The position numbers were made by a program, and so were the translations under genes. DNA of 64,000 nucleotides from an uncultured Planctomycetaceae bacterium (GTDB taxonomy: Bacteria; Planctomycetota; Planctomycetia; Isosphaerales; Isosphaeraceae): contig CAWIAD010000002.1 in assembly GCA_963833985.1 (NCBI GenBank), positions 5,824,001 to 5,888,000 on the forward strand, read 5' to 3'. The notes below the pieces were generated by a model. It was given only the letters and a program-made list of their open reading frames with translations, was not told the origin of the DNA and did not search any database. Positions 1 through 64,000 of this stretch are shown here, piece by piece. Position 1 is the stretch's first letter. Every line of letters begins with the position of its first letter.

Positions 1-1402
1 CTGGCGGCGGATCTCCTGCCAGAGGGCCTCGACGTGACCGCGTTCGGTCCACTCGGCGCCGATGGAGACGCGGACCATCCAGCGGCTGTCGAGGATCGCG
101 GGAGTGAGGTAGGCTGCGCCCGAGCGATTGACGCGGTCGGCCCAGCCCAGGGTGTGCGCGTCCAGCGCCTCTCCCTCCAGTCCGGCGGGTTCATGGCGGA
201 TGCAGACCGTTTGCAGTATGACGGGCGCGAGCACGCGCCAGCCGGGGCAGGACCGCACCTGCCCGGCCAGCCAGCGCACATTTTCGATGTCGCGGCGGAG
301 CCGCGCCTGCAAGGCCGCCACGCCCTCGGTACGAAGCAAGGCCCAGAGCTTCAGTGCCCGGAACCGGCGGCCGAGGGGGATACCCCAGTCGCGGAAGTTC
401 TTCACCTGGCCGTCGGCGGTCGACTGAAGGTAGCTGGGATTGGTCGACATCACGCGGATCAGGTGCTCCGGGTCGCGGACGAAGTAGAGCGAGCAATCGA
501 ACGCCGCGCCCAGCCACTTGTGGGCGTTGAGCACCAGCGAGTCGGCGTTCTCGATGCCCTGCCACATCCAGCGGCATTCGGGAAGGATCATGGCCGATCC
601 CGCCATGGCGGCATCCACGTGCAGCCAGAGGCCGTGGGACCCCGCGATCCGAGCAATGTCTTGCAACGGGTCGACCGCGGTGGTGGTCGTGGTCCCGGTC
701 GTGGCGACAACGGCGCAGGGCGTCTTGCCCTGGTCCCTGTCGCGGAGGATGGCGGCGTCCAGCGCCTCCGGCCGCATCGCGTAAGTGTCGTCGCAGGCAA
801 TGAGGCGGAGATTGTCGCGGCCGAACCCCGCCAGCAGCGCGGCTTTCGCGACGGAGCTGTGCGCCTGCTCCGAGCCGTAGACGACCAGCGGTCTGGCCCG
901 TTCCGACAGACCGCCCCGGCTCATCGCAAAGCCGCTCGAAGCGTTCGCGCGCGCAGAGCAGCGCCACGAGGGTGGAGGTGGACGCCGTGTCCTGGATCAC
1001 ACCGCTCCAGCCACAGGAGAGCCCGACGATCTGGCGCATCCAGTCAGTGACGACCTCCTCGACCTCGGTGAGCGCCGGGCTGGACTGCCAGGAGAGCCCC
1101 AGCACACCCAGACCGGTGCTCAAGAAATCGCCAAGCACACTGGATAAGGAAGCATTGGCCGGAAAGTAACCGAAGAAGCTGGGATGCTGCCAGAGAGAAA
1201 GCCCCGGCAGAATGATCTGCTCGAGATCGCGGAAGATTGCTTCGAATTCTTCCGCGGTCTCGGGTGGGCCGGCGGGCAGTTGTGCCTTCACCTCGCCGGG
1301 AGACACCCGAGCCATCACGGGCCGCTGCTCCAGCGTGGCACGGTCATGCGCAATCCAGTCGATGAGCTGATGGCCAATGATCCGGAATTCCTCGGGCGTC
1401 AT
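1..1402 (-). CDS. PLP-dependent aromatic L-amino acid decarboxylase (group II); frameshift near 940; runs off window start
   Basis: N-terminus MTPEEFRIIGHQLIDWIA and WQHPSFFGYFP. After a frame change near 940 it reads VYGSEQAHSSVAKAA, HVDAAMAG and the PLP-lysine motif VLNAHKWLG (~510-535). Confidence 0.9.
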
Positions 1403-2326
1403 GAATCCCCCGGTCGTCGAGGTCGCTGACTGCGTGGCTCAGACCTACTTCCAGCATAACCATCCCGTAGGTGCCGCGCCGCGCCGATCCTGTCGTGCCC
1501 CGCCTCTCTCCTGTTGCAAGCGCAACGGAACGAATTGATGCGATTGATAGGTATTTGGATCTCGCACCTTCACCCGGAGCGCGCACGGCAATGTTGCATT
1601 CGCCGCATGTTGTTTGAAATCAACAAAACGATGCGTTGCCGTAACTTCGCTTGCCGACTCTTGCGGTGCTGCGGGCGGGTCCATCCGAGCACACTCTCAT
1701 GGTAAAGCCCGATTCAGTGGGACTTTAGGTCGAAGGATTCTGACCGGATCGGCCACCTTTGATTGTTTTAAGAAACGCCACAATAATTTTGTTTGCATCC
1801 AAAGAGGGCTCCGTTCTAGAATGGCCGCTCTCCCGCAGCAGGAGTTGCTTGCTCCTGAAATCTGATTAGAGAAGTGCATCTCCAAATGTGGATCTTACAG
1901 GCAATCGCTCTTTTACGTGTTGGTCCTCTCCGAAAACATACGGTTCCTAGACCTTGATGATCACCTGCTCGTGATTGCACACGCTAACGGTTCCGGTTTT
2001 TGAGGCGCTGACGGTCTGGTTGTTGGGTTACTTAGTCCACTGATCGCCCTCTCCACACAAGCGCCCCTCGGATTCCGGAACAACACAAGTGCCGGTCGGG
2101 ATCTTCCGGCCCGGTGCTACTCAGTCGATCGGGAAACTCGTGTTCCTCCAGTGACGTGCCGGAAACGGCCGAGGCACGCCGCGGGACGTTTCGTTCGCCC
2201 GGTCCGCTCGGGCCGGTGAACGAAGCCGAATGGTGTGGGCAGAGAACCATGAGATAGCCAGGCGCCAAACCGACAAGTTGAGCGACCGTGGAAGACGGTC
2301 TTTGACGATATTGCAAGGGGCAAGCA

Positions 2327-5300
2327 ATGATCGCCAATGATTCCTTCGATTTCTTCTGTGTGACACCCTGCGGTCTGTGGGACCCGGGCATTGCCATTGC
2401 AGCCGCTCGTGCGGGCGCAATCGGCATACTCGATCTCACTTACGCAAGCGAGGCCGCGGGCGTGCCGGAACCGGTGGAGCGGCTTTCCAGGCTCGCGCAG
2501 TGGGCGCCACGGCCTGTTGCTGCACGGCTGGCTGGGAGAGGTTGGCTCAAGGGCGCTGGAGGTCCTCGCACATGCCGAGGCGATCCTGCTCACCTGCGAG
2601 CCTCTGGACGTACTGGCAGGCACGCTTGCCGCCTGCCGCCCGGCAGCGCGTCGAGTGGGACTCATCGTCACCAGCGAGCCCGAGGCGCGAAGGGCCGCGG
2701 AGCTCGGCTTCGACTTCGTCGTGGCCAAGGGGCACGAGGCGGGGGGACGGGTCGGGGAGGAGACGACGTTCGTGCTGCTCCAGCGGCTGGTGCCGCTGTT
2801 GGGGCTGCCCGTTTATGCGTGGGGCGGCGTCGGGCCGGCCACCGTTGCGGGCTGCCGAGTCGGCGGCGCGGCCGGCGCGGTACTCGACTGGCAGCTCGCA
2901 CTGGCCCGGGAATCCTCGCTGCCCCCGGCGCTGCGGCGTGCGGTGGCGGCCATGGACGGCAGCGAGACGACAACAGTTCTCTGTCCGGGGGGCGGGTCCT
3001 TCCGTCTCTTCGCGCGGGCTGCCACCCCTGCCAGGGACCAGCTTGCGGCCCTTTCCGAAAAGCTGGCCGCCGAGGACTCCACCGATTCCGAGGCCTGGGA
3101 CCGGACCATCAGCCGTCTGATGAGCGAGCCGCGCATCAGCAGCCGGCTCTGGGCCATCGGCCAGGACGCCGCCTTTGCGTCCCATCTGGCGGGCGAGGTC
3201 TCTTCAGTCGCGCGGCTTCTCGACCAGTTCCGTGAACCGATCGCCGCCCTGGAACGCGGCGAGCTTGAAGCCGACGTTCTGGGGCCTGGTGCCCCGCTGG
3301 CCCGGTCGCACGGCACGGCATACCCGATCTTACAGGGGCCGATGACGCGCGTCAGCGATGTACCCGAGTTCTGTGCGGCCGTGGCCGACGCAGGGGGGCT
3401 GCCGTTCCTGGCGCTGGCGCTGTTCCGAGAGGCACAGACACGCGATCTGTTGACGCGCACCGCGGCTTTACTGGCTGGCCGCCCCTGGGGCGTCGGCATC
3501 CTCGGGTTCGTGGACCGCGAGCTACGCGCCGAGCAGACGACCGCCGTGCTCGCGGCACGGCCGCCTTTTGCCATCATCGCGGGCGGCCGTCCCGACCAGG
3601 CGGCCGTCCTCGAAGCTGCGGGGATTACCACCTACCTGCACGTCCCCTCGCCCGACCTGCTGGCCAGCTTCCTCGAGGCGGGCGCGCGGCGGTTCGTCTT
3701 CGAGGGCCGGGAGTGCGGGGGCCACGTCGGCCCGCGAAGCAGCTTCGTGCTCTGGGAATCGATGATCCGCGTGCTGGTCCAGTCCGGGCTTCCAGATGCG
3801 GAGATGCGGAAGATCCACGTGGCGTTCGCGGGCGGCATCCACGACGCGACGAGCGGGGCGATGGTCGCGGCGATCGCGCAGCCGCTGGTGAAGCGCGGCG
3901 TGAATGTGGGCGCCCTCCTGGGCACCGCGTACCTCTTCACCGAGGAGATCGTCAGCTCGAACGCCATCGTTTCCCAGTTCCAGGAGATCGCCAGGAGCTG
4001 CGATCAGACCATCCTGGTCGAATCGGGCCCGGGACACGCCATCCGCTGCGCGGATACCAAGTACGTTCGCTACTTCGAGGCCCGCAAGGTCGAGCTGATG
4101 CGCGCAGGCCGTCCCCAGGAGGAGATCCGCGAGGAGCTCGAGGCGCTGAACATGGGGCGTTTGCGGATCGCCTCCAAGGGAATTGTCCGCCAGCCGGCAG
4201 CCGCGTCGGGCGGCGACGGACTGGTGCGTGTGGATATCCGCCAGCAGGAACGCGACGGCATGTACATGATCGGCCAGGTGGCCGCACTGCGGCGGAACAT
4301 CTGCACGATCGCGGAGATGCACCGCGACGTCTCTGCGGGTTCCGCCGGCCGGCTCGCGACCTGGACGAGCCTGCCCGCGGTTCCGCGGATCGACGTGGAG
4401 CCGTCTGCCCCGCCCCTGGAGATCGCCGTCGTCGGCCTCTCGTGCCTTGTGCCAGGCGCCACGACGATCACCGAGCTCTGGGACAGCATCATCCAGAAAC
4501 GCGACCTGATTGCCGAGATCCCCCCTGACCGGTTCGACGTCGACCGCTGGTTCGACCCCGACCGCGGCACCCGCGACAAGTTCAACAGCCGCTGGGGCGG
4601 CTTCCTGGCCGAGGTCCCGTTCGACCCGTTCAAGTTCGGCATCCCGCCGGCCGCCTTGCGGAGTATCGAGCCGGCGCAACTGCTGGCCCTCGAGGTGGTC
4701 GACCGCGTGCTCCGCGATGCCGGCTATCACGGCCGCAACCCTGCCAGGGCTCGCACCGGAGTGATCTTCGGTGTGTCGGGAGGAGCGGCCGACCTGGGCT
4801 TGAAGTATGGCTTCCGAGCCCTGCTTCCCCATTATTTCGAGAACCCCGGAGCGCTGCTGTGGGACCAGTTGCCCGAGTGGACCGAGGACAGCTTCGCGGG
4901 CATCCTCGCGAACGTGCTGGCGGGCCGGATCAGTAACCGGTTCGACCTGGGCGGCCCCAACTTCACGGTCGACGCGGCGTGCGCCTCGTCGCTGGCGGCG
5001 GTGTACCTGGGCTGCCGCGAACTGGCGGCCGGAACCAGCGACATGATGATCGTCGGCGGCTGCGACACGGTGCAGAACCCCTTCGCCTACCTCTGCTTCT
5101 CCAAGAGTGGTGCGCTCTCGCCCCGGGGCCGGTCGCGGGCATTCGATGCCAGCGCCGACGGCATCGTGATCAGCGAGGGGCTGGCGGCCGTGGTCCTCAA
5201 GCGGCTCGCCGACGCCGAGCGCGACGGCGATCGCATCTACGCCGTCATCCGGGCGGTGGCAGGCGCCTCCGACGGCCGCAGCAAGGGGCTCACCGCTCCC

Positions 5301-8300
5301 CGGCCGGAAGGCCAGATGCTCACGCTCCGCCGCGCGTACGCCCAGGCCGGCTTCGGACCCGAGACGGTCGGCCTCTTCGAGGCTCACGGCACCGGCACGG
5401 CGGTCGGCGACGCAACCGAGTGCCGGACACTGGCAAACCTGCTGGCCGATCGTGGGGCAGCCCCTCAGTCCGCGGCGGTGGGCAGCATCAAATCGATGAT
5501 CGGCCACACCAAGTCCACGGCCGGCGTCATCAGCCTGATCAAGACGTCGCTCGCCCTCTACCACCGGGTGCTCCCACCCACACTGCATGTGGAACGGCCG
5601 AACCCGAAAGCCGGCATGGACGGCGGAGCGCTCTACGTGAATACGGAACTGCGGCCGTGGATCCGCAACAGCCATCCCCGGCGGGCCGGCGTCTCGTCGT
5701 TCGGTTTCGGCGGCACGAACTTCCACGCCGTGCTGGAGGGCTACGAAGATCAGGCGGGCACGCCGGCGCGGGAGCCGGCCCACCGCAGCCGGTCGGCCGA
5801 GCTGGTCGTCCTCTCGGGCCGATCGACGGCGGATCTCGCCGCGCGGCTGCGCGGCCTTGCCGGCGACCTGAAGCGGGCCGTCGCGGGGGGAGCCAGGCTG
5901 GAGCTGGCCGATGTCGCCTATACCCTCTTCCGGCGCTCGCCGCTGGCGGCGGCCGGGCCCCGGGCCGCGATCGTGGCCACCAGCATCGACCAGCTCCAGG
6001 AAAAGCTGGCGGCCGCGGCCGACGGCCTGGAGGCAAACGAATCACCGCGTCCCGAAGCGCTGCTCCAGCGTGACTCCGGCCCGGCCTGGCTCGGTCGCGG
6101 CACACCGCTGGCCTTCCTGTTCCCGGGCCAGGGCGCGCAGTACCCGAACATGCTCCGCGAGCTGGCCACTGAGTTTGCCGAGGTCTCCAGCACCTTCGAG
6201 CGCGCCGACGCGATCCTGGGCGGAGCCTATCCCCGCCGGCTCAGCGAGCTCATCTTCCCACCCCCCGCGTTCAGCGACCAGGAGCGGCTCCAGGCGGCCG
6301 AGGCCCTGAAATCGACCGATGTCGCGCAGCCCGCGCTGGGGGCGTCCGGTCTGGCCCTGCTCCGCCTCATGGCCGCCTTCGGAGTCCGGCCCGACCTGGT
6401 CGGCGGACACAGCTACGGCGAGCTCGTGGCCCTGCACGCCGCTGGAAGCCTGGATGAAGCGACCCTGTTCCAGCTTTCGCTGGCCCGCGGCCAGGCGATG
6501 CATCGGGCGGCCGGCGGCTCCCCAGGTGCCGACGCCGGCACCATGCTCGCCGCCCATGCCGACCGCGGCGAGGTGCTCCGTGCGATCGAGGGCTGTGAGA
6601 ACGTGTGGGTCGCGAACCACAACAGTCCCCGCCAGACGGTGATCAGTGGGTCCAGGTCGGGGATCGCCGGCGCGGCCAGGCGGCTCGAGGCCGCGGGAAT
6701 CAACACCTCGGCCATCGCGGTGGCCTGTGCCTTCCACAGCCCGATCGTGGCCCCGGCCCGCGAGCAGTTCGAGCAAGCGCTGCGGCAAGCCGAGATCCGC
6801 CCCCCTGCCCTGCCGGTGTACAGCAACGTGACGGCCGCGGCCCACGCCGCCGATCCCGATCGGATCCGTGAGCTCCTGAGCGAGCAGATCGTCCGCGAGG
6901 TTCGCTTCGTCGACGAGGTGGAAGCACTTTACGAGGCGGGAGCGCGGGTCTTCGTCGAGCTTGGCCCCGGCGCGGTGGGAGCCAGGCTGGTGAGCCAGAT
7001 TCTCGGCGATCGGCCACACGTGTCGATCGGCTTGCAGGCGCGTGGGACCGGCGGGCTGGAGCCGTTCCTCCGCGGCCTGGCGGAACTGGTGCTGCATGGT
7101 GTCGAGGTCAACCTGGAGCGGCTCTACGAGGGCCGCCGGCTCGAACTCCTCGATCTTGGCAATCCGTCAGCACTTGCCCCGCCCGCGCTGCCCGCGCACA
7201 CCTGGTTGGTGGACGGTGGGTCGGCCCGGCCGATCGGCGAGCCACGGAAGCGAGCCCTCCGCGCAACCCTGGTGTCACCGGAAGAGGCCCGCAACGGGGC
7301 AAACGCGGCTGTGCAACCAGCCGGCAACGGGCACGCGCCGGCCGCGGCGCACGCCGGCCGGAGCAACGGTGAGCCCCGACACGTCGCGAACAACGGCCAC
7401 GATAGCGCACACAGCAACGGTAGCGCACGCAGCCACGGTGCCAGCAACGAGCAGGCAAGCCACGGCAACGGAACACACGACGATGCGGTGGCCCACAAGA
7501 ATGGGGCCAACGCCCATGCGGCCGCTCACCCCGGTGATTCGAGGCTCACGACCATGACAACGGCCAAGCTGAAAAACCCCGCGCCCTCCAACGGCCACTC
7601 CCACCCTCCGGACAGCGCAGCCCCCGAGTCGAGGTCCCAGGTTGTCCCGAACGGGCAGAAGACGAGCAACGGTTCCCCGCCGGCCCGGGTCCCCGATCAC
7701 CCGACCGGGGCACCGCTCCAGGCAGACCTGGATGCCTACGCCGATTTTCAGAGGACGATGAGGCGGTTCATCCGGGCCCAGAACTCGGTCCTCGAGGCCT
7801 TTTTCGATCGCGCCAGCTCCGGCGGAGCAGGCCTGGATCTCGGATTCGGCCAGGCGGCAACGGTTGTGCCGTTCGCGGTGAACGGGCATTCCGAAGCACA
7901 GCCTGCCGCCCAGGCAACACCATCGGTTGCAATCGACATCCCCCCCTTCATGCCGCAACCGGTGCGAAACGGCAGCACCCACGATGAAACGGCCGCGGCT
8001 CCGACTCCGGTCCAGCTTCAGCCAGTTGCACCCTCACTGCCGCCCCCGACCGCCACGGTTGTGACGAGTGGACTCGGCGTGGCGGAAGCGGAACACCTCC
8101 TGCTGGAGATCACCAGCGAGCGCACGGGTTACCCTGCGGAGATGCTGGGTCTGGACGCGAACCTGGAGGCGGAGCTGGGGATCGACTCGATCAAGCGGGT
8201 GGAGATCATCGGCGCGTTCCGTCGCCGGGCGTTGCCCGGACTTGGCGAGCCGCCGGGGTGGTTCATGGAGGAGATGAGCGCGGCGAAGACGCTGCGGGCG

Positions 8301-11300
8301 ATCCTCGCGGGGGTGGCGAAGCTGGGGGCCGCGGACGGCAGCGCGGCGGCGTCCCCGGTCGCACCACTGCTTGCGGCCGCGACGGTGCCGGGCCCGAGCC
8401 CCGCGGACGCGGAGGGCATGCTGCTGGAGATCACCAGCGAGCGCACGGGTTACCCCGCGGAGATGCTGGGTCTGGACGCGAACCTGGAGGCGGAGCTGGG
8501 GATCGACTCGATCAAGCGGGTGGAGATCATCGGCGCGTTCCGTCGGCGGGCGTTGCCGGGTCTTGGGGAGCCGCCGGGGTGGTTCATGGAGGAGATGAGC
8601 GCGGCGAAGACGTTGCGGGCGATCCTCGCGGGGGTGGCGAAGCTGGGAGCCGCGGACGGCAGCGCGGCGGCGCACCCGGTCGCACCACTGGTTGCGGCAG
8701 CAACGGTGCCGGGTCCGAGCCCTGCGGACGCGGAGGGCATGCTGCTGGAGATCACCAGCGAGCGCACGGGTTACCCGGCGGAGATGCTGGGTCTGGACGC
8801 GAATCTGGAGGCGGAGCTTGGGATCGACTCGATCAAGCGGGTGGAGATCATCGGCGCGTTCCGTCGCCGTGCGTTGCCCGGTCTCGGCGAGCCGCCGGGG
8901 TGGTTCATGGAGGAGATGAGCGCGGCGAAGACCTTGCGGGCAATCCTCGCGGGGGTGGCGAAGCTGGGGGATCAGCCATCCGCCGCTTCCACGACCGAGG
9001 TCGCAGCGCCGGTCGAGACGCGTGACCACCACGCCGGGATGACCCTGGATGCTTGCCCCAGGTGCGTGGCGGAAGCATTCGAGGAACCTCAGGGCGCCGA
9101 CGCATGCAGCGTCCTGCCCGAGGGCGTCTGGATTCTCACGGACGACGGTCACGGCTACGCGCCGATGCTGGCCCGGGAGATCGAGCAGGGGGGCGGCCGC
9201 CCGGTTCTCCTGCGGGATGCCGATCTGAGCACTCGCGAGGCGGTGGCGAGAGTTGTCGACCCCTTGCGGCAGGAAGGAATCGCCGGAGTCATTCATCTGG
9301 CGCCGCTCCGCCTGCGCCGAGCTTCCCGGGCATTGCGGCCGAGGACTGGGCCGGCCGCGTGAATATCGAATGGAAGGGTTTGCTGTTCTTGATGCAGGCC
9401 GTTGTGCCCGAGCTGCGCGCCGCGAAGAACGGGTCGTTCTCCGTCGTCGCCTTGACGAGCGGTGGTGCGCAGTTCGGGGGCGAACCCGAGCTGGAGCTGA
9501 CCTGCCCGTGGCGCGGAGGGATCGCGGGAATGCTCAAGACGGCGGCCCGGGAATGGCCCGAGGCGCGGTTCCGCACGGTCGACGCCGACGAGCTTCCGGA
9601 GCCGGCGGCCCTGCTTCTGGAACCGGTCACGAGCGGCTCCGTGGAGGTGGGCTACCGGGGAGGCCGCCGCTTCGCCTTGCGGGTCATACGAAAAGAAATG
9701 TCCCCCAATCCGGGGACGCTCGAAGGTGTCCTGGACGCACGTAGCGTTGTGCTCGTGACCGGCGGAGCCCAGGGCATCACGGGCGAGGTGGTCCGCGAGC
9801 TGGCCGCGCACTCGCGTGCGACGTTCGTCTTGCTTGGCCGCTCGCAGCCGCCCGCTGCCGCTGAGGACTCCGAGACCGCGGCGCTTTCGAGCGTCGCCGA
9901 GCTCCGGCAAGCCATTCTCAGCCGCACGCGACGGGAAGGCCTCACCCTCGTTCCCCAGCAGATTGAGGCGAGGCTCCAGCGATTGCTCAGGGAGCGCGAG
10001 ATCCGCGCCACCTTGAAGGCAATCCGGGCGGCCGGCTCGAACGTCGAGTACCTCTCGTGCGATGTGCGCGACGGCGCACAGCTCGAGGCGATCGTCGCGA
10101 TGGTTCGCGAACGGTTCGGGGAGATCGACGGAGTCATTCACGGAGCCGGCATCATCGAGGATCGGCTCATCGCCGACAAGCTGGTTGACTCGTTTGACCG
10201 GGTCGTGGGCACCAAGATCGATCCGCTGCTGACGCTTCTGCCCGTGCTGGATGCCGCGCGTTTGAGATTCATCCTGCTCTTCTCGTCGGTGGCCGGATTC
10301 TTCGGCAACCCGGGCCAGGTGGATTACGCGGCCGCCAACGAGACACTCAACCGCATCGCTGGGCGGCTCCGCCATCTGGGTTACAAGAAAGTGGTTGCGC
10401 TCAACTGGGGCCCCTGGACTGGCGCCGGGATGGTCAAGCCGGAAGTGGCGCGGCAATTCGAGTCGCGCGGGGTTCCCATGGTCACGGTGGAAGCCGGCCG
10501 GCCGGCGGTCCTGCGGGAGCTTGCCAGCCCGGGCGACGACGCCTGCGTGATCCTGGGGCCAGGCCCCTGGGTTGAGCCCGCGGATCGCATCCGCTCCCGG
10601 CGATCCTCGGCGGAATCCACGCCACTCCTTGCGGGGCATGCGCTGGCACACCTTGCGGGCAGCGTGGTGGAGGCCTCGGTCATTCTCGACCCGTCCCGCC
10701 AACCTTATCTCAACCACCATGAGATCGACGGCAAGCCGGTACTTCCCCTGGCCGTCGCCATGGAGTTGATGGCCGAGGCGGCCGCGGCCGCCGAGCCCGA
10801 ATGGCATGTCGTCGAGATCCAGAACGTGCGGATGTATTCGGGAGTGGTCATTGGCGGTCGACCGCGTACGGTCGCGGTCCGCGCCGAGCCCATCGTCCGG
10901 AGCGAAAGCGAGGGCGAGTGGCGGGTGCGCCTGACCGATCCGGCCCAGCCGGGTCGGCCGCTCTACGAGTCGATGGTGCGGATGGCCGCGCAGCGTCCCG
11001 TGCCGCCGCCGGCACCGGCCATCGATCGCATCGCCGATCCATTTACCATGAGCGCCGCGGAGACCTACATCCGCTGGCTCTTCCACGGCCGTCTGCTGTG
11101 GGTGATCGAGGATCTCAGGAGCCTCGACTCCAGCGGCATGGACGCGATTGTTCGTCCGTCGAGCCCGCAAGATTGCCTGGGCCGGCACGTCGGCCGCGGC
11201 TGGCTCATTGACCCCATCGTGCTGGATGCCGGCCCCCAGATCGCCACGTTCTGGAGCCGCAGGATGTATGACACGACCGTGCTGCCCAGCCGGATCAAGT

Positions 11301-11494
11301 CATTCGAGTGCTACGGCTCGATGGCGGGAGGGCCGCTGGAGATGATTCTTCGGGTGCACAACGTCGAGGCCGAAGGAAACCTCCTGGAGGCCTCGGTCTG
11401 GTACCTGCGGGACGGCCGCCTGATCGGCAAGATGGTGGGCCTGGAAAGCGCGGGGAATTCCAATTTGAACCGCATCACCGGGAGCCCGCGCTGA
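2327..11494 (+). CDS. Iterative type I PKS, PfaA/HglE-like: (FMN enoyl reductase/NMO-like) x2-KS-AT-ACP x3-KR-DH; frameshifts near 2500 and 9310
   Basis: Joins ORFs 2327.., 2391..9362 and 9053..11494. Motifs: AKGHEAGG and FEGRECGGH (FabK/PfaD-like); KS DAACASSL, EAHGTGT, KSMIGH; AT FPGQG, GHSYG, CAFHS; 3x LGIDSIKRVE; KR TGGAQGITG and YAAAN; DH HEIDGKPVLP. Confidence 0.9.
8100..8968 (+). repeat. Three near-identical ACP-coding repeats, 321-nt period
   Basis: Phosphopantetheine-acceptor Ser codons at 8187, 8508 and 8829. Copies differ mainly at synonymous sites. Confidence 0.95.
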
Positions 11495-14400
11495 TGCCTC
11501 CAGCCCACACCCGCACGCAAGACATCAGCCCAGGGGAAGACATTGCCATCGTCGGTATGGCGTGCATCTTCCCGGGCGCCGATTCCCTTGAAAAGTACTG
11601 GCAGAACATCCTCGGCCAGGTTGATTGCGTGTCGGATCCGCCTCCGAAACACAGCGCGGAGTGGCGGACCGCCACGGACCCACGCAGCTCCGAGCCGGTG
11701 TACGCTTCACGCGGGGGCTTCCTGGGCGACCTCTGCCGCTTCGACCCGACGCGCTTCGGCGTGCTGCCCGCGAGCGTGGACGGCGGCGAGCCCGACCAGT
11801 ACCTGGCGCTCCGCTGCGCCTTCGAGGCCCTGGCCGATGCCGGCGTCCCGCAGCTTCCCCTGAACCGCCAGCGCACGGCCGTGATCATGGGCCGGGGGGC
11901 GTTCATCAACCGGGGCCTGCTCGCCTGGATCAATCACGGAGCCGTCGTCGACCAGGTGCTGGGGCTGCTCCGCGTTCTGGAACCCGACCGGGGCGAGCAG
12001 GAGCTGGCCGCCCTTGCCGCCGAGCTGAAACGGAACCTGCCACCCTTTACTTCAGAGTCCGTTCCCGGCCTCGCTCACAGCGTCCTCGTCGGCCGCATCG
12101 CCAACCGCCTGGATCTGATGGGTCCGGCGTACACGCTCGATGCCGCCTGCTCCTCTTCGCTCCTGGCGGTGGAGCACGGCATTCGCGAGCTCAGGTCCGG
12201 GCACTGCGACGCGGTCCTCGCCGGCGGCGTCCAGGTGAGCACGCCGGCTCTCATCTACCAGACCTTCTGCAAGATCGGCGCGCCCAGCCGGAGCGGTCGA
12301 ATCGCCCCCTTCTCGGCGACCGCCGATGGGACCCTGCTCGGCGAGGGCTGCGGGATCCTGGTGCTCAAGCGGCGCAGCGACGCGGAGCGCGATGGGAACC
12401 GGATCTACGCCGTGGTGAAGGAGGTCGGCGTCTCCTCCGACGGCAACGGGGCCGGCATCCTCGCCCCGCGCACCGAGGGCCAGCAGCTGGCCATGCGTCG
12501 CGCTTACGAGCAAGCCGGACTATCGACCGGGTCGATCGCTCTTCTGGAAGCCCACGGTACGGGAATTCCGCTCGGCGACCAGACGGAAATGAACTCTCTC
12601 GTGAACTGCTTCGGCGGCCGAGACGCGGAGGGGCCGCGGATCGCGCTGGGCAGCGTCAAGTCGATGCTCGGCCACCTCATCCCCGCCTCGGGTGCCGCGT
12701 CGCTCATCAAGGTGGCCCTGTCGCTGTACCACCGCACCCTGCCGCCCATGCTGCATGCCGAGACGCCGCACCCCGGGTTAGGCCTGGAGAAGACGCCGTT
12801 TTACCTGTCCACGCAGACCAGGCCCTGGATCCATGGCGCAGTCGATTCCCCGCGTCGCGCAGGGGTCAATGCGTTCGGCTTCGGCGGCATCAACACGCAC
12901 GCCATTCTCGAGGAGCACCAGGCCGCCGACGAGACGACCCTGCCCAGGCTGGAGAAGGAATGGCCCGTCGAGCTCGTCGTCGTCTCCGCCCCGGACCGAG
13001 CGTCCTTGCCCGCGCGGTTGAACGCCCTGGCCGGCTGGCTGGAGCAGGCAAGCGGCGTCTCGCTCCTGGACGTCGCGGCCGCCTGTAGCGCCGAACCGGG
13101 CGTTTGCCGGGTTGCCATCGTGGTCCAGAGCCTCGACGACCTGAAGAAGAAGCTCCTGCACGTCGCGCGGCTGCTGGAGCAGCCTGAGCGGCAGAAGATC
13201 CAGGATCGCAGCGGTCTCTTCTGGTACGCCGAGCCGCCGGGCGCGACGGGCCGCGTCGCGTTCCTCTTCCCGGGCGAAGGGGCTCAGTACGCGGGGATGC
13301 TCGGGGAGCTGTGCCGACATTTCCCCGAGGTGCGCCGGGAGTTCGATCTCACCGATCTGGCTCTGACGCTTTCGGATGCCAACCTGCCGCTCTCCCGTCA
13401 CATCTACCCGCCGCCCGGCCTCGAGCAGGGAGCGGATGCCGACCTGCTCGATCTCCAGGGGGCGGTGGTGGCCGTGACGGCGGCCAGCCGGGCGCTCCTG
13501 GCCCTGATGGGCCGGCTGGGCATCCAGGCGGATGCCGTCCTCGGGCACAGCAGTGGCGAGTACGGCGCCCTCCTGGCCGCGGGCGTATACGATCTCTCGG
13601 ACGAGGAAGAGCGCGTGCGGATGATCGGTGGAGGCGCCCGGAACGCCGTCCGCCTGGCCAGTTCCGGACTGGTTCCCGAAGCGGTCCTGACGACGATCGG
13701 TGGTGCAGATCGCGGCGCGGTCGAGCGCGTGCTCGCCGGGTCCGGCGGCCGGCTCACCATCGCTGTGGACAACTGCCCCAGCCAGCTCGTCCTCGCGGGC
13801 GACGAGGCGGCTTCGGCCGCGGCCGTCGCGGCGCTTCAGGGCAAAGGGGGGCTCTGCCAGCGGTTGCCCTGGGGAAGGGCCTACCACACCGAGGCTTTTA
13901 CCCCGGCCTGTGCCATCGTCGCCGAATACTTCCAGACCCTGCATTTCCGCAAGCCCAGGCGAGAACTCTGGTCGTGCGCCTCGGTCTCGGTGTATCCCGA
14001 AGATCCCGAGGCCGTTCGCGAGCTGGCGATCAGGCAGTGGCGAACCCCCGTACGCTTCCGCGAGACAATCCAGGCCATGCACGAGGCGGGAGTGCGCGTC
14101 TTCGTGGAGGTCGGCCCCCGCGGGAACCTCTCCGCATTCGTATCGGATACCCTGGGCAAGCAGCCCCACCTCGCCATTCGGATGGATGTTCCACGAAAGG
14201 GGGGCATCGAGCAGCTCTGCCGGGCCGTCGGCATGCTGGTCGCCGCCGGAGTGTCCGTCAACCTGGCGGAACTCTACCACAAGCGATCTCCGCGCCTCCT
14301 GGACCTGTCCGCCACTCCGCCGAAACCCCCCCGCGTTCAGCCTCCGCTCAGCCAGGTGATGCCGGAACTCAAGGTCTCGGAAGCGGTCGCCCGGCGCTGG

Positions 14401-16813
14401 CAGATCTCCCGGCAGCCTGCCGCGAGCCAGCCTACCGCGAGCCAGCCTGTCAATGGATCGGTGCGCACGGCTGCGGCTGCGTCCCCGGCTTCATCGGCCT
14501 CTCCTGGCGCTGCGCTGGTGCCTCCGGTCGGCCCCGCATCGGCTGCGATCTCTCCGCTCGCGGATCCGCAGAGCCTCGTCTTGCCCCAGCCCGGCCAGCT
14601 CGATCTGACCACATCCGGCAACGGCGAGACACGAGCCATGGACACAGCCACGGCGGTTCCCTGGCGGTCGGCCATCTCCCCCGGAACGGATTTCCGGGCA
14701 CGCGCACTGGCCGAGTACCAGCAGACGATGCGGCAGTTCCTTGATGCCCAGGAGCGAGTCGGCCTCGCGCGGTTCAAGCCCAGGCCCGCGAGGATGATCA
14801 AGGCACGAGACGGGCAGAACCCAGGGGCGTGCCACGACCAGCAGGCACCGGTGCCGCGCTGGGAGTCGCGGCCACTGCCGATCGCGGTGCCTGCGCCCGT
14901 AGCCGTCTCTGTGCCGGCATCCGCGTTGGCATCCGTATCGGCCCCGGCCTCGATGGCGTCTCCGGCGCTCGCACCGGTCAAGACGGCCCACACGACCGGG
15001 CAGGCGAGCGCACCCGACCCGACGCATGGCGGATCACTGGCTCACCCGGTGCCGGCGGCGGAGTGGGTCCCGGTCCACGCTCCAGCCGCTCCCGCCATCG
15101 TCCCGCGTCCGCTTCCTTACCTGGAGACGATCCTCTTCCTCGAGCCGGGGAGCCGACTCTCGGCCGAGTGCGAGCTTGACGTCTCCAGGCACCTGTTTCT
15201 GAGCGATCATACCTTCTTCGGCCGCCAGCTCTCGGTGAGCGATCCGACGCTGAGCTCCTTGCCGATCATGCCCCTGGCCATGACGCTGGAGCTGCTGGCG
15301 GAAGCGGCCGTGGCGCTCAGGCCTGGGCTCACCGTCGTGGCGTTGCGAGATGTCCGAACGTTTCGCTGGGTCCCCTTCGAGACGCCCACCCGGCGCGTCA
15401 GGCTGGAAGCGAAGAGCCGCGATGACAGCCTGCTGGTCGACGTCGCCGCCTACGAGGCTGACCGCGATGGCACCGGCGGCATGATCGCGGAGGCCGAGAT
15501 CGAGCTGGCGGAGTTGCCTGTTCCACTGGGCGAAGCCGTCGTGGCGGATACTGCGACGACTCCCTTCGCGTGGCCCCAGTCCGACATCTACGAGTGGATG
15601 CTGATCAACGGCCCGGCGCTGCAAGGCATCAACTCGATCGACGCTTGCGACCCCCACGGAGTTCGCGCGAGTCTCCGACCCCCTGAACCCTCCTTGCTGC
15701 GGCCCATCGACCGCCCGGGCGCGCTGGTCTTGCCCGCCAGCGCCATCGACCTGGCCGGCCAGCTCATCGGGCTTCAGGCGGTTCACTCGCTGGACGGAGA
15801 CCATCTCCCGGTCATCTATCCCAATCACTTCGCGTCCCTGGAGCTGGGACCCCTGCCCCCTGCCGGTGCATCGCTGGTGGGCATCGCCCGGGTCGACATG
15901 AGCGAGGCCGAGGTCGATTGTGACGTCGAGATCAAGGATGCTGATGGCGGAGTGCTGCTGCGCATCCTCGGCTGGCGCCATGAGCGCGTGAGGCTGCCGC
16001 GCAGCGTCTACTCCTACTGGTCTGCACCGCGGCAGATTGTGCTCTCCGAGATGATCACGGAGCAGTTCCAGGGGATACCGGGGGTCGACTCCTGTGCCGT
16101 CACCGCGATTGACATGTCCTCCGGAAGAGTGCTGCTTCAGCGGCTCTGGAGCCAGGTGCTCGCCCGGATGATCCTGGGCCGTGAGGAGCGCCGGCTCTTT
16201 GGCGAGCTGAAACTTCCGCCGCTGGCCGCGGTCTCGTGGCTGCTGGGGCGGGCCGCCGTCAAGGATGCGGTGCGGGCGCTGCTGCGCGGAGTTGTGCATG
16301 GCCGACGTCCCTGTCCTCTCCGGTGCACACGGGGAGCCACTGGTCCGGCTGCCCGCGGCAACTGCGCCGGTGGTCAGCCTGGCGCACAAGGGCTTGCATG
16401 CCGTGGGCATCGCCGCCGATCCCGGCCGGTTTCACGGCGTGGGGATCGACATCGAGCCGCGGGGTCCCATGGACGCCGGAGTGCTCGAGGACGCCTTCGA
16501 CGCGTCCGAACGCCGGCTCATCGAGGGGGCGGCCCGCACCTCGGCCGAGCCGGCGGAGGTCTGGTACCTTTCGGCTTGGTGCTGCAAGGAGGCCGTCGGC
16601 AAGGCACTCGGCCGGGGCGTCGCCGGCGGGCCAAGAAGTCTTGAGCTCAAAGCGGTCGATTGCACGACCGGCCGCCTGTCACTGGGGCTCCGCGGCGCCC
16701 TGGCGGCCGCATTGCCGGAGTTCTCGGGCCGTGATCGCAGCATCGACGCTTATCGCCGTACGGTCGGTCCCCATGTCATTGCCGTCTGTCTGCTTGAAAC
16801 GGAGCACCGGTGA
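11494..16813 (+). CDS. Second PKS: KS-AT-DH fused to a C-terminal 4'-phosphopantetheinyl transferase, no ACP; frameshift near 16290
   Basis: ATG overlaps the PKS1 stop (TGATG). KS DAACSSSL, EAHGTG, KSMLGH; AT FPGEG, GHSSG, RAYHT; DH DHTFFG...LPIMP. PPTase GIDIE and WCCKEAVGKALG lie in ORF 16265..16813. Confidence 0.88.
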
Positions 16814-16881
16814 GCTGAGCGAGCCGGTTTGTTCGCAAGGTTCGCGGGTTCTTGCTGCTTCATCTGTCCGGGGGTTTGCTC

Positions 16882-18470
16882 ATGAGAACGGTTCTCTTCG
16901 GCCTTGACGGAGCGACGTACACGGTCCTCGAGCATCTCATCGCCGAGGGAGTGATGCCCAACCTGGCGGCGTTCCAGGACGAGGGTTGCAAGGGCACGCT
17001 CCTGTCCACGCCCCATCCGCTCACGCCACAGGCCTGGACCACCCTGGCGACGGGCCGCAGCGCGGGCCACCACGGGATCCACGACTTTCTGCGCCCCGAG
17101 ACCAAGGCGGGCGGGGTTTTCTGGCGGGTCAACGACGCCCGCGACATCCACTGTCAGACCATCTGGCAGCATGCCTCGCGGCAAGGCAAGCGCGTGACGG
17201 TGCTGAACTACTATGGCACCTCGCCTCCCCTGCCGATCCAGGGCCACTCCATTCCGGCGTTTGTCACCGGGCGTCATCTCAGGCGGTCCAGCTACCCCGC
17301 CGACATCCTCGGCCGACTCCAGGGGCTGGAAGGGTTTGACGTCAACATCATCGGCCTCGATGCCGACAAGGAGGTCGAGGCGCTTCAGGACATGGAGCCC
17401 GATCGTTGGTGCGGCTGGATCGAGCACCATATCCGCCGCGAGCGTGCCTGGTTCGCGGCGCTCGAGCACCTCATGATGCATGAGCCCAGCGACCTCACGG
17501 CCATCGTCTTCGACGGCGTGGACCGGATCCAGCATCTGGCCTTCCGATTTCTCGACCCCGCGCTCATCCCCCAGGATCCGACGCCCTGGGAAGCCGAGGT
17601 GATCGCCCTCTGCCGCGCCTATTTCCGGCAAATCGATGATTTCCTGGGCCGGACGGTGCGGATTCTCGGCGATTCGGGACGGGTCTTCATTGCCTCGGAC
17701 CACGGGTTCACCGCCAGCCGCGACATCGTCTACATCAACAAATGGCTGGCCGAGCAGGGCTGGCTGCACTGGCGCGCGGCGCGGCCGTCGATGAGAAGCA
17801 TGCCATCTACAAGAAGGAGCTGGCGTCGGTCACCAACGACATTGATGTTTCGCGGACGAGGGCCTACGCGCTGACGCCAAGCTGCATCGGCCTCTACATC
17901 ACCGTTCCGCCCGACGATTACGAACCGTTCCGTGAAGAGCTGATCGCCCGGCTGCAAACGCTCAAGGCGAGCGACGGCGAGCCTCTGGTCGAGCAGCTTT
18001 TCCGCCGTGAAGACGCGTTCTCGGGACCGTTCCTCGGACGCATTCCGGACGTGAGCATGCGGTTCCGCGGCGGCGCGTGTCTGTCCGTGTTGAACGCGGA
18101 AAGCGTCGTGGTCACGCGCGATCGGCCCGTCGGCACACATCATCCGCACGGCGTGCTGCTGGGCCGCGGTCCCGGTGTTCGTCGGGGCGCCACGGCCGGG
18201 CTGATGAACATCCTCGACGTGGCTCCGCTGCTGCTGCACAGCCTGGGCCTGGAGATCCCCCTGGAATACGAGGGGACGTTCCCCAATCGCCTGTACGACC
18301 CGGGTTATCTGCGGAGCGACCCGCCCCGGATCGGCCAGGAGGCCGGAGAGCCGGTCGTCGCGGCCGGGCCCGAGCACGGGACGGTCGTCGAAGAGCGTGG
18401 CGAACTGCTCGACGAGGACGACAAGGCCGGCGTGCTCGAACGGCTCCGGAGCCTGGGTTACGTCGAGTGA
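16882..18470 (+). CDS. Alkaline phosphatase superfamily (NPP/type I phosphodiesterase-like) protein 1; frameshift near 17778
   Basis: GLDGAT, TPHPLTPQAWTTLATG, SDHGF, GTHHPHG, DVAPLLL, C-terminal ERLRSLGY. Confidence 0.85.
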
Positions 18471-18534
18471 ACAGGGCGGCGCGAATGCAGTGCTCTGGAA
18501 GAAAGTTGCTGGTTTTCCGAGGTCAGAAACGGTC

Positions 18535-21175
18535 ATGCGAGTGAACCTGGACGATCGCCAGTCTACAGAGTCGACACCCCTGACCAGGGGAGCGCGCCGT
18601 ACCCGGTCGCGCGGGCTCTGTACGGGCCACTTCCGCAAGGTGGCCGAGGGGGGCTTCGGCGATCCGGCCAACTCGTACGCCTACAGCTACGCCTGGTATG
18701 ATGATCATCTCTACATTGGCACGATCCGCAACCTGCTGGTCCTGATCAAGAAGCGGCTGCCCCTGGATACGCCCAGCGTGTGCTGGCCGGTTCCGCTACC
18801 CGATTCCGACGACGACGTGGACCTCTGCGCCGAGATCTGGCGCTATTCGCCAAGAACCGCGCAATGGCAGCGAGTCTATCGCTCGCCCTTGACCACAGGC
18901 GTCGAGGGGAGGACGGTGCCCCTCTCCTCGGGGTTTCGCAACATGGCCGTCTTTCAAGGCAAGAGCGACCGCCGCCCGGCGATCTACACCGTGGCGAGCT
19001 GCGGGACCTTCGGACTGGGACCGGTCCTCCTGCGATCTCCCGACGGCGTCGAATTCGGAGTGGTGACCGAGCCGGGGATGGGTCTGGGCGACACGCGAGT
19101 CACCACGTTCCGGGGCGTGCTGCCGTTCAAGGACTGGCTGTTCATGGCTCCGGTCGGATCGCGGGGCGGGTACTGCAACATGTCCTACAACGCCGTGATC
19201 CTGTGCAGCCAGGACCCGGCCGCCTCACACTTCGAGCTCAGCAACCAACCCGGGTTCGGCGACCCCACGAACATGGGCATCTACGACTTCTGCGTGAACG
19301 GGAATTATCTCTACGCCAGCACTGCGAACTTTCGCGAAGGCTTCCAGCTCTGGCGCACCGATGCGGAGGGCCCTCCTCCGCACCGCTGGGAGAAGATGCT
19401 CGATCACGGCGCGGATCGGGGCCCGTTCAACGAGGCGGCCATCTGCCTGGCCAGCTTCCAGGACGACGTCTACATGGGGACGGCCATCCAGAACGGCGGG
19501 TTTGACCAGATCAACCAGATTGGCCCCGCGGCCGGCGAGGTCATCCGGATGCACCCCGACGGCCGCTGGGACCTGGTGGTCGGCGAGCCGCGGATGACCC
19601 GGCAGGGATTCAAGGCACCCACCAGCGGCATGGGCACGGGCTTCGACAACCCCTTCGCCGGCTATATCTGGAGGATGTGCGCGCATGATGGGTCGATCTA
19701 CGTCAGCACTTACGATTCGTCGTCCTTCCTTCCTTTCTCCGAACCCGAACGGTGGCCGACCTGGAGCCGCAAGCTGGTTGATCCCGAGCTCATGAACCGG
19801 TTCATGGAGCTGCGCGGGGGCTGCGAGCTCTGGAGAAGCAACGACGGCGACAACTGGGTGGCCGTCACCCGCAACGGCTTCGACAATCCCTACAACTACG
19901 GCTTCCGCACGCTCCTCTCCAGTCCGGTCGGCCTGTTCGTGGGCTCGGCCAATCCCTTCGGACCCAAGGTGGCCGTCTGGGGCGGTTCCGGCTGGCGCTG
20001 ATGAGGATAACCCCCGAGGCGGCATCGAGGTCTGGCTCGGCTCTCTGGAGCACGCCGGCCAGGACCATCCGGACGCGACTCCGCCGCGCCACGGCGATAC
20101 GACCTTCTGGCTGCGCACGGACGACCGGGTCGCCAGCGGCTTCCTGTCATCGCTCCTGGAGAGCCCCAGCGTCAACGGCAACGGTCACGCCAACGGTCAC
20201 GGTAAGGGCCCGATTCACGCGGCCGGGGCGGTGGAGACTGCCGAGGAGAGTGCGCAGCACCTGCTCGGCGCGCTGCTTGACGGGCTTTGCTCCGACGCGG
20301 CGGATCCGCCCCCGCCGATCCACGACTATCTTCAGGTCCGGTCCGGCCGCGACCGTCGCTGGGAGTACGATCCCGTCCGCCGACTCACCGGGTTCGACTC
20401 TGACCTGATTGGCCTGGTGGACGACCTCGACGAGGAACTGAACGAGTTCTACGGCGGCGCGGATCTGCGGAACGTGGGATTCTGGACGCGGGACACGCAG
20501 ATCCCGCGGTCGGCTTGCCGCCAGTTGATCGAGGAGCTGATCTGCCTGGCCAGATCCTCCAGTCCCGGGGCCGAGTTCCAGCCGTCGACGGTTCTGGCAG
20601 TCGGAGCGGGAGCCATGTCCATCGCCCGGATCGTGCGGGAGCAGTGGCCCGGGGCGCAATGCACCGCGGTGCTTGGCGACCTGGAACTGGACAACCCGAA
20701 CCTCCACCCGGGCATCGTACCGCTGGCTGCCACGCCCGGCCGCCTGCCTGCCGCCGACGGTTCGTGCGACCTGCTGATCTGGGTTGAAAATCCACTCTCC
20801 CTGGACCAGGAAGCGGCGTGCCGGGAAGCAGGGCGTGTGCTCCGGCCCGGCGGCCGGCTGGCGGCCTCGGTGCTGGCCGGCATCCCGCTGGACCGGGAAT
20901 ACGAGCTCTTGCAGCACGCCGATGGGCCCAGCCTCGCCGAGGAGTACGCGGCACGACTGGAGCAGAGGGGCCTGGGCGCCGTCCGCGTTCTGGATGTCAG
21001 CGCACGAAGCTGGATCCCGTTCTTCCGCTACAGCCGCGAGTTCTTCTCGTCCAAGTTGATGTTCCAGCAGATCGACCAGGAGCAGCACGACCGCATTCTT
21101 GGCACTTTACCCGGAGGTGGGTTGGCCGTCGTGGCCTACCTGCTCGTGACTGCCGCGAAGCCCCAGGAGCCGTGA
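18535..21175 (+). CDS. Repeat (probable beta-propeller) protein fused to a class I methyltransferase-like domain; frameshift near 19999
   Basis: Recurrent GFGDPxN/GFDNPxxxY blade-like motifs. Removing one base near 19999 gives ...GWRYEDNPRGGIEVWLG..., open in frame with ORF 20231..21175 (NVGFW, VLAVGAG, EAGRVLRPGG). Confidence 0.7.
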
Positions 21176-21179
21176 GACC

Positions 21180-22082
21180 ATGCCAGTTCTTCAAAACGTG
21201 AATACAACTTACGAGCCGTTTAGCCGCGAGCCCGAGTACATCGAGGCGAACCAGCAGTTCGTGAGGCGGATTCCTCTCGCGCACGTCGGCCGGTTCCTGG
21301 ACCTGGCCTGCGGCACCGGCACGGTCAGCCGGTTGCTCCTGGAGGAGGCGCCTCGGGCGTTCCTGAACGGCGTCGATCTGGACCCGGTGCAGATCGAGCT
21401 TGCGACCGAGGAGTTCGCTGAGCTTGGCTATGAGGTGCGCCATGGCTTTGACCTGGCGGACGAGATCGTCAGGGGCAAGCCGGTGGTCACGCTCGCGGTG
21501 GGAAGCGCCGATGAGCTGCTCTTCCCGGACGCCAGCTTCGATTGCGTCACGATCGCCAATGCGATTCACATGATGCCCGACAAGGCAAAGTTCCTCCGCG
21601 AGGTCCACCGGGTGCTCAAGCCGGGTGGAGTGTTCGGCTTCAACTCGTCCTTCTACGCGGGGACCTATCCCGCAGGGACGGAGCGCCACGGTTTCATCTG
21701 GCTCCGCGAGGCCAAGCTCTACATCGACCGGCTCAACGAACAGCTCAAGGCCGAAGGGCGGACCGGGGAGCTGATCCGCCGCGTCCACGGAACGACCCGG
21801 GCCGCTTTCCAGAACCGCTGGTACAGTCCTCAGGAGTGGTCGAGCCTGCTCCAGGCGGCGTCACTTCAGGTCCACGACGTCCATGAGCGGGTGGTGATGA
21901 TGGACGAGCGCTGTCTCGCGGCCGTCGGCGCCTACGGGGGGCTGGCCGAGGTGCTCATGAGCGGCTACCCGGTCGAGGCGGCCTCCACGGCGCTCCAGGC
22001 GACCGCCGGGGCTGGCCTCCAAGAGCTGGGGGTCGCCGCCATCCCGCGCAACTGGCTGGAGGTCTGGGCGGTCAGGCCGTGA
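21180..22082 (+). CDS. Class I SAM-dependent methyltransferase
   Basis: FLDLACGTG, FPDASFDCV, EVHRVLKPGG. Confidence 0.9.
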   Translation: MPVLQNVNTTYEPFSREPEYIEANQQFVRRIPLAHVGRFLDLACGTGTVSRLLLEEAPRAFLNGVDLDPVQIELATEEFAELGYEVRHGFDLADEIVRGKPVVTLAVGSADELLFPDASFDCVTIANAIHMMPDKAKFLREVHRVLKPGGVFGFNSSFYAGTYPAGTERHGFIWLREAKLYIDRLNEQLKAEGRTGELIRRVHGTTRAAFQNRWYSPQEWSSLLQAASLQVHDVHERVVMMDERCLAAVGAYGGLAEVLMSGYPVEAASTALQATAGAGLQELGVAAIPRNWLEVWAVRP

Positions 22083-22211
22083 TCGGCAAGACCGGCTCTG
22101 GTGATGGGTTCTCTTGATCCTTGCAAGTGCAGCAGGTCCGGCCGACGGGCGGCCGGCCGATTCCGTTCTCTCGCGGTGGTTTCACCGTTTCATCTTTCGG
22201 AGGCATTGTTC

Positions 22212-22523
22212 ATGTCCCGCGAAACGCTCAGCGCAAAGCACACTCAGCAGGAAGTGTTCCAGAACATCGTCGGCATCCTCCAGGACATGACCAGCGACTG
22301 GGAGGCGGCCTACGACGGAGGGATCCAGCCCGGGACGCGGCTCATCGCCGATCTCGGATTCGAATCGATCGACGTCGTGCAGCTCGTGGTCGCCATCGAG
22401 GAAGCCTACCAGAGCCGCTCTCTGCCGTTCGAGAAGCTGCTCATGGCCGACGGACGCTATGTCGATGAGCTGTCCGTGAGCCAGATTGTTGATTTCCTGG
22501 TTGCCAACCTGAACGCGCAGTGA
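22212..22523 (+). CDS. Stand-alone acyl carrier protein
   Basis: About 103 aa, acidic, motif ADLGFESIDVVQL. Confidence 0.88.
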   Translation: MSRETLSAKHTQQEVFQNIVGILQDMTSDWEAAYDGGIQPGTRLIADLGFESIDVVQLVVAIEEAYQSRSLPFEKLLMADGRYVDELSVSQIVDFLVANLNAQ

Positions 22524-22534
22524 GGATCCGTGGG

Positions 22535-22561
22535 TCAGGCCCTGGCACGGCCGGGGCCTGA
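22535..22561 (+). promoter_or_regulatory. GC-rich stem-loop just after the ACP gene, no U-tract
   Basis: tcaggccctggc-acg-gccggggcctga forms a 12-bp stem with one G-T pair. Confidence 0.45.
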
Positions 22562-22675
22562 ACCTGGACCCCGACCACCCGGAGTACCGGCGCAGGCAAG
22601 CTTATCTGCTCATGACACGACACCGAGGGGCGAGCCGGCCAGGAACGCCAGCCCCCGCGCTTTCGAGGCGAGCTT

Positions 22676-24254
22676 ATGAATTCGACGATCTTGATCGGCA
22701 TCGATGGGGCCACCTTCACGATCCTGGACCGCCTGATCGCCGAGGGCGCCATGCCCACCCTCAAGGCGCTCCAAACCCGGGGCGTACGCGCCGAACTCCT
22801 CTCCACGCCCCACCCGCTGACTCCCCCGGCATGGACCACGCTCATGACCGGCCGGAGCCCGGGCAATCACGGCATCTTCGACTTTCTCCGCAGCGAGGTC
22901 CGCGGGAACGGGGCGTTCTTCACGCTCAACAATTTCCGCGACATCCAGTGCGAGACCATCTGGTCGATCATCAGCCGGCAGGGAGGCAAGGTCCTCTCGC
23001 TCGGCTTCCCGCTCATGGCCCCTCCTCCCCCGGTCCACGGCGCGATCGTTCCGGGCCTGCTCTCCTGGCGCCATCTAAGACGCAACGTGCATCCCGCCGG
23101 GCTGTATGACGAGCTCGATGGCGCTGCCCGGACTGGACGCCAAGGAGCTGTCATGGGATTTCGAGAAGGAGAAGGCGATCCGGTTCATGCCCGAGGAGGA
23201 ATTCGCTTCCTGGGTGCGGCAGCACACCGCGCGTGACCGGCACTGGTTCGCCATCCTGCGCCATTTGCTCATGAAGGAAACCTACGACCTGATCGCCGTG
23301 ATGTTCGATGGCACCGACAAGCTCCAGCACGGCTGCTGGCGCGTGCTCGATCCGGAGTGCGCTCCGGAGCATCCCAACGAGGCCGAGCGCGACATTCGCG
23401 AAGCCTGCGTGGAGTATTTCCGCCATCTCGATTCGCTGATCGGCAAGATCATCGAGCTGGGCAACGCGGACGCCCGGGTCTTCATCGCCTCGGACCACGG
23501 CTTCGGCCCCACCGAGCGGTTCTTCCGCGTGAACAAGTGGCTGGAGCAACAGGGTTACCTCGCCTGGAAGTCGCCGGGCAAGAAACGGAAGCCCAGCGAG
23601 AACCTTTATGTCGACCTGGACTGGGAGCACACGGTCGCCTTTGCACCCAGCATGGCGACCAACGGCATCCACATCCGGGTGCAGGACGAGACGAACCCGA
23701 CCGGAGTGCCGGCGGCGGAGTACGAATCCTTCCGGGCCAAGCTGATGGCCGAGCTCCGTGAGATCCGCGACCCGATCAGGGGCGTGCCCATGGTGCGCGA
23801 CATCTTGCTGCGCGAGGAGGTCTTCCCGGGAGTGCACCAGGGGAAGGCGCCGGACCTGACGCTGGTGCTCTACGATTACGGGCTGATCGCCACCTCGGAC
23901 GAGGAGCCCATCATCGAGCCGCGCGACAAGATCGCCGGAATGCACCGTCCCGAGGGCGTTTTCTACGCCTGCGGCCCCGGCATCATCGAGGGCCGGGCGG
24001 TCGAGCAGCAGTCGATCACCGACATCGCGCCGACCTTGCTGTACAGCCTGGGCCTGCCGATCCCGGCCGACTTCGAGGGGGGGATCATCGCCTCGGCCTT
24101 TGAACCGGGGCATCTCGCCGAGCATCCGGCCACCATCGGCCCGGAGACCATCGCGCCGGCCAGCTACGTGGCCCGCCGGGCAGCCCACGAGCTGGAGGCC
24201 GACGCCGAAGAATCGGTCATCGACCGGCTGCGTGCACTGGGTTACGTGGAATGA
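22676..24254 (+). CDS. Alkaline phosphatase superfamily (NPP-like) protein 2; frameshift near 23120
   Basis: GIDGAT, TPHPLTPPAWTTLMTG, SDHGF, GMHRPEG, DIAPTLL, C-terminal DRLRALGY. Clear paralog of 16882..18470. Confidence 0.85.
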
Positions 24255-25256
24255 CGGAAGCGAGGATCGCGCGTTCCCTTCATCGATCGAACCGTTCATC
24301 CAGGCCGGTGAGGTCGGTCAGTGCGAGCGGTCCGAAGGCTGAGGAGACTTTGACGGTGGGCGCGAGCTTGCAGGGTCAAGTTGCGATCGTCACGGGGGGC
24401 GGCTCGGGCATTGGCCGGGCCGCCTGCCTGGCCCTGGCACGCGCAGGTGCGCAGGTGCTCGCCGTGGGCCGCAACCGCGACCGGCTGGATGAGACCGTCG
24501 CCCTCATCGAGCAAGAGCCCGCGCCCTGCCCGGTCCGTGTGCGGGCGCTTCCTTGCGCTGCCGACGTGCGGGAGGAGGCCGGCGCCCGGGCCATGGCCGA
24601 TCGTGCGCTCGACTCGTTCGGGCGGATCGATATCCTGGTGTGCGCGGCCGGGATTCTACGGTCCGAGGGCGCTGCGGTTCGCCCCGTCGCCCGTCTGCCC
24701 TTGCAGGCCTGGAGCGAGGTGCTGGACATCAACCTGCGGGGCACGTTCCTGTGCAACCATGCTGTCCTTCCGGTGCTTCTTGCACAGCATTCCGGGAACA
24801 TCGTCAACCTGTCGTCCATGGCCGCCCAGCTCGGGTTCGCCTACGATGCCGCCTACTGCGCCTCGAAATGCGGGATCATCGGCTTCAGCGAGTCGCTGGC
24901 CCAGGAAGTCCAGTCGCGCGGGGTCCGCGTGCAGGTGCTGGTGCCCGGGGCATTCGCGACCGCGCTCATGCACCGGCGCTTCAACGGGGGGGAACAGGGC
25001 GGCACGGAAAACCCAATGCTCCGCCAGATCCCTCCCCCCGCGCGTGGGGGACATGATCGTCCATCTTGTGGCCATGGCGCCCGAGGTTCGCCTGGTGCGC
25101 CCCGTGATCACGCCACTGGTCTGGCCCACGGATACGGGCTGGCGGAGCCAGGGCTCGCGGAATATCGACCGGGACCAGGGCGGCGATGCGTTCTCGCAAC
25201 GAGCTTGCCACTCGAAAGACCGCCCTGCCATACTAGAGTGCCCTACGGAGCATCCC
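24251..25256 (+). CDS. SDR family oxidoreductase domain 1; frameshift near 25035; possibly fused to the next SDR
   Basis: TGGGSGIG, NLSS, YCASK. The true start may be 24350 or 24356, after GAGGAG. End coordinate is approximate. Confidence 0.8.
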
Positions 25257-26077
25257 ATGTCCGAGTATGCGCTGACATCATCGAGCAACCTGGACGGCCG
25301 CGTCGTCATCGTCACCGGCGGAACGGGCGGGCTGGGCCTGGCCACGTGCCGCGCGGCCGTTCTGGAAGGTGCCTCCGTGGTTGTCGCGGATCTGAGCGAC
25401 GAGCGGCTGGAGGCGGCCGTCCGCGAGCTGGGTTCCCTGTGCAAGCCAGGTGCCGGCGTCCTGTCCATGAGGGTCGACGTCCGCTCGGAGAGCGACACCG
25501 CGGCCATGGCCGAGAAGACCGTGGAGCGGTTCGGCCGGATCGATGCCCTGGTCGCCTGCGCGGGGATCCTCCGCAAGTGTGGCACCTCGCCCAAACCGGT
25601 GGTGTCCATGACCGTGGAAGAGTGGGATGAGATCCTGGGAGTGAACCTGAAGGGCATCTTCTTGACGAACCGCGCCGTGCTCCCACGGATGATCGAGCAG
25701 CGCGAGGGGACGATCATCAATGTCTCTTCAACGTCGGGCCTGACCGGCCGGGCGCATGACGGCGCTACTGCGCCTCCAAGTTCGGAGTCAACGGGCTGTC
25801 CAAGTCCATCGCCGACGAGGTACGAAGCTACGGTGTGAAGGTTCTGGCCATCATGCCCGACGCGATCGATACGCCGATGTGGGAACAGAACCACCCTGTC
25901 CCTCCCCCGGGCAACGCCTTACCGCCGGAGCATGTCGCCGACCTGATCCTGTTCTTGCTCAAGCAACCCAGGGATGTGGTTCTGTCCGACCCGGTGATCA
26001 TGCCGCTGGGAGTGCGCCGCCGCAAGCCGGCGGGCCGGCCGGCCCCGGACGTGAACTCCTCACACCTCCCCGCGTGA
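25257..26077 (+). CDS. SDR family oxidoreductase domain 2; frameshift near 25765
   Basis: TGGTGGLG and NVSS. YCASKFG is restored across the indel and continues into ORF 25835..26077. Confidence 0.82.
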
Positions 26078-26152
26078 TCGATCAATCCGGAGGGTTGGCA
26101 TTGTTGCTCAGCGACTCGTCCCTCCAGTACCCGGATGCAGAAGGTCACTCCC

Positions 26153-27238
26153 ATGTCCAAGATGCTTCTCGAGTTCCTGGTCGCAGCGCTCCTGTCGACC
26201 GTCGCCGGAGTCGTCTATTTCATGTTTTTTGACAACTTCATGGACCTCCAGAGTGCGGACGCCGCGCAGGTGTATCGGAAGAAAGCCCGAGAACGTTTGG
26301 CCCCGGAACCGGTCCAGCCCCGGGTGGGTCCCCGGCGGGGCATCCTGGGAGCTCAGCCGGCAAGGTCCAAGGTGGCGTCCGGCGACGATGAGCATTTTCT
26401 GAACCACGGCGGCCGTCAGCGCCGCTTCGTCGTACACCTGCCCAGAGGCTACGACGGCTCGAAAGTCCTGCCCGTGGTGCTCGCTTTCCATGGCGGGGGC
26501 GGCCGTGGCGAGTCCATCCAGCGGCAAAGCCAGCTCAGCCGCGTCTCTGATCAGCACGGCTTCATGGCGGTCTATCCGGACGGCACCGGACGGGCCAACC
26601 TGCTTACCTGGAACGCGGGGACCTGCTGCGGCCTTGCGGTCCGCCAGAACGTCGACGACGTCGGCTTCGTGCGGGCCATGGTCGATGAGCTGAACCGGCT
26701 TTACCACATTGATCGCAATCGCATCTTCGCGACGGGCATCAGCAACGGCGCCATGTTCTGCTACCGACTCGCGTGCGAGGCGTCTGACCTGCTCGCAGGC
26801 ATTGGCCCGGTTTCCGGAGACCAGGGTGTCGAAGGCCCGCGTCCGTCCCGCCCCGTCCCGATCGTTCACTTTCACGGGCTGAAAGACCCCAACTGCCCCT
26901 ACCTGGGCGGAGTGGGTCCCAACGCGGTGACCAAGGTCTGGCACCGTCCGATCCCGGAGACCATCGCTTTCTGGGTTCAGGCGAACCATTGCCAGCCCAA
27001 GCCGACGGTTTCCGCTGAGCCTGATTTCACCAAGGAGTCCTACAGTCCCGCGCCCGGACAGAAGGGCAGCCCGATCGTGCTCTACAAGCTGACCGAAGGC
27101 GGGCATACCTGGCCTGGCGGCGTCGATCTCACTCCCCGCCTGGGTACCGGCAAGCTGATCGCGAGCGTCGACGCCAGTACGCTCATGTGGAAATTCTTCG
27201 AATCCCTGCCTCCCCGCGAGGCCCTGGCGGCCCAGTGA
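26153..27238 (+). CDS. LpqC/PHB-depolymerase-family alpha/beta hydrolase with N-terminal membrane anchor
   Basis: LAFHGGGG, VYPDG, WNAGTCCG, DDVGF, GISNG nucleophile motif, HG.KD, GGHTWPG. Confidence 0.88.
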   Translation: MSKMLLEFLVAALLSTVAGVVYFMFFDNFMDLQSADAAQVYRKKARERLAPEPVQPRVGPRRGILGAQPARSKVASGDDEHFLNHGGRQRRFVVHLPRGYDGSKVLPVVLAFHGGGGRGESIQRQSQLSRVSDQHGFMAVYPDGTGRANLLTWNAGTCCGLAVRQNVDDVGFVRAMVDELNRLYHIDRNRIFATGISNGAMFCYRLACEASDLLAGIGPVSGDQGVEGPRPSRPVPIVHFHGLKDPNCPYLGGVGPNAVTKVWHRPIPETIAFWVQANHCQPKPTVSAEPDFTKESYSPAPGQKGSPIVLYKLTEGGHTWPGGVDLTPRLGTGKLIASVDASTLMWKFFESLPPREALAAQ

Positions 27239-27303
27239 GCAGCCGACCCTCGGCAAGCCGGCGCCAAGCTATCCCTGGTCCAGCGAGTGAAAGGCTCAGG
27301 TCC

Positions 27304-27885
27304 ATGACCCCGACGAACAACGAGCGGATCACAATTGTCTCCGGATTGCCCCGGTCGGGCACCTCCATGATGATGCGGATGCTTGAAGCCGGGGGAATTG
27401 CTCCGCTCGTGGACGCGGTCCGCGGCGCCGACGCGGACAATCCCAACGGCTACTACGAGTTCGAGCCGGTGCTCAAGCTGGAACGTGATTCGTCCTGGGT
27501 TCCCCAGGCGGCCGGCAAGTCGGTGAAGATCGTTTACCGACTGCTCTATCACCTCCCCGCAGCGTTTCATTACGACGTCATCTTCATGAAACGCGAGCTC
27601 AGAGAGGTGATTGCCTCGCAGGAGGTGATGCTCCAGAGGAAGGGGAAGATCTCCGGCGGCATCAGCGAGGAGAAGCTTGCCGAACTGTTCACCAAGGAGC
27701 TCAACCAGTTTTACAAGTGGATCGGCGAGCAATCCAACTTCCGCATGCTGCCGGTGAACTACAAGGAAGTCATCGACGAGCCTGCGAGAACGGCCTCTGA
27801 AGTCTGCCGCTTCCTCGACAAAGAACTCGATCAGGCCGCCATGGCCCGGGTTTGTGAACCGTCGCTGTACCGCCAGCGCCGCTAG
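27304..27885 (+). CDS. Sulfotransferase family protein
   Basis: PAPS-binding loop IVSGLPRSGTSMMM, plus NPNGYYE. Confidence 0.82.
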   Translation: MTPTNNERITIVSGLPRSGTSMMMRMLEAGGIAPLVDAVRGADADNPNGYYEFEPVLKLERDSSWVPQAAGKSVKIVYRLLYHLPAAFHYDVIFMKRELREVIASQEVMLQRKGKISGGISEEKLAELFTKELNQFYKWIGEQSNFRMLPVNYKEVIDEPARTASEVCRFLDKELDQAAMARVCEPSLYRQRR

Positions 27886-28012
27886 ACCGGGCCGTGTCTC
27901 GGTGCTGCGATGACTGGTTGCCGGTGATTCGTTTCCGACCCGCTTGTTGTGGAAAGCCACCGCAAAGTACAATGAACTTTTTGACACTTTTCCAAGCAAT
28001 GGCTGCAAGATC

Positions 28013-29408
28013 ATGATCCAGGTGAACGGAAATGGCCGCAGCAGTACGAGCCCCGGGGGCCGCGACAACGGCTCGAAGAGTGGGTCCGACTTGCTGCCCT
28101 CCTTCGCTCCGGTGATCAAGGATTTTGGTCAGTCGACGGCGGGCCACGTGACGCTGGCGAAGAGCCTTTATCTTCGCGGCCGACATCAGGAAGCGCTGGC
28201 GGCGCTCGAGTCGGCACTATGCGAGAACCCTGAGCTGGCCCAGGCGCACTTGCTGAAGGGCCTGGTCCTGGCGCAGCGGGCCGAATTCGAACGGGCCACG
28301 GAAAGCCTCACCTACGCAACCCGGCTGGACGAGTCGTCAGCCGACGCGTGGATGGGCCTGGCGTATGTCCGGCTCGAGCTCGAGCGGCTCGAGCCAGCGC
28401 TTGCGGCGGTCGTCCGGTCGGTCGCTCTTGACGAGAACAATGCGAACGCCCTGCTGCTACAGGGAAACATCCTGGCGGCGCTGGACGCGCCGTGGCGAAG
28501 CCATCGCCGCCTACCGCCGCGCCGTACGAGCCAATCCCCAGCTCTCCGTGGCTCGCTACAAGCTTGCGAACCTGCTGGCGGAGGCGGGCGAGAGCGATGA
28601 GGCCATCCGCCAGGCCATGGTGGCGCTGCGGCTCAATCCGGTGAGCAGCAACACGCGGCTGACTCTGGGCAATCTCTACCACCAGCTCGGACGCCTCGAC
28701 GACGCTCTCCAGGAGTTCAGGGCGGCCGCGCAGCTCGGGCAACTTGCTCCCCAGCAGGCACTCGGATACGAGAAGATGGGTCGGGTGTTCCAGGAAATGG
28801 GAGAGAAGGCCGGCGCCATGGCGATGTTCCAGACATCGCTACGGCTCAATCCCAAGGCCATCTTCTGCTATTTACACCTGGCGCGAATTCACCGCGGCGA
28901 CGGGCGCCTGGCCGAGGCACTGGAAATGTCGCAAGCGGCCGTCCAGCTCGATCCCCGCTTTCCTGAAGCCGTCACCTTGCTGGCCGAGCTTCGTGGGCTC
29001 TGCGGGGAGAACCCGCCGGCGTTGACTCACGCGCCCTTCGGGAGCGCTCGTTCCACCAACGGCCACGCCAGGCACTTGCCGGCAAACGGTGTGGCTCACG
29101 CCTTTGCGCCCCTCTCCGATCTGGCTGACGGCCCTGCCGTGGAATGCGCCGTTGTGGGCGAAGCTGAGGCGGATCTTGGCACTTACTCATGCACGACAGA
29201 CTCGGGGCTGACCTGCTCGGTCCATCCATTTTGTGTCACCATCGCGCCCCGCCCATCGAGCCATGTCAACTCGACGGTGGAACGAGATTGCGACTTCCCC
29301 GCAAATATCTCCCTGGTGGCGGCATGCGAGGGTGGCCCTGAACATGCAGCAAATCTCTACCGTGGCCAGACGAGCGGACAGGGGAACTGTCCCGCCCGGC
29401 CCGTTTGA
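28013..29408 (+). CDS. Tetratricopeptide repeat protein with Cys-rich tail; frameshift near 28490
   Basis: Successive TPR units (e.g. AYRRAVRANP, AMFQTSLRLNP) across ORFs 27944..28600 and 28365..29408. Confidence 0.8.
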
Positions 29409-29496
29409 GCACGAACGCGTCGTCGTAAGCGCTTCCAGGTCAGCGGACGTCTCCTGAATCCCGGATTGTTCGCAGCGGAGTTCCAGCGCTCATCCC

Positions 29497-31843
29497 ATGG
29501 CAAGCACAACCATCGATCGACCCAGGCTTCGCCCCGGACTGGAGATCTTGCGGATCGGTCCGCGAGAATTCGTCCTCCGCGACCGCCAGAGCGGTGCTCG
29601 GCTCCATGTGGGCGCCGAGGAGCGATACCTGCTGCACCTGATCGAGAGGTCACCGTCGCTGGATGCGATCTGCCGGGCCTTCGAGGCGAGATTTCACCGT
29701 CCGCTCGCCGCCCGCCATGTCCTTGAGTTCTGGGAGCAACTGCACCATCTTGGCCTCACGGACCTGGGCCCAGCGGCGAGTGAACGGGCAGGGCAACCAG
29801 GTCCGCCAGGCGCCGTCGAGCCGCTGCCGGCGCCGTCGGCTCCCCGCCCTCTCTCGAGTCAAGATCCGCATGCGAATCTGAACCTGCTCTTCGACCTGCT
29901 CGTCATGCTTTTCGGCTGGGTCTTCCATCCCATCTGGCTGGTGCCTGTGGTGACGGCAGCCGGGGCGGCGTCGATTGCACTGTACCTGAACTGGGACCGT
30001 TACGCTGGCGAGTTCACTTACGCCTTCCAGGTGGTCCCCAAGCTGCCGTTGCTCGTGTTCGAACTGGTCCAGACCATCGTTCTGGTCAGCTTCACCCGGA
30101 CCGTGCTGATGGCGATGGTTTGCCGCCGCTTCGGCGGCAGGATCACCCGGTTTGGATTCCGGCTCCTCGGCTACGTGGTGCCCACCTTCTACATCGAAAG
30201 CAACCTGTTCGAGGTGCTCACCGACGACCGCGGCAAGTGGACCTGGCTGGGCATCGACTTCTGGACGCGCATCAGCATTGGCTCGCTTGGCATCCTGGCC
30301 ATGTCGGCGAGTCGCCCCTACTCATTCCAGGCCCTGTTCTGGGCGGGGCTGATTGCCCCCTGTCTACTCGGTTTATTTTATCATATTATCATTTTTTATG
30401 AGCAAAGCAGTAGCTACTGGCTCTTGAGTTTCTACGCTGGAGACTACAACCTTCGGCCGCGCGCACTGGCCGAGACGCAGGCCTGGCTGGCCGGGAGAAC
30501 GTCGCCCGAGGCGCTCACCGAGAACGAGCGGTACTGGTTTCGCGCCTTCGGCCTGGGATTCTACGCGTATCGGGTGATTGTCGATACGCTCATATGGCTG
30601 TACCTCGGCCACTGGCTGATCACGAAGTACGAGAGAATCGGCGCACTGATCCTTGTCGCCGGAATCATCTGGGCCTACCGGGAGTCGATCAGGAGAGCAT
30701 TCATGAGCATCGAGAACTTCAGATGGTATGTGCGCACCGGCGGCAAGTGGCAGTTGCGCTGGGCAGCGCGGAGCGCTCCTGGCGGCCGTCGTGTGCCTTG
30801 GCTACATGCCCTGGGATTACGAGATCGTCGGCGAGTGCCGCGTCTTCCCGTCGGAGCAGTCTGGCGTGCGGGTGCGGCTTGAGGACGAGATCCAGTCGGT
30901 GTACGTTTCCGAGGGCGACCATGTCGAGGTCGGGACCGTGATCGCCAGGTTGAAAGGGGTCAAGGCGCGGTCCGACGTGAAGGTCCTGGAGGCGAAGCTG
31001 GCAGCCGCCAGGGCGAACCTGGACATGTACCGTAACGGGTACCGCCCCGAGGACATCAAGCTGGCCGCGGAACAAGTGGAGATTGACAGGCTCCAGTACG
31101 ATTTCGCCCTCAAGGACTGGGCCAGGACCGTGGATCTGGAGCGGAAGAACTGGGTGAGCGCCAAGGAGTCGGACCAGAAGATCCTCGCCCTGGGGGTTGC
31201 CCGCGAGACCCTGGTCGAGGGCAAGGAGAACTACTCCAAGTACCAGAAGGGCTACCGTGAGGAGGAGGTCCGCCAGGCGGAGGCCGACTACAAGAGCGTC
31301 GAGGAACAGCTCGACTACGCCCGGCATATGCTGTCGTGCACGCAGGTGGTCAGCCCGCTCAGGGGCCAGGTCGTCTCGGCCTACATGAAGGAGAAGGTCG
31401 GCCAGCCGACCAATGTCGGCGATCTCGTCGCCGTCATCGCCAACCCCGACAAGCTGTGCGCCGAGGTCGCCGCCGACGATGCAGCCGCGCTCACCGTGAA
31501 AGTGGGAATGCCGGTGAAGATCCGCCTTTACGGCACCTATGGAAGACTGATGACAGGCAAGGTCCGCAGGACGGCTCCCGCCGTGGAGCGGTACGGCAAG
31601 TTCGGCAATTCATCGGTTCGCAACGATCCCGAAACGAGCGCCGAGGAAGCGGCCAACTACAGGTATCGCAACCCTTATTACCACATGCGCGTCTATGTGG
31701 ATATGGATGAGATCCCCGACGGCTTGACCACCGAGATGACCGGCTACGCGCGCATCTTCGTCCAGGAAGACGTGCTCTGGCGAGCGCTCGCGCGACCCAT
31801 CGCGAAATTCCTTCAGACCGAGGTTTGGTCGTGGCTCCCCTGA
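29497..31843 (+). CDS. M50-like polytopic membrane domain with a small PqqD-like N-terminal domain, fused to a HlyD-type periplasmic adaptor; frameshift near 30770
   Basis: RPRLRPGL N-terminus, several TM segments, CRRFGG. Biotinyl-like VSEGDHVEVG, coiled coil (GYRPEDI/GYREEEV) and SPLRGQV lie in ORF 30728..31843. Confidence 0.72.
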
Positions 31844-31976
31844 GCCTCTGATCGGCCGTGGCGAAGCTCTGGCACGCCCGCCGGGCGCATCCGCCCGACT
31901 GGCGTGCCGATGGAAGACCCTGCCCTGCTGCGACACGCTCATCTCCGCCTGATCGCACCACGTGCATGCGAGCAGG

Positions 31977-32978
31977 TTACTTCGCTTTCCCGTGGTGCGA
32001 GACCTTGACGTGATGCTGCTTGGTCACTGGAGGGCTCAACTTCACGGTACTGGTCTGGAATTCTGACAGTGTGAACTGCTGGCAAAACCCCCAGATGAGC
32101 TGACTTGCGGGTACGGTCGTGATCAGGTTGCCTGTGCCCAAGCCGGCAGTCACATCCACGCCGCCCGGCCAGGTATGGCCGCCATTGGGCAAAGCGAAGA
32201 GCACAACGGGTGCGCCAGTCTTTCCCTTCGCCGGTGCGTAATCGTACTCCGTGTGGTCGGTCTCGACGTCAACCGCCACTGCCGCGGACTGGCAGTGGTC
32301 GGCCCGCTTCCACCAGTTGATCGTGTAGGCCACCCACGAGTAAGGTACCATCGGGTCCGCTTCTCCGTGAAAATGGATCACCGGAACTGGTCTCGGAGGG
32401 GGGGGTTCCGTGATCGCCAGCAGCCCGGAGACCGTCCCGATCGCCACGATCTCGCTCGAGAGCTCGATGCCGAGCCGGTGGCACATCGAGGCGCCATTGC
32501 TCATCCCCGTGGCGTAAATGCGGTTGGTGTCCACCGCCTCGTTTGAGGCCAGAACCCCGATGAGCGCGCGCACGAAGCCAACATCGTCGATCTTGTTGGT
32601 CGACGCATAGTTCTTGGCCCCTGGACCCGAGTTCCAGGAAAGCTGGTTGGTGGGCCCCGTGCCGTTGGGATAGACCATGATGAAGCCGTGCTGATCGGCC
32701 ACGTTGTTGAAGCCGCTCTGGAGCCGGAAGCTGACCGCACCCGGGCCCTGACCGTGGAAGCCAAGCATCAGCGGCAACTTCGTCGTGCCATAGTAATTCG
32801 GTGGCGTGTGCACCAGGTAGGTGCGCTGGCGACCGGCATATGTCAACGTGTACTGGGGATCTTTGTAAGTTTGCGCCTTTGCGCTTGTGCACCAGGAGGC
32901 AGTCACCAGAGTGGCCAGAAACCAGGCGGTGGCGTGGTTGGGCCAGGACCTTCTCGATCTCTGTATCATCGCATACAT
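31977..32978 (-). CDS. Secreted LpqC/PHB-depolymerase-family esterase (paralog 2)
   Basis: Signal peptide ending AKA; GFHG, VYPNG, DDVGF, GMSNG, HGEAD, GGHTWPG. Confidence 0.88.
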   Translation of the reverse strand: MYAMIQRSRRSWPNHATAWFLATLVTASWCTSAKAQTYKDPQYTLTYAGRQRTYLVHTPPNYYGTTKLPLMLGFHGQGPGAVSFRLQSGFNNVADQHGFIMVYPNGTGPTNQLSWNSGPGAKNYASTNKIDDVGFVRALIGVLASNEAVDTNRIYATGMSNGASMCHRLGIELSSEIVAIGTVSGLLAITEPPPPRPVPVIHFHGEADPMVPYSWVAYTINWWKRADHCQSAAVAVDVETDHTEYDYAPAKGKTGAPVVLFALPNGGHTWPGGVDVTAGLGTGNLITTVPASQLIWGFCQQFTLSEFQTSTVKLSPPVTKQHHVKVSHHGKAK

Positions 32979-33805
32979 TGCGGATTCCTCTTGAAATGCA
33001 ACGAGGTGTGGTTTCCAACACGTGGAAACGTCTGCTGCCTTGGCCCCGTGACCAAGCAACACGGTCATGTGCCAAGCATAGAACATGTCCTACCGGAGTC
33101 TGAGATGAAGTTCAAAGGAATTTAAAAAATGATCGAGTGATTTTACAGTCACCAAGGCATGCGTTGTCGGCTGCGAGGTGTTTTGATTCCATCCAGGCAG
33201 GATTTCAATCCGGTCATTGGGTGGGCCGCCGCCAGAACGGCTTGTTGCGGCCACATGGCGAGCCATTCCCAGGCATCTGGCTCATTGAGCACTCTAGTAC
33301 AATTTCCCATCGCCTCGTGCACTGTGAGTCGATGCATGAAGCTTGCGGGTGGCCTGTGCAGCCACGTGCACCAGCCACGCTTGGGCGGTCGCATCAAAAC
33401 ATCTGCCGCCGGTCGTAGCACCCGGGCCCACGCCGGACTTCCCGGTTGGCCGGGAGAAAGTTCGCAACGCCTGGAATCATCGCTCCATGCTGCCAGACGG
33501 AGGCTCGGTGGCTCAGTGCACGGTGGCCGAGCGACTGCCCCGAGACTCGATGGTTCCTCGACCGCGACGCTGTCAGCGGCGAATGCGCCGGGAAGCCCGT
33601 GCACACGCTCGGCCCTGACGGCAAATCCCAGCCCGGTCTGGATGCGGGTGGCAGCGACCGGTTCTTCCGGAACCTCACGGACGCGCGGACCTTGCGGGCG
33701 GCTCCTGGCCGAACCGCTGAGTGATTGTGGAGAACTCGAGACGCCGTTAGATTGATTGCGGTCCCGGCCTATCGCAGTGGCCCTTTGATTTGTGAGGCAT
33801 CGTCC

Positions 33806-34891
33806 ATGTCCATGAGACTCTTCGTTCGACTTGCCGCGACGAGCTGCGGCCTTGTCTTGCTGGCAGTCATGGCGGCAATTGCGCAAGACGCCGGCAAGCC
33901 TGTGTTCCACTCACTGGCCGAACTGGACGCTCACTACAAGCAGCGGGCGAGTGAACTCGATCGCAGCAAGGTCCTCGATCTGGCAGACCTTGCGGAACGA
34001 TCGGCCGGTCTGGAGGCGGAGGCGGCCTATCGAGAGGTCTTCGACCTGGCCATCACCCGAGGTTTCTTCAAATCGGCCGAGCCGGCCGCACGCGCTTACC
34101 TGTCGCATCACGGGGGGGCGCCACAGTCCCAGGCGCTCGCGGCGATGATCTCGCTGATTGCCCAGGCAGATCGCGGAGAATACGACCAGTCGCTTGCCGA
34201 CCTGGAAGCGTTCCTCAAGAGCCGCGCAGCCGCCCAGATACCGGAGGAACAGAGACTCCCTCCGCAGCTTCTCTTCGCCGTGGGCGAAGCCTATCTTCAA
34301 AGGCTGTTTCAGGGGGGGCGTTACGACATCGCCCGCAAGGTCTGCCGGCTCGCGATTGAGAACCGGTCCCATCCCGCCATCAAGGCTCACTTCGAGGATC
34401 GCCAGGCGCGGCTGGACATGATCGGCAAGCCCGCGCCCGGCATCGACGGGAGCGACGTCGACGGCAGACCGGTCCGCCTCGCCGACCTCAAGGGGAAGGT
34501 CGTCCTGGTCGATTTCTGGGCCACATGGTGCCCTCCCTGCGTCGCTTCCTTTCCGGCCCTGCGGCAGCTTTCCCACGACTTTGGGGATCGGGGTTTCGCC
34601 ATACTCGGGGTGAATCTCGACGACCTGGCCCGACAGGAATCCGGCCAACCGGCGGCCAGGGCCGAGCCCGCCGTCGCCGAGGTCCGGTCGTTCCTCTTGG
34701 CGCAACGAGCAGGCTGGATCAACCTTGTCGGGCCGGGGGCCATTGCCGCGGCCAGGGCATACGCAGTCAAGGACATCCCGGCCAGTTTCCTGGTCGACCG
34801 CGACGGGAAAATCGTCCACATCGAGCTCGAGCAGCCGGCCCTCGCCAGGACGCTTGGCAAGATGCTGGGAGCACCGGCGAGCAACCCCTGA
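33806..34891 (+). CDS. TlpA/redoxin family thiol-disulfide oxidoreductase with helical N-terminal domain
   Basis: Signal peptide; KGKVVLVDFWATWCPPC; IPASFLVDRDG. Confidence 0.9.
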   Translation: MSMRLFVRLAATSCGLVLLAVMAAIAQDAGKPVFHSLAELDAHYKQRASELDRSKVLDLADLAERSAGLEAEAAYREVFDLAITRGFFKSAEPAARAYLSHHGGAPQSQALAAMISLIAQADRGEYDQSLADLEAFLKSRAAAQIPEEQRLPPQLLFAVGEAYLQRLFQGGRYDIARKVCRLAIENRSHPAIKAHFEDRQARLDMIGKPAPGIDGSDVDGRPVRLADLKGKVVLVDFWATWCPPCVASFPALRQLSHDFGDRGFAILGVNLDDLARQESGQPAARAEPAVAEVRSFLLAQRAGWINLVGPGAIAAARAYAVKDIPASFLVDRDGKIVHIELEQPALARTLGKMLGAPASNP

Positions 34892-34910
34892 AAGGAAGAG
34901 ACCCTCAGCC

Positions 34911-35678
34911 TCAGACGCCGCCCAGCGAGTCGAGAGAGTGTTCGAGGCTGGAAAGGAACTGGAGCAGCCTCTGGGAGGACTGCCGGCCCTGGCTTGCGGC
35001 CTTGTTCAGAGCCGGGTGCCCGTAGGCGTAGAGCCGTTCCTTGGCCTCGACGACGTTATGGACCGAGGCCTTGCCGCTGTCCTTGAACTCCTGAAAGGCC
35101 ACCTTGATGGCCGACTCGGCAGCCGCTCTCGACTTGCCCAGTTCACCACTCCCGGGAGTATTGACGGGCCAGAGTACCTTGCCCTCGGAGGAAAGGACCT
35201 GGTTGAGGGCCAGCAGCTTGTTCGCCTGTGGCCCCTTCGGCTGCATCGTCCTGGGAGTCTTTTTGCGGACGTCGTACCGCAGCTCCATTCCCGGCATTTG
35301 GTTCTGATTCTGCAACGTATTCATCGCGGCGTCGGGGATGTTCTGGTTCGCTCCCTGGTATACCCCGGCCGCCCCCATGCCGTACACGCCATAGGGCGCG
35401 GGGGCGGTTCCGCCGTTATACTGCGGCTGCATCGTCGGGCCCGACGGTGAGGCCCCGGCGCTTCCCACGCCGTATCGCATGAAGCCATAGTTGTAATTCA
35501 GACTGCCGTAAGGGACGCTCCAGTTGTAGTTGGCCGTGCCATAGCCGGGGAACTGCTGGGCCGCAATCGAAGCTCCTGCCGTGACCGCAAGGACCACCTT
35601 GACGGACCGCAAGGACGCCGATCGGAGAGCTCCACTTTGATTCAGGCGCATGGCAAGCCTCTTCTGCCTTTCATCCAT
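34911..35678 (-). CDS. Hypothetical exported protein
   Basis: 3' part of ORF 34911..36347: hydrophobic signal-like stretch, G/Y-rich region, helical C-terminus. Start uncertain. Confidence 0.55.
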   Translation of the reverse strand: MDERQKRLAMRLNQSGALRSASLRSVKVVLAVTAGASIAAQQFPGYGTANYNWSVPYGSLNYNYGFMRYGVGSAGASPSGPTMQPQYNGGTAPAPYGVYGMGAAGVYQGANQNIPDAAMNTLQNQNQMPGMELRYDVRKKTPRTMQPKGPQANKLLALNQVLSSEGKVLWPVNTPGSGELGKSRAAAESAIKVAFQEFKDSGKASVHNVVEAKERLYAYGHPALNKAASQGRQSSQRLLQFLSSLEHSLDSLGGV

Positions 35679-36066
35679 CACGTTGTGGTTCGCTTCATCA
35701 TTCTGCGGATTCGGACCGTGGCAGGCAATAGCCCCGACCATGCTGATGGCCGTTCCACGCGACAGGCAGAAACCAGCCTCGATTTCAGGAGGAGGCCTCC
35801 TCTCATCCCGGGGTGGGGTGACTGATCCTGGTTCGAGAAAAACTTGAAAAGCGGATTGGCGCCCCTTATTCTCCTTGGAATCCGTGTCCACCCCCGCGCT
35901 CCCAGCGGGTGATGAGCATGCCGCATTCACTTCTTCATTCGCCGTCCGGGTCGCCGAGGCAGGGGAACCGGATGCCTCGGGATTCGTGGCTTCGCTCCCT
36001 TCGGGTTCCGGCCGGTAAGGTTGATGAAGCTGACGGTTACGGTTGCGTATCCGATGAGCTTCCCTC

Positions 36067-38112
36067 ATGTCCAGAGCAACGAGGTGGATGATGCTGGTCG
36101 GCTGGCAGCGATTCGATCGGGTTTCACGATGCGAATGGAGCAGGTCCGGGCTCATCGCGAGCGTGGCCCTGGCCGCAGGACTCGGCATCATGTCTCCGGC
36201 ACGCGCGCAGCAGGGCCCTTCCGAGGCGGAGGAACCCGCGCTCTCGAAGCGGCTCAAGAGGATTGACGAAAACGACCTGCTGGAGGGCCGGTACCCCCTC
36301 CGCGAGATCACGGAGGTTGGACGCCATCTCTTCACGACGCCCTTCACGAAGGCAGACGGCTACGGCGAGGGGGGTCGTCCAGACGGCAAGGGAGGATTCG
36401 AGATCGGGCCCCGTGAGGCGATGTTCCGAGAGAAACTCGAGGAGTTCCGGGCCGAGACGAGATCAGGACTGACCGCAGATGAGCTCCGGGCATACTTGAA
36501 TTTCCCGAAACCGGAAGTCAATCCAAACACGAAGGCGATCGTCTTCCCCTACCTCCGGATGAACGGCCTGGACTCGCAGAGCTGTTTCGAGTGTCACGAC
36601 TCGATCGGCTCGGCGCGATTGCCCGACACTCGTACCCACGCACTGACGCGCAAGCAGAGCACGGTTGGCGGCTCGGCCGGGTTCGTGTCGACCGCATTCA
36701 TCAACGAAGACCTTCCAAAACATACCTTCATGTTCGTCAGGAACCCACCACACGTCTTTGGCACCGCCTATGCCCAGGAGCTTGCCGAGGAGATGACCCA
36801 GGACTTGCACGCGCTGCGGGCCCAGGCCGTGAACGATGCTCTCAGCTCCGTCAACCACGACGGGTCCCGACAGTTGATGTCAAAGGGAGTGGATTTCGGC
36901 ACGATCAGCGTCACTTACACGGGGAACCCCGCCCAGAAGCCGGACCTCCAGAGCGTCCTCGATCAGCTGAACGAGAACCCTAACCAGGATCCTCCGGGCT
37001 TCACGATCGACCGGGACAATCTCGCCGGGATCAGTGTCGACCTCGTCGTCCGCCCGTTCCAGTGGAAGGGAATCGCCTCGAACGAGCGGAACTTCGTGCG
37101 TGACGCGTTCCAGTTCCACTTCGGGATGGAGGCTCGGGAGAAGAACCCCGGGTTCAACACCAAGGACGAGGACCATGATCAGGACAAGGACGGGGTCAAG
37201 GACGAGCTGACCCTGGGTGATGTGTCGGCCCTGACCATCTATACCATGACAATCCGCCCCCCGTTCGAGGTCAGCGCCGTCTCCCAGTCCGACCGCGTCA
37301 AGGCCGACCGGGGCCGAACGATCTTCCGCGGCGAGGCGGTGTTCTCCCAAGGAGTCTCGTGCGCGCGTTGCCACACCCCGTCGCTCCCGCTGAACGACCA
37401 GGTTGTTGTCGTCCACGACCCGATCCGCGAGATGGAGAAGTATGGACCGCAGGAACTTGTCGGCAACCGGGCGGGCCTCTCAACGCAGGTCAAGTCCAGC
37501 GCCCAGCTGCCGGCCGTGCGCCGGCTCAAGGACCTGGACATCGCCTCGGTCGTCAAGAAAGGAGGCGCCGTTCTCGACACTCTCCGCAGGGACAGGACTC
37601 GCTACGAACTGGCCGTGATGTCTGCCAAGGATCGCAGGAAGGACGGCTACGCCTTCAACCTGACGACGCTCCAGCCGGCCAACGCCGACCCCGTGGCGAA
37701 CCAGGAGACTTCTGCCCCCATGTCGCAGTCCTTGCCGCGCCTGCCTGCCGGCGATAAGGGGATTGACGTCCCCCTGTTCAGCGACCTGCGCCGTCACAAG
37801 ATGGGCAAGGGCCTCAAGGAAAGGGACGGGTTCCGCCAAAAGACGGACGCGGCCGGGATCGCAGTCCCCGAGGACGAGTTCATGACAAGGCCGCTCTGGG
37901 GGGTGGGGGATACCGGTCCCTGGCTGCACGATGGCCGGGCCCAGTCCTTGAAGGAGGCAATCCTCCTGCACGAGTCCGATGGCAGCGAAGCCAACGACGT
38001 CATCGAGGCGTTTCGCAAGTTGAGCGATGACGACCAGGAGGCGATTGTGGCGTTCCTGCTCACCCTGCGGCTGCCGGTCGACCCCCGTTACGGGTTCGAC
38101 GACTATCGCTGA
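36067..38112 (+). CDS. Di-heme oxidoreductase (DHOR-like) c-type cytochrome
   Basis: Signal peptide; CFECH and CARCH heme motifs; LFSDLRRHKMG and TRPLWGVGDTGPWLHDGRA. Confidence 0.85.
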   Translation: MSRATRWMMLVGWQRFDRVSRCEWSRSGLIASVALAAGLGIMSPARAQQGPSEAEEPALSKRLKRIDENDLLEGRYPLREITEVGRHLFTTPFTKADGYGEGGRPDGKGGFEIGPREAMFREKLEEFRAETRSGLTADELRAYLNFPKPEVNPNTKAIVFPYLRMNGLDSQSCFECHDSIGSARLPDTRTHALTRKQSTVGGSAGFVSTAFINEDLPKHTFMFVRNPPHVFGTAYAQELAEEMTQDLHALRAQAVNDALSSVNHDGSRQLMSKGVDFGTISVTYTGNPAQKPDLQSVLDQLNENPNQDPPGFTIDRDNLAGISVDLVVRPFQWKGIASNERNFVRDAFQFHFGMEAREKNPGFNTKDEDHDQDKDGVKDELTLGDVSALTIYTMTIRPPFEVSAVSQSDRVKADRGRTIFRGEAVFSQGVSCARCHTPSLPLNDQVVVVHDPIREMEKYGPQELVGNRAGLSTQVKSSAQLPAVRRLKDLDIASVVKKGGAVLDTLRRDRTRYELAVMSAKDRRKDGYAFNLTTLQPANADPVANQETSAPMSQSLPRLPAGDKGIDVPLFSDLRRHKMGKGLKERDGFRQKTDAAGIAVPEDEFMTRPLWGVGDTGPWLHDGRAQSLKEAILLHESDGSEANDVIEAFRKLSDDDQEAIVAFLLTLRLPVDPRYGFDDYR

Positions 38113-38241
38113 CGTGCGCATGCCTGGCTCAGCCCGCGGATTGATTGGACTACCCCGGACCCGGCACGATCCGACGCGAGACGGCGGAGGGCGCGTGCCA
38201 CGTCACGCGTTGCTTCCGCGGGCTGAGTGTTCTGGACCTTC

Positions 38242-40173
38242 TCAGCCTTTTCTCGATCGCTGCTCTTTGATCGGCGGCCGCTCACACGATGCTTCAGCGG
38301 TCGAATCAATGGACGGGAGGGTGCGTCCGGCCCGGCCGTGGTCCTGCCACCACCGGGCCGCATGATCACGGTCCCAGACGGGTGCGCAGGCGCATTCACC
38401 CAGGGCGCGCTCCAGGCTTGAGGCATCGGCGTAGCGCTCGGCCGGGTCCTTGGCCAGACACCGCAGCACGACCCGCTCGAGGTCCTCCGTGATGCCAGCG
38501 TGGACTTGCGAGGGCGGCACCACGGGATCGCGAGCATGCGTGATCAGCACCGCGATCCCATTCTCACCCTCGAACGGCGCCCGGCCGGTGAGCACGTAGT
38601 AGGCCACTGCGCCCAGAGAGTATATGTCGCTCCGCTCATCCACTTCCCGGCCGCCCATCGCCTGCTCCGGTGACATGAACAGAGGCGTACCGAGGATCTG
38701 GCCTTCGGCACTCAGGTGGGCCGAGCGAGCCGTCGCCGCTGGCCGGACCAGGCCGAAGTCGAGCAGCTTGGCCACGTCGTCTGCACCCCCACGCCGCGCG
38801 GCGAAGATGTTCGCCGGTTTGATGTCGCGGTGGATCAGGCCCGCCGCGTGGGCCTCGCGAAGCGCTCCGCAAACCTGGCGCAGCAGATACACCACCCGCG
38901 CCGGCGCCAGAGGTCCGTATAGCTCCACCATCTCGGCCAGGCTCAGGCCGTCCAGGTATTCCATGACGTAGTAGTAAGTCCCGTCCTCGGCCCGGCCGTA
39001 GTCGAAAATCTCGACGGTGTTCAGGTGGGAGAGAGTCGCGGTGAGCTGGACCTCGCGCTCGAACCGCTCCAGGTTTCTCGGGTCGGTGGCGCTGTCCGGC
39101 CGGATCAGCTTCAGAGCGCAGGGACGCTTCAGGAGCTGATGCTCGGCCAGGTAGACCTCTCCCATCCCCCCGGCGCCAATCCGCCGCAGGAGGCGATACT
39201 GGCCGAGCTGACGGGCCTCGGCCACTTGCCGGCGCAGCCGCGAGATCGTGCGCGTTCCGAAGGTCGCCCCGACGGCCAGGATGAGCAGGATCAACGCGTC
39301 GAAGCCCAGAAGCAGGATCCGCGGGGTCGCCTGATTCTTTCTCCACCCCTGTCCCAGCCATTCCATCGCCTGGGGATACCGCAGGTAGAGGACCAGCAAG
39401 GTGGCGAAGGGCAGTAGCGCCAGCGGCCCGACCACCAGCGCGGCGGAGCGCCAGCTCTTCGGAACGTGCATTCCGGTGGTCAGGATCAGGATGGAAGTCA
39501 ACAGCACGATGTTCTTCATCGTCAACTGCGCCATCATGCGGTCGTCTTGCAGCGAGAAATCGAGCATGAGGCGGTACTGGACGATCGTCAGCCGGCTCGC
39601 CATCATCCCGACCATCGCCAGCTCCAGGGCCCTGAGCCAGTGCAGCGCGATGTGCTGCTGGCTCCAGAGCAGCACGAGGATGCCGCCGAGGCTGGCGATG
39701 ACGATCGCATCAAGGTAATAAAGCGCCAGATCGTGACTTGCCAGGACGTCGCGCCTCCAGAACGTCGCCATGACCAGGATCACGATATAGATGATCGGCA
39801 GGTCGCGCAGCCGGGCCCGCACCACGGACGGGGGCTCGGAGACCGGCTGTTCCCCGTCTTGCGGCGCGATCGCCTGCCTGGGGGTGAACCCACAGGTGCC
39901 GTCGGTGAACACTCCCCTGGCCGGACCAGCCGGCCCCGGCTCCGGCGCTGGGCGGACGGCGGCGCGGGGTGCCCAGCTTCCCGTCTCCTGGGGAGGGGGC
40001 AAGAGCCCATACCTGTCCGCCCGCTCGTCCTGAGCGAGGAGGTGGCAGACACGGGCTCGCAGGTCATCGTCCTGACCGCAGACGGCGCGCAGCCAGGCCT
40101 CCCTTCCGGCGGGGCTGATCTGGACGGCGGCATCGAACAGCTTGCCAATCTGTCGCCAGCGCTCCGGCGTCAC
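38242..40173 (-). CDS. Hanks-type Ser/Thr kinase with multi-pass membrane region before the kinase domain
   Basis: GAGGMGEVY, ALK, HRDIKPAN, DFG, GTPLFMSPEQ. Start overlaps the ECF stop. Confidence 0.92.
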   Translation of the reverse strand: MTPERWRQIGKLFDAAVQISPAGREAWLRAVCGQDDDLRARVCHLLAQDERADRYGLLPPPQETGSWAPRAAVRPAPEPGPAGPARGVFTDGTCGFTPRQAIAPQDGEQPVSEPPSVVRARLRDLPIIYIVILVMATFWRRDVLASHDLALYYLDAIVIASLGGILVLLWSQQHIALHWLRALELAMVGMMASRLTIVQYRLMLDFSLQDDRMMAQLTMKNIVLLTSILILTTGMHVPKSWRSAALVVGPLALLPFATLLVLYLRYPQAMEWLGQGWRKNQATPRILLLGFDALILLILAVGATFGTRTISRLRRQVAEARQLGQYRLLRRIGAGGMGEVYLAEHQLLKRPCALKLIRPDSATDPRNLERFEREVQLTATLSHLNTVEIFDYGRAEDGTYYYVMEYLDGLSLAEMVELYGPLAPARVVYLLRQVCGALREAHAAGLIHRDIKPANIFAARRGGADDVAKLLDFGLVRPAATARSAHLSAEGQILGTPLFMSPEQAMGGREVDERSDIYSLGAVAYYVLTGRAPFEGENGIAVLITHARDPVVPPSQVHAGITEDLERVVLRCLAKDPAERYADASSLERALGECACAPVWDRDHAARWWQDHGRAGRTLPSIDSTAEASCERPPIKEQRSRKG

Positions 40174-40751
40174 CCGTCCCCTCCCCCGAGCTGGCCGGCG
40201 AGCCAGGCCCGTGCCAGTCGCCAGTCCCGCTCCACCGTCACCACCGAGACTCCCAGAGCCGCGGCGACCTCCGCGACCGTGAACCCGCCGAAGTACCGCA
40301 GCGTCATGATCTGTGCCTGCCTCCCGTCCAGCTCGGCCAGCCGATCGAGGGCCTCGTGGACCGCAACGACATCCAGCCCCTGCGCCTCGAAGTAGTCCAC
40401 GGCGGAGTCGAGCGGCACGCGCCGTCGGCCCCCTCCGCGGCGATCGGCGGCCCGCCGTCGCGCGTGGTCGATAAGCACCTCCCGCATCACCCGCGCAGCC
40501 GACGCGAACACGTGGCTGCGGTCGGACGCCTTGTCGAAGACGGCCTCACCCAGCAACCGAATCACGGCCTCGTGGACCACCGCGGTGGGCGAGAGGGTGT
40601 GGTCGGGCCGCTCCCTCCGCATCATCCGCGAGGCGACCCGCCGCAGCTCGTCATAAACCAGTGCCACGCGCTCGTCCCGGGCTTGCTCGTCCCCGGCCCA
40701 GGGCTTCCCCAGGATGAGCGTCAGGTCCCGTATTGGTTCAGCATCCATCAT
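40170..40751 (-). CDS. ECF sigma factor, TIGR02999/ECF43-like
   Basis: LVYDELRRVA, HTLSPTAVVHEA, LRYFGG, ERDWRLARAWL. Confidence 0.9.
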   Translation of the reverse strand: MMDAEPIRDLTLILGKPWAGDEQARDERVALVYDELRRVASRMMRRERPDHTLSPTAVVHEAVIRLLGEAVFDKASDRSHVFASAARVMREVLIDHARRRAADRRGGGRRRVPLDSAVDYFEAQGLDVVAVHEALDRLAELDGRQAQIMTLRYFGGFTVAEVAAALGVSVVTVERDWRLARAWLAGQLGGGDG

Positions 40752-41420
40752 CCCTCCATCAAGAAAACCATGAAGGGTTATCCCGACATTCTTCGCGGTA
40801 CTGATCAGGAGGACAAGGAGTGGACGGCATTCGAGGCCAGGGCAAGGCGACCTCGACGCTCCGTTGACCCATCACCGTCTTGAGCGGAATCACCCCAATG
40901 CTTGCACCATTGATCCTCGACTTGCTCTTCGCTTCGCTGCTCTTGTTAGTGGCCGGATGGGCGAGCGACGCTTTCCGCGCGATGATCATGGCGGTCTGCG
41001 TTCGGCGGGGACAAGGGACTGGCACCGGCTGAGCCGCCTGCGGACACCGTGACCCTTGGACGACCCAGGCGCGAGGTGGACCACTCGGCTTCCACCGGGA
41101 AGCCACAGCCCCGTGACGACTCCCATCGTGATCATTCTCGCCCGGACGATATTCTCAGGACGTCCGAAACGGCAGGCTGCCGGTGAGATGCCACCGGTGC
41201 AGGAAGGGGTCCGGTAACCGACGCCGTCGGAGAGCCACCCGGCCAGGCGCCGATCGAACTCGATCTGACCCTTGGGGAGCCATAGCGGCCGGAACCGACA
41301 TCCCGAGCTCCCGGGGTGACAAGGTCCCTGATTCGACGGCGTGTGCTGCCGTTCAGACGGAATGAGGAGCCAGACGGGAGACCCGGGCCAGACTGTCAAA
41401 TCCGCTAGAGTACAGGCTAT

Positions 41421-43434
41421 CACGCCCCCAACAATGTTGCAAAATCGTCCCTGATTCCTGACTCTGTCATTTCCAGATCGCGGCTTCGACCGAAGTACGG
41501 GCACGGATGGCAGCCCCGACTCGATCCCGATCCAAGGCAGGCTGGCGGCCGCGCTCTCGGAGAGGAGGAGTCGACATGATCACGTCCCCACGGAGGCCCA
41601 CGTTCAGTCCTCCTGTCACCCGCCACTTCGAGTTCACTCGGCTTCAGGAGCAATTGATCGCGCGTGCATATCAGGTCTTGATCCCGGTCGTTTCGCAGCG
41701 CCTGGATCGGCCGCGACCCAGCCGCAACCACGCGACTGTGGTCCACACTATCCAGTCCAAGGTCGGGGGGGTTTGACAAACCATGATCACGGACAATCTC
41801 CGCGTGGCGCTCTACGCCCGGGTTTCGGGGGAGCAGCAGGAGAAGGAGGACACGATCGCCAGCCAGCTCGAGGCGGTCACTCAGCGGATCGCCACTGATG
41901 GCTTGGAATGCGAGCCCGAACTGCACTTCGTGGACGACGGCGTCAGCGGTTACATCCTGGCCCGACCGGCACTCGAGCGACTTCGGGACCAAGCCGCCGC
42001 TGGAGCCATCGACCGCCTCTATATGCTCGATCCGGATCGACTTTCACGCAAGTATGCCTATCAGGTCTTGATCCTTGAGGAACTTATCCGGTGCGGTGTC
42101 GAGGTCGTCTTCTTGCGCAACCCCGTCGGCCGCAGTCCGGAAGCCGACCTGCTGCTTCAGGTCCAGGGAATGATCGCGGAATACGAGCGCGCCAAGATCA
42201 TGGAGCGTTGCCGCAGGGGCAAGCAACACGCCGCCCGCCGCGGTTCGGTCAACGTCCTCAGCGGCGCGCCGTACGGCTACCGTTACATCGGCAAGCACGA
42301 GGGAGGTGGCGAGGCGCGTTATCAGGTCCTCGCTGAAGAGTCCCGGGTCGTGCGGAAGATCTTCGAATGGGTGGGTCAGGAACGGTGCTCGATCGGCGAG
42401 GTGTGCCGACGCCTCCGGCGCGACAGTATCCCGACGCGGACCGGGAAATCGGCCTGGGATCGCGCGACGGTCTGGTTGATCCTCAAGAACCCTGCCTACA
42501 AGGGGACCGCGGCCTTCGGCAAGACGCGCTCAGGTGAGTTCAAACCTCAACGCCTCCGCCCGCAGCGAGGCCGCCCCGAACACTCCCGGCGACCGGTCTC
42601 ACGGGTTGATACATCCTCGGAAGATCAAATCTTCATTGAAGTCCCCGGGCTGGTGAGCGAAGACCTCTTCCTGGCTGTCCAGGCCCAGCTTGAAGAGAAC
42701 CGGCAACGCCGTCGCGACCGGCCCGGCGGTGGCCGATATCTGCTCCAGGGCCTGGTCGTCTGCAAGCGCTGCGGCTACGGCTGCTACGGCAAGCCGACGA
42801 GCCGAGCCGCGTTCGAGGGCAAGGGTAGGGTCCGCTACGCGTACTACCGTTGCACGGGCTCTGACGCCTATCGTTTCGGCGGGCAGCGCCTCTGCTGGAA
42901 CAAGCAGATCCGCACCGATATCCTTGACGCTGCCGTCTGGGAGGACTTACGAGGTCTCCTGTCCGAGCCGGAGCGGGTCCGGGAGGAGTACGAGCGGCGG
43001 CTGCAGGGTGCCCAGGGCGGGCCGAATCAGGAGGTGGAGCATCTCGGCAAATTGATAAATAATGTGAAAAAGATGATTTCTCGATTAATCGATGCTTACG
43101 GCGACGGGTTGCTCGACAAATCGGAGTTCGAGCCCCGGATCTCGGCGGCAAGGACGCGCCTCTTCGAGATTGGCGGAGGAGCATCGACAACGAATCGGCG
43201 AGGCCGCCCAAGAGGCGGAATTGCGACTGGTGATCGGTCAGTTGGAGGAGTTCGCACGTCGCGTCTCGCAAGGGTTGCAAGAGCCGGACTGGGCCACGCG
43301 ACGGGAGGTGGTTCGGGCCTTGGTGAAGAAGGTCGAGATCGACGAGCAGGAGGTCCGCATCGTGTATCGGGTCAGTCCGTCCCCTTTTGAGAAAGGCCCC
43401 CAACAACGTAGTTCGCAACATTGTTGGGGGCGTG
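41421..43434 (+). mobile_element. Compact element bounded by perfect 20-bp inverted repeats, carrying a small ORF and a large serine recombinase
   Basis: cacgcccccaacaatgttgc (41421-41440) and its exact reverse complement gcaacattgttgggggcgtg (43415-43434). Confidence 0.75.
41576..41776 (+). CDS. Small hypothetical protein (66 aa) upstream of the recombinase
   Basis: Strong RBS GGAGGAG before ATG 41576; stop 6 nt before the recombinase ATG. Confidence 0.6.
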   Translation: MITSPRRPTFSPPVTRHFEFTRLQEQLIARAYQVLIPVVSQRLDRPRPSRNHATVVHTIQSKVGGV

Positions 43435-43511
43435 TTGTCGGCTTCATCTGGCCTCTCCGCCTTATGCTGGCCGTTATCCCAGGTCGAGAGTTCGGCAGAG
43501 GTCATGTCTAG
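41783..43511 (+). CDS. Large serine recombinase (resolvase, recombinase, zinc-ribbon and coiled-coil domains); frameshift near 43165
   Basis: YARVS catalytic Ser, DDGVSG, RPALERL, DRLSR, PYGY, CKRCG...YYRC. C-terminus is in ORF 43092..43511. Confidence 0.92.
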
Positions 43512-43554
43512 TGGAGCGGAAGGGGATCGAATCCTCAACCTCAGCATTGCGAAC
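43510..43554 (-). repeat. 3' half of tRNA-Ala(CGC), att-like repeat copy 1
   Basis: Minus strand reads TTCGCAATGCTGAGGTTGAGGATTCGATCCCCTTCCGCTCCA (anticodon loop, T-arm, acceptor strand). No 5' half adjoins. Confidence 0.8.
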
Positions 43555-43726
43555 GGAGCATCGGGCGAATTCGTAAGTAGCTTATCGGAAAGAACTTAAA
43601 GTCGCGCCTAGGGTCGCTGGCGGTTTCCGGGAATTTACAGGATTTCCTGTGTTTTTCGTTGGCTTCGCGCCGTATCTCTGCAATTGCAGCGTTCACGCCA
43701 CTGCGTTGCAGTGGCAATAGCCATAG

Positions 43727-45236
43727 TTCTACTGTATCTCTACGTTCGTAGTTGGTTCTTCAAAGGGGGTAAGAGTTTGCGTGAGTAATGCTGGAAGAAT
43801 CGGGCGAGCTCGTTGCGTTCCAACCAACGTGTGGTGCACCGGGAGAGCTTCTCGGGGCTGTTGACGTTGAGACGTTCCTCGATGATCCCTGCGATCAGTT
43901 GCCGCAACCGCGGTGACGTCAATGCCGGTGTCTGTATTTTTTCCCCGCCGCGTCTCCTGATTCAGGAACCACGCGGCCACGAGCGACAAGGTTTGATGGT
44001 GATGCCAGGCGATCCAGTTCCGCACCTGGTAATCGGCCAGGCCCGCCTCCCCTTTGCCCCGCTCCAGGCACTCCTCGATCCGATGCGCCAGTTTGGCCAC
44101 CCGGCCAAATTCGATCAACGGAGTTTCGGCTTTACTATTTGATAAATAATAATCATGTTTAACAGTTCCATCGGCCTGTTGCTCACGCGTGATGAAGAGG
44201 ACCTCCTCGAAACCTGCACGATTGCCCGGTCCTCGAGATTGGACGCGCCGCTTGATCGCGTCGACCACCAAAGGTCCCTTCTCGCCATCACGGACGTCGA
44301 GCCTCGTCCACGCCGATTCCGGCAGGGCCGCACGCCAATGATCCACACGCATGAAAGGAGCCTTGGGGGGTTGACCCCGCCCCCCATATTCCGGTGGCGG
44401 TGCCTCCAGATCGCGGATCGTCGTGTTCGACGGAACCGCCAACAGATACTGCTCCCCCCGCTCCCTCAACGCCTGGCGAAAACTCGCGGGACGGCCCATT
44501 TCATCGTCCCCCGCCACCCACGCGTGTGGCAGCAACCCACCTTGCTCATCCAGCATCGCCAGGGCCAACTGATGGCGCGTCTGGAACTTGATGGACTTGG
44601 GAACGCCAGCCTTGTTCCGGCGGTCGCGATCCTTGGCCCATTCCTTGGGCAAGTAAAGCCTTACATTGGTAATCGTATGCTCTTTTCTAGACGCATAAGC
44701 CATGTAGACGCCAACCTGACAGTTCTCAACCTTCCCCAGCCGGCCGCACCACTGCCGCGCGACGCCCACCGACATAGTCCCTTTCTTGGGGAAGCCCGAA
44801 GGGTCGAAGATAATCACCCCATCCTTCTCGCCCAGTTGCTCGCCGACCTGCTGCGCCAGGATCGTGAGCAGGGGTTGATGATCCCATGGCACGTGCCCGA
44901 TGAACTTTTGGATTCCTTGTCGTTCTTGATCGTGGAGATAAGCGATTCCCTCGCCGGTCTTGTGCTCAAGCTTCGACAGCAGACCGGTAACGTACTCGGT
45001 TGCATGTCGATGTTGTTCAGGTTCGCTCAGGGTCGCAGCGAACGGCTCGATGAAGACGTCCAACCGTTCCAGCAGACCATCGATCAAGTCAGGCGACACC
45101 TGCGATTGTGCCAGCATGTCAGCCAACCGTGCTTCGTATCGTCGATCCATGACGCCCTCGCTTCCTTGTAACATCCTTGACGGAAGCGAATATCAGAAAA
45201 AACCTTACAGTTCGTCAACCCCAGGATACAGTAGAA
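43727..45236 (-). mobile_element. IS701-family insertion sequence, apparently complete
   Basis: IRs ttctactgtatc (43727-43738) and gatacagtagaa (45225-45236); 4-bp target duplication ATAG at 43723-43726 and 45237-45240. Confidence 0.9.
43729..45150 (-). CDS. IS701-family transposase
   Basis: FDPSGFPKKGTMSVGVARQWCGRLGKVENCQVGV, HRIEECLERGKGEAGLADYQVR. Confidence 0.92.
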   Translation of the reverse strand: MDRRYEARLADMLAQSQVSPDLIDGLLERLDVFIEPFAATLSEPEQHRHATEYVTGLLSKLEHKTGEGIAYLHDQERQGIQKFIGHVPWDHQPLLTILAQQVGEQLGEKDGVIIFDPSGFPKKGTMSVGVARQWCGRLGKVENCQVGVYMAYASRKEHTITNVRLYLPKEWAKDRDRRNKAGVPKSIKFQTRHQLALAMLDEQGGLLPHAWVAGDDEMGRPASFRQALRERGEQYLLAVPSNTTIRDLEAPPPEYGGRGQPPKAPFMRVDHWRAALPESAWTRLDVRDGEKGPLVVDAIKRRVQSRGPGNRAGFEEVLFITREQQADGTVKHDYYLSNSKAETPLIEFGRVAKLAHRIEECLERGKGEAGLADYQVRNWIAWHHHQTLSLVAAWFLNQETRRGKNTDTGIDVTAVAATDRRDHRGTSQRQQPREALPVHHTLVGTQRARPILPALLTQTLTPFEEPTTNVEIQ

Positions 45237-45456
45237 ATAGTTACGCTTATGCACAAAGAAGCAGCCGCTGAAGGCGACGATGGCTTCGTCGGTTTTGCCG
45301 CCGGTCTCGACCGAGGCCGTGATCTCATAGTTTGGGTTCGTTGCTTTTGTTGCTCTCGATTGCCGAGGTCGGAGACAGTGAGTGGATAGGGGTCGTTACA
45401 AGCGCCACCAGAAAAGGCGACATCACGGACATTGACGGTTGGCACCCAGTCAGTGC

Positions 45457-48400
45457 TTACGGGCTGGCGATATGGTACGGCTTTTTCTCCTGATAAAGCT
45501 TCAACCGCGTTCGGTATTCATCTTTCTCTTTTTCGTCGGTAAGAAGCTCGAACGCCTTGGATTGCCACTTCGCGGCCGCGTCAAAGTTGCCTGCCTCAGC
45601 GAAGGCAGCGGCGAGGGTATCGAGGTAGGCGGGATTTTTCCATTCAGTGAGTTCGCACACCTTGGTGGCGAATTCGACTGCGGTCTTGCCGTCGCGTAGC
45701 TTCGGATTGTGATCAGTGGCAAGATCCCAGGCGATCGCATTGCACGTTGCCCCTGGGTCCCGCTTGATCGCGAGCCGGAACTGGGCAATGCCTTCTTGAT
45801 GCTTACCTCGTCGAAGATAGGCCGTGCCCAAATGACTATGGATCCCGGCATCCTCCTTCGATCGGAGCTGTTCGTGAAGGAGATCGATCGCCTTGTCGAG
45901 CTCGGCGTTCGATTCGAAGGCCTTACCCTGTTTCTCGAGCAATTCGGCGAGACCTTCATGAAGTTCGACGCTTTCCGGATGAGCCTTGATCGCCTCGCGG
46001 TAAACCGCAATTGACTCCTCGGCCTTCCCTTGCCGCCCGAACATGCCTGCGAGGCCTTGGTGGAGTTCGACGCTTTCCGGATGAGCCTTGATCGCCTCGC
46101 GGTAGGCCGCGATCGCTTCGACGGCCTTCCCCTGTTTCTCGAGCAATTCGGCAAGGCCTTCATGAAGATCAGAACGCTCCGGATGAGCCTTGATCGCCTC
46201 GCGGTAAACCGCAATCGCACCGTCGTAATCTCCAGTAAGCGCTAAAGCATTGCCGAGAGATTTGTAGCGCCAGGGCCGGTCGGGACTCCCACCGTACTGA
46301 CCGATCCTCACACTGACTATAGCCTTGTTCAACCAGTCGAATTCGCCAAAGATTCTTGAGACGATGGATGAGTTGAGGCCTTCGTCTCCTGGCCGCGTGT
46401 TACGCGTTGTTTCTCGCAACTGATGTTCTTCAAGGCGAGTCGCTTCTCTTAATTCCGCGATCTCGCCCTTGTAGTCGTTGGCTTGCCTGAGCGCCGACGC
46501 AAGCACGCTGTGATACTCGGGATTCGAGGGAGAAAGTCTGGTGGCTTCGCGCAACTCGTTGATGGAGTCTTGGAGAGATCCTTTTCGTCGCAGAACCAGG
46601 CCAAGCCAGTATCGGCATTCCGAATCTTTCGGGTCGAGCCGAGAAACCTCTCGGAATGAGGCGAGCAAGCTATCGACGTCGCGACTTGCCGAAAACAGCA
46701 AAAAGACTGCGCACCGTCCATGCGCAAAAACGTCACCAGGAGTGCGACGGACCGCTTCACTCAGGCGCACACTCATGCGTTTCTCAGAGACTTGGGCTTC
46801 CGTCGCCTGTCCGGATTGCTTGAGCAACAACCAAAGCCGAAAGAAATTGTTTAAATTGTCAGGCTCGATCCGCGCTAACTCCCTTCGAACGGCGAGTGCT
46901 TCCTCCTCCCGTTGACTGCAATGAAGCATTTCTACGAGATCGGCTCCCATCTGCGGTTCCAGGGCTCGTGCCGCGGTGAAGTAGCGAATCGCCTCGGTCG
47001 TGTTGTTGTTCTGATATGCCAGATCGAGGTTGGTCCAGAGATCCCCCGGGTAACGGAGCACAGATCTCCTGAGAACGCTGAGCGCGGCTTCGGAGTCGCC
47101 GGCTCGGCTCAAGAGTCGCGAAACCAGCAGGGGCATTTCGGGTCCAGAATCGAGGAGCGACTCATGGCTCGCTGTGTCCCGCAAACTCTGGAGACGAGGT
47201 TTGAGATCCTTTTCCAGGAAGAGAACTCGCATCCGATTTCGCTCGGGATCGGGGTCAAGGCCTTTGATCACGTCGAGGATTCGATGTATTGGGTAGGCGG
47301 CCGTCTTTGAGGTCGATTCCGGGAGGTGGTCATGTCGAATCACGATCCATCGTTCAAGGTTGCTCACCAAACCGCGAACAACCGGCGCAGGAAGCTCCTT
47401 GAGTTCCCGAATTGCATCACCACTGTTGGTGGTATCGAGATCGAGTTTGTATCGCTGGAATGCCAGAGAAAACTTGCGATCCGCTTTCGGTGCCCATTGT
47501 TCCAGTAACCGCGCGCCCCGCGGTCGTATATGTTCAAGTTCCTCTAAGAGATTCTGGCCACGGTCCGCTTGCTCTTGCTCCGCGGACAAATCATCGCGTA
47601 GAGCGGCCAGGCGTTGACCACGATCCGATCGCGCCAGATTGCCGAGCGAAGCCAACGCCAGGTCGGCAGCGACCAACGCCTCGCGACGACGCGGTGATTC
47701 GGGCCCGTCAGAAATGGCCTGTTCTCGAAGCGTCTGAATTCGGGCCAGCGTCGTTTCGAGAGAACTAAGTCGGGACTGGCGCTGCTGGTAAACCCAGAAT
47801 CCGACACTTCCTCCAAGCACCATCAATCCCAGCAACGATGCCGCCAGCGCGACAGTCAACCGCATGCGCTGCCGCTCGACCGCGACTCGCTTGGTCGCCT
47901 CCTCGGCTCGGGCTTTTTCTTCAGCCCGCGCGATCTCAGACTGGCGGAGTCGCTCCTGGACTCGGGAATGATAGAGGCTCATCCGCTCGGCGACGTCACC
48001 GGCAGTTCGAGGCCGGTCGTCACGCTCGGACGCAAGGCACGACTTGGCCAGAGCGATCAATTCCGGATCATGACCGAAGCTGTTCTGGTCGAGCCGGTTG
48101 AAGGCCTCGGCCAATTCGCCGCGGGCGGCCTTGCGCTGGATCTCGCCGGGGCTGCGGCCGGTGAAGGCGGGTTCGCCGGTCAGAATCTCGCAGAAGATCG
48201 AGCCGAGCGCGAAAACGTCGGCACGTTCGTCGATCTGATCGCCTTCGCCACGGGCTTGCTCGGGAGCCATGTAGGAGGGCGTGCCCATGATCGAGCCAGC
48301 TTGCGACAGGTCGGAATCCGAATCGCTGCGTGCCGTGGCGATGACCGTCCCCTGGGCCTTCGTCTGACCAGCCGACGCGTCTTCAACCGCGCCGCCCCGC

Positions 48401-49158
48401 GGCAGCACCTTGGCCAGGCCCCAATCCATTACCTGGACCTCGCCAAAGGAGCCAACCATCACGTTGGACGGTTTCAGGTCGCGGTGGATCACACTCCGGG
48501 CGTGGGCGTAAGCCATCGTCTGACAGATGGATTCGAAGATCGAGAGTAAACGCGGCAAGCCGTCGCTGGGTGATTTTCGAGTCGCGAGGATTTCCGCCAG
48601 GGTGTGGCCCTTGACCAGCTTCATCGCGAAATACGGACGGCGGTCGCCAAAAGCGCCCAGCTCATAAATGGGCACGATGCCCGGATGTTGCAACTGCCCC
48701 GCGATCTGGGCTTCCTCGATGAAGCGATGAATCATCTCGGGCTTGTCTCGATGCGCTGCGAGCAAGATCTTCACCGCCAGGTCGCGTCCCAGGTCGGAAT
48801 CACGGCCCTTGAAGACGGCTCCCATGCCGCCGCGAGCAATCTCACCGAAGAGCTGCAATCGCGCTGAGCGCTCGGAGGGGTCGGGTATTTCGGGAGATGA
48901 CGGTCGGATCACGGCGTCAGGATCGGTGCTTGAGTCGGCGTCCCGGAGCAGGACCGGCGGGATGTTGCCGAAGGCTTCTCCGAACGAGGCCAGCACGCTC
49001 GACGAGGCCGGCCCGAACGTGATCGTTACATCTGGCAATACGGACCCCTCGCCCATGAGTCCCGCCTTCAGCAAACAAGCGGGACACAGACCCGAAGGGG
49101 CATCGGCAGGTCGCTTCGCTCCACAGCCTCGGCAGCAATCCAGTCCATCCATCATCAA
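45457..49158 (-). CDS. Ser/Thr kinase with one TM segment and C-terminal TPR repeats
   Basis: [33 protein letters not shown]. Three 102-nt TPR repeats at 45977, 46079 and 46181. Confidence 0.92.
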
Positions 49159-49247
49159 GCCTCCCAGGCGCGCACCATGGTCCCACTATGCTTTCATGAC
49201 GGACGGATCGAGAAAGGTTACAGCGGATTCCTCACGAGGCACTGGAA

Positions 49248-49973
49248 TCAAGACAACGCATTCAGGAGATCGGCGATCTCGGCGTCGATATCAGCCGGAT
49301 CGGCGACGGTCCGGGCGACCTCCTCTCGAAGGATTTGCCGGTAACGACTACGGAAGCGGTGAGCGGCGACCTTGACAGAACCCTCGCTCATTTGCAGCGT
49401 TTCGCCGATCTCTTTGTAGGATTCCACCACGTCGTTTCCCTCTAGCATGGGTCGCAGGTGGTGGAAAAGATCAGCCCTGCCTCCACGGCTTGCCTCTGAT
49501 TCCAGGCGAGCCAGGACATGTCCAAGCAGGACCATCGCCCAGCGCCGCTCAAAGAGACGCTCGGCCGTCAGACAGTGGGCCGGTTCGTTGATGTAACGTC
49601 CTTCGGCGTCTTGCAGATCGATCGAGACCGGAGTACGGCCTCCTCCGCGCTTCAAAGCACGGTCATGATCGCGAGCTTGGGACAGGAAGTGGCTACAGGA
49701 CGTTCTGAGAAACGAGCGGAACCGGCCGCGAGCAGGATCGGCTTTCGCCAGGTCGCCACGCTCAATCAAGTCGGCCAGAAACCCCTGAACGAGGTCGCCG
49801 GCCTCTTCTCGATCAAGTCCCTGGCGGCGGGCAAAGGCATAGAGCGGATACCAGTAATCGCGGCAAAGTCGCTCCAATGCGTCTCGGCCTTCCTGATCGG
49901 TCGGACCACCAGCGCGAAGAACGCGACTCCAGTGAGTCGTCGGGAATCCTGCCGCCGGCAGGAACTCGGACAT
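49248..49973 (-). CDS. ECF sigma factor (FPTTHWS / YWYPLY type), kinase-associated
   Basis: FPTTHWS, LCRDYWYPLYAFARR, RGRFRSFL, KRGGG, VKVAAHRFR. Confidence 0.9.
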   Translation of the reverse strand: MSEFLPAAGFPTTHWSRVLRAGGPTDQEGRDALERLCRDYWYPLYAFARRQGLDREEAGDLVQGFLADLIERGDLAKADPARGRFRSFLRTSCSHFLSQARDHDRALKRGGGRTPVSIDLQDAEGRYINEPAHCLTAERLFERRWAMVLLGHVLARLESEASRGGRADLFHHLRPMLEGNDVVESYKEIGETLQMSEGSVKVAAHRFRSRYRQILREEVARTVADPADIDAEIADLLNALS

Positions 49974-50347
49974 GGTTTCCTCGTCGCACCCATTGCGATG
50001 ATTGATTGGGCTTTGCCCCACCGAGAATCTGTCTAGCTTACGGCAAGAACACTGGGCATCAAAGTACCGAACGCAGCCGAACAAACGACGGCGGTTTCGC
50101 CGACGAGGTTTGAACTTGCCACCTCACGGTCCCGAAGCCCCTGGTTGAACTGCAAGTGGCAGGTTTGTCAACGTAATGAACAGGCGATCAAGTAACGCGC
50201 AACTCTGCAACCAAAATCCGGCGCAGAGGTGTGTTGAATATAGACTTGGGAGTGTCAGTTCTATGTCAACTCTGCAATATCACACTTTTATATCTAGAAC
50301 TTATGCTGCGATAGATGCCGGAAGTTCTTGCGGCACAGAGACTTGCA

Positions 50348-50392
50348 AGTGGAGCGGAAGGGGATCGAACCCTCAACCTCAGCATTGCGAAC
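50348..50392 (-). repeat. 3' half of tRNA-Ala(CGC), att-like repeat copy 2
   Basis: 44/45 identical to 43510-43554 in the same orientation. No 5' half. Confidence 0.8.
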
Positions 50393-50650
50393 CATGTAAA
50401 CTCGTCTGCCGAAAAGCTACCGAAGCTACAGGCCAGACATAGCTTACATATTCCTTTGCGTTTCGCAAGATGACGCATGCCGTTCCGTGTTTTCGCGAGG
50501 ATTCGCACTACCTACGGCTGCAGAACGTTACCCAACGTTACCCCGGCGACACATAGCAATGGGCTATCAGTGGGCGAGCACGACTGCGAGTGCTGTGTTG
50601 GTGTCGAACGCGAGCCGCGGGCGAGTTTCTTGTCACCGGGGGAGCCAGTC

Positions 50651-51173
50651 TAGTGTCCTGAGTTACAAATTCGCCAAATAACCTTGACTTATCATGTATT
50701 CGTCATATAATCTCTCAAAGGAGATTTATGATGAATAAAGGTGGTCGCCCCAAGGCTACTCTCACTTTGAATGATGTCGAGCGTCAGAAACTCGAAGCGT
50801 GGTCGCGCCGGCCCAAGACCAGCCAGCGTCTCGCCCTCCGTTCGCGGATCATCTTGGCTTGCGATCAAGGTTTCGATAATCAGGAAGTCGCCGCACAGGT
50901 CCGGGTGAATGTCGTGACGGTCGGGAAATGGCGGAAACGTTTCCTCCTCGATCGTCTCGACGGCCTGTCCGACGAGCCAAGGCCGGGGGCGCCCTGCAAA
51001 ATCACGGACGCAATGGTCGAGGCCGTTGTGACCAAGACTCTGGAGGAGAAACCCAAGGCCGCCACGCATTTGAGCACTCGGGGCATGGCGGAAGCCGTCG
51101 GCTTGTCTCAGACAGCGATCTCGCGTATCTGGCGAGCGTTCGACTTGAAGCCTCACCGCAGCGAGACGTTCAA
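50651..51173 (+). pseudogene. IS630-family left end and truncated transposase N-terminus (ATG 50728), cut off by IS1634
   Basis: LALRSRIILAC, VGKWRKRF, GLSDEPRPGAP, IWRAFDLKPHRSETF. The probable left end starts TAgtgtcctg near 50651. The DDE domain is absent. Confidence 0.85.
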
Positions 51174-53417
51174 CCTACTTTCCGCACATCTCCCTTTGAT
51201 TTCCCCGAATTCGACCTGAGGCCATCTTCTCAGACGCGGCCCCAGGGTCGGTAAACATCTACAAGTCGATCGGCACGGGGACCTTGTTCGGTTCAGATGG
51301 TTCGCCAACCGGACCGTTCCTGAACTCGAGCCATTCTTCGCCTTGTCTTATGACTTGGCAATGTCCAGCCGCGCGCCGCGATTCTCGCCGCGACGACTTG
51401 TGACACGGGCTATGAGCGTAAGTTGAGCGGCTCACAACTTACGTCAAGGCAAATTTGCATAAGTGAATCACAAGATTTTTTGTCCTTGACGTCCCGATCT
51501 CCTCCGCCATCATTGCGGCAAGCCCTGCGGCGGTCGGCCTGCTCCCCTCACGGCCCTGGAAGGCCCGGCGGCGGACACCGGCCAACTCGCTGCAAACCCT
51601 CCGGAGATGATCCGCATGAACGAACCTCAACGACCGCGCCAACCCGGCGAGACGGCCCGCTCGAAGGGACGCACGCGCACGCTCAACACGCGGCGGATTG
51701 CCGCCGTGCCCATCCTGGAACACTTCCTGAGTCGGCTCCGCCTTCGCGAGTTTCTCTGCGACCACCTGCCCCATGAGGACGGCCGCACTCGGGTCCCCAC
51801 GGCCACGGCCTTGCTCGTCCTGCTGCGCAACCTGCTGATCTCGCGTGAGCCACTCTATGGTGTCGGTGAGTGGGTGGCCCGCCATGAGCCGAAACTGTTC
51901 GGGTTGTCCGATGTCCAAGTCGCCGCAATGAACGACGATCGAGTTGGCCGGGCCCTCGACCGTCTCTTCGACGCCAATCTCTCGGGGTTGGCCCTGAAGG
52001 TCGCGGCCCATGCCGTACGCGAATTCGACGTCAGCCTCGACCAGTTACACAACGACTCGACCACCATCACTTTCCACGGTGACTACGAGTCGGCGGAGGC
52101 GGAGCGAACCCTGCGGGGACAATTGCGGTTGGCGGTGACCTGGGGTCATAACAAAGACCACCGCCCCGACCTCAAGCAGCTACTCTACATCCTCACCGTG
52201 ACCGGCGACGGTGCCGTCCCGGTGCACTTTCGCGTCGAGAGCGGCAACGCCACCGACGACCGCTCTCACCAGGAGACCTGGGAGTTGCTCTGTCAACTGA
52301 CCGGACGCCGAGACTTTCTCTACATCGCCGACTGCAAGCTGGCCACCACCGAGAACATGGCCTATCTGCATCAGCGCGGCGGTCGGTTCCTCAGCGTGCT
52401 GCCGCGAACTCGCAGTGAGGACGGTGCCTTCCGCGGCGCCGTACTCCGGGGAGAGATCCAGTGGCGATGGACCCACGACAAGTACGACGACAAGGGACAG
52501 TTGACCGACCGCTTCTCGATCTGCAAACCTGCGAGCCAGACCACCGAGGGTTACCGGCTGATCTGGTATCACAGCACACGCAAGGCCGAGTTGGATGCGG
52601 AGGTACGGCTGACCCGGCTGGAGAAGGCGTTGAAACGACTGGACGAACTGCGTGCCAAGCTCGCCTCGTCCCGAACCCGGTACCGCAGTCGAGCCAAGGT
52701 CGCCGAGGCGGTCGAGGAGCTGCTCCGAGACTGTGAGGTCACCGAGTGGATCTCGGTCGAGATCGAGGAGCAGGTCACCGAAAAGTTCCGCCAGGAGCGA
52801 CGCGGCCGGCCTGGACAGGACACGCGGTACGTCCGAGAGGAGAAGCTCCGTTACTCGTTGAAGCATCGGATTGAGTTGGAGCGACTGGATGAGGAGGCCC
52901 GCTGTGATGGCATTTTCCCGCTGGTGAGCAACGAATCGAAGATGACGGAGCAGGATCTGCTCTTGGCCTACAAACAGCAACCGGCCATCGAACGACGGTT
53001 CGAGCACCTGAAGACTGACTTCGTGGTAGCGCCTATGTACCTGAAGGAGGTGAGTCGGATTCAGGCCTTGCTCTGCGTGTACTTCTTCGTGTTGCTGGTC
53101 GAGGCGCTGTTGGAGCGAGAACTCCGCCGCGCGATGGAACGAGCGGGAATCGAGAGCCTGCCACTGTATTCCGAAGGTCGGGCCTGCCGACGCCCGACGG
53201 CTCGAAAAGTGATCGACCTGTACGAGGACGTTCAAGAGCATTCCCTGAAGGCTGGGAAACGCCCTCTTGAGGTGTTCAGCACAGAGTTAACTCGGCTCCA
53301 GAAGAGAATCCTGCGCCTGCTGGGGATACCCAAAGCCTACGAGATTTGAGCCTGACAGGCCGAAAGACGGCACACGGAAATTAGGAGATAGTCAAGGCGA
53401 GATGTGCGGAAAGTAGG
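51174..53417 (+). mobile_element. IS1634-family insertion sequence
   Basis: 18-bp IRs cctactttccgcacatct (51174-51191) and agatgtgcggaaagtagg (53400-53417). Confidence 0.88.
51607..53349 (+). CDS. IS1634-family DDE transposase
   Basis: NDDRVGRALD, LHNDSTT, GHNKDHRPDLKQL, ADCKL, YKQQPAIERRFEHLK. Confidence 0.9.
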   Translation: MIRMNEPQRPRQPGETARSKGRTRTLNTRRIAAVPILEHFLSRLRLREFLCDHLPHEDGRTRVPTATALLVLLRNLLISREPLYGVGEWVARHEPKLFGLSDVQVAAMNDDRVGRALDRLFDANLSGLALKVAAHAVREFDVSLDQLHNDSTTITFHGDYESAEAERTLRGQLRLAVTWGHNKDHRPDLKQLLYILTVTGDGAVPVHFRVESGNATDDRSHQETWELLCQLTGRRDFLYIADCKLATTENMAYLHQRGGRFLSVLPRTRSEDGAFRGAVLRGEIQWRWTHDKYDDKGQLTDRFSICKPASQTTEGYRLIWYHSTRKAELDAEVRLTRLEKALKRLDELRAKLASSRTRYRSRAKVAEAVEELLRDCEVTEWISVEIEEQVTEKFRQERRGRPGQDTRYVREEKLRYSLKHRIELERLDEEARCDGIFPLVSNESKMTEQDLLLAYKQQPAIERRFEHLKTDFVVAPMYLKEVSRIQALLCVYFFVLLVEALLERELRRAMERAGIESLPLYSEGRACRRPTARKVIDLYEDVQEHSLKAGKRPLEVFSTELTRLQKRILRLLGIPKAYEI

Positions 53418-53801
53418 TTCCAGCTCCCGGCACCTTACATGCTTCCGGCAGCCGACGCAGTAGGATCGATCTACCATGTATGTGTGCGGATTCTCGAGAT
53501 ACGTCCGGATGATCTCCTCCGGCATGACGGTACGTTGGCCGCAACGCCAATGGCGGTAAACGCGCGGCACGCCTTCCAGCGAACCTTGATATCGGTCGTC
53601 GGGAGGCAAAGTGACATACTCGCTGAGCCGGCCGTCGGGGCGAAGCCGGGTGTGCTCAAGCCGATGTGCCTCATCCTGTTCCGGATCGACCCATTCATGA
53701 CAGTAGCGGCAACGTGACCAGGGCCTATCGACCCCGAGGTCACGAATGAGCCATTTCTCCTTGCTGAGCACCTCAGCCTCGACGCTCAGGGCGTCGGACA
53801 T
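53418..53801 (-). pseudogene. Cys/His-rich hypothetical protein truncated at the IS1634 right end
   Basis: CRYCH, YRHWRCG, YCVGCRKH. The reading frame runs into the IS inverted repeat. Confidence 0.55.
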
Positions 53802-53987
53802 CGCAGGCTGATACACGGGCCAGAGAGCGTCGGCTGTGCGTGAGCAGGCTAAGCGACGCGAAATCAGCGATTCCTGAGCAACATCGCTGAGGGTACCAAC
53901 AAAATTCCCCTCGAAGAGCCTGGTCACTTGATCAAGCTTCCCGAGGGGTGTACTCCGTGGTTTACCACAACAGCGGAGTACTCGACC

Positions 53988-54572
53988 ATGTATCATGATT
54001 TACCCCGGACCGCCAGGCTCTGGTCGTTTCTTTGGGCTGTCGACCAGCATCTCGCAGAGGAAACCCGCAAGCAAGCATGTTCATGTGGCGGCCGCCTGCA
54101 CGCCGCCAACTATCTCCGCAAGCCACGCGGCACTGCCGTCCAGCTACCCGAGCAAGAATGCCTCAGACTGAGCTTCTGCTGCGATCGCGAGGGCTGCAGG
54201 AAGAGAGTCACACCGCCGTCGGTGCGCTTCCTGGGCCGCAAGGTCTACCTGGGCGCGATCGTGATCCTCATCAGCGCCATGCGGCAGGGACCCTCGCCAC
54301 GCCGCGTCCGCGAGCTTTCCACACGCTTCGGCGCCGACCGCCGGACCATCGCCCGCTGGCAGGTCTTCTGGCGCGAACGCTTTCCTCAGACACCATTCTG
54401 GAAGGTTGCAGGCGCCCGGTTGGTGCCGGTCCTGGAGATCCTCTCCCTTCCCTACTCACTTGTCGACGCCTTCCTCTCCCGCCATCGCATCTGCAAAGGG
54501 TGGACGCTCCTGCTGCGGTTTCTCGCACCGATCACGATCCCCGGCGGCCTGCGAATCGAGGTCTCGCGATGA
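53988..54572 (+). CDS. Transposon-associated zinc-ribbon/HTH hypothetical protein
   Basis: CSCGG, SFCCDREGCRKRVTPPSVRFLGRKVY, RRTIARW. First gene of the DDE/ATPase operon. Confidence 0.7.
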   Translation: MYHDLPRTARLWSFLWAVDQHLAEETRKQACSCGGRLHAANYLRKPRGTAVQLPEQECLRLSFCCDREGCRKRVTPPSVRFLGRKVYLGAIVILISAMRQGPSPRRVRELSTRFGADRRTIARWQVFWRERFPQTPFWKVAGARLVPVLEILSLPYSLVDAFLSRHRICKGWTLLLRFLAPITIPGGLRIEVSR

Positions 54573-54668
54573 TCGCTTTCCACCCGCAGAAGATGCTCGT
54601 CGCCGATTTTGATCCGCCGATTTATAGAGGTTGTCACGGTCCCTTCACCCGACTTGTGAGGAGATGTG

Positions 54669-56142
54669 ATGACTCAAAGACACCCCTGTTCAACCGCTGC
54701 CTTGTGGGCACGGTTTCGGTTCTCCGTGGTGGGCTCGCTCCTGAGCTCTCCCCCTGCGCGGATCGCTTCAGACAGCGATCTGCTCCCTTGCCGAAAAGAC
54801 CTGGTCGCATCCTGTGACGGGGCGCGATGTCCGCGTCGCGGCCGCCACCATCGCGCGCTGGTACTACACGGCGCTCCACCAGCCTGACGACCCGGTCGCC
54901 GCCTTGCGTCGTGCCGTGCGGAAAGACTGCGGAAAGATCTCGCTGGCGGCGACCCTCGCCGAGCGACTCCATCTCCAGTATCGCGATCACACGGACTGGA
55001 GCTATCAACTGCACTACGACAACCTCGCCGCGCTCTTGAAGGCCGATCCCTCACTGGGGCGGCTCCCCTCCTATTCCACGATCAAGCGTTTCATGCAGGC
55101 TCACGGCCTGGTGCGCAGACCGAGGCTCCGGCCCGGCGGACGCCCTGGCGAAGTCCGCGCCCAAGAGAGGCGTCAGACACGGGAAATCCGCAGCTACGAA
55201 GCCACCCATGTCGGAGCGCTCTGGCATCTCGATTTCCACCACGGATCGCTCAAGGTGCTCACTCCCGGCGGCCAGTGGCTGCGGCCAATCGCGCTGGGCA
55301 TCCTCGATGACCACTCACGACTGTGCTGCCACGTTCAGTGGTATCTCTCGGAGACCGCCGAGGACCTGGTGCACGGACTCTCCCAGGCGATCCAGAAACG
55401 GGGCCTGCCGTGCGCGCTGTTGACCGATAACGGCTCCGCGATGGTGGCCGAGGAAGTCACCGAAGGGCTCTTGCGTCTGGGCATCGTCGCAGAGCGAACG
55501 CTCCCTTATAGCCCGTATCAAAACGGCAAGCAGGAGGCGTTCTGGGGCACGCTCGAGGGGCGGCTCATGAAGATGCTCGATGGTGTCAGGGAATTGACCC
55601 TGGAATTGCTCAATGAGGCAACCCAGGCCTGGATGGAAATTGAGTACAACCGCGCCGTGCACCGCGAGACCGGCAGCTCGCCGGTCGACCGCTTCGCCAA
55701 GGCCCCCGATGTGCTTCGCTCGAGCCCTTCGAGTGTAGCGCTGCGTGCGGCATTCCGCCTGGAGACCAAGAGGAGCCAGCGTCAAAGCGACGGCACCATC
55801 TCACTGGAGGGGAGGCGCTTCGAGATTCCGGCAAGGTACCGTCACTTCCGCGCAGTGACCGTCCGTTACGCCCGCTGGGACCTCGGCCGGATCGATCTGG
55901 TCGACGAGCAAAGTGGAACCGTCCTGGCTCCCATTTATCCCCTCGACAAAGCCGCCAACGCCGACGGCCGCCGGGCCGTAACCGGGTCCGGTGGCACCGA
56001 GGTGCCGTCCCCAGAGCAGCGGCGCGACGCCGGCGAACTGCCACCCCTCCTGAAAAGGATCCTCCAGGAGTACTCGGCCACGGGCATGCCGCCGGCCTAT
56101 TTGCCCAGGACATCCCCGAAAGACAACGGAGAACCCTCATGA
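54669..56142 (+). CDS. DDE-type (rve/Mu-like) transposase; frameshift(s) near 54760-54810
   Basis: WHLDFH, LDDHSR, LTDNG, PYSPYQNGKQE, Mu-like C-terminal DGTISLEGRRFEIP. Confidence 0.85.
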
Positions 56143-56984
56143 ATAGCAAGAAACTGCTGGCACTCTATGGGCTGAAATGGAACCCGTTTTCACCCGAGCT
56201 TCCTCCCGAAGCACTGCTGGCGCCCCCCAGGATCGAGCAATTTGCCTGGCGCGTGGAACAGCTGGTCCAGGAAGGAGGCTTCGCGCTGATCACGGGTGAG
56301 TCGGGCACCGGCAAATCGGTGGCGCTGCGGATTGTGGCCGGGCGGCTGGCGGCGCTGCGGGATGTCACCGTCGGTGTGATCGAGCGACCCCAGTCGAAGA
56401 GCCCCGACTTCTATCGGGAGCTGGGGGACATCTTCGCGGTGAAGCTGGCACCGCACAATCGCTGGTGCGGGTTCAAGGCGCTCCGCGAGCGGTGGAAAGC
56501 CCACGTGGCCTCCTCGCGGATCCGCCCGGTGCTGCTGATCGACGAAGCCCAGGAGATGAGCCCTGAGGTCCTCTGCGAGCTGCGTATTCTCTCCAGCGCC
56601 GACTTCGATGCCACGTCGCTTTTGACCGTGATCCTCTCGGGAGATGAACGACTGCTGGAACTGTTGCGGCACGAAGATCTGGTGCCCCTGGGCACCCGGA
56701 TTCGCACGCGACTGGTCACCGAGCCCGCCACCCGCGAAGAGCTCCTGGAGTTGCTTCAACACGCGCTGGCCAAGGCCGGCAATGCCGCGCTCATGACGCC
56801 CCAGCTCGCAGAGACACTGGTCGACCACAGCGCGGGGAACTACCGTTTGCTCATGATTATGGGAGGTGAGCTCTTGGCCCATGGCATGGCGCACGAAATC
56901 GGGCAGCTTGACGAGAAGTGCTACCTCGAGGTCTATCAGCCGCGAGGCCCGCGCCCTGCGCTGAAGAAGAAAGCGAAGGTGTGA
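56139..56984 (+). CDS. ExeA/AAA_22-type transposition helper ATPase
   Basis: Walker A GESGTGKS, Walker B LLIDEAQ; ATGA overlap with the transposase. Confidence 0.88.
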   Translation: MNSKKLLALYGLKWNPFSPELPPEALLAPPRIEQFAWRVEQLVQEGGFALITGESGTGKSVALRIVAGRLAALRDVTVGVIERPQSKSPDFYRELGDIFAVKLAPHNRWCGFKALRERWKAHVASSRIRPVLLIDEAQEMSPEVLCELRILSSADFDATSLLTVILSGDERLLELLRHEDLVPLGTRIRTRLVTEPATREELLELLQHALAKAGNAALMTPQLAETLVDHSAGNYRLLMIMGGELLAHGMAHEIGQLDEKCYLEVYQPRGPRPALKKKAKV

Positions 56985-56986
56985 CG

Positions 56987-57940
56987 ATGGCGACCAGTGG
57001 CGAGCAAGTGCTTCCGGTGGTGCGTGTGGCCGAGCTTCCCAGCGATGAGCTCGCGGAGCGATGGCTGGTGGAGCAGCTCTGGTGTGCCCACGCGGTGGGC
57101 GTCATCGGCGGCGCTCCGAAGTGCGCCAAGACGTGGCTGGGGCTGGACATGGCCCTCTCCGTAGCCACGGGCACACCATGCCTGGGCAAGTATGCCGTAC
57201 CGGAGCCGGGACCGGTTCTGGTTTACCTGGCTGAGGATGCGCTGCGGGCTGTGCGCGAACGTATCGAGGGAATGGCCCGGCATCGCGGTCTGGATCTCGA
57301 CGAGGTGTCGATCCACGTGATCACGGTCCCGGTGCTCCGGCTCGATCACGATCGAGACCGCACGCGGCTGTGGGAGACAGTGCGGGGGCTTCGGCCTCGG
57401 CTGCTGGTGCTGGATCCCCTGGTGCGACTTCACGGCATCGACGAGAATCATGCTGGCGACGTCGCCGAATTACTCGGGTATCTGCGGTCGTTGCAGCGTC
57501 AGCTTGGCCTGGCGGTTCTGCTGGTGCATCACACGCGGAAGAACGCCGCGGACGGTGTTGCCGCCGGTCAGGGCCTGCGTGGGTCGGGTGACATACATGC
57601 CTTCGGCGACTCGAACCTGTATCTCCAGCGCACGAAGGAGCACCTGATCCTCTCCAGCGAGCACCGGTCGGCGCCGGCAGTAGCGCCTGTTTATCTGGAG
57701 CTGGTCGCCACCGACGCGGGGACAGCTCACCTGGAGGTCATCGCAGCGCCTGATGATCGGAACGGGCGCGACCTCGAAGGGCAAGTGCTGAATCTTCTGG
57801 CTCAAGGCCGAGTGCTTACGCGAGCGAGCCTGCGTGATTCGCTGGCGGTGAAGAACGAGCGTTTAGGGACGGTACTGGAGTCACTGGAGCGCGCCGGCAA
57901 GATCGGCCGCACAACTGGAGGCTGGCGACGTCTCCGCTGA
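56987..57940 (+). CDS. AAA_25/RecA-like ATPase (RepA-helicase-like)
   Basis: GGAPKCAKT, YLAED, LVLDPL, VHHTRK, LRGSGD. Confidence 0.85.
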   Translation: MATSGEQVLPVVRVAELPSDELAERWLVEQLWCAHAVGVIGGAPKCAKTWLGLDMALSVATGTPCLGKYAVPEPGPVLVYLAEDALRAVRERIEGMARHRGLDLDEVSIHVITVPVLRLDHDRDRTRLWETVRGLRPRLLVLDPLVRLHGIDENHAGDVAELLGYLRSLQRQLGLAVLLVHHTRKNAADGVAAGQGLRGSGDIHAFGDSNLYLQRTKEHLILSSEHRSAPAVAPVYLELVATDAGTAHLEVIAAPDDRNGRDLEGQVLNLLAQGRVLTRASLRDSLAVKNERLGTVLESLERAGKIGRTTGGWRRLR

Positions 57941-58059
57941 TCATCCGGAGCGGACCGTTCCGTTCCCCTTCCGGAGAGGGGAACGGAACGATCCTCCTGC
58001 AGTGAAATACACCACCGATTATCTTGCCCAGATGGCCATCGATTATCGCGGCCACTCTC

Positions 58060-58077
58060 AGATGTGCGGAAAGTAGG
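58060..58077. repeat. Orphan third copy of the IS1634 right inverted repeat
   Basis: agatgtgcggaaagtagg, identical to 53400-53417. Confidence 0.85.
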
Positions 58078-58110
58078 AGTGCGGGTCCGTAAATGGCAAA
58101 ATGGGTGGGA

Positions 58111-58412
58111 AAATGGGGCCACCCACGGTCTGGGGCGTCAGCAAGTGGGTGGCCCTTCCACCATCTCCTTCTGCCATCCTCCCGCTTTGCCGGGGGCCAC
58201 CAGGTTCGCGGATGGACGCTGCCGACAAGGCGCCGGATGCGACGATCGAGCCGCCCGCGAGCCAGAATATAGGTGACCCAATCTGCTCCCATCTGCTGCC
58301 AGAATATGGGTGGCCCCATCTGCTGGCCCCAGAATATGGGTGGCCCCATCTGCTGCCCCATCTGCTGCCATCTGCTGCCACCATCTCCTGCCAACCTGCT
58401 GCCATCTGCTGT
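58111..58412. repeat. REP-like palindrome plus degenerate tandem array (ccagaatatgggtggccccatctgctg / ccatctgctg)
   Basis: gggccacccac...gtgggtggccc at ~58116-58155. Long unit at 58262, 58299 and 58329; short unit repeated to ~58411. Confidence 0.8.
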
Positions 58413-58741
58413 GCCTTCGTGCCAGGAGCCGTACTCGGCGAAGAACTCCAGCGCCTTGCAGGCGGCGGGCAGCTCCAAGGTCAAGACCGACTGGGTGATG
58501 GTGTGTTCCTCGACGTTCAGGGCCATGGCGGTGATCCACTCGGCGAAGCGGTGGAAGCCGCGGCGGGTCAAGGCCCAAGCAAAGGCGTTGAGCAAGTCTT
58601 GCCAGATGGACCAGGTGAGTTTAGCCTCAGTTGTCATGCGTCTCCTGTGTCGGGGCCGGATGGGTTTGTGACCACCTGGCAGGTTCCGACCAAGAGACGC
58701 TGCATTTCAATACGGTACATACGATCAAGTATTGTGCAGTT
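58413..58741 (-). pseudogene. N-terminal remnant of a second IS701-like transposase (ATG 58637) with probable left end near 58741
   Basis: AFAWALTRRGFHRFAEWITAMALNVEEHTITQS...FAEYGSW, then interrupted by the tandem array. Family call from recalled similarity. Confidence 0.55.
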
Positions 58742-58956
58742 CTTCGTGGAAATCACTGGTTAGAAAAGGTAGGGCGCGATGTCCAGCTCATCGCAAAGAT
58801 CGGAGACGGGAACCATTTCGAGAGGGTAGCGTTTCAGAATGGCGGCTATCTTCTCTGGGCCTGAAAAGTGCCGACGCGTCCGGTTCATGAGAAGCCTCCG
58901 TCCAGGTCATGCTGACCCAAAGGGCAGCTTCTTCCTGATTCAGCAGAGGCAAAACA
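58742..58956 (-). pseudogene. Degraded IS3-family orfA and left end
   Basis: Minus strand starts TGTTTTGCCTCTGCTG at 58956. ATG 58888 gives MNRTRRHFSGPEKIAAILKRYPLEMVPVSDLCDELDIAP, then a stop. Confidence 0.65.
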
Positions 58957-58974
58957 GGTTGCGGCTACGCCGCG

Positions 58975-59684
58975 TCAGGATGTCAGCAGCTGCTGAAACG
59001 AGCAGAGTTCGATTCCCTCCGCTTTGAGAAGTGCACGGACAGTGGGATGTGATAGGACGTCTACCTCGATCGACCGCTCGGCGCCGTAGGACAACTCCTT
59101 CGCAGTCACTCGGCCTGGATGACATCCAAGTTCTGTCAATCCGGGAGGTAGATCCTTCAATAGCACGGTGAGCGACTCGACTGAGATCGCATCGGGTAAA
59201 CGAACTCCCATTGCCGTCTGCCCATAGAACCCGCCGCAATACTGGATGCCGGCACTGAAGCGCCTCAGCGGAATACCGAGCCGCGCGCAAGGTCGAGCGC
59301 GGCCGACCGGACCGGCTCGTTCTTGTGGACGTGCTGATGGGAATCGAGGTGGGTCGGATCGCGGCCAACCTGCCGGCGGAAACTCCACAATTGGCGCGCG
59401 AGTTCCTCGGCAACAACCGCGTGATCTTCGAGAGGAACAACCAAATCTCGCTGGATCCAGACTTCGCCGTCGTGGAACCATTCACCGAGATCGAGGTGAA
59501 GACCGAGACTGAGTCGGGGTTCCTTGCGGCCATAGGCGGCGGCGGACGCGGCGGCGGGCTTGAGCACCATCAGGCTGGCGCTCGTGACAATTCCGTGCTC
59601 GTGAGCCTCGATGATCCCCCGGTTGACGCCCTCGCTGAGGCCAAAATCGTCGGCGTTGACGATCAGGAACCGTCTCGAATCCAT
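58975..59684 (-). CDS. ChbG/HpnK/YdjC-family carbohydrate deacetylase; frameshift near 59290
   Basis: LIVNADDFG, GIVTSASLM, LGLHLDL, PTHLDSHQHVH, ELGCHPG. Confidence 0.9.
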
Positions 59685-59753
59685 GGCAAGCCTCACGCGG
59701 TAGTGGGTCGCGGTCACGCGATTCCGGATGTACACGAACCTCGATCTGCCCCG

Positions 59754-60800
59754 TCATCGCATGCTCAGCTTCTCGGCCAGTGCGCTCGCCTCTTCCAGCC
59801 AATTGTGAGCGTTCTCCGGCGGAGGCGACCAGTCGGGCGCCCATCCCAGCCATTGGAGCGCGAGATGGAGCCGGCAGTCGTCGAGGGCCAGGAGCAGGTC
59901 TTTGAACGGGAAAGCGGGCCAGCCCAGAGAGAGCAAGGCGTCGTGATAGGCGGCCGCCATTTCCGTCCGCTCGCGCTCGGCCCATGCTCCTGAGCTGAGT
60001 GCGGCCAGGTCGATGAGGCCGGGACCGACGGCCGCCATCTCCCAGTCCACCGGACGAATCCGACAACCATCTCCCGTCTCCTGGACGAGGATATTCGAAG
60101 CGTAGAACTCCCCATGGATCAATGTGGCAGGCAGCCGGTCCAGCCGTTCGATAGCCCGCCCATAGGTTTCGACCAGGGATTCCCGGACGGCCGGCGCCAG
60201 CCCGATGAAAAGACACGTCTCGGCGCGCTCAAGCCACAGCCGGTAGAACGCTGCATCGTAGCGTAGCAGGGGGGCGGACCGGCTGAGAGAGTCGCCTTTT
60301 CCTTTGAAGCGGAAATGCAAGTGTGCAAGCCATCGGGCCGCCTGCAACCAGAGAGTGCCGCCTCCCAGCTGGCTGAGCCTCACGCCCGGGATCTTCTCCA
60401 GGAGAAGCCAGTAGATCTCTTGATCCGGTTTCACGACTGCACCATAGTAATGCGCCGTGTCCAGGCCACCCCGAGCCAGTATCGCTTGATACGTCTGGAT
60501 TTCACGCAGTGGATCGTAAAGGAATCGGGGTTTGACCCGGCGAGCGAGCTCGTGGGCATTCTTCATTCCGAGATCCTTGAGCAGAAGCCGCAGGACCGAT
60601 GCATCGTCGAGCTCGAGCTCGAGTTCGACGAGATGGAAGCTGGTCCGGTCGACGCAAGGACGGCTCTCCAGCCGGATGATCGCCCCGAGATCCGGATGAT
60701 GGCGGTATAACAGGTCATCGAGCATGGACCGCAATTCCATGTCGGAAGCCGCGTGGTTCGCGTCGGGCGTCGGTTCCGGGAGGTGAGTGTCAACCGTCAT
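59754..60800 (-). CDS. Aminoglycoside phosphotransferase/choline kinase-like protein
   Basis: LLKD, WLLLEKI, TLIHGEFYASNILV, VDWEMA. Confidence 0.82.
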   Translation of the reverse strand: MTVDTHLPEPTPDANHAASDMELRSMLDDLLYRHHPDLGAIIRLESRPCVDRTSFHLVELELELDDASVLRLLLKDLGMKNAHELARRVKPRFLYDPLREIQTYQAILARGGLDTAHYYGAVVKPDQEIYWLLLEKIPGVRLSQLGGGTLWLQAARWLAHLHFRFKGKGDSLSRSAPLLRYDAAFYRLWLERAETCLFIGLAPAVRESLVETYGRAIERLDRLPATLIHGEFYASNILVQETGDGCRIRPVDWEMAAVGPGLIDLAALSSGAWAERERTEMAAAYHDALLSLGWPAFPFKDLLLALDDCRLHLALQWLGWAPDWSPPPENAHNWLEEASALAEKLSMR

Positions 60801-60857
60801 TTCGCGGCCTCGAAAACAACATCCACGCAGCAATGAGGATCGATCCCTCGGAAGGCC

Positions 60858-62027
60858 TCAAGTCGAGTAGAGGCGGTCCAGGAGGCGACCGAGGACCTTT
60901 TTGGAGTCGAAAAACTCTGCGGCGATGTCGCGTGCCGCACGCGCGTGACGGGCGTAGTTCGCCCGGAGCTCCTTGATGGCGGCGAGTATATCCTCGGTCG
61001 ATTCGAATGCGAGCAGCCCCTCTCCGGACGGAACAAACTCGCTGAAGCCTGTCTCCTGGGCGAGGACCGGCCGGCCGGAAGCCAGGTAGCAGAGACTGCG
61101 ATCGCTGATCCAGCCGCAGCGCGAGTCCACGTAGCCGCTCTTGGCGATCCCGAACTCCGCCTTCGAGCCCTGAACGAACCGCCGATAATCGTCGGGCGTA
61201 CCAGCCACCTGCGCGGGGTCGACCAGCTGCCAGCCGTTTGCGGCCAGCGCCGCGAGGTCTTTATCTTCTTTCTGGTGAATGGCCAGTGCGAGCAGGAATT
61301 TCTCAGTGGTCCGCGCTGGCAAGCTGATGAACCGGCGGAGGGAATGGGCTTTCTGGCCGTACAGTCTGCCTGCATGCTCGATCGAGCCGTAACTCCGCCA
61401 GTGACCGACGGTGGTCAGCGCATCGTGAGTCATCCGGTGGGCCACGGGCCAGGATGACAGAACTACTGGTTGCAGGGAGGTGATCCAGGGGATCTCGCAG
61501 GTCGGCACGGGGCAATCCGGTCGGCCGACGCCCAGGCCGATCGTCACGAAATGCGTGTGGCAAAGAAGCGGTATCTCGCGGACGCGCGAGACATGCCACA
61601 GCTGGTTGAAAGCCGGGTCAAGGTCAAGATAAACGCGCCGCGGTATGTCGCCGGTGAGTTCCTCGTCGGTCAGCATGCCCGAGATATTGATGAGCACCTC
61701 GGCGGAGCGAGCGGCACGCTGAAGTTCCTCATAGGCAAGTCCGACTGTCTGCCGGGTTCCCGCGACCAGGAGGGCGGAATCCGCATCGAACCCGAATTGC
61801 TCCATGACCGCGTGGAAGTAGCGAGCGTTTCGTGTCCGATCCGGAGCGACCCCTGCGGGACTCAAGGCAGTCTCCGGGATGCTCTCGACGAAGACCGCCC
61901 TGTATCCCAGCTGTCGGAATCCCAGCAGATACTGAAGCACCGCCCAGGTCGCCCCTCCCTGGTACGGAACCGTGGCGATCATTCCGCTCAGGAGGATGGT
62001 GGGCGAACCCTTGCGGCATCGGTTCAT
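60858..62027 (-). CDS. GT-B glycosyltransferase-like protein (paralog 1)
   Basis: GGATWAVLQYLLGF, YLDLDPAFNQLW, EFGIAKSGY, GWISDRSLCYLASGRPVLAQETGF. Confidence 0.7.
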   Translation of the reverse strand: MNRCRKGSPTILLSGMIATVPYQGGATWAVLQYLLGFRQLGYRAVFVESIPETALSPAGVAPDRTRNARYFHAVMEQFGFDADSALLVAGTRQTVGLAYEELQRAARSAEVLINISGMLTDEELTGDIPRRVYLDLDPAFNQLWHVSRVREIPLLCHTHFVTIGLGVGRPDCPVPTCEIPWITSLQPVVLSSWPVAHRMTHDALTTVGHWRSYGSIEHAGRLYGQKAHSLRRFISLPARTTEKFLLALAIHQKEDKDLAALAANGWQLVDPAQVAGTPDDYRRFVQGSKAEFGIAKSGYVDSRCGWISDRSLCYLASGRPVLAQETGFSEFVPSGEGLLAFESTEDILAAIKELRANYARHARAARDIAAEFFDSKKVLGRLLDRLYST

Positions 62028-62031
62028 CTTC

Positions 62032-63188
62032 TCAGGCAACAAGACCTGTCTCCTCGAGTAACCGGCCGAGAACCCGATTCGAGTCGAAATACGTTTCGGC
62101 AATGGCGCGGGCGGCCTGGCTGTGCAGGCTGTAGTCGTGCGCAATTCTGTGGGCGCCGTCGCGAGCTTCCTCCATCGAGCGGAAGGCCAGCAGGCCCTCG
62201 GCCACGGGGTAGTTGTGGCTGAAACCGGTGTCCTGCACAAGCACCGGGCGGCCCGAAGCCAGGTAACGGACAGTGCGGTCGCTGAACCAGCCGCTTTGCG
62301 TCGTGACGTAGATTCCCTGGGCGACCGAGAATTCCGCTCCCGACGCCTGGACATATTCACGGAAGGCGATCGGTCCCGATGCCACGACCTTGGGGTCGAC
62401 GACGTGCCATCCGTGTTCTCGGAGTGCCGTCAGGTCCCGCTCATCGGCCGGATCGATGTCCAGTGCGATTTCGAATTTCAGGTCCACGCATTGAGGAAGC
62501 TTGACGAACCTTCGAAATTCATGGACCTTCAACCCATACGTCGTACCCGCGTACTGGACAGGACCATAGCGACCCCTCCAGCTCGCGATCGTGCTGAACG
62601 AATGGGCCTTCGGGGGGGCACACACGGGCCATTGCTCCAGCACCACCGGCTGCCGGATCGGCCGCCAGGAGATGCCGCCGGTCGGGATGGAGCAACCGGG
62701 CGCCCGATGTTCTCGCCGACGGTGTAATAGAAGTTGTGGCCCTCCAGATGCGGTCCCGAATCACCCATTGCATGCCAGAACTGAGTGTACCCTGGATCAA
62801 GGTCGATATAGATCTTGCAGGGGATCGCCCCCATCCGGGCGTGCGTCCAGTGACCGGTGATGTTCACGAGGGCGCTTGCGGAGCGTATCAGGTCATCCAG
62901 TTCGGTGGTTGTCAAACCCTGGGTTGGCCCGTCGTCGCAGACCAGCGTTGCCAGGTCGGAGAGGCCGAACTGCTCGGTCACTTCGCGGAAGTACTGCCGA
63001 TTGGCCGAGTCCTCGAACCTGCACGGGCGGCCCGTTGCGTCCACGCAGCTCTCCGCCCGGATCTGCTCGACGAACGCGACTTCCAGACCCAGCGACTTCA
63101 GTCCCAGCGCCCAGCTCAGGCGAGTCCAAGCTGCGCCACCGTTGTGCAGCTTGTTTGCCAGAGCACCGCTGACGAGGATGATAGCCAT
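62032..63188 (-). CDS. GT-B glycosyltransferase-like protein (paralog 2); frameshift near 62695
   Basis: GGAAWTRLSWALGL, YIDLDPGYTQFW, EFSVAQGIY, GWFSDRTVRYLASGRPVLVQDTGF. Confidence 0.7.
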
Positions 63189-63213
63189 GAAGATGGTGCC
63201 CCACGAAACGGGA

Positions 63214-64000
63214 TCAGGACATGCCCAGCTCTTGCAGGAGCCGAGTCAGAACTTTATCGGAATCGAAGTATGCCTCGGCCAGGGCCCGGGCCGCCCGCGC
63301 ATGCCGGTCGGCATGTCGAGTGATCTCCTCCACGCCCGCGACAGCCTCATCGAGAGTCGAAAAAGTGATCAGCCCCTCGCCCGTCGGGAAGTGTTGCGAA
63401 AAACCGGTCTCCTGAGCCAGCACGGGCTTGCCGCTCGCCAGGTAGCAGAGGCTCCGATCGCTCATCCAACCGCCGCGACTCCGCACGTAGAGATCTTTTG
63501 CGACAGAGAACTCGGCAAGCGAGCGACCAATGTAATTTCGATAGGCGAGCACATCGCCGGCGACGATCCGCGGATCCCTCAGTGTCCATCCGTTGCCGGA
63601 CAGGAGTGCCAGGTCCCTTGTCTCGGCCGGGTGAATGGCGAGCGCAAGCTCGAACGGGCGGCCGGTGAGCCCGGGCAGGGCCACGAACCGGCGGAACTGG
63701 TGCACGCGAAGCCCATAAGAATTCCCCTGGAACTCCACGGGCCCGTAGGCCCCGCGCCAGCTCGCGATCGTGGTGAACGACTCGCCGGCCACCTCGGAGC
63801 GAGGCCACCACTCAAGCACGACCGGCTGGGGGGTGACGATCCAGTCCAGTCCGCAGGTCGGGATCTGGCAGTCCGGCCGGCCGATATTCAGGCCGATGGT
63901 CACGTGGGCATTGTGGCCCGCGAATGGGCGATGCAAACCCAGCGTATCCCAGAACTGGCCGAAGCCCGGGTCGATGTCGAGGAAGACTCGCTTCGAGGCA
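63214..64000 (-). CDS. GT-B glycosyltransferase-like protein (paralog 3); start lies beyond the window
   Basis: FLDIDPGFGQFW, EFSVAKDLY, GWMSDRSLCYLASGKPVLAQETGF. Confidence 0.7.
   Translation of the reverse strand, partial: ASKRVFLDIDPGFGQFWDTLGLHRPFAGHNAHVTIGLNIGRPDCQIPTCGLDWIVTPQPVVLEWWPRSEVAGESFTTIASWRGAYGPVEFQGNSYGLRVHQFRRFVALPGLTGRPFELALAIHPAETRDLALLSGNGWTLRDPRIVAGDVLAYRNYIGRSLAEFSVAKDLYVRSRGGWMSDRSLCYLASGKPVLAQETGFSQHFPTGEGLITFSTLDEAVAGVEEITRHADRHARAARALAEAYFDSDKVLTRLLQELGMS

Follow-up and report, generated by a model that had tools for sequence, protein, structure and literature searches.

Tn4451, moved by the large serine recombinase (LSR) TnpX, is grouped here with Tn5397 for comparison. 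The skin and fdxN elements switch host genes by regulated excision, and complexes of integrases with their directionality factors have already been solved structurally. Tn5397 prefers a Fic-domain gene and a GA core, and a cited title reports TndX alone as sufficient for both directions (PMC4430133); IS607 lacks terminal inverted repeats and has an N-terminal DNA-binding domain (PMC6188088); and DUF4368 is found in 63% of the multi-targeting LSR clade of Durrant et al. (PMC10083194).

The locus compared with these systems lies in a 64-kb stretch of bacterial DNA (the window), in which an earlier note had described a unit resembling an insertion sequence (IS) and built on an LSR. The note proposed that copies be compared, and the genome (10.16 Mb, two contigs) was found to contain 11 full copies with 99.9% identity, all matching the window from 41419 to 43434, as well as one additional element fragment with 81% identity. 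Identity ends sharply at both positions in all 11, which supports the minimal LSR element that had been envisaged. On this sequence evidence the element is real, mobile and recently active.

Anatomy of the element and its recombinase

The unit is 2,016 nt long and its features lie on the plus strand. It begins with a 2-bp crossover core, AT (41419..41420), common to all 11 copies, followed by a 20-bp inverted repeat (41421..41440) that forms one arm of attP and is the perfect complement of the other arm at the right end (43415..43434). As the note had claimed, this repeat is perfect (0 expected in 100 shuffles); over 23 nt the match is 96%. The left arm is kept in relatives down to about 45% LSR identity, and the right arm also encodes the last recombinase residues, QHCWGR. 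Placed around AT, the two 20-bp arms make up an attP that is a 42-bp palindrome. Between the arms lie an ORF of 66 amino acids (41576..41776), which is present as described, bears a motif conserved across the family and is predicted to encode a candidate recombination directionality factor, and the LSR gene (41783..43434), which in intact copies extends for 550 codons as far as the end of the element. A third gene was not recognised within the unit, in line with the claim that it carries neither cargo nor phage genes. The right-hand core, TT (43435..43436), is target DNA and mismatches the element's AT, as judged from empty sites in two related genomes (G012:C85 and G001:C437).

The crossover had originally been placed elsewhere, at a GGCT that recurs outside both repeats (41415-41418 and 43440-43443), with the arms 11 nt apart in the circle. 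The GGCT does occur on both sides of the window copy, and it is neither a core nor a duplication: it flanks no other copy, AT being found on both sides in ten of the 11, and the identity among copies runs from 41419 to 43434. The empty orthologous sites in G012 and G001 retain the nine bases that such a model would remove, and observed junctions have 2 nt between the arms, around AT. With the crossover at a 2-bp core, the empty-site and junction sequences proposed in the note do not hold, and a GGCT core has next to no chance of being correct.

The LSR assignment stands. The protein matches the Pfam domains Resolvase (residues 8-155), Recombinase (185-306) and zinc ribbon (320-390), all above their cut-offs (PF00239, PF07508 and PF13408), and the residues Y11, R13, V14 and S15, and C327, C330, C357 and C371, are invariant. 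The domain order is catalytic, recombinase, zinc ribbon and coiled coil, such that all features of the class are present: an N-terminal catalytic domain with the YxRxS serine, a recombinase domain and a zinc ribbon with a coiled coil. The top fold matches are the SPbeta, phiC31 and Bxb1 integrases (16-18% identity). In NCBIfam the protein scores above the cut-off for no named family (bits against cut-off: CcrB 98/900, XisF 97/375, CcrC 77/900, IS607 26/110), and DUF4368 was not detected in the Pfam scans. For homologues on plasmids, the annotation, if one is given, is 'recombinase family protein'.

The intact LSR gene runs for 550 residues to the end of the element and has no stop codon inside it. 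In 115 of the 120 top homologues the conserved part of the protein likewise closes with a CWGR-like motif, beyond which the tails are unrelated, a pattern that would arise if the reading frame continued into the neighbouring DNA. The C-terminal tail would thus come from whatever DNA adjoins the core, and the circular and integrated forms would differ at the C-terminus. Two database proteins (P0074 and P0004) have a stop-less recombinase fused to a reverse transcriptase (RT) or sulfatase domain; these are likely read-through products rather than true fusions. In the window copy, an extra T (43162..43163, +1 frameshift), absent from the alignment in the ten other copies, leaves an ORF of 535 amino acids that ends in the wrong frame, with a stop at 43390. 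The extra T is either a real mutation or a sequencing error. Unless it is the latter, the window copy likely depends on other copies, because the frameshift removes the C-terminal part with much of the predicted interface for the small protein.

Target sites in this genome and in relatives

Nine of the 11 copies split the same RT codon, between PQGAP and ISP (PQGAP on one side and ISPLL on the other), seven along the direction of the RT gene and two against it. The target gene is part of a group II intron (Rfam RF02003 and RF00029; Pfam RVT_1 and GIIM). Twelve near-identical intron starts are present in the genome, each at a different site: nine are interrupted, two are intact, with one AT where the element would otherwise lie, and one lies at a contig break with the element's end just visible. 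The fragment with 81% identity ends at the same RT codon, in a diverged intron remnant. In another RT, unrelated to this one (36% identity), a good site is unoccupied. Only the window copy and one at C1:1.742 Mb lie outside introns. The earlier suggestion of a relaxed-target integrase is correct in that some target tolerance exists, and incomplete in that nine of 11 copies occupy one preferred codon site in RT motif 4.

Several features of the assembly were seen alongside. Both contigs of this genome, C2 and C1, begin inside the same interrupted intron, so a twelfth copy of the element is the likely cause of the break in the assembly. Short inverted repeats of one family serve as insertion sites for the intron itself (e.g. 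C2:1391320, C2:2152285 and C1:773979), and 11 of the 12 upstream exons share a similar terminal motif. One interrupted intron contains a further insertion of ~1.28 kb in its downstream half (C2:2147541-2148825), giving three nested elements. The last ~140 kb of C1, from ~3.37 Mb to its end, hold no element copy, deviate in tetranucleotide profile (0.85-0.90 versus 0.96-0.99) and give the impression of alphaproteobacterial DNA, for which reasons C1 may be chimeric.

The distribution within introns raises a possibility that is compatible with the main model and would add to it, namely that most copies did not arise by separate insertions: one intron would have gained the element, and the resulting composite of 4 kb would have spread either by retrohoming, using RT provided in trans by intact introns, or by gene conversion among introns. 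At position +18 of the downstream RT half, all seven forward-interrupted introns have C, while the two reverse-interrupted and the two intact introns have A; the link with orientation would arise once in 36 if allele and orientation varied independently in the nine interrupted introns (hand calculation). Every intron is at a different site, and Rfam gives the ribozyme parts the same scores whether or not the intron is interrupted, both of which favour composite spread. Against it, the element variant e848A is found with both intron haplotypes at +414/+678, and the intron variant 831T is shared by a forward and a reverse copy, which conflicts with a single tree and fits repeated insertion, recombination or polishing errors. 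Furthermore, two orientations and two non-intron copies require at least four insertions, and the C at +18 is also carried by an older remnant intron. Spread of a composite is proposed as less likely than not.

Relatives of the element are numerous. A scan of one genome per species confirmed at least 548, from which 79 best-hit loci (42-97% identity) were kept; titles among the matches listed include Planctomycetota, Chloroflexota, Proteobacteria, Acidobacteriota, Spirochaetales and others. Among 60 related genomes, ten had matches, all within the same family, and many relatives are broken. Those with paired repeats measure about 1.9-2.05 kb. An RT match adjoins the element in 46 of the 79 listed loci; 27 had none by the same test, which misses some (L047 and L049 carry RT motif-4 flanks), and in six the flanks were too short. 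Among all the loci collected, those with both repeats and both flanks gave 40 distinct sets of element plus flanks, which are best hits, partly from the same genomes, and not independent samples: 26 lie between two halves of RT motif 4, six between two like halves, which may be assembly errors, and eight elsewhere. Orientation in the 26 is even (12 with the RT gene and 14 against it). Of the 40 sets, 22 have AT/AT cores, 14 have AT at one end only and four lack it altogether; the cores are mismatched in at least 15.

Individual relatives have other flanks. Two elements with ~51% identity (L092, 1789-2148, and L096), from two organisms, are inserted in IS256 (Mutator) transposase genes at a VVGIFPNE motif; to judge from these flanks, the family is retargeted to another mobile element. 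Six loci (L015, L025, L031, L041, L045 and L046) are flanked by short palindromic repeats, which look REP-like, and the three of these that come from one genome, G002 (L015, L025 and L031), use a CT core. In genome G007, RT halves are shuffled between copies (A+X, A+Y and B+X in L007, L018 and L028), two of which are inverted and 13 kb apart on one contig; these, like the six sets with two like halves, are either chimeric introns formed by recombination between copies or misassemblies.

The skin and fdxN elements suggest a different role, in which the intron or its host would retain the element to toggle RT by regulated excision. Excision via the AT core would restore the RT frame exactly, as in the intact copies; the element interrupts nine of the 12 introns, and its end is visible in a tenth, at the contig break; and the LSR is weakly similar to XisF (97 bits for a cut-off of 375). 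A retained switch is nevertheless improbable. Copies are also found at unrelated sites (the window and C1:1.742 Mb), the distribution is patchy (10/60 relatives) with many relatives broken, and the mismatched cores in at least 15 of the 40 sets would not restore a gene cleanly, all of which fit selfish spread.

The window copy lies at one of these unrelated sites. When each of its flanks was searched alone, both were found adjacent and with no offset in G012:C85, and the same stretch in G001:C437; both empty sites read GGCT-TT across the junction without a gap. The target sequence was therefore TT, the AT on the left was brought in by the element, and the nine bases in dispute are host DNA. 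The empty site that the earlier note had suggested looking for thus exists in both genomes, but not with the sequence of the GGCT model. The left AT is missing from these orthologous sites and also separates the arms in a circular contig from a relative (L135), which points to the element's attP as its origin. Comparison with the empty sites confirms the window copy as an off-target insertion with a mismatched core, AT/TT. This pair of ends would be the outcome of a 2-base staggered exchange with a mismatched core, followed by repair, a reading for which serine-recombinase chemistry provides an established basis.

Read on the minus strand, the window site is in the top 1.0% of genome positions when scored with a matrix made from the RT sites. 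Eight of the nine non-RT sites ranked, including that of the window, are in about the top 1% or better with the better orientation taken (three of the nine are from one genome and share a flank); the exception, L021, scores no better than background (top 18%).

The surroundings of the window copy are rich in other features. Partial copies of the 3' part of tRNA-Ala(cgc), at 43505-43555 and 50348-50392 (minus strand), look like att repeats of islands stacked at that tRNA, the full gene for which is at C2:5921270-5921343; the element is ~70 bp outside the leftmost partial copy. No tRNA or Rfam family reached threshold in the 64-kb window. To the right of the element is a separate IS701-family transposase gene (43729-45174, minus strand), above its cut-off, the end of which has at least 12 further matches in the genome, and further ORFs inside the island region (51607-53349 and 53928-57940) resemble a transposase and a transposase/ATPase cluster.

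Joined ends and the candidate directionality factor

The earlier proposal that the repeats join into an attP-like site on a circle is supported by two relatives. One is a 2,125-nt contig (L135) with a 127-nt terminal repeat, equivalent to a circularly permuted element of 1,998 bp with both ORFs and with its arms joined by AT. It is the sole match of a looser DNA junction pattern; the exact 36-nt junction pattern gave no match in metagenome contigs and none in viral contigs. When the left end was translated in the frame of the circle and searched in longer proteins, 35 matches were obtained, one of which has recombinase domains. This protein (P0148, 84% identical) is represented by one record, from a contig of 1.5 kb; its right-end motif continues directly into the left-end peptide, so that it spans the junction. 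Reads were another place where the note had expected the circle junction. Among the sequencing runs listed, none covered half of the stretch (best share 0.33), and four soil runs, of 22 listed, contained no circle joint and no empty site, a result that is no evidence of absence; loose ends of relatives at 43434 were seen in three soil runs. The sequences therefore support an excised circle with an attP junction in the relatives L135 and P0148, and not for this genome's own copy. Both are single assemblies, and a head-to-tail dimer would assemble alike.

A 2-bp AT is shared by the empty introns, both element ends and the junction, with mismatches in other loci. According to PMC11722253, the distance of the second DNA-binding motif of serine integrases from the centre is 5 bp shorter in attB than in attP. 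For the outer arm motif of this family, the downstream attB half fits best at a shift of 5 bp (0.53), closely followed by 6 (0.51); for the upstream half the best shift is 4 (0.43), so that the 5-bp fit is only suggestive.

These junctions also bear on whether the unit is a conventional IS with transposase-type terminal repeats, in which AT would be a 2-bp target duplication. Its size, terminal repeats and copy number, and the AT on both sides of 10/11 copies, would all suit an IS. However, its sole enzyme is an LSR, AT is on one side only in 14/40 sets, the joined ends hold a single AT, and the window copy has a TT target opposite a left core of AT, which duplication cannot produce. A conventional IS is thus very unlikely and largely refuted.

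The small ORF, bearing its motif, ends beside the start of the recombinase gene in 47 distinct loci where that gene is unbroken, a count that left out the broken, truncated, duplicate and motif-less loci among the 79 listed. R22 and Y32 are invariant among 36 aligned small ORFs (35 of those loci and that of the window). The ORF belongs to no Pfam family and none of the 36 members is named at a useful level; its best matches in the ESM Atlas (0.87-0.88) are to unnamed clusters and serve as a lead only.

The complex predicted for the small protein with LSR residues 150-550 scored 0.72, compared with 0.01 for the best of three controls; the mark applied to such scores was reached by 116 of 157 solved pairs and by two of 215 mismatched pairs. 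Contact agreement was at least 72% and the pLDDT of the partner at least 64. The predicted interface on the LSR comprises residues 384-406 and 490-532, which flank the base of the coiled coil in the model (mean pLDDT 76.5). PMC11722253 places the predicted binding sites of known directionality factors in a common region close to the base of the coiled coil. By this model the small protein would contact the LSR there, in the manner of a directionality factor, and is likely a helper of the LSR. The prediction may partly reflect likeness to the solved integrase-directionality-factor complexes.

Proposed mechanism and comparison with known systems

Taken together, the data indicate, with a probability of about 85%, an IS-sized element found mostly in one RT codon of group II introns and likely moving via a circle by serine-integrase chemistry. 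This reading is built on direct observations: the sharp ends, the 2-bp core, the 11 copies, a single preferred target in several phyla, insertions in either orientation, the empty site of the window copy and the joined ends of relatives. The LSR would cut at the 2-bp cores and release a circle of ~2.0 kb, in which the two 20-bp repeats would meet around AT to form the palindromic attP, and the predicted directionality factor (66 amino acids) would license excision. The circle would recombine with the conserved PQGxx and ISP codons (attB), or with weaker look-alike sites, and the symmetric attP and palindromic AT core would make either orientation possible. Core mismatches would be tolerated and then repaired to give different dinucleotides at the two ends, as in AT/TT at the weak look-alike in the window. 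Insertion would truncate the RT at a position outside the ribozyme parts scored by Rfam, so that an interrupted intron would need RT in trans.

The element is likely a parasite of another parasite, the group II intron. It is possible, and at present doubtful, that this undescribed and widespread 2-kb serine-integrase family is a dedicated hyperparasite of group II introns. Such an element would land in the most conserved RT motif, fill nearly all introns (nine or ten of 12 here) and ride the crippled introns by retrohoming with RT supplied by the few intact copies, while sister elements would be retargeted (IS256).

The family adds a layer to the ecology of mobile elements, in that the most conserved coding motif of one selfish element is a landing pad for another in many phyla. 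It could limit the spread of group II introns or account for many of the split RT genes in databases. It also offers compact serine integrases with a readable attP, hundreds of natural attB examples and an adjoining candidate directionality factor, which would be useful in studying how serine integrases recognise DNA and cope with mismatched cores, and in building tools.

Nothing of this sort is described in the literature searched, a search with ISfinder entries, subscription journals and large LSR tables outside its range; to that extent the earlier view of the element as unclassified is upheld. The main text of PMC10083194 does not contain 'reverse transcriptase', and RT terms are absent from its eight text supplements; PMC7306698 has no mention of 'recombinase'; and the subjects of PMC9203015 and PMC8632793, in their available parts, are unrelated to such an element. 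The element is apparently an undescribed variant among the known serine-integrase elements.

Two assignments were considered and rejected. Membership of IS607 is ruled out by the terminal repeats, the domain order and the score below the cut-off, and a DDE-type IS with terminal repeats by the lack of both a DDE transposase and a true target duplication.

The element resembles the phage-type serine-integrase systems (SPbeta, phiC31, Bxb1 and LI/A118) in domain order and in its 2-bp crossover core, as well as in its top fold matches and a small partner predicted at the base of the coiled coil. Unlike those systems, it totals ~2.0 kb, with two ORFs only, and has none of the phage structural or conjugation genes of a serine-integrase prophage or integrative and conjugative element. 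Its attP arms are perfect inverted repeats, it has many copies per genome in both orientations, it tolerates core mismatches, it targets a gene of another mobile element, and its recombinase gene passes through attP without a stop. Like Tn5397 (TndX), it is an LSR element that favours one coding target and also uses secondary sites, with a dinucleotide at their centre, whereas Tn5397 is 21 kb and conjugative and the element is cargo-free with a conserved second ORF. In the multi-targeting LSR clade DUF4368 is common and not universal; the domain was not detected in the element's LSR. With IS607 the element shares its small size, movement by a serine recombinase and the absence of a true target duplication, and differs in its perfect repeats, its N-terminal catalytic domain, the absence of TnpB and a score of 26 bits for a cut-off of 110. 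Like fdxN/XisF, skin and the SCCmec Ccr systems, it is an LSR element that interrupts a conserved coding sequence, which could be re-formed by excision; the scores of its recombinase are below all the curated cut-offs for XisF, CcrB and CcrC. Unlike them, it is multicopy and its target is a selfish element rather than a gene of the host.
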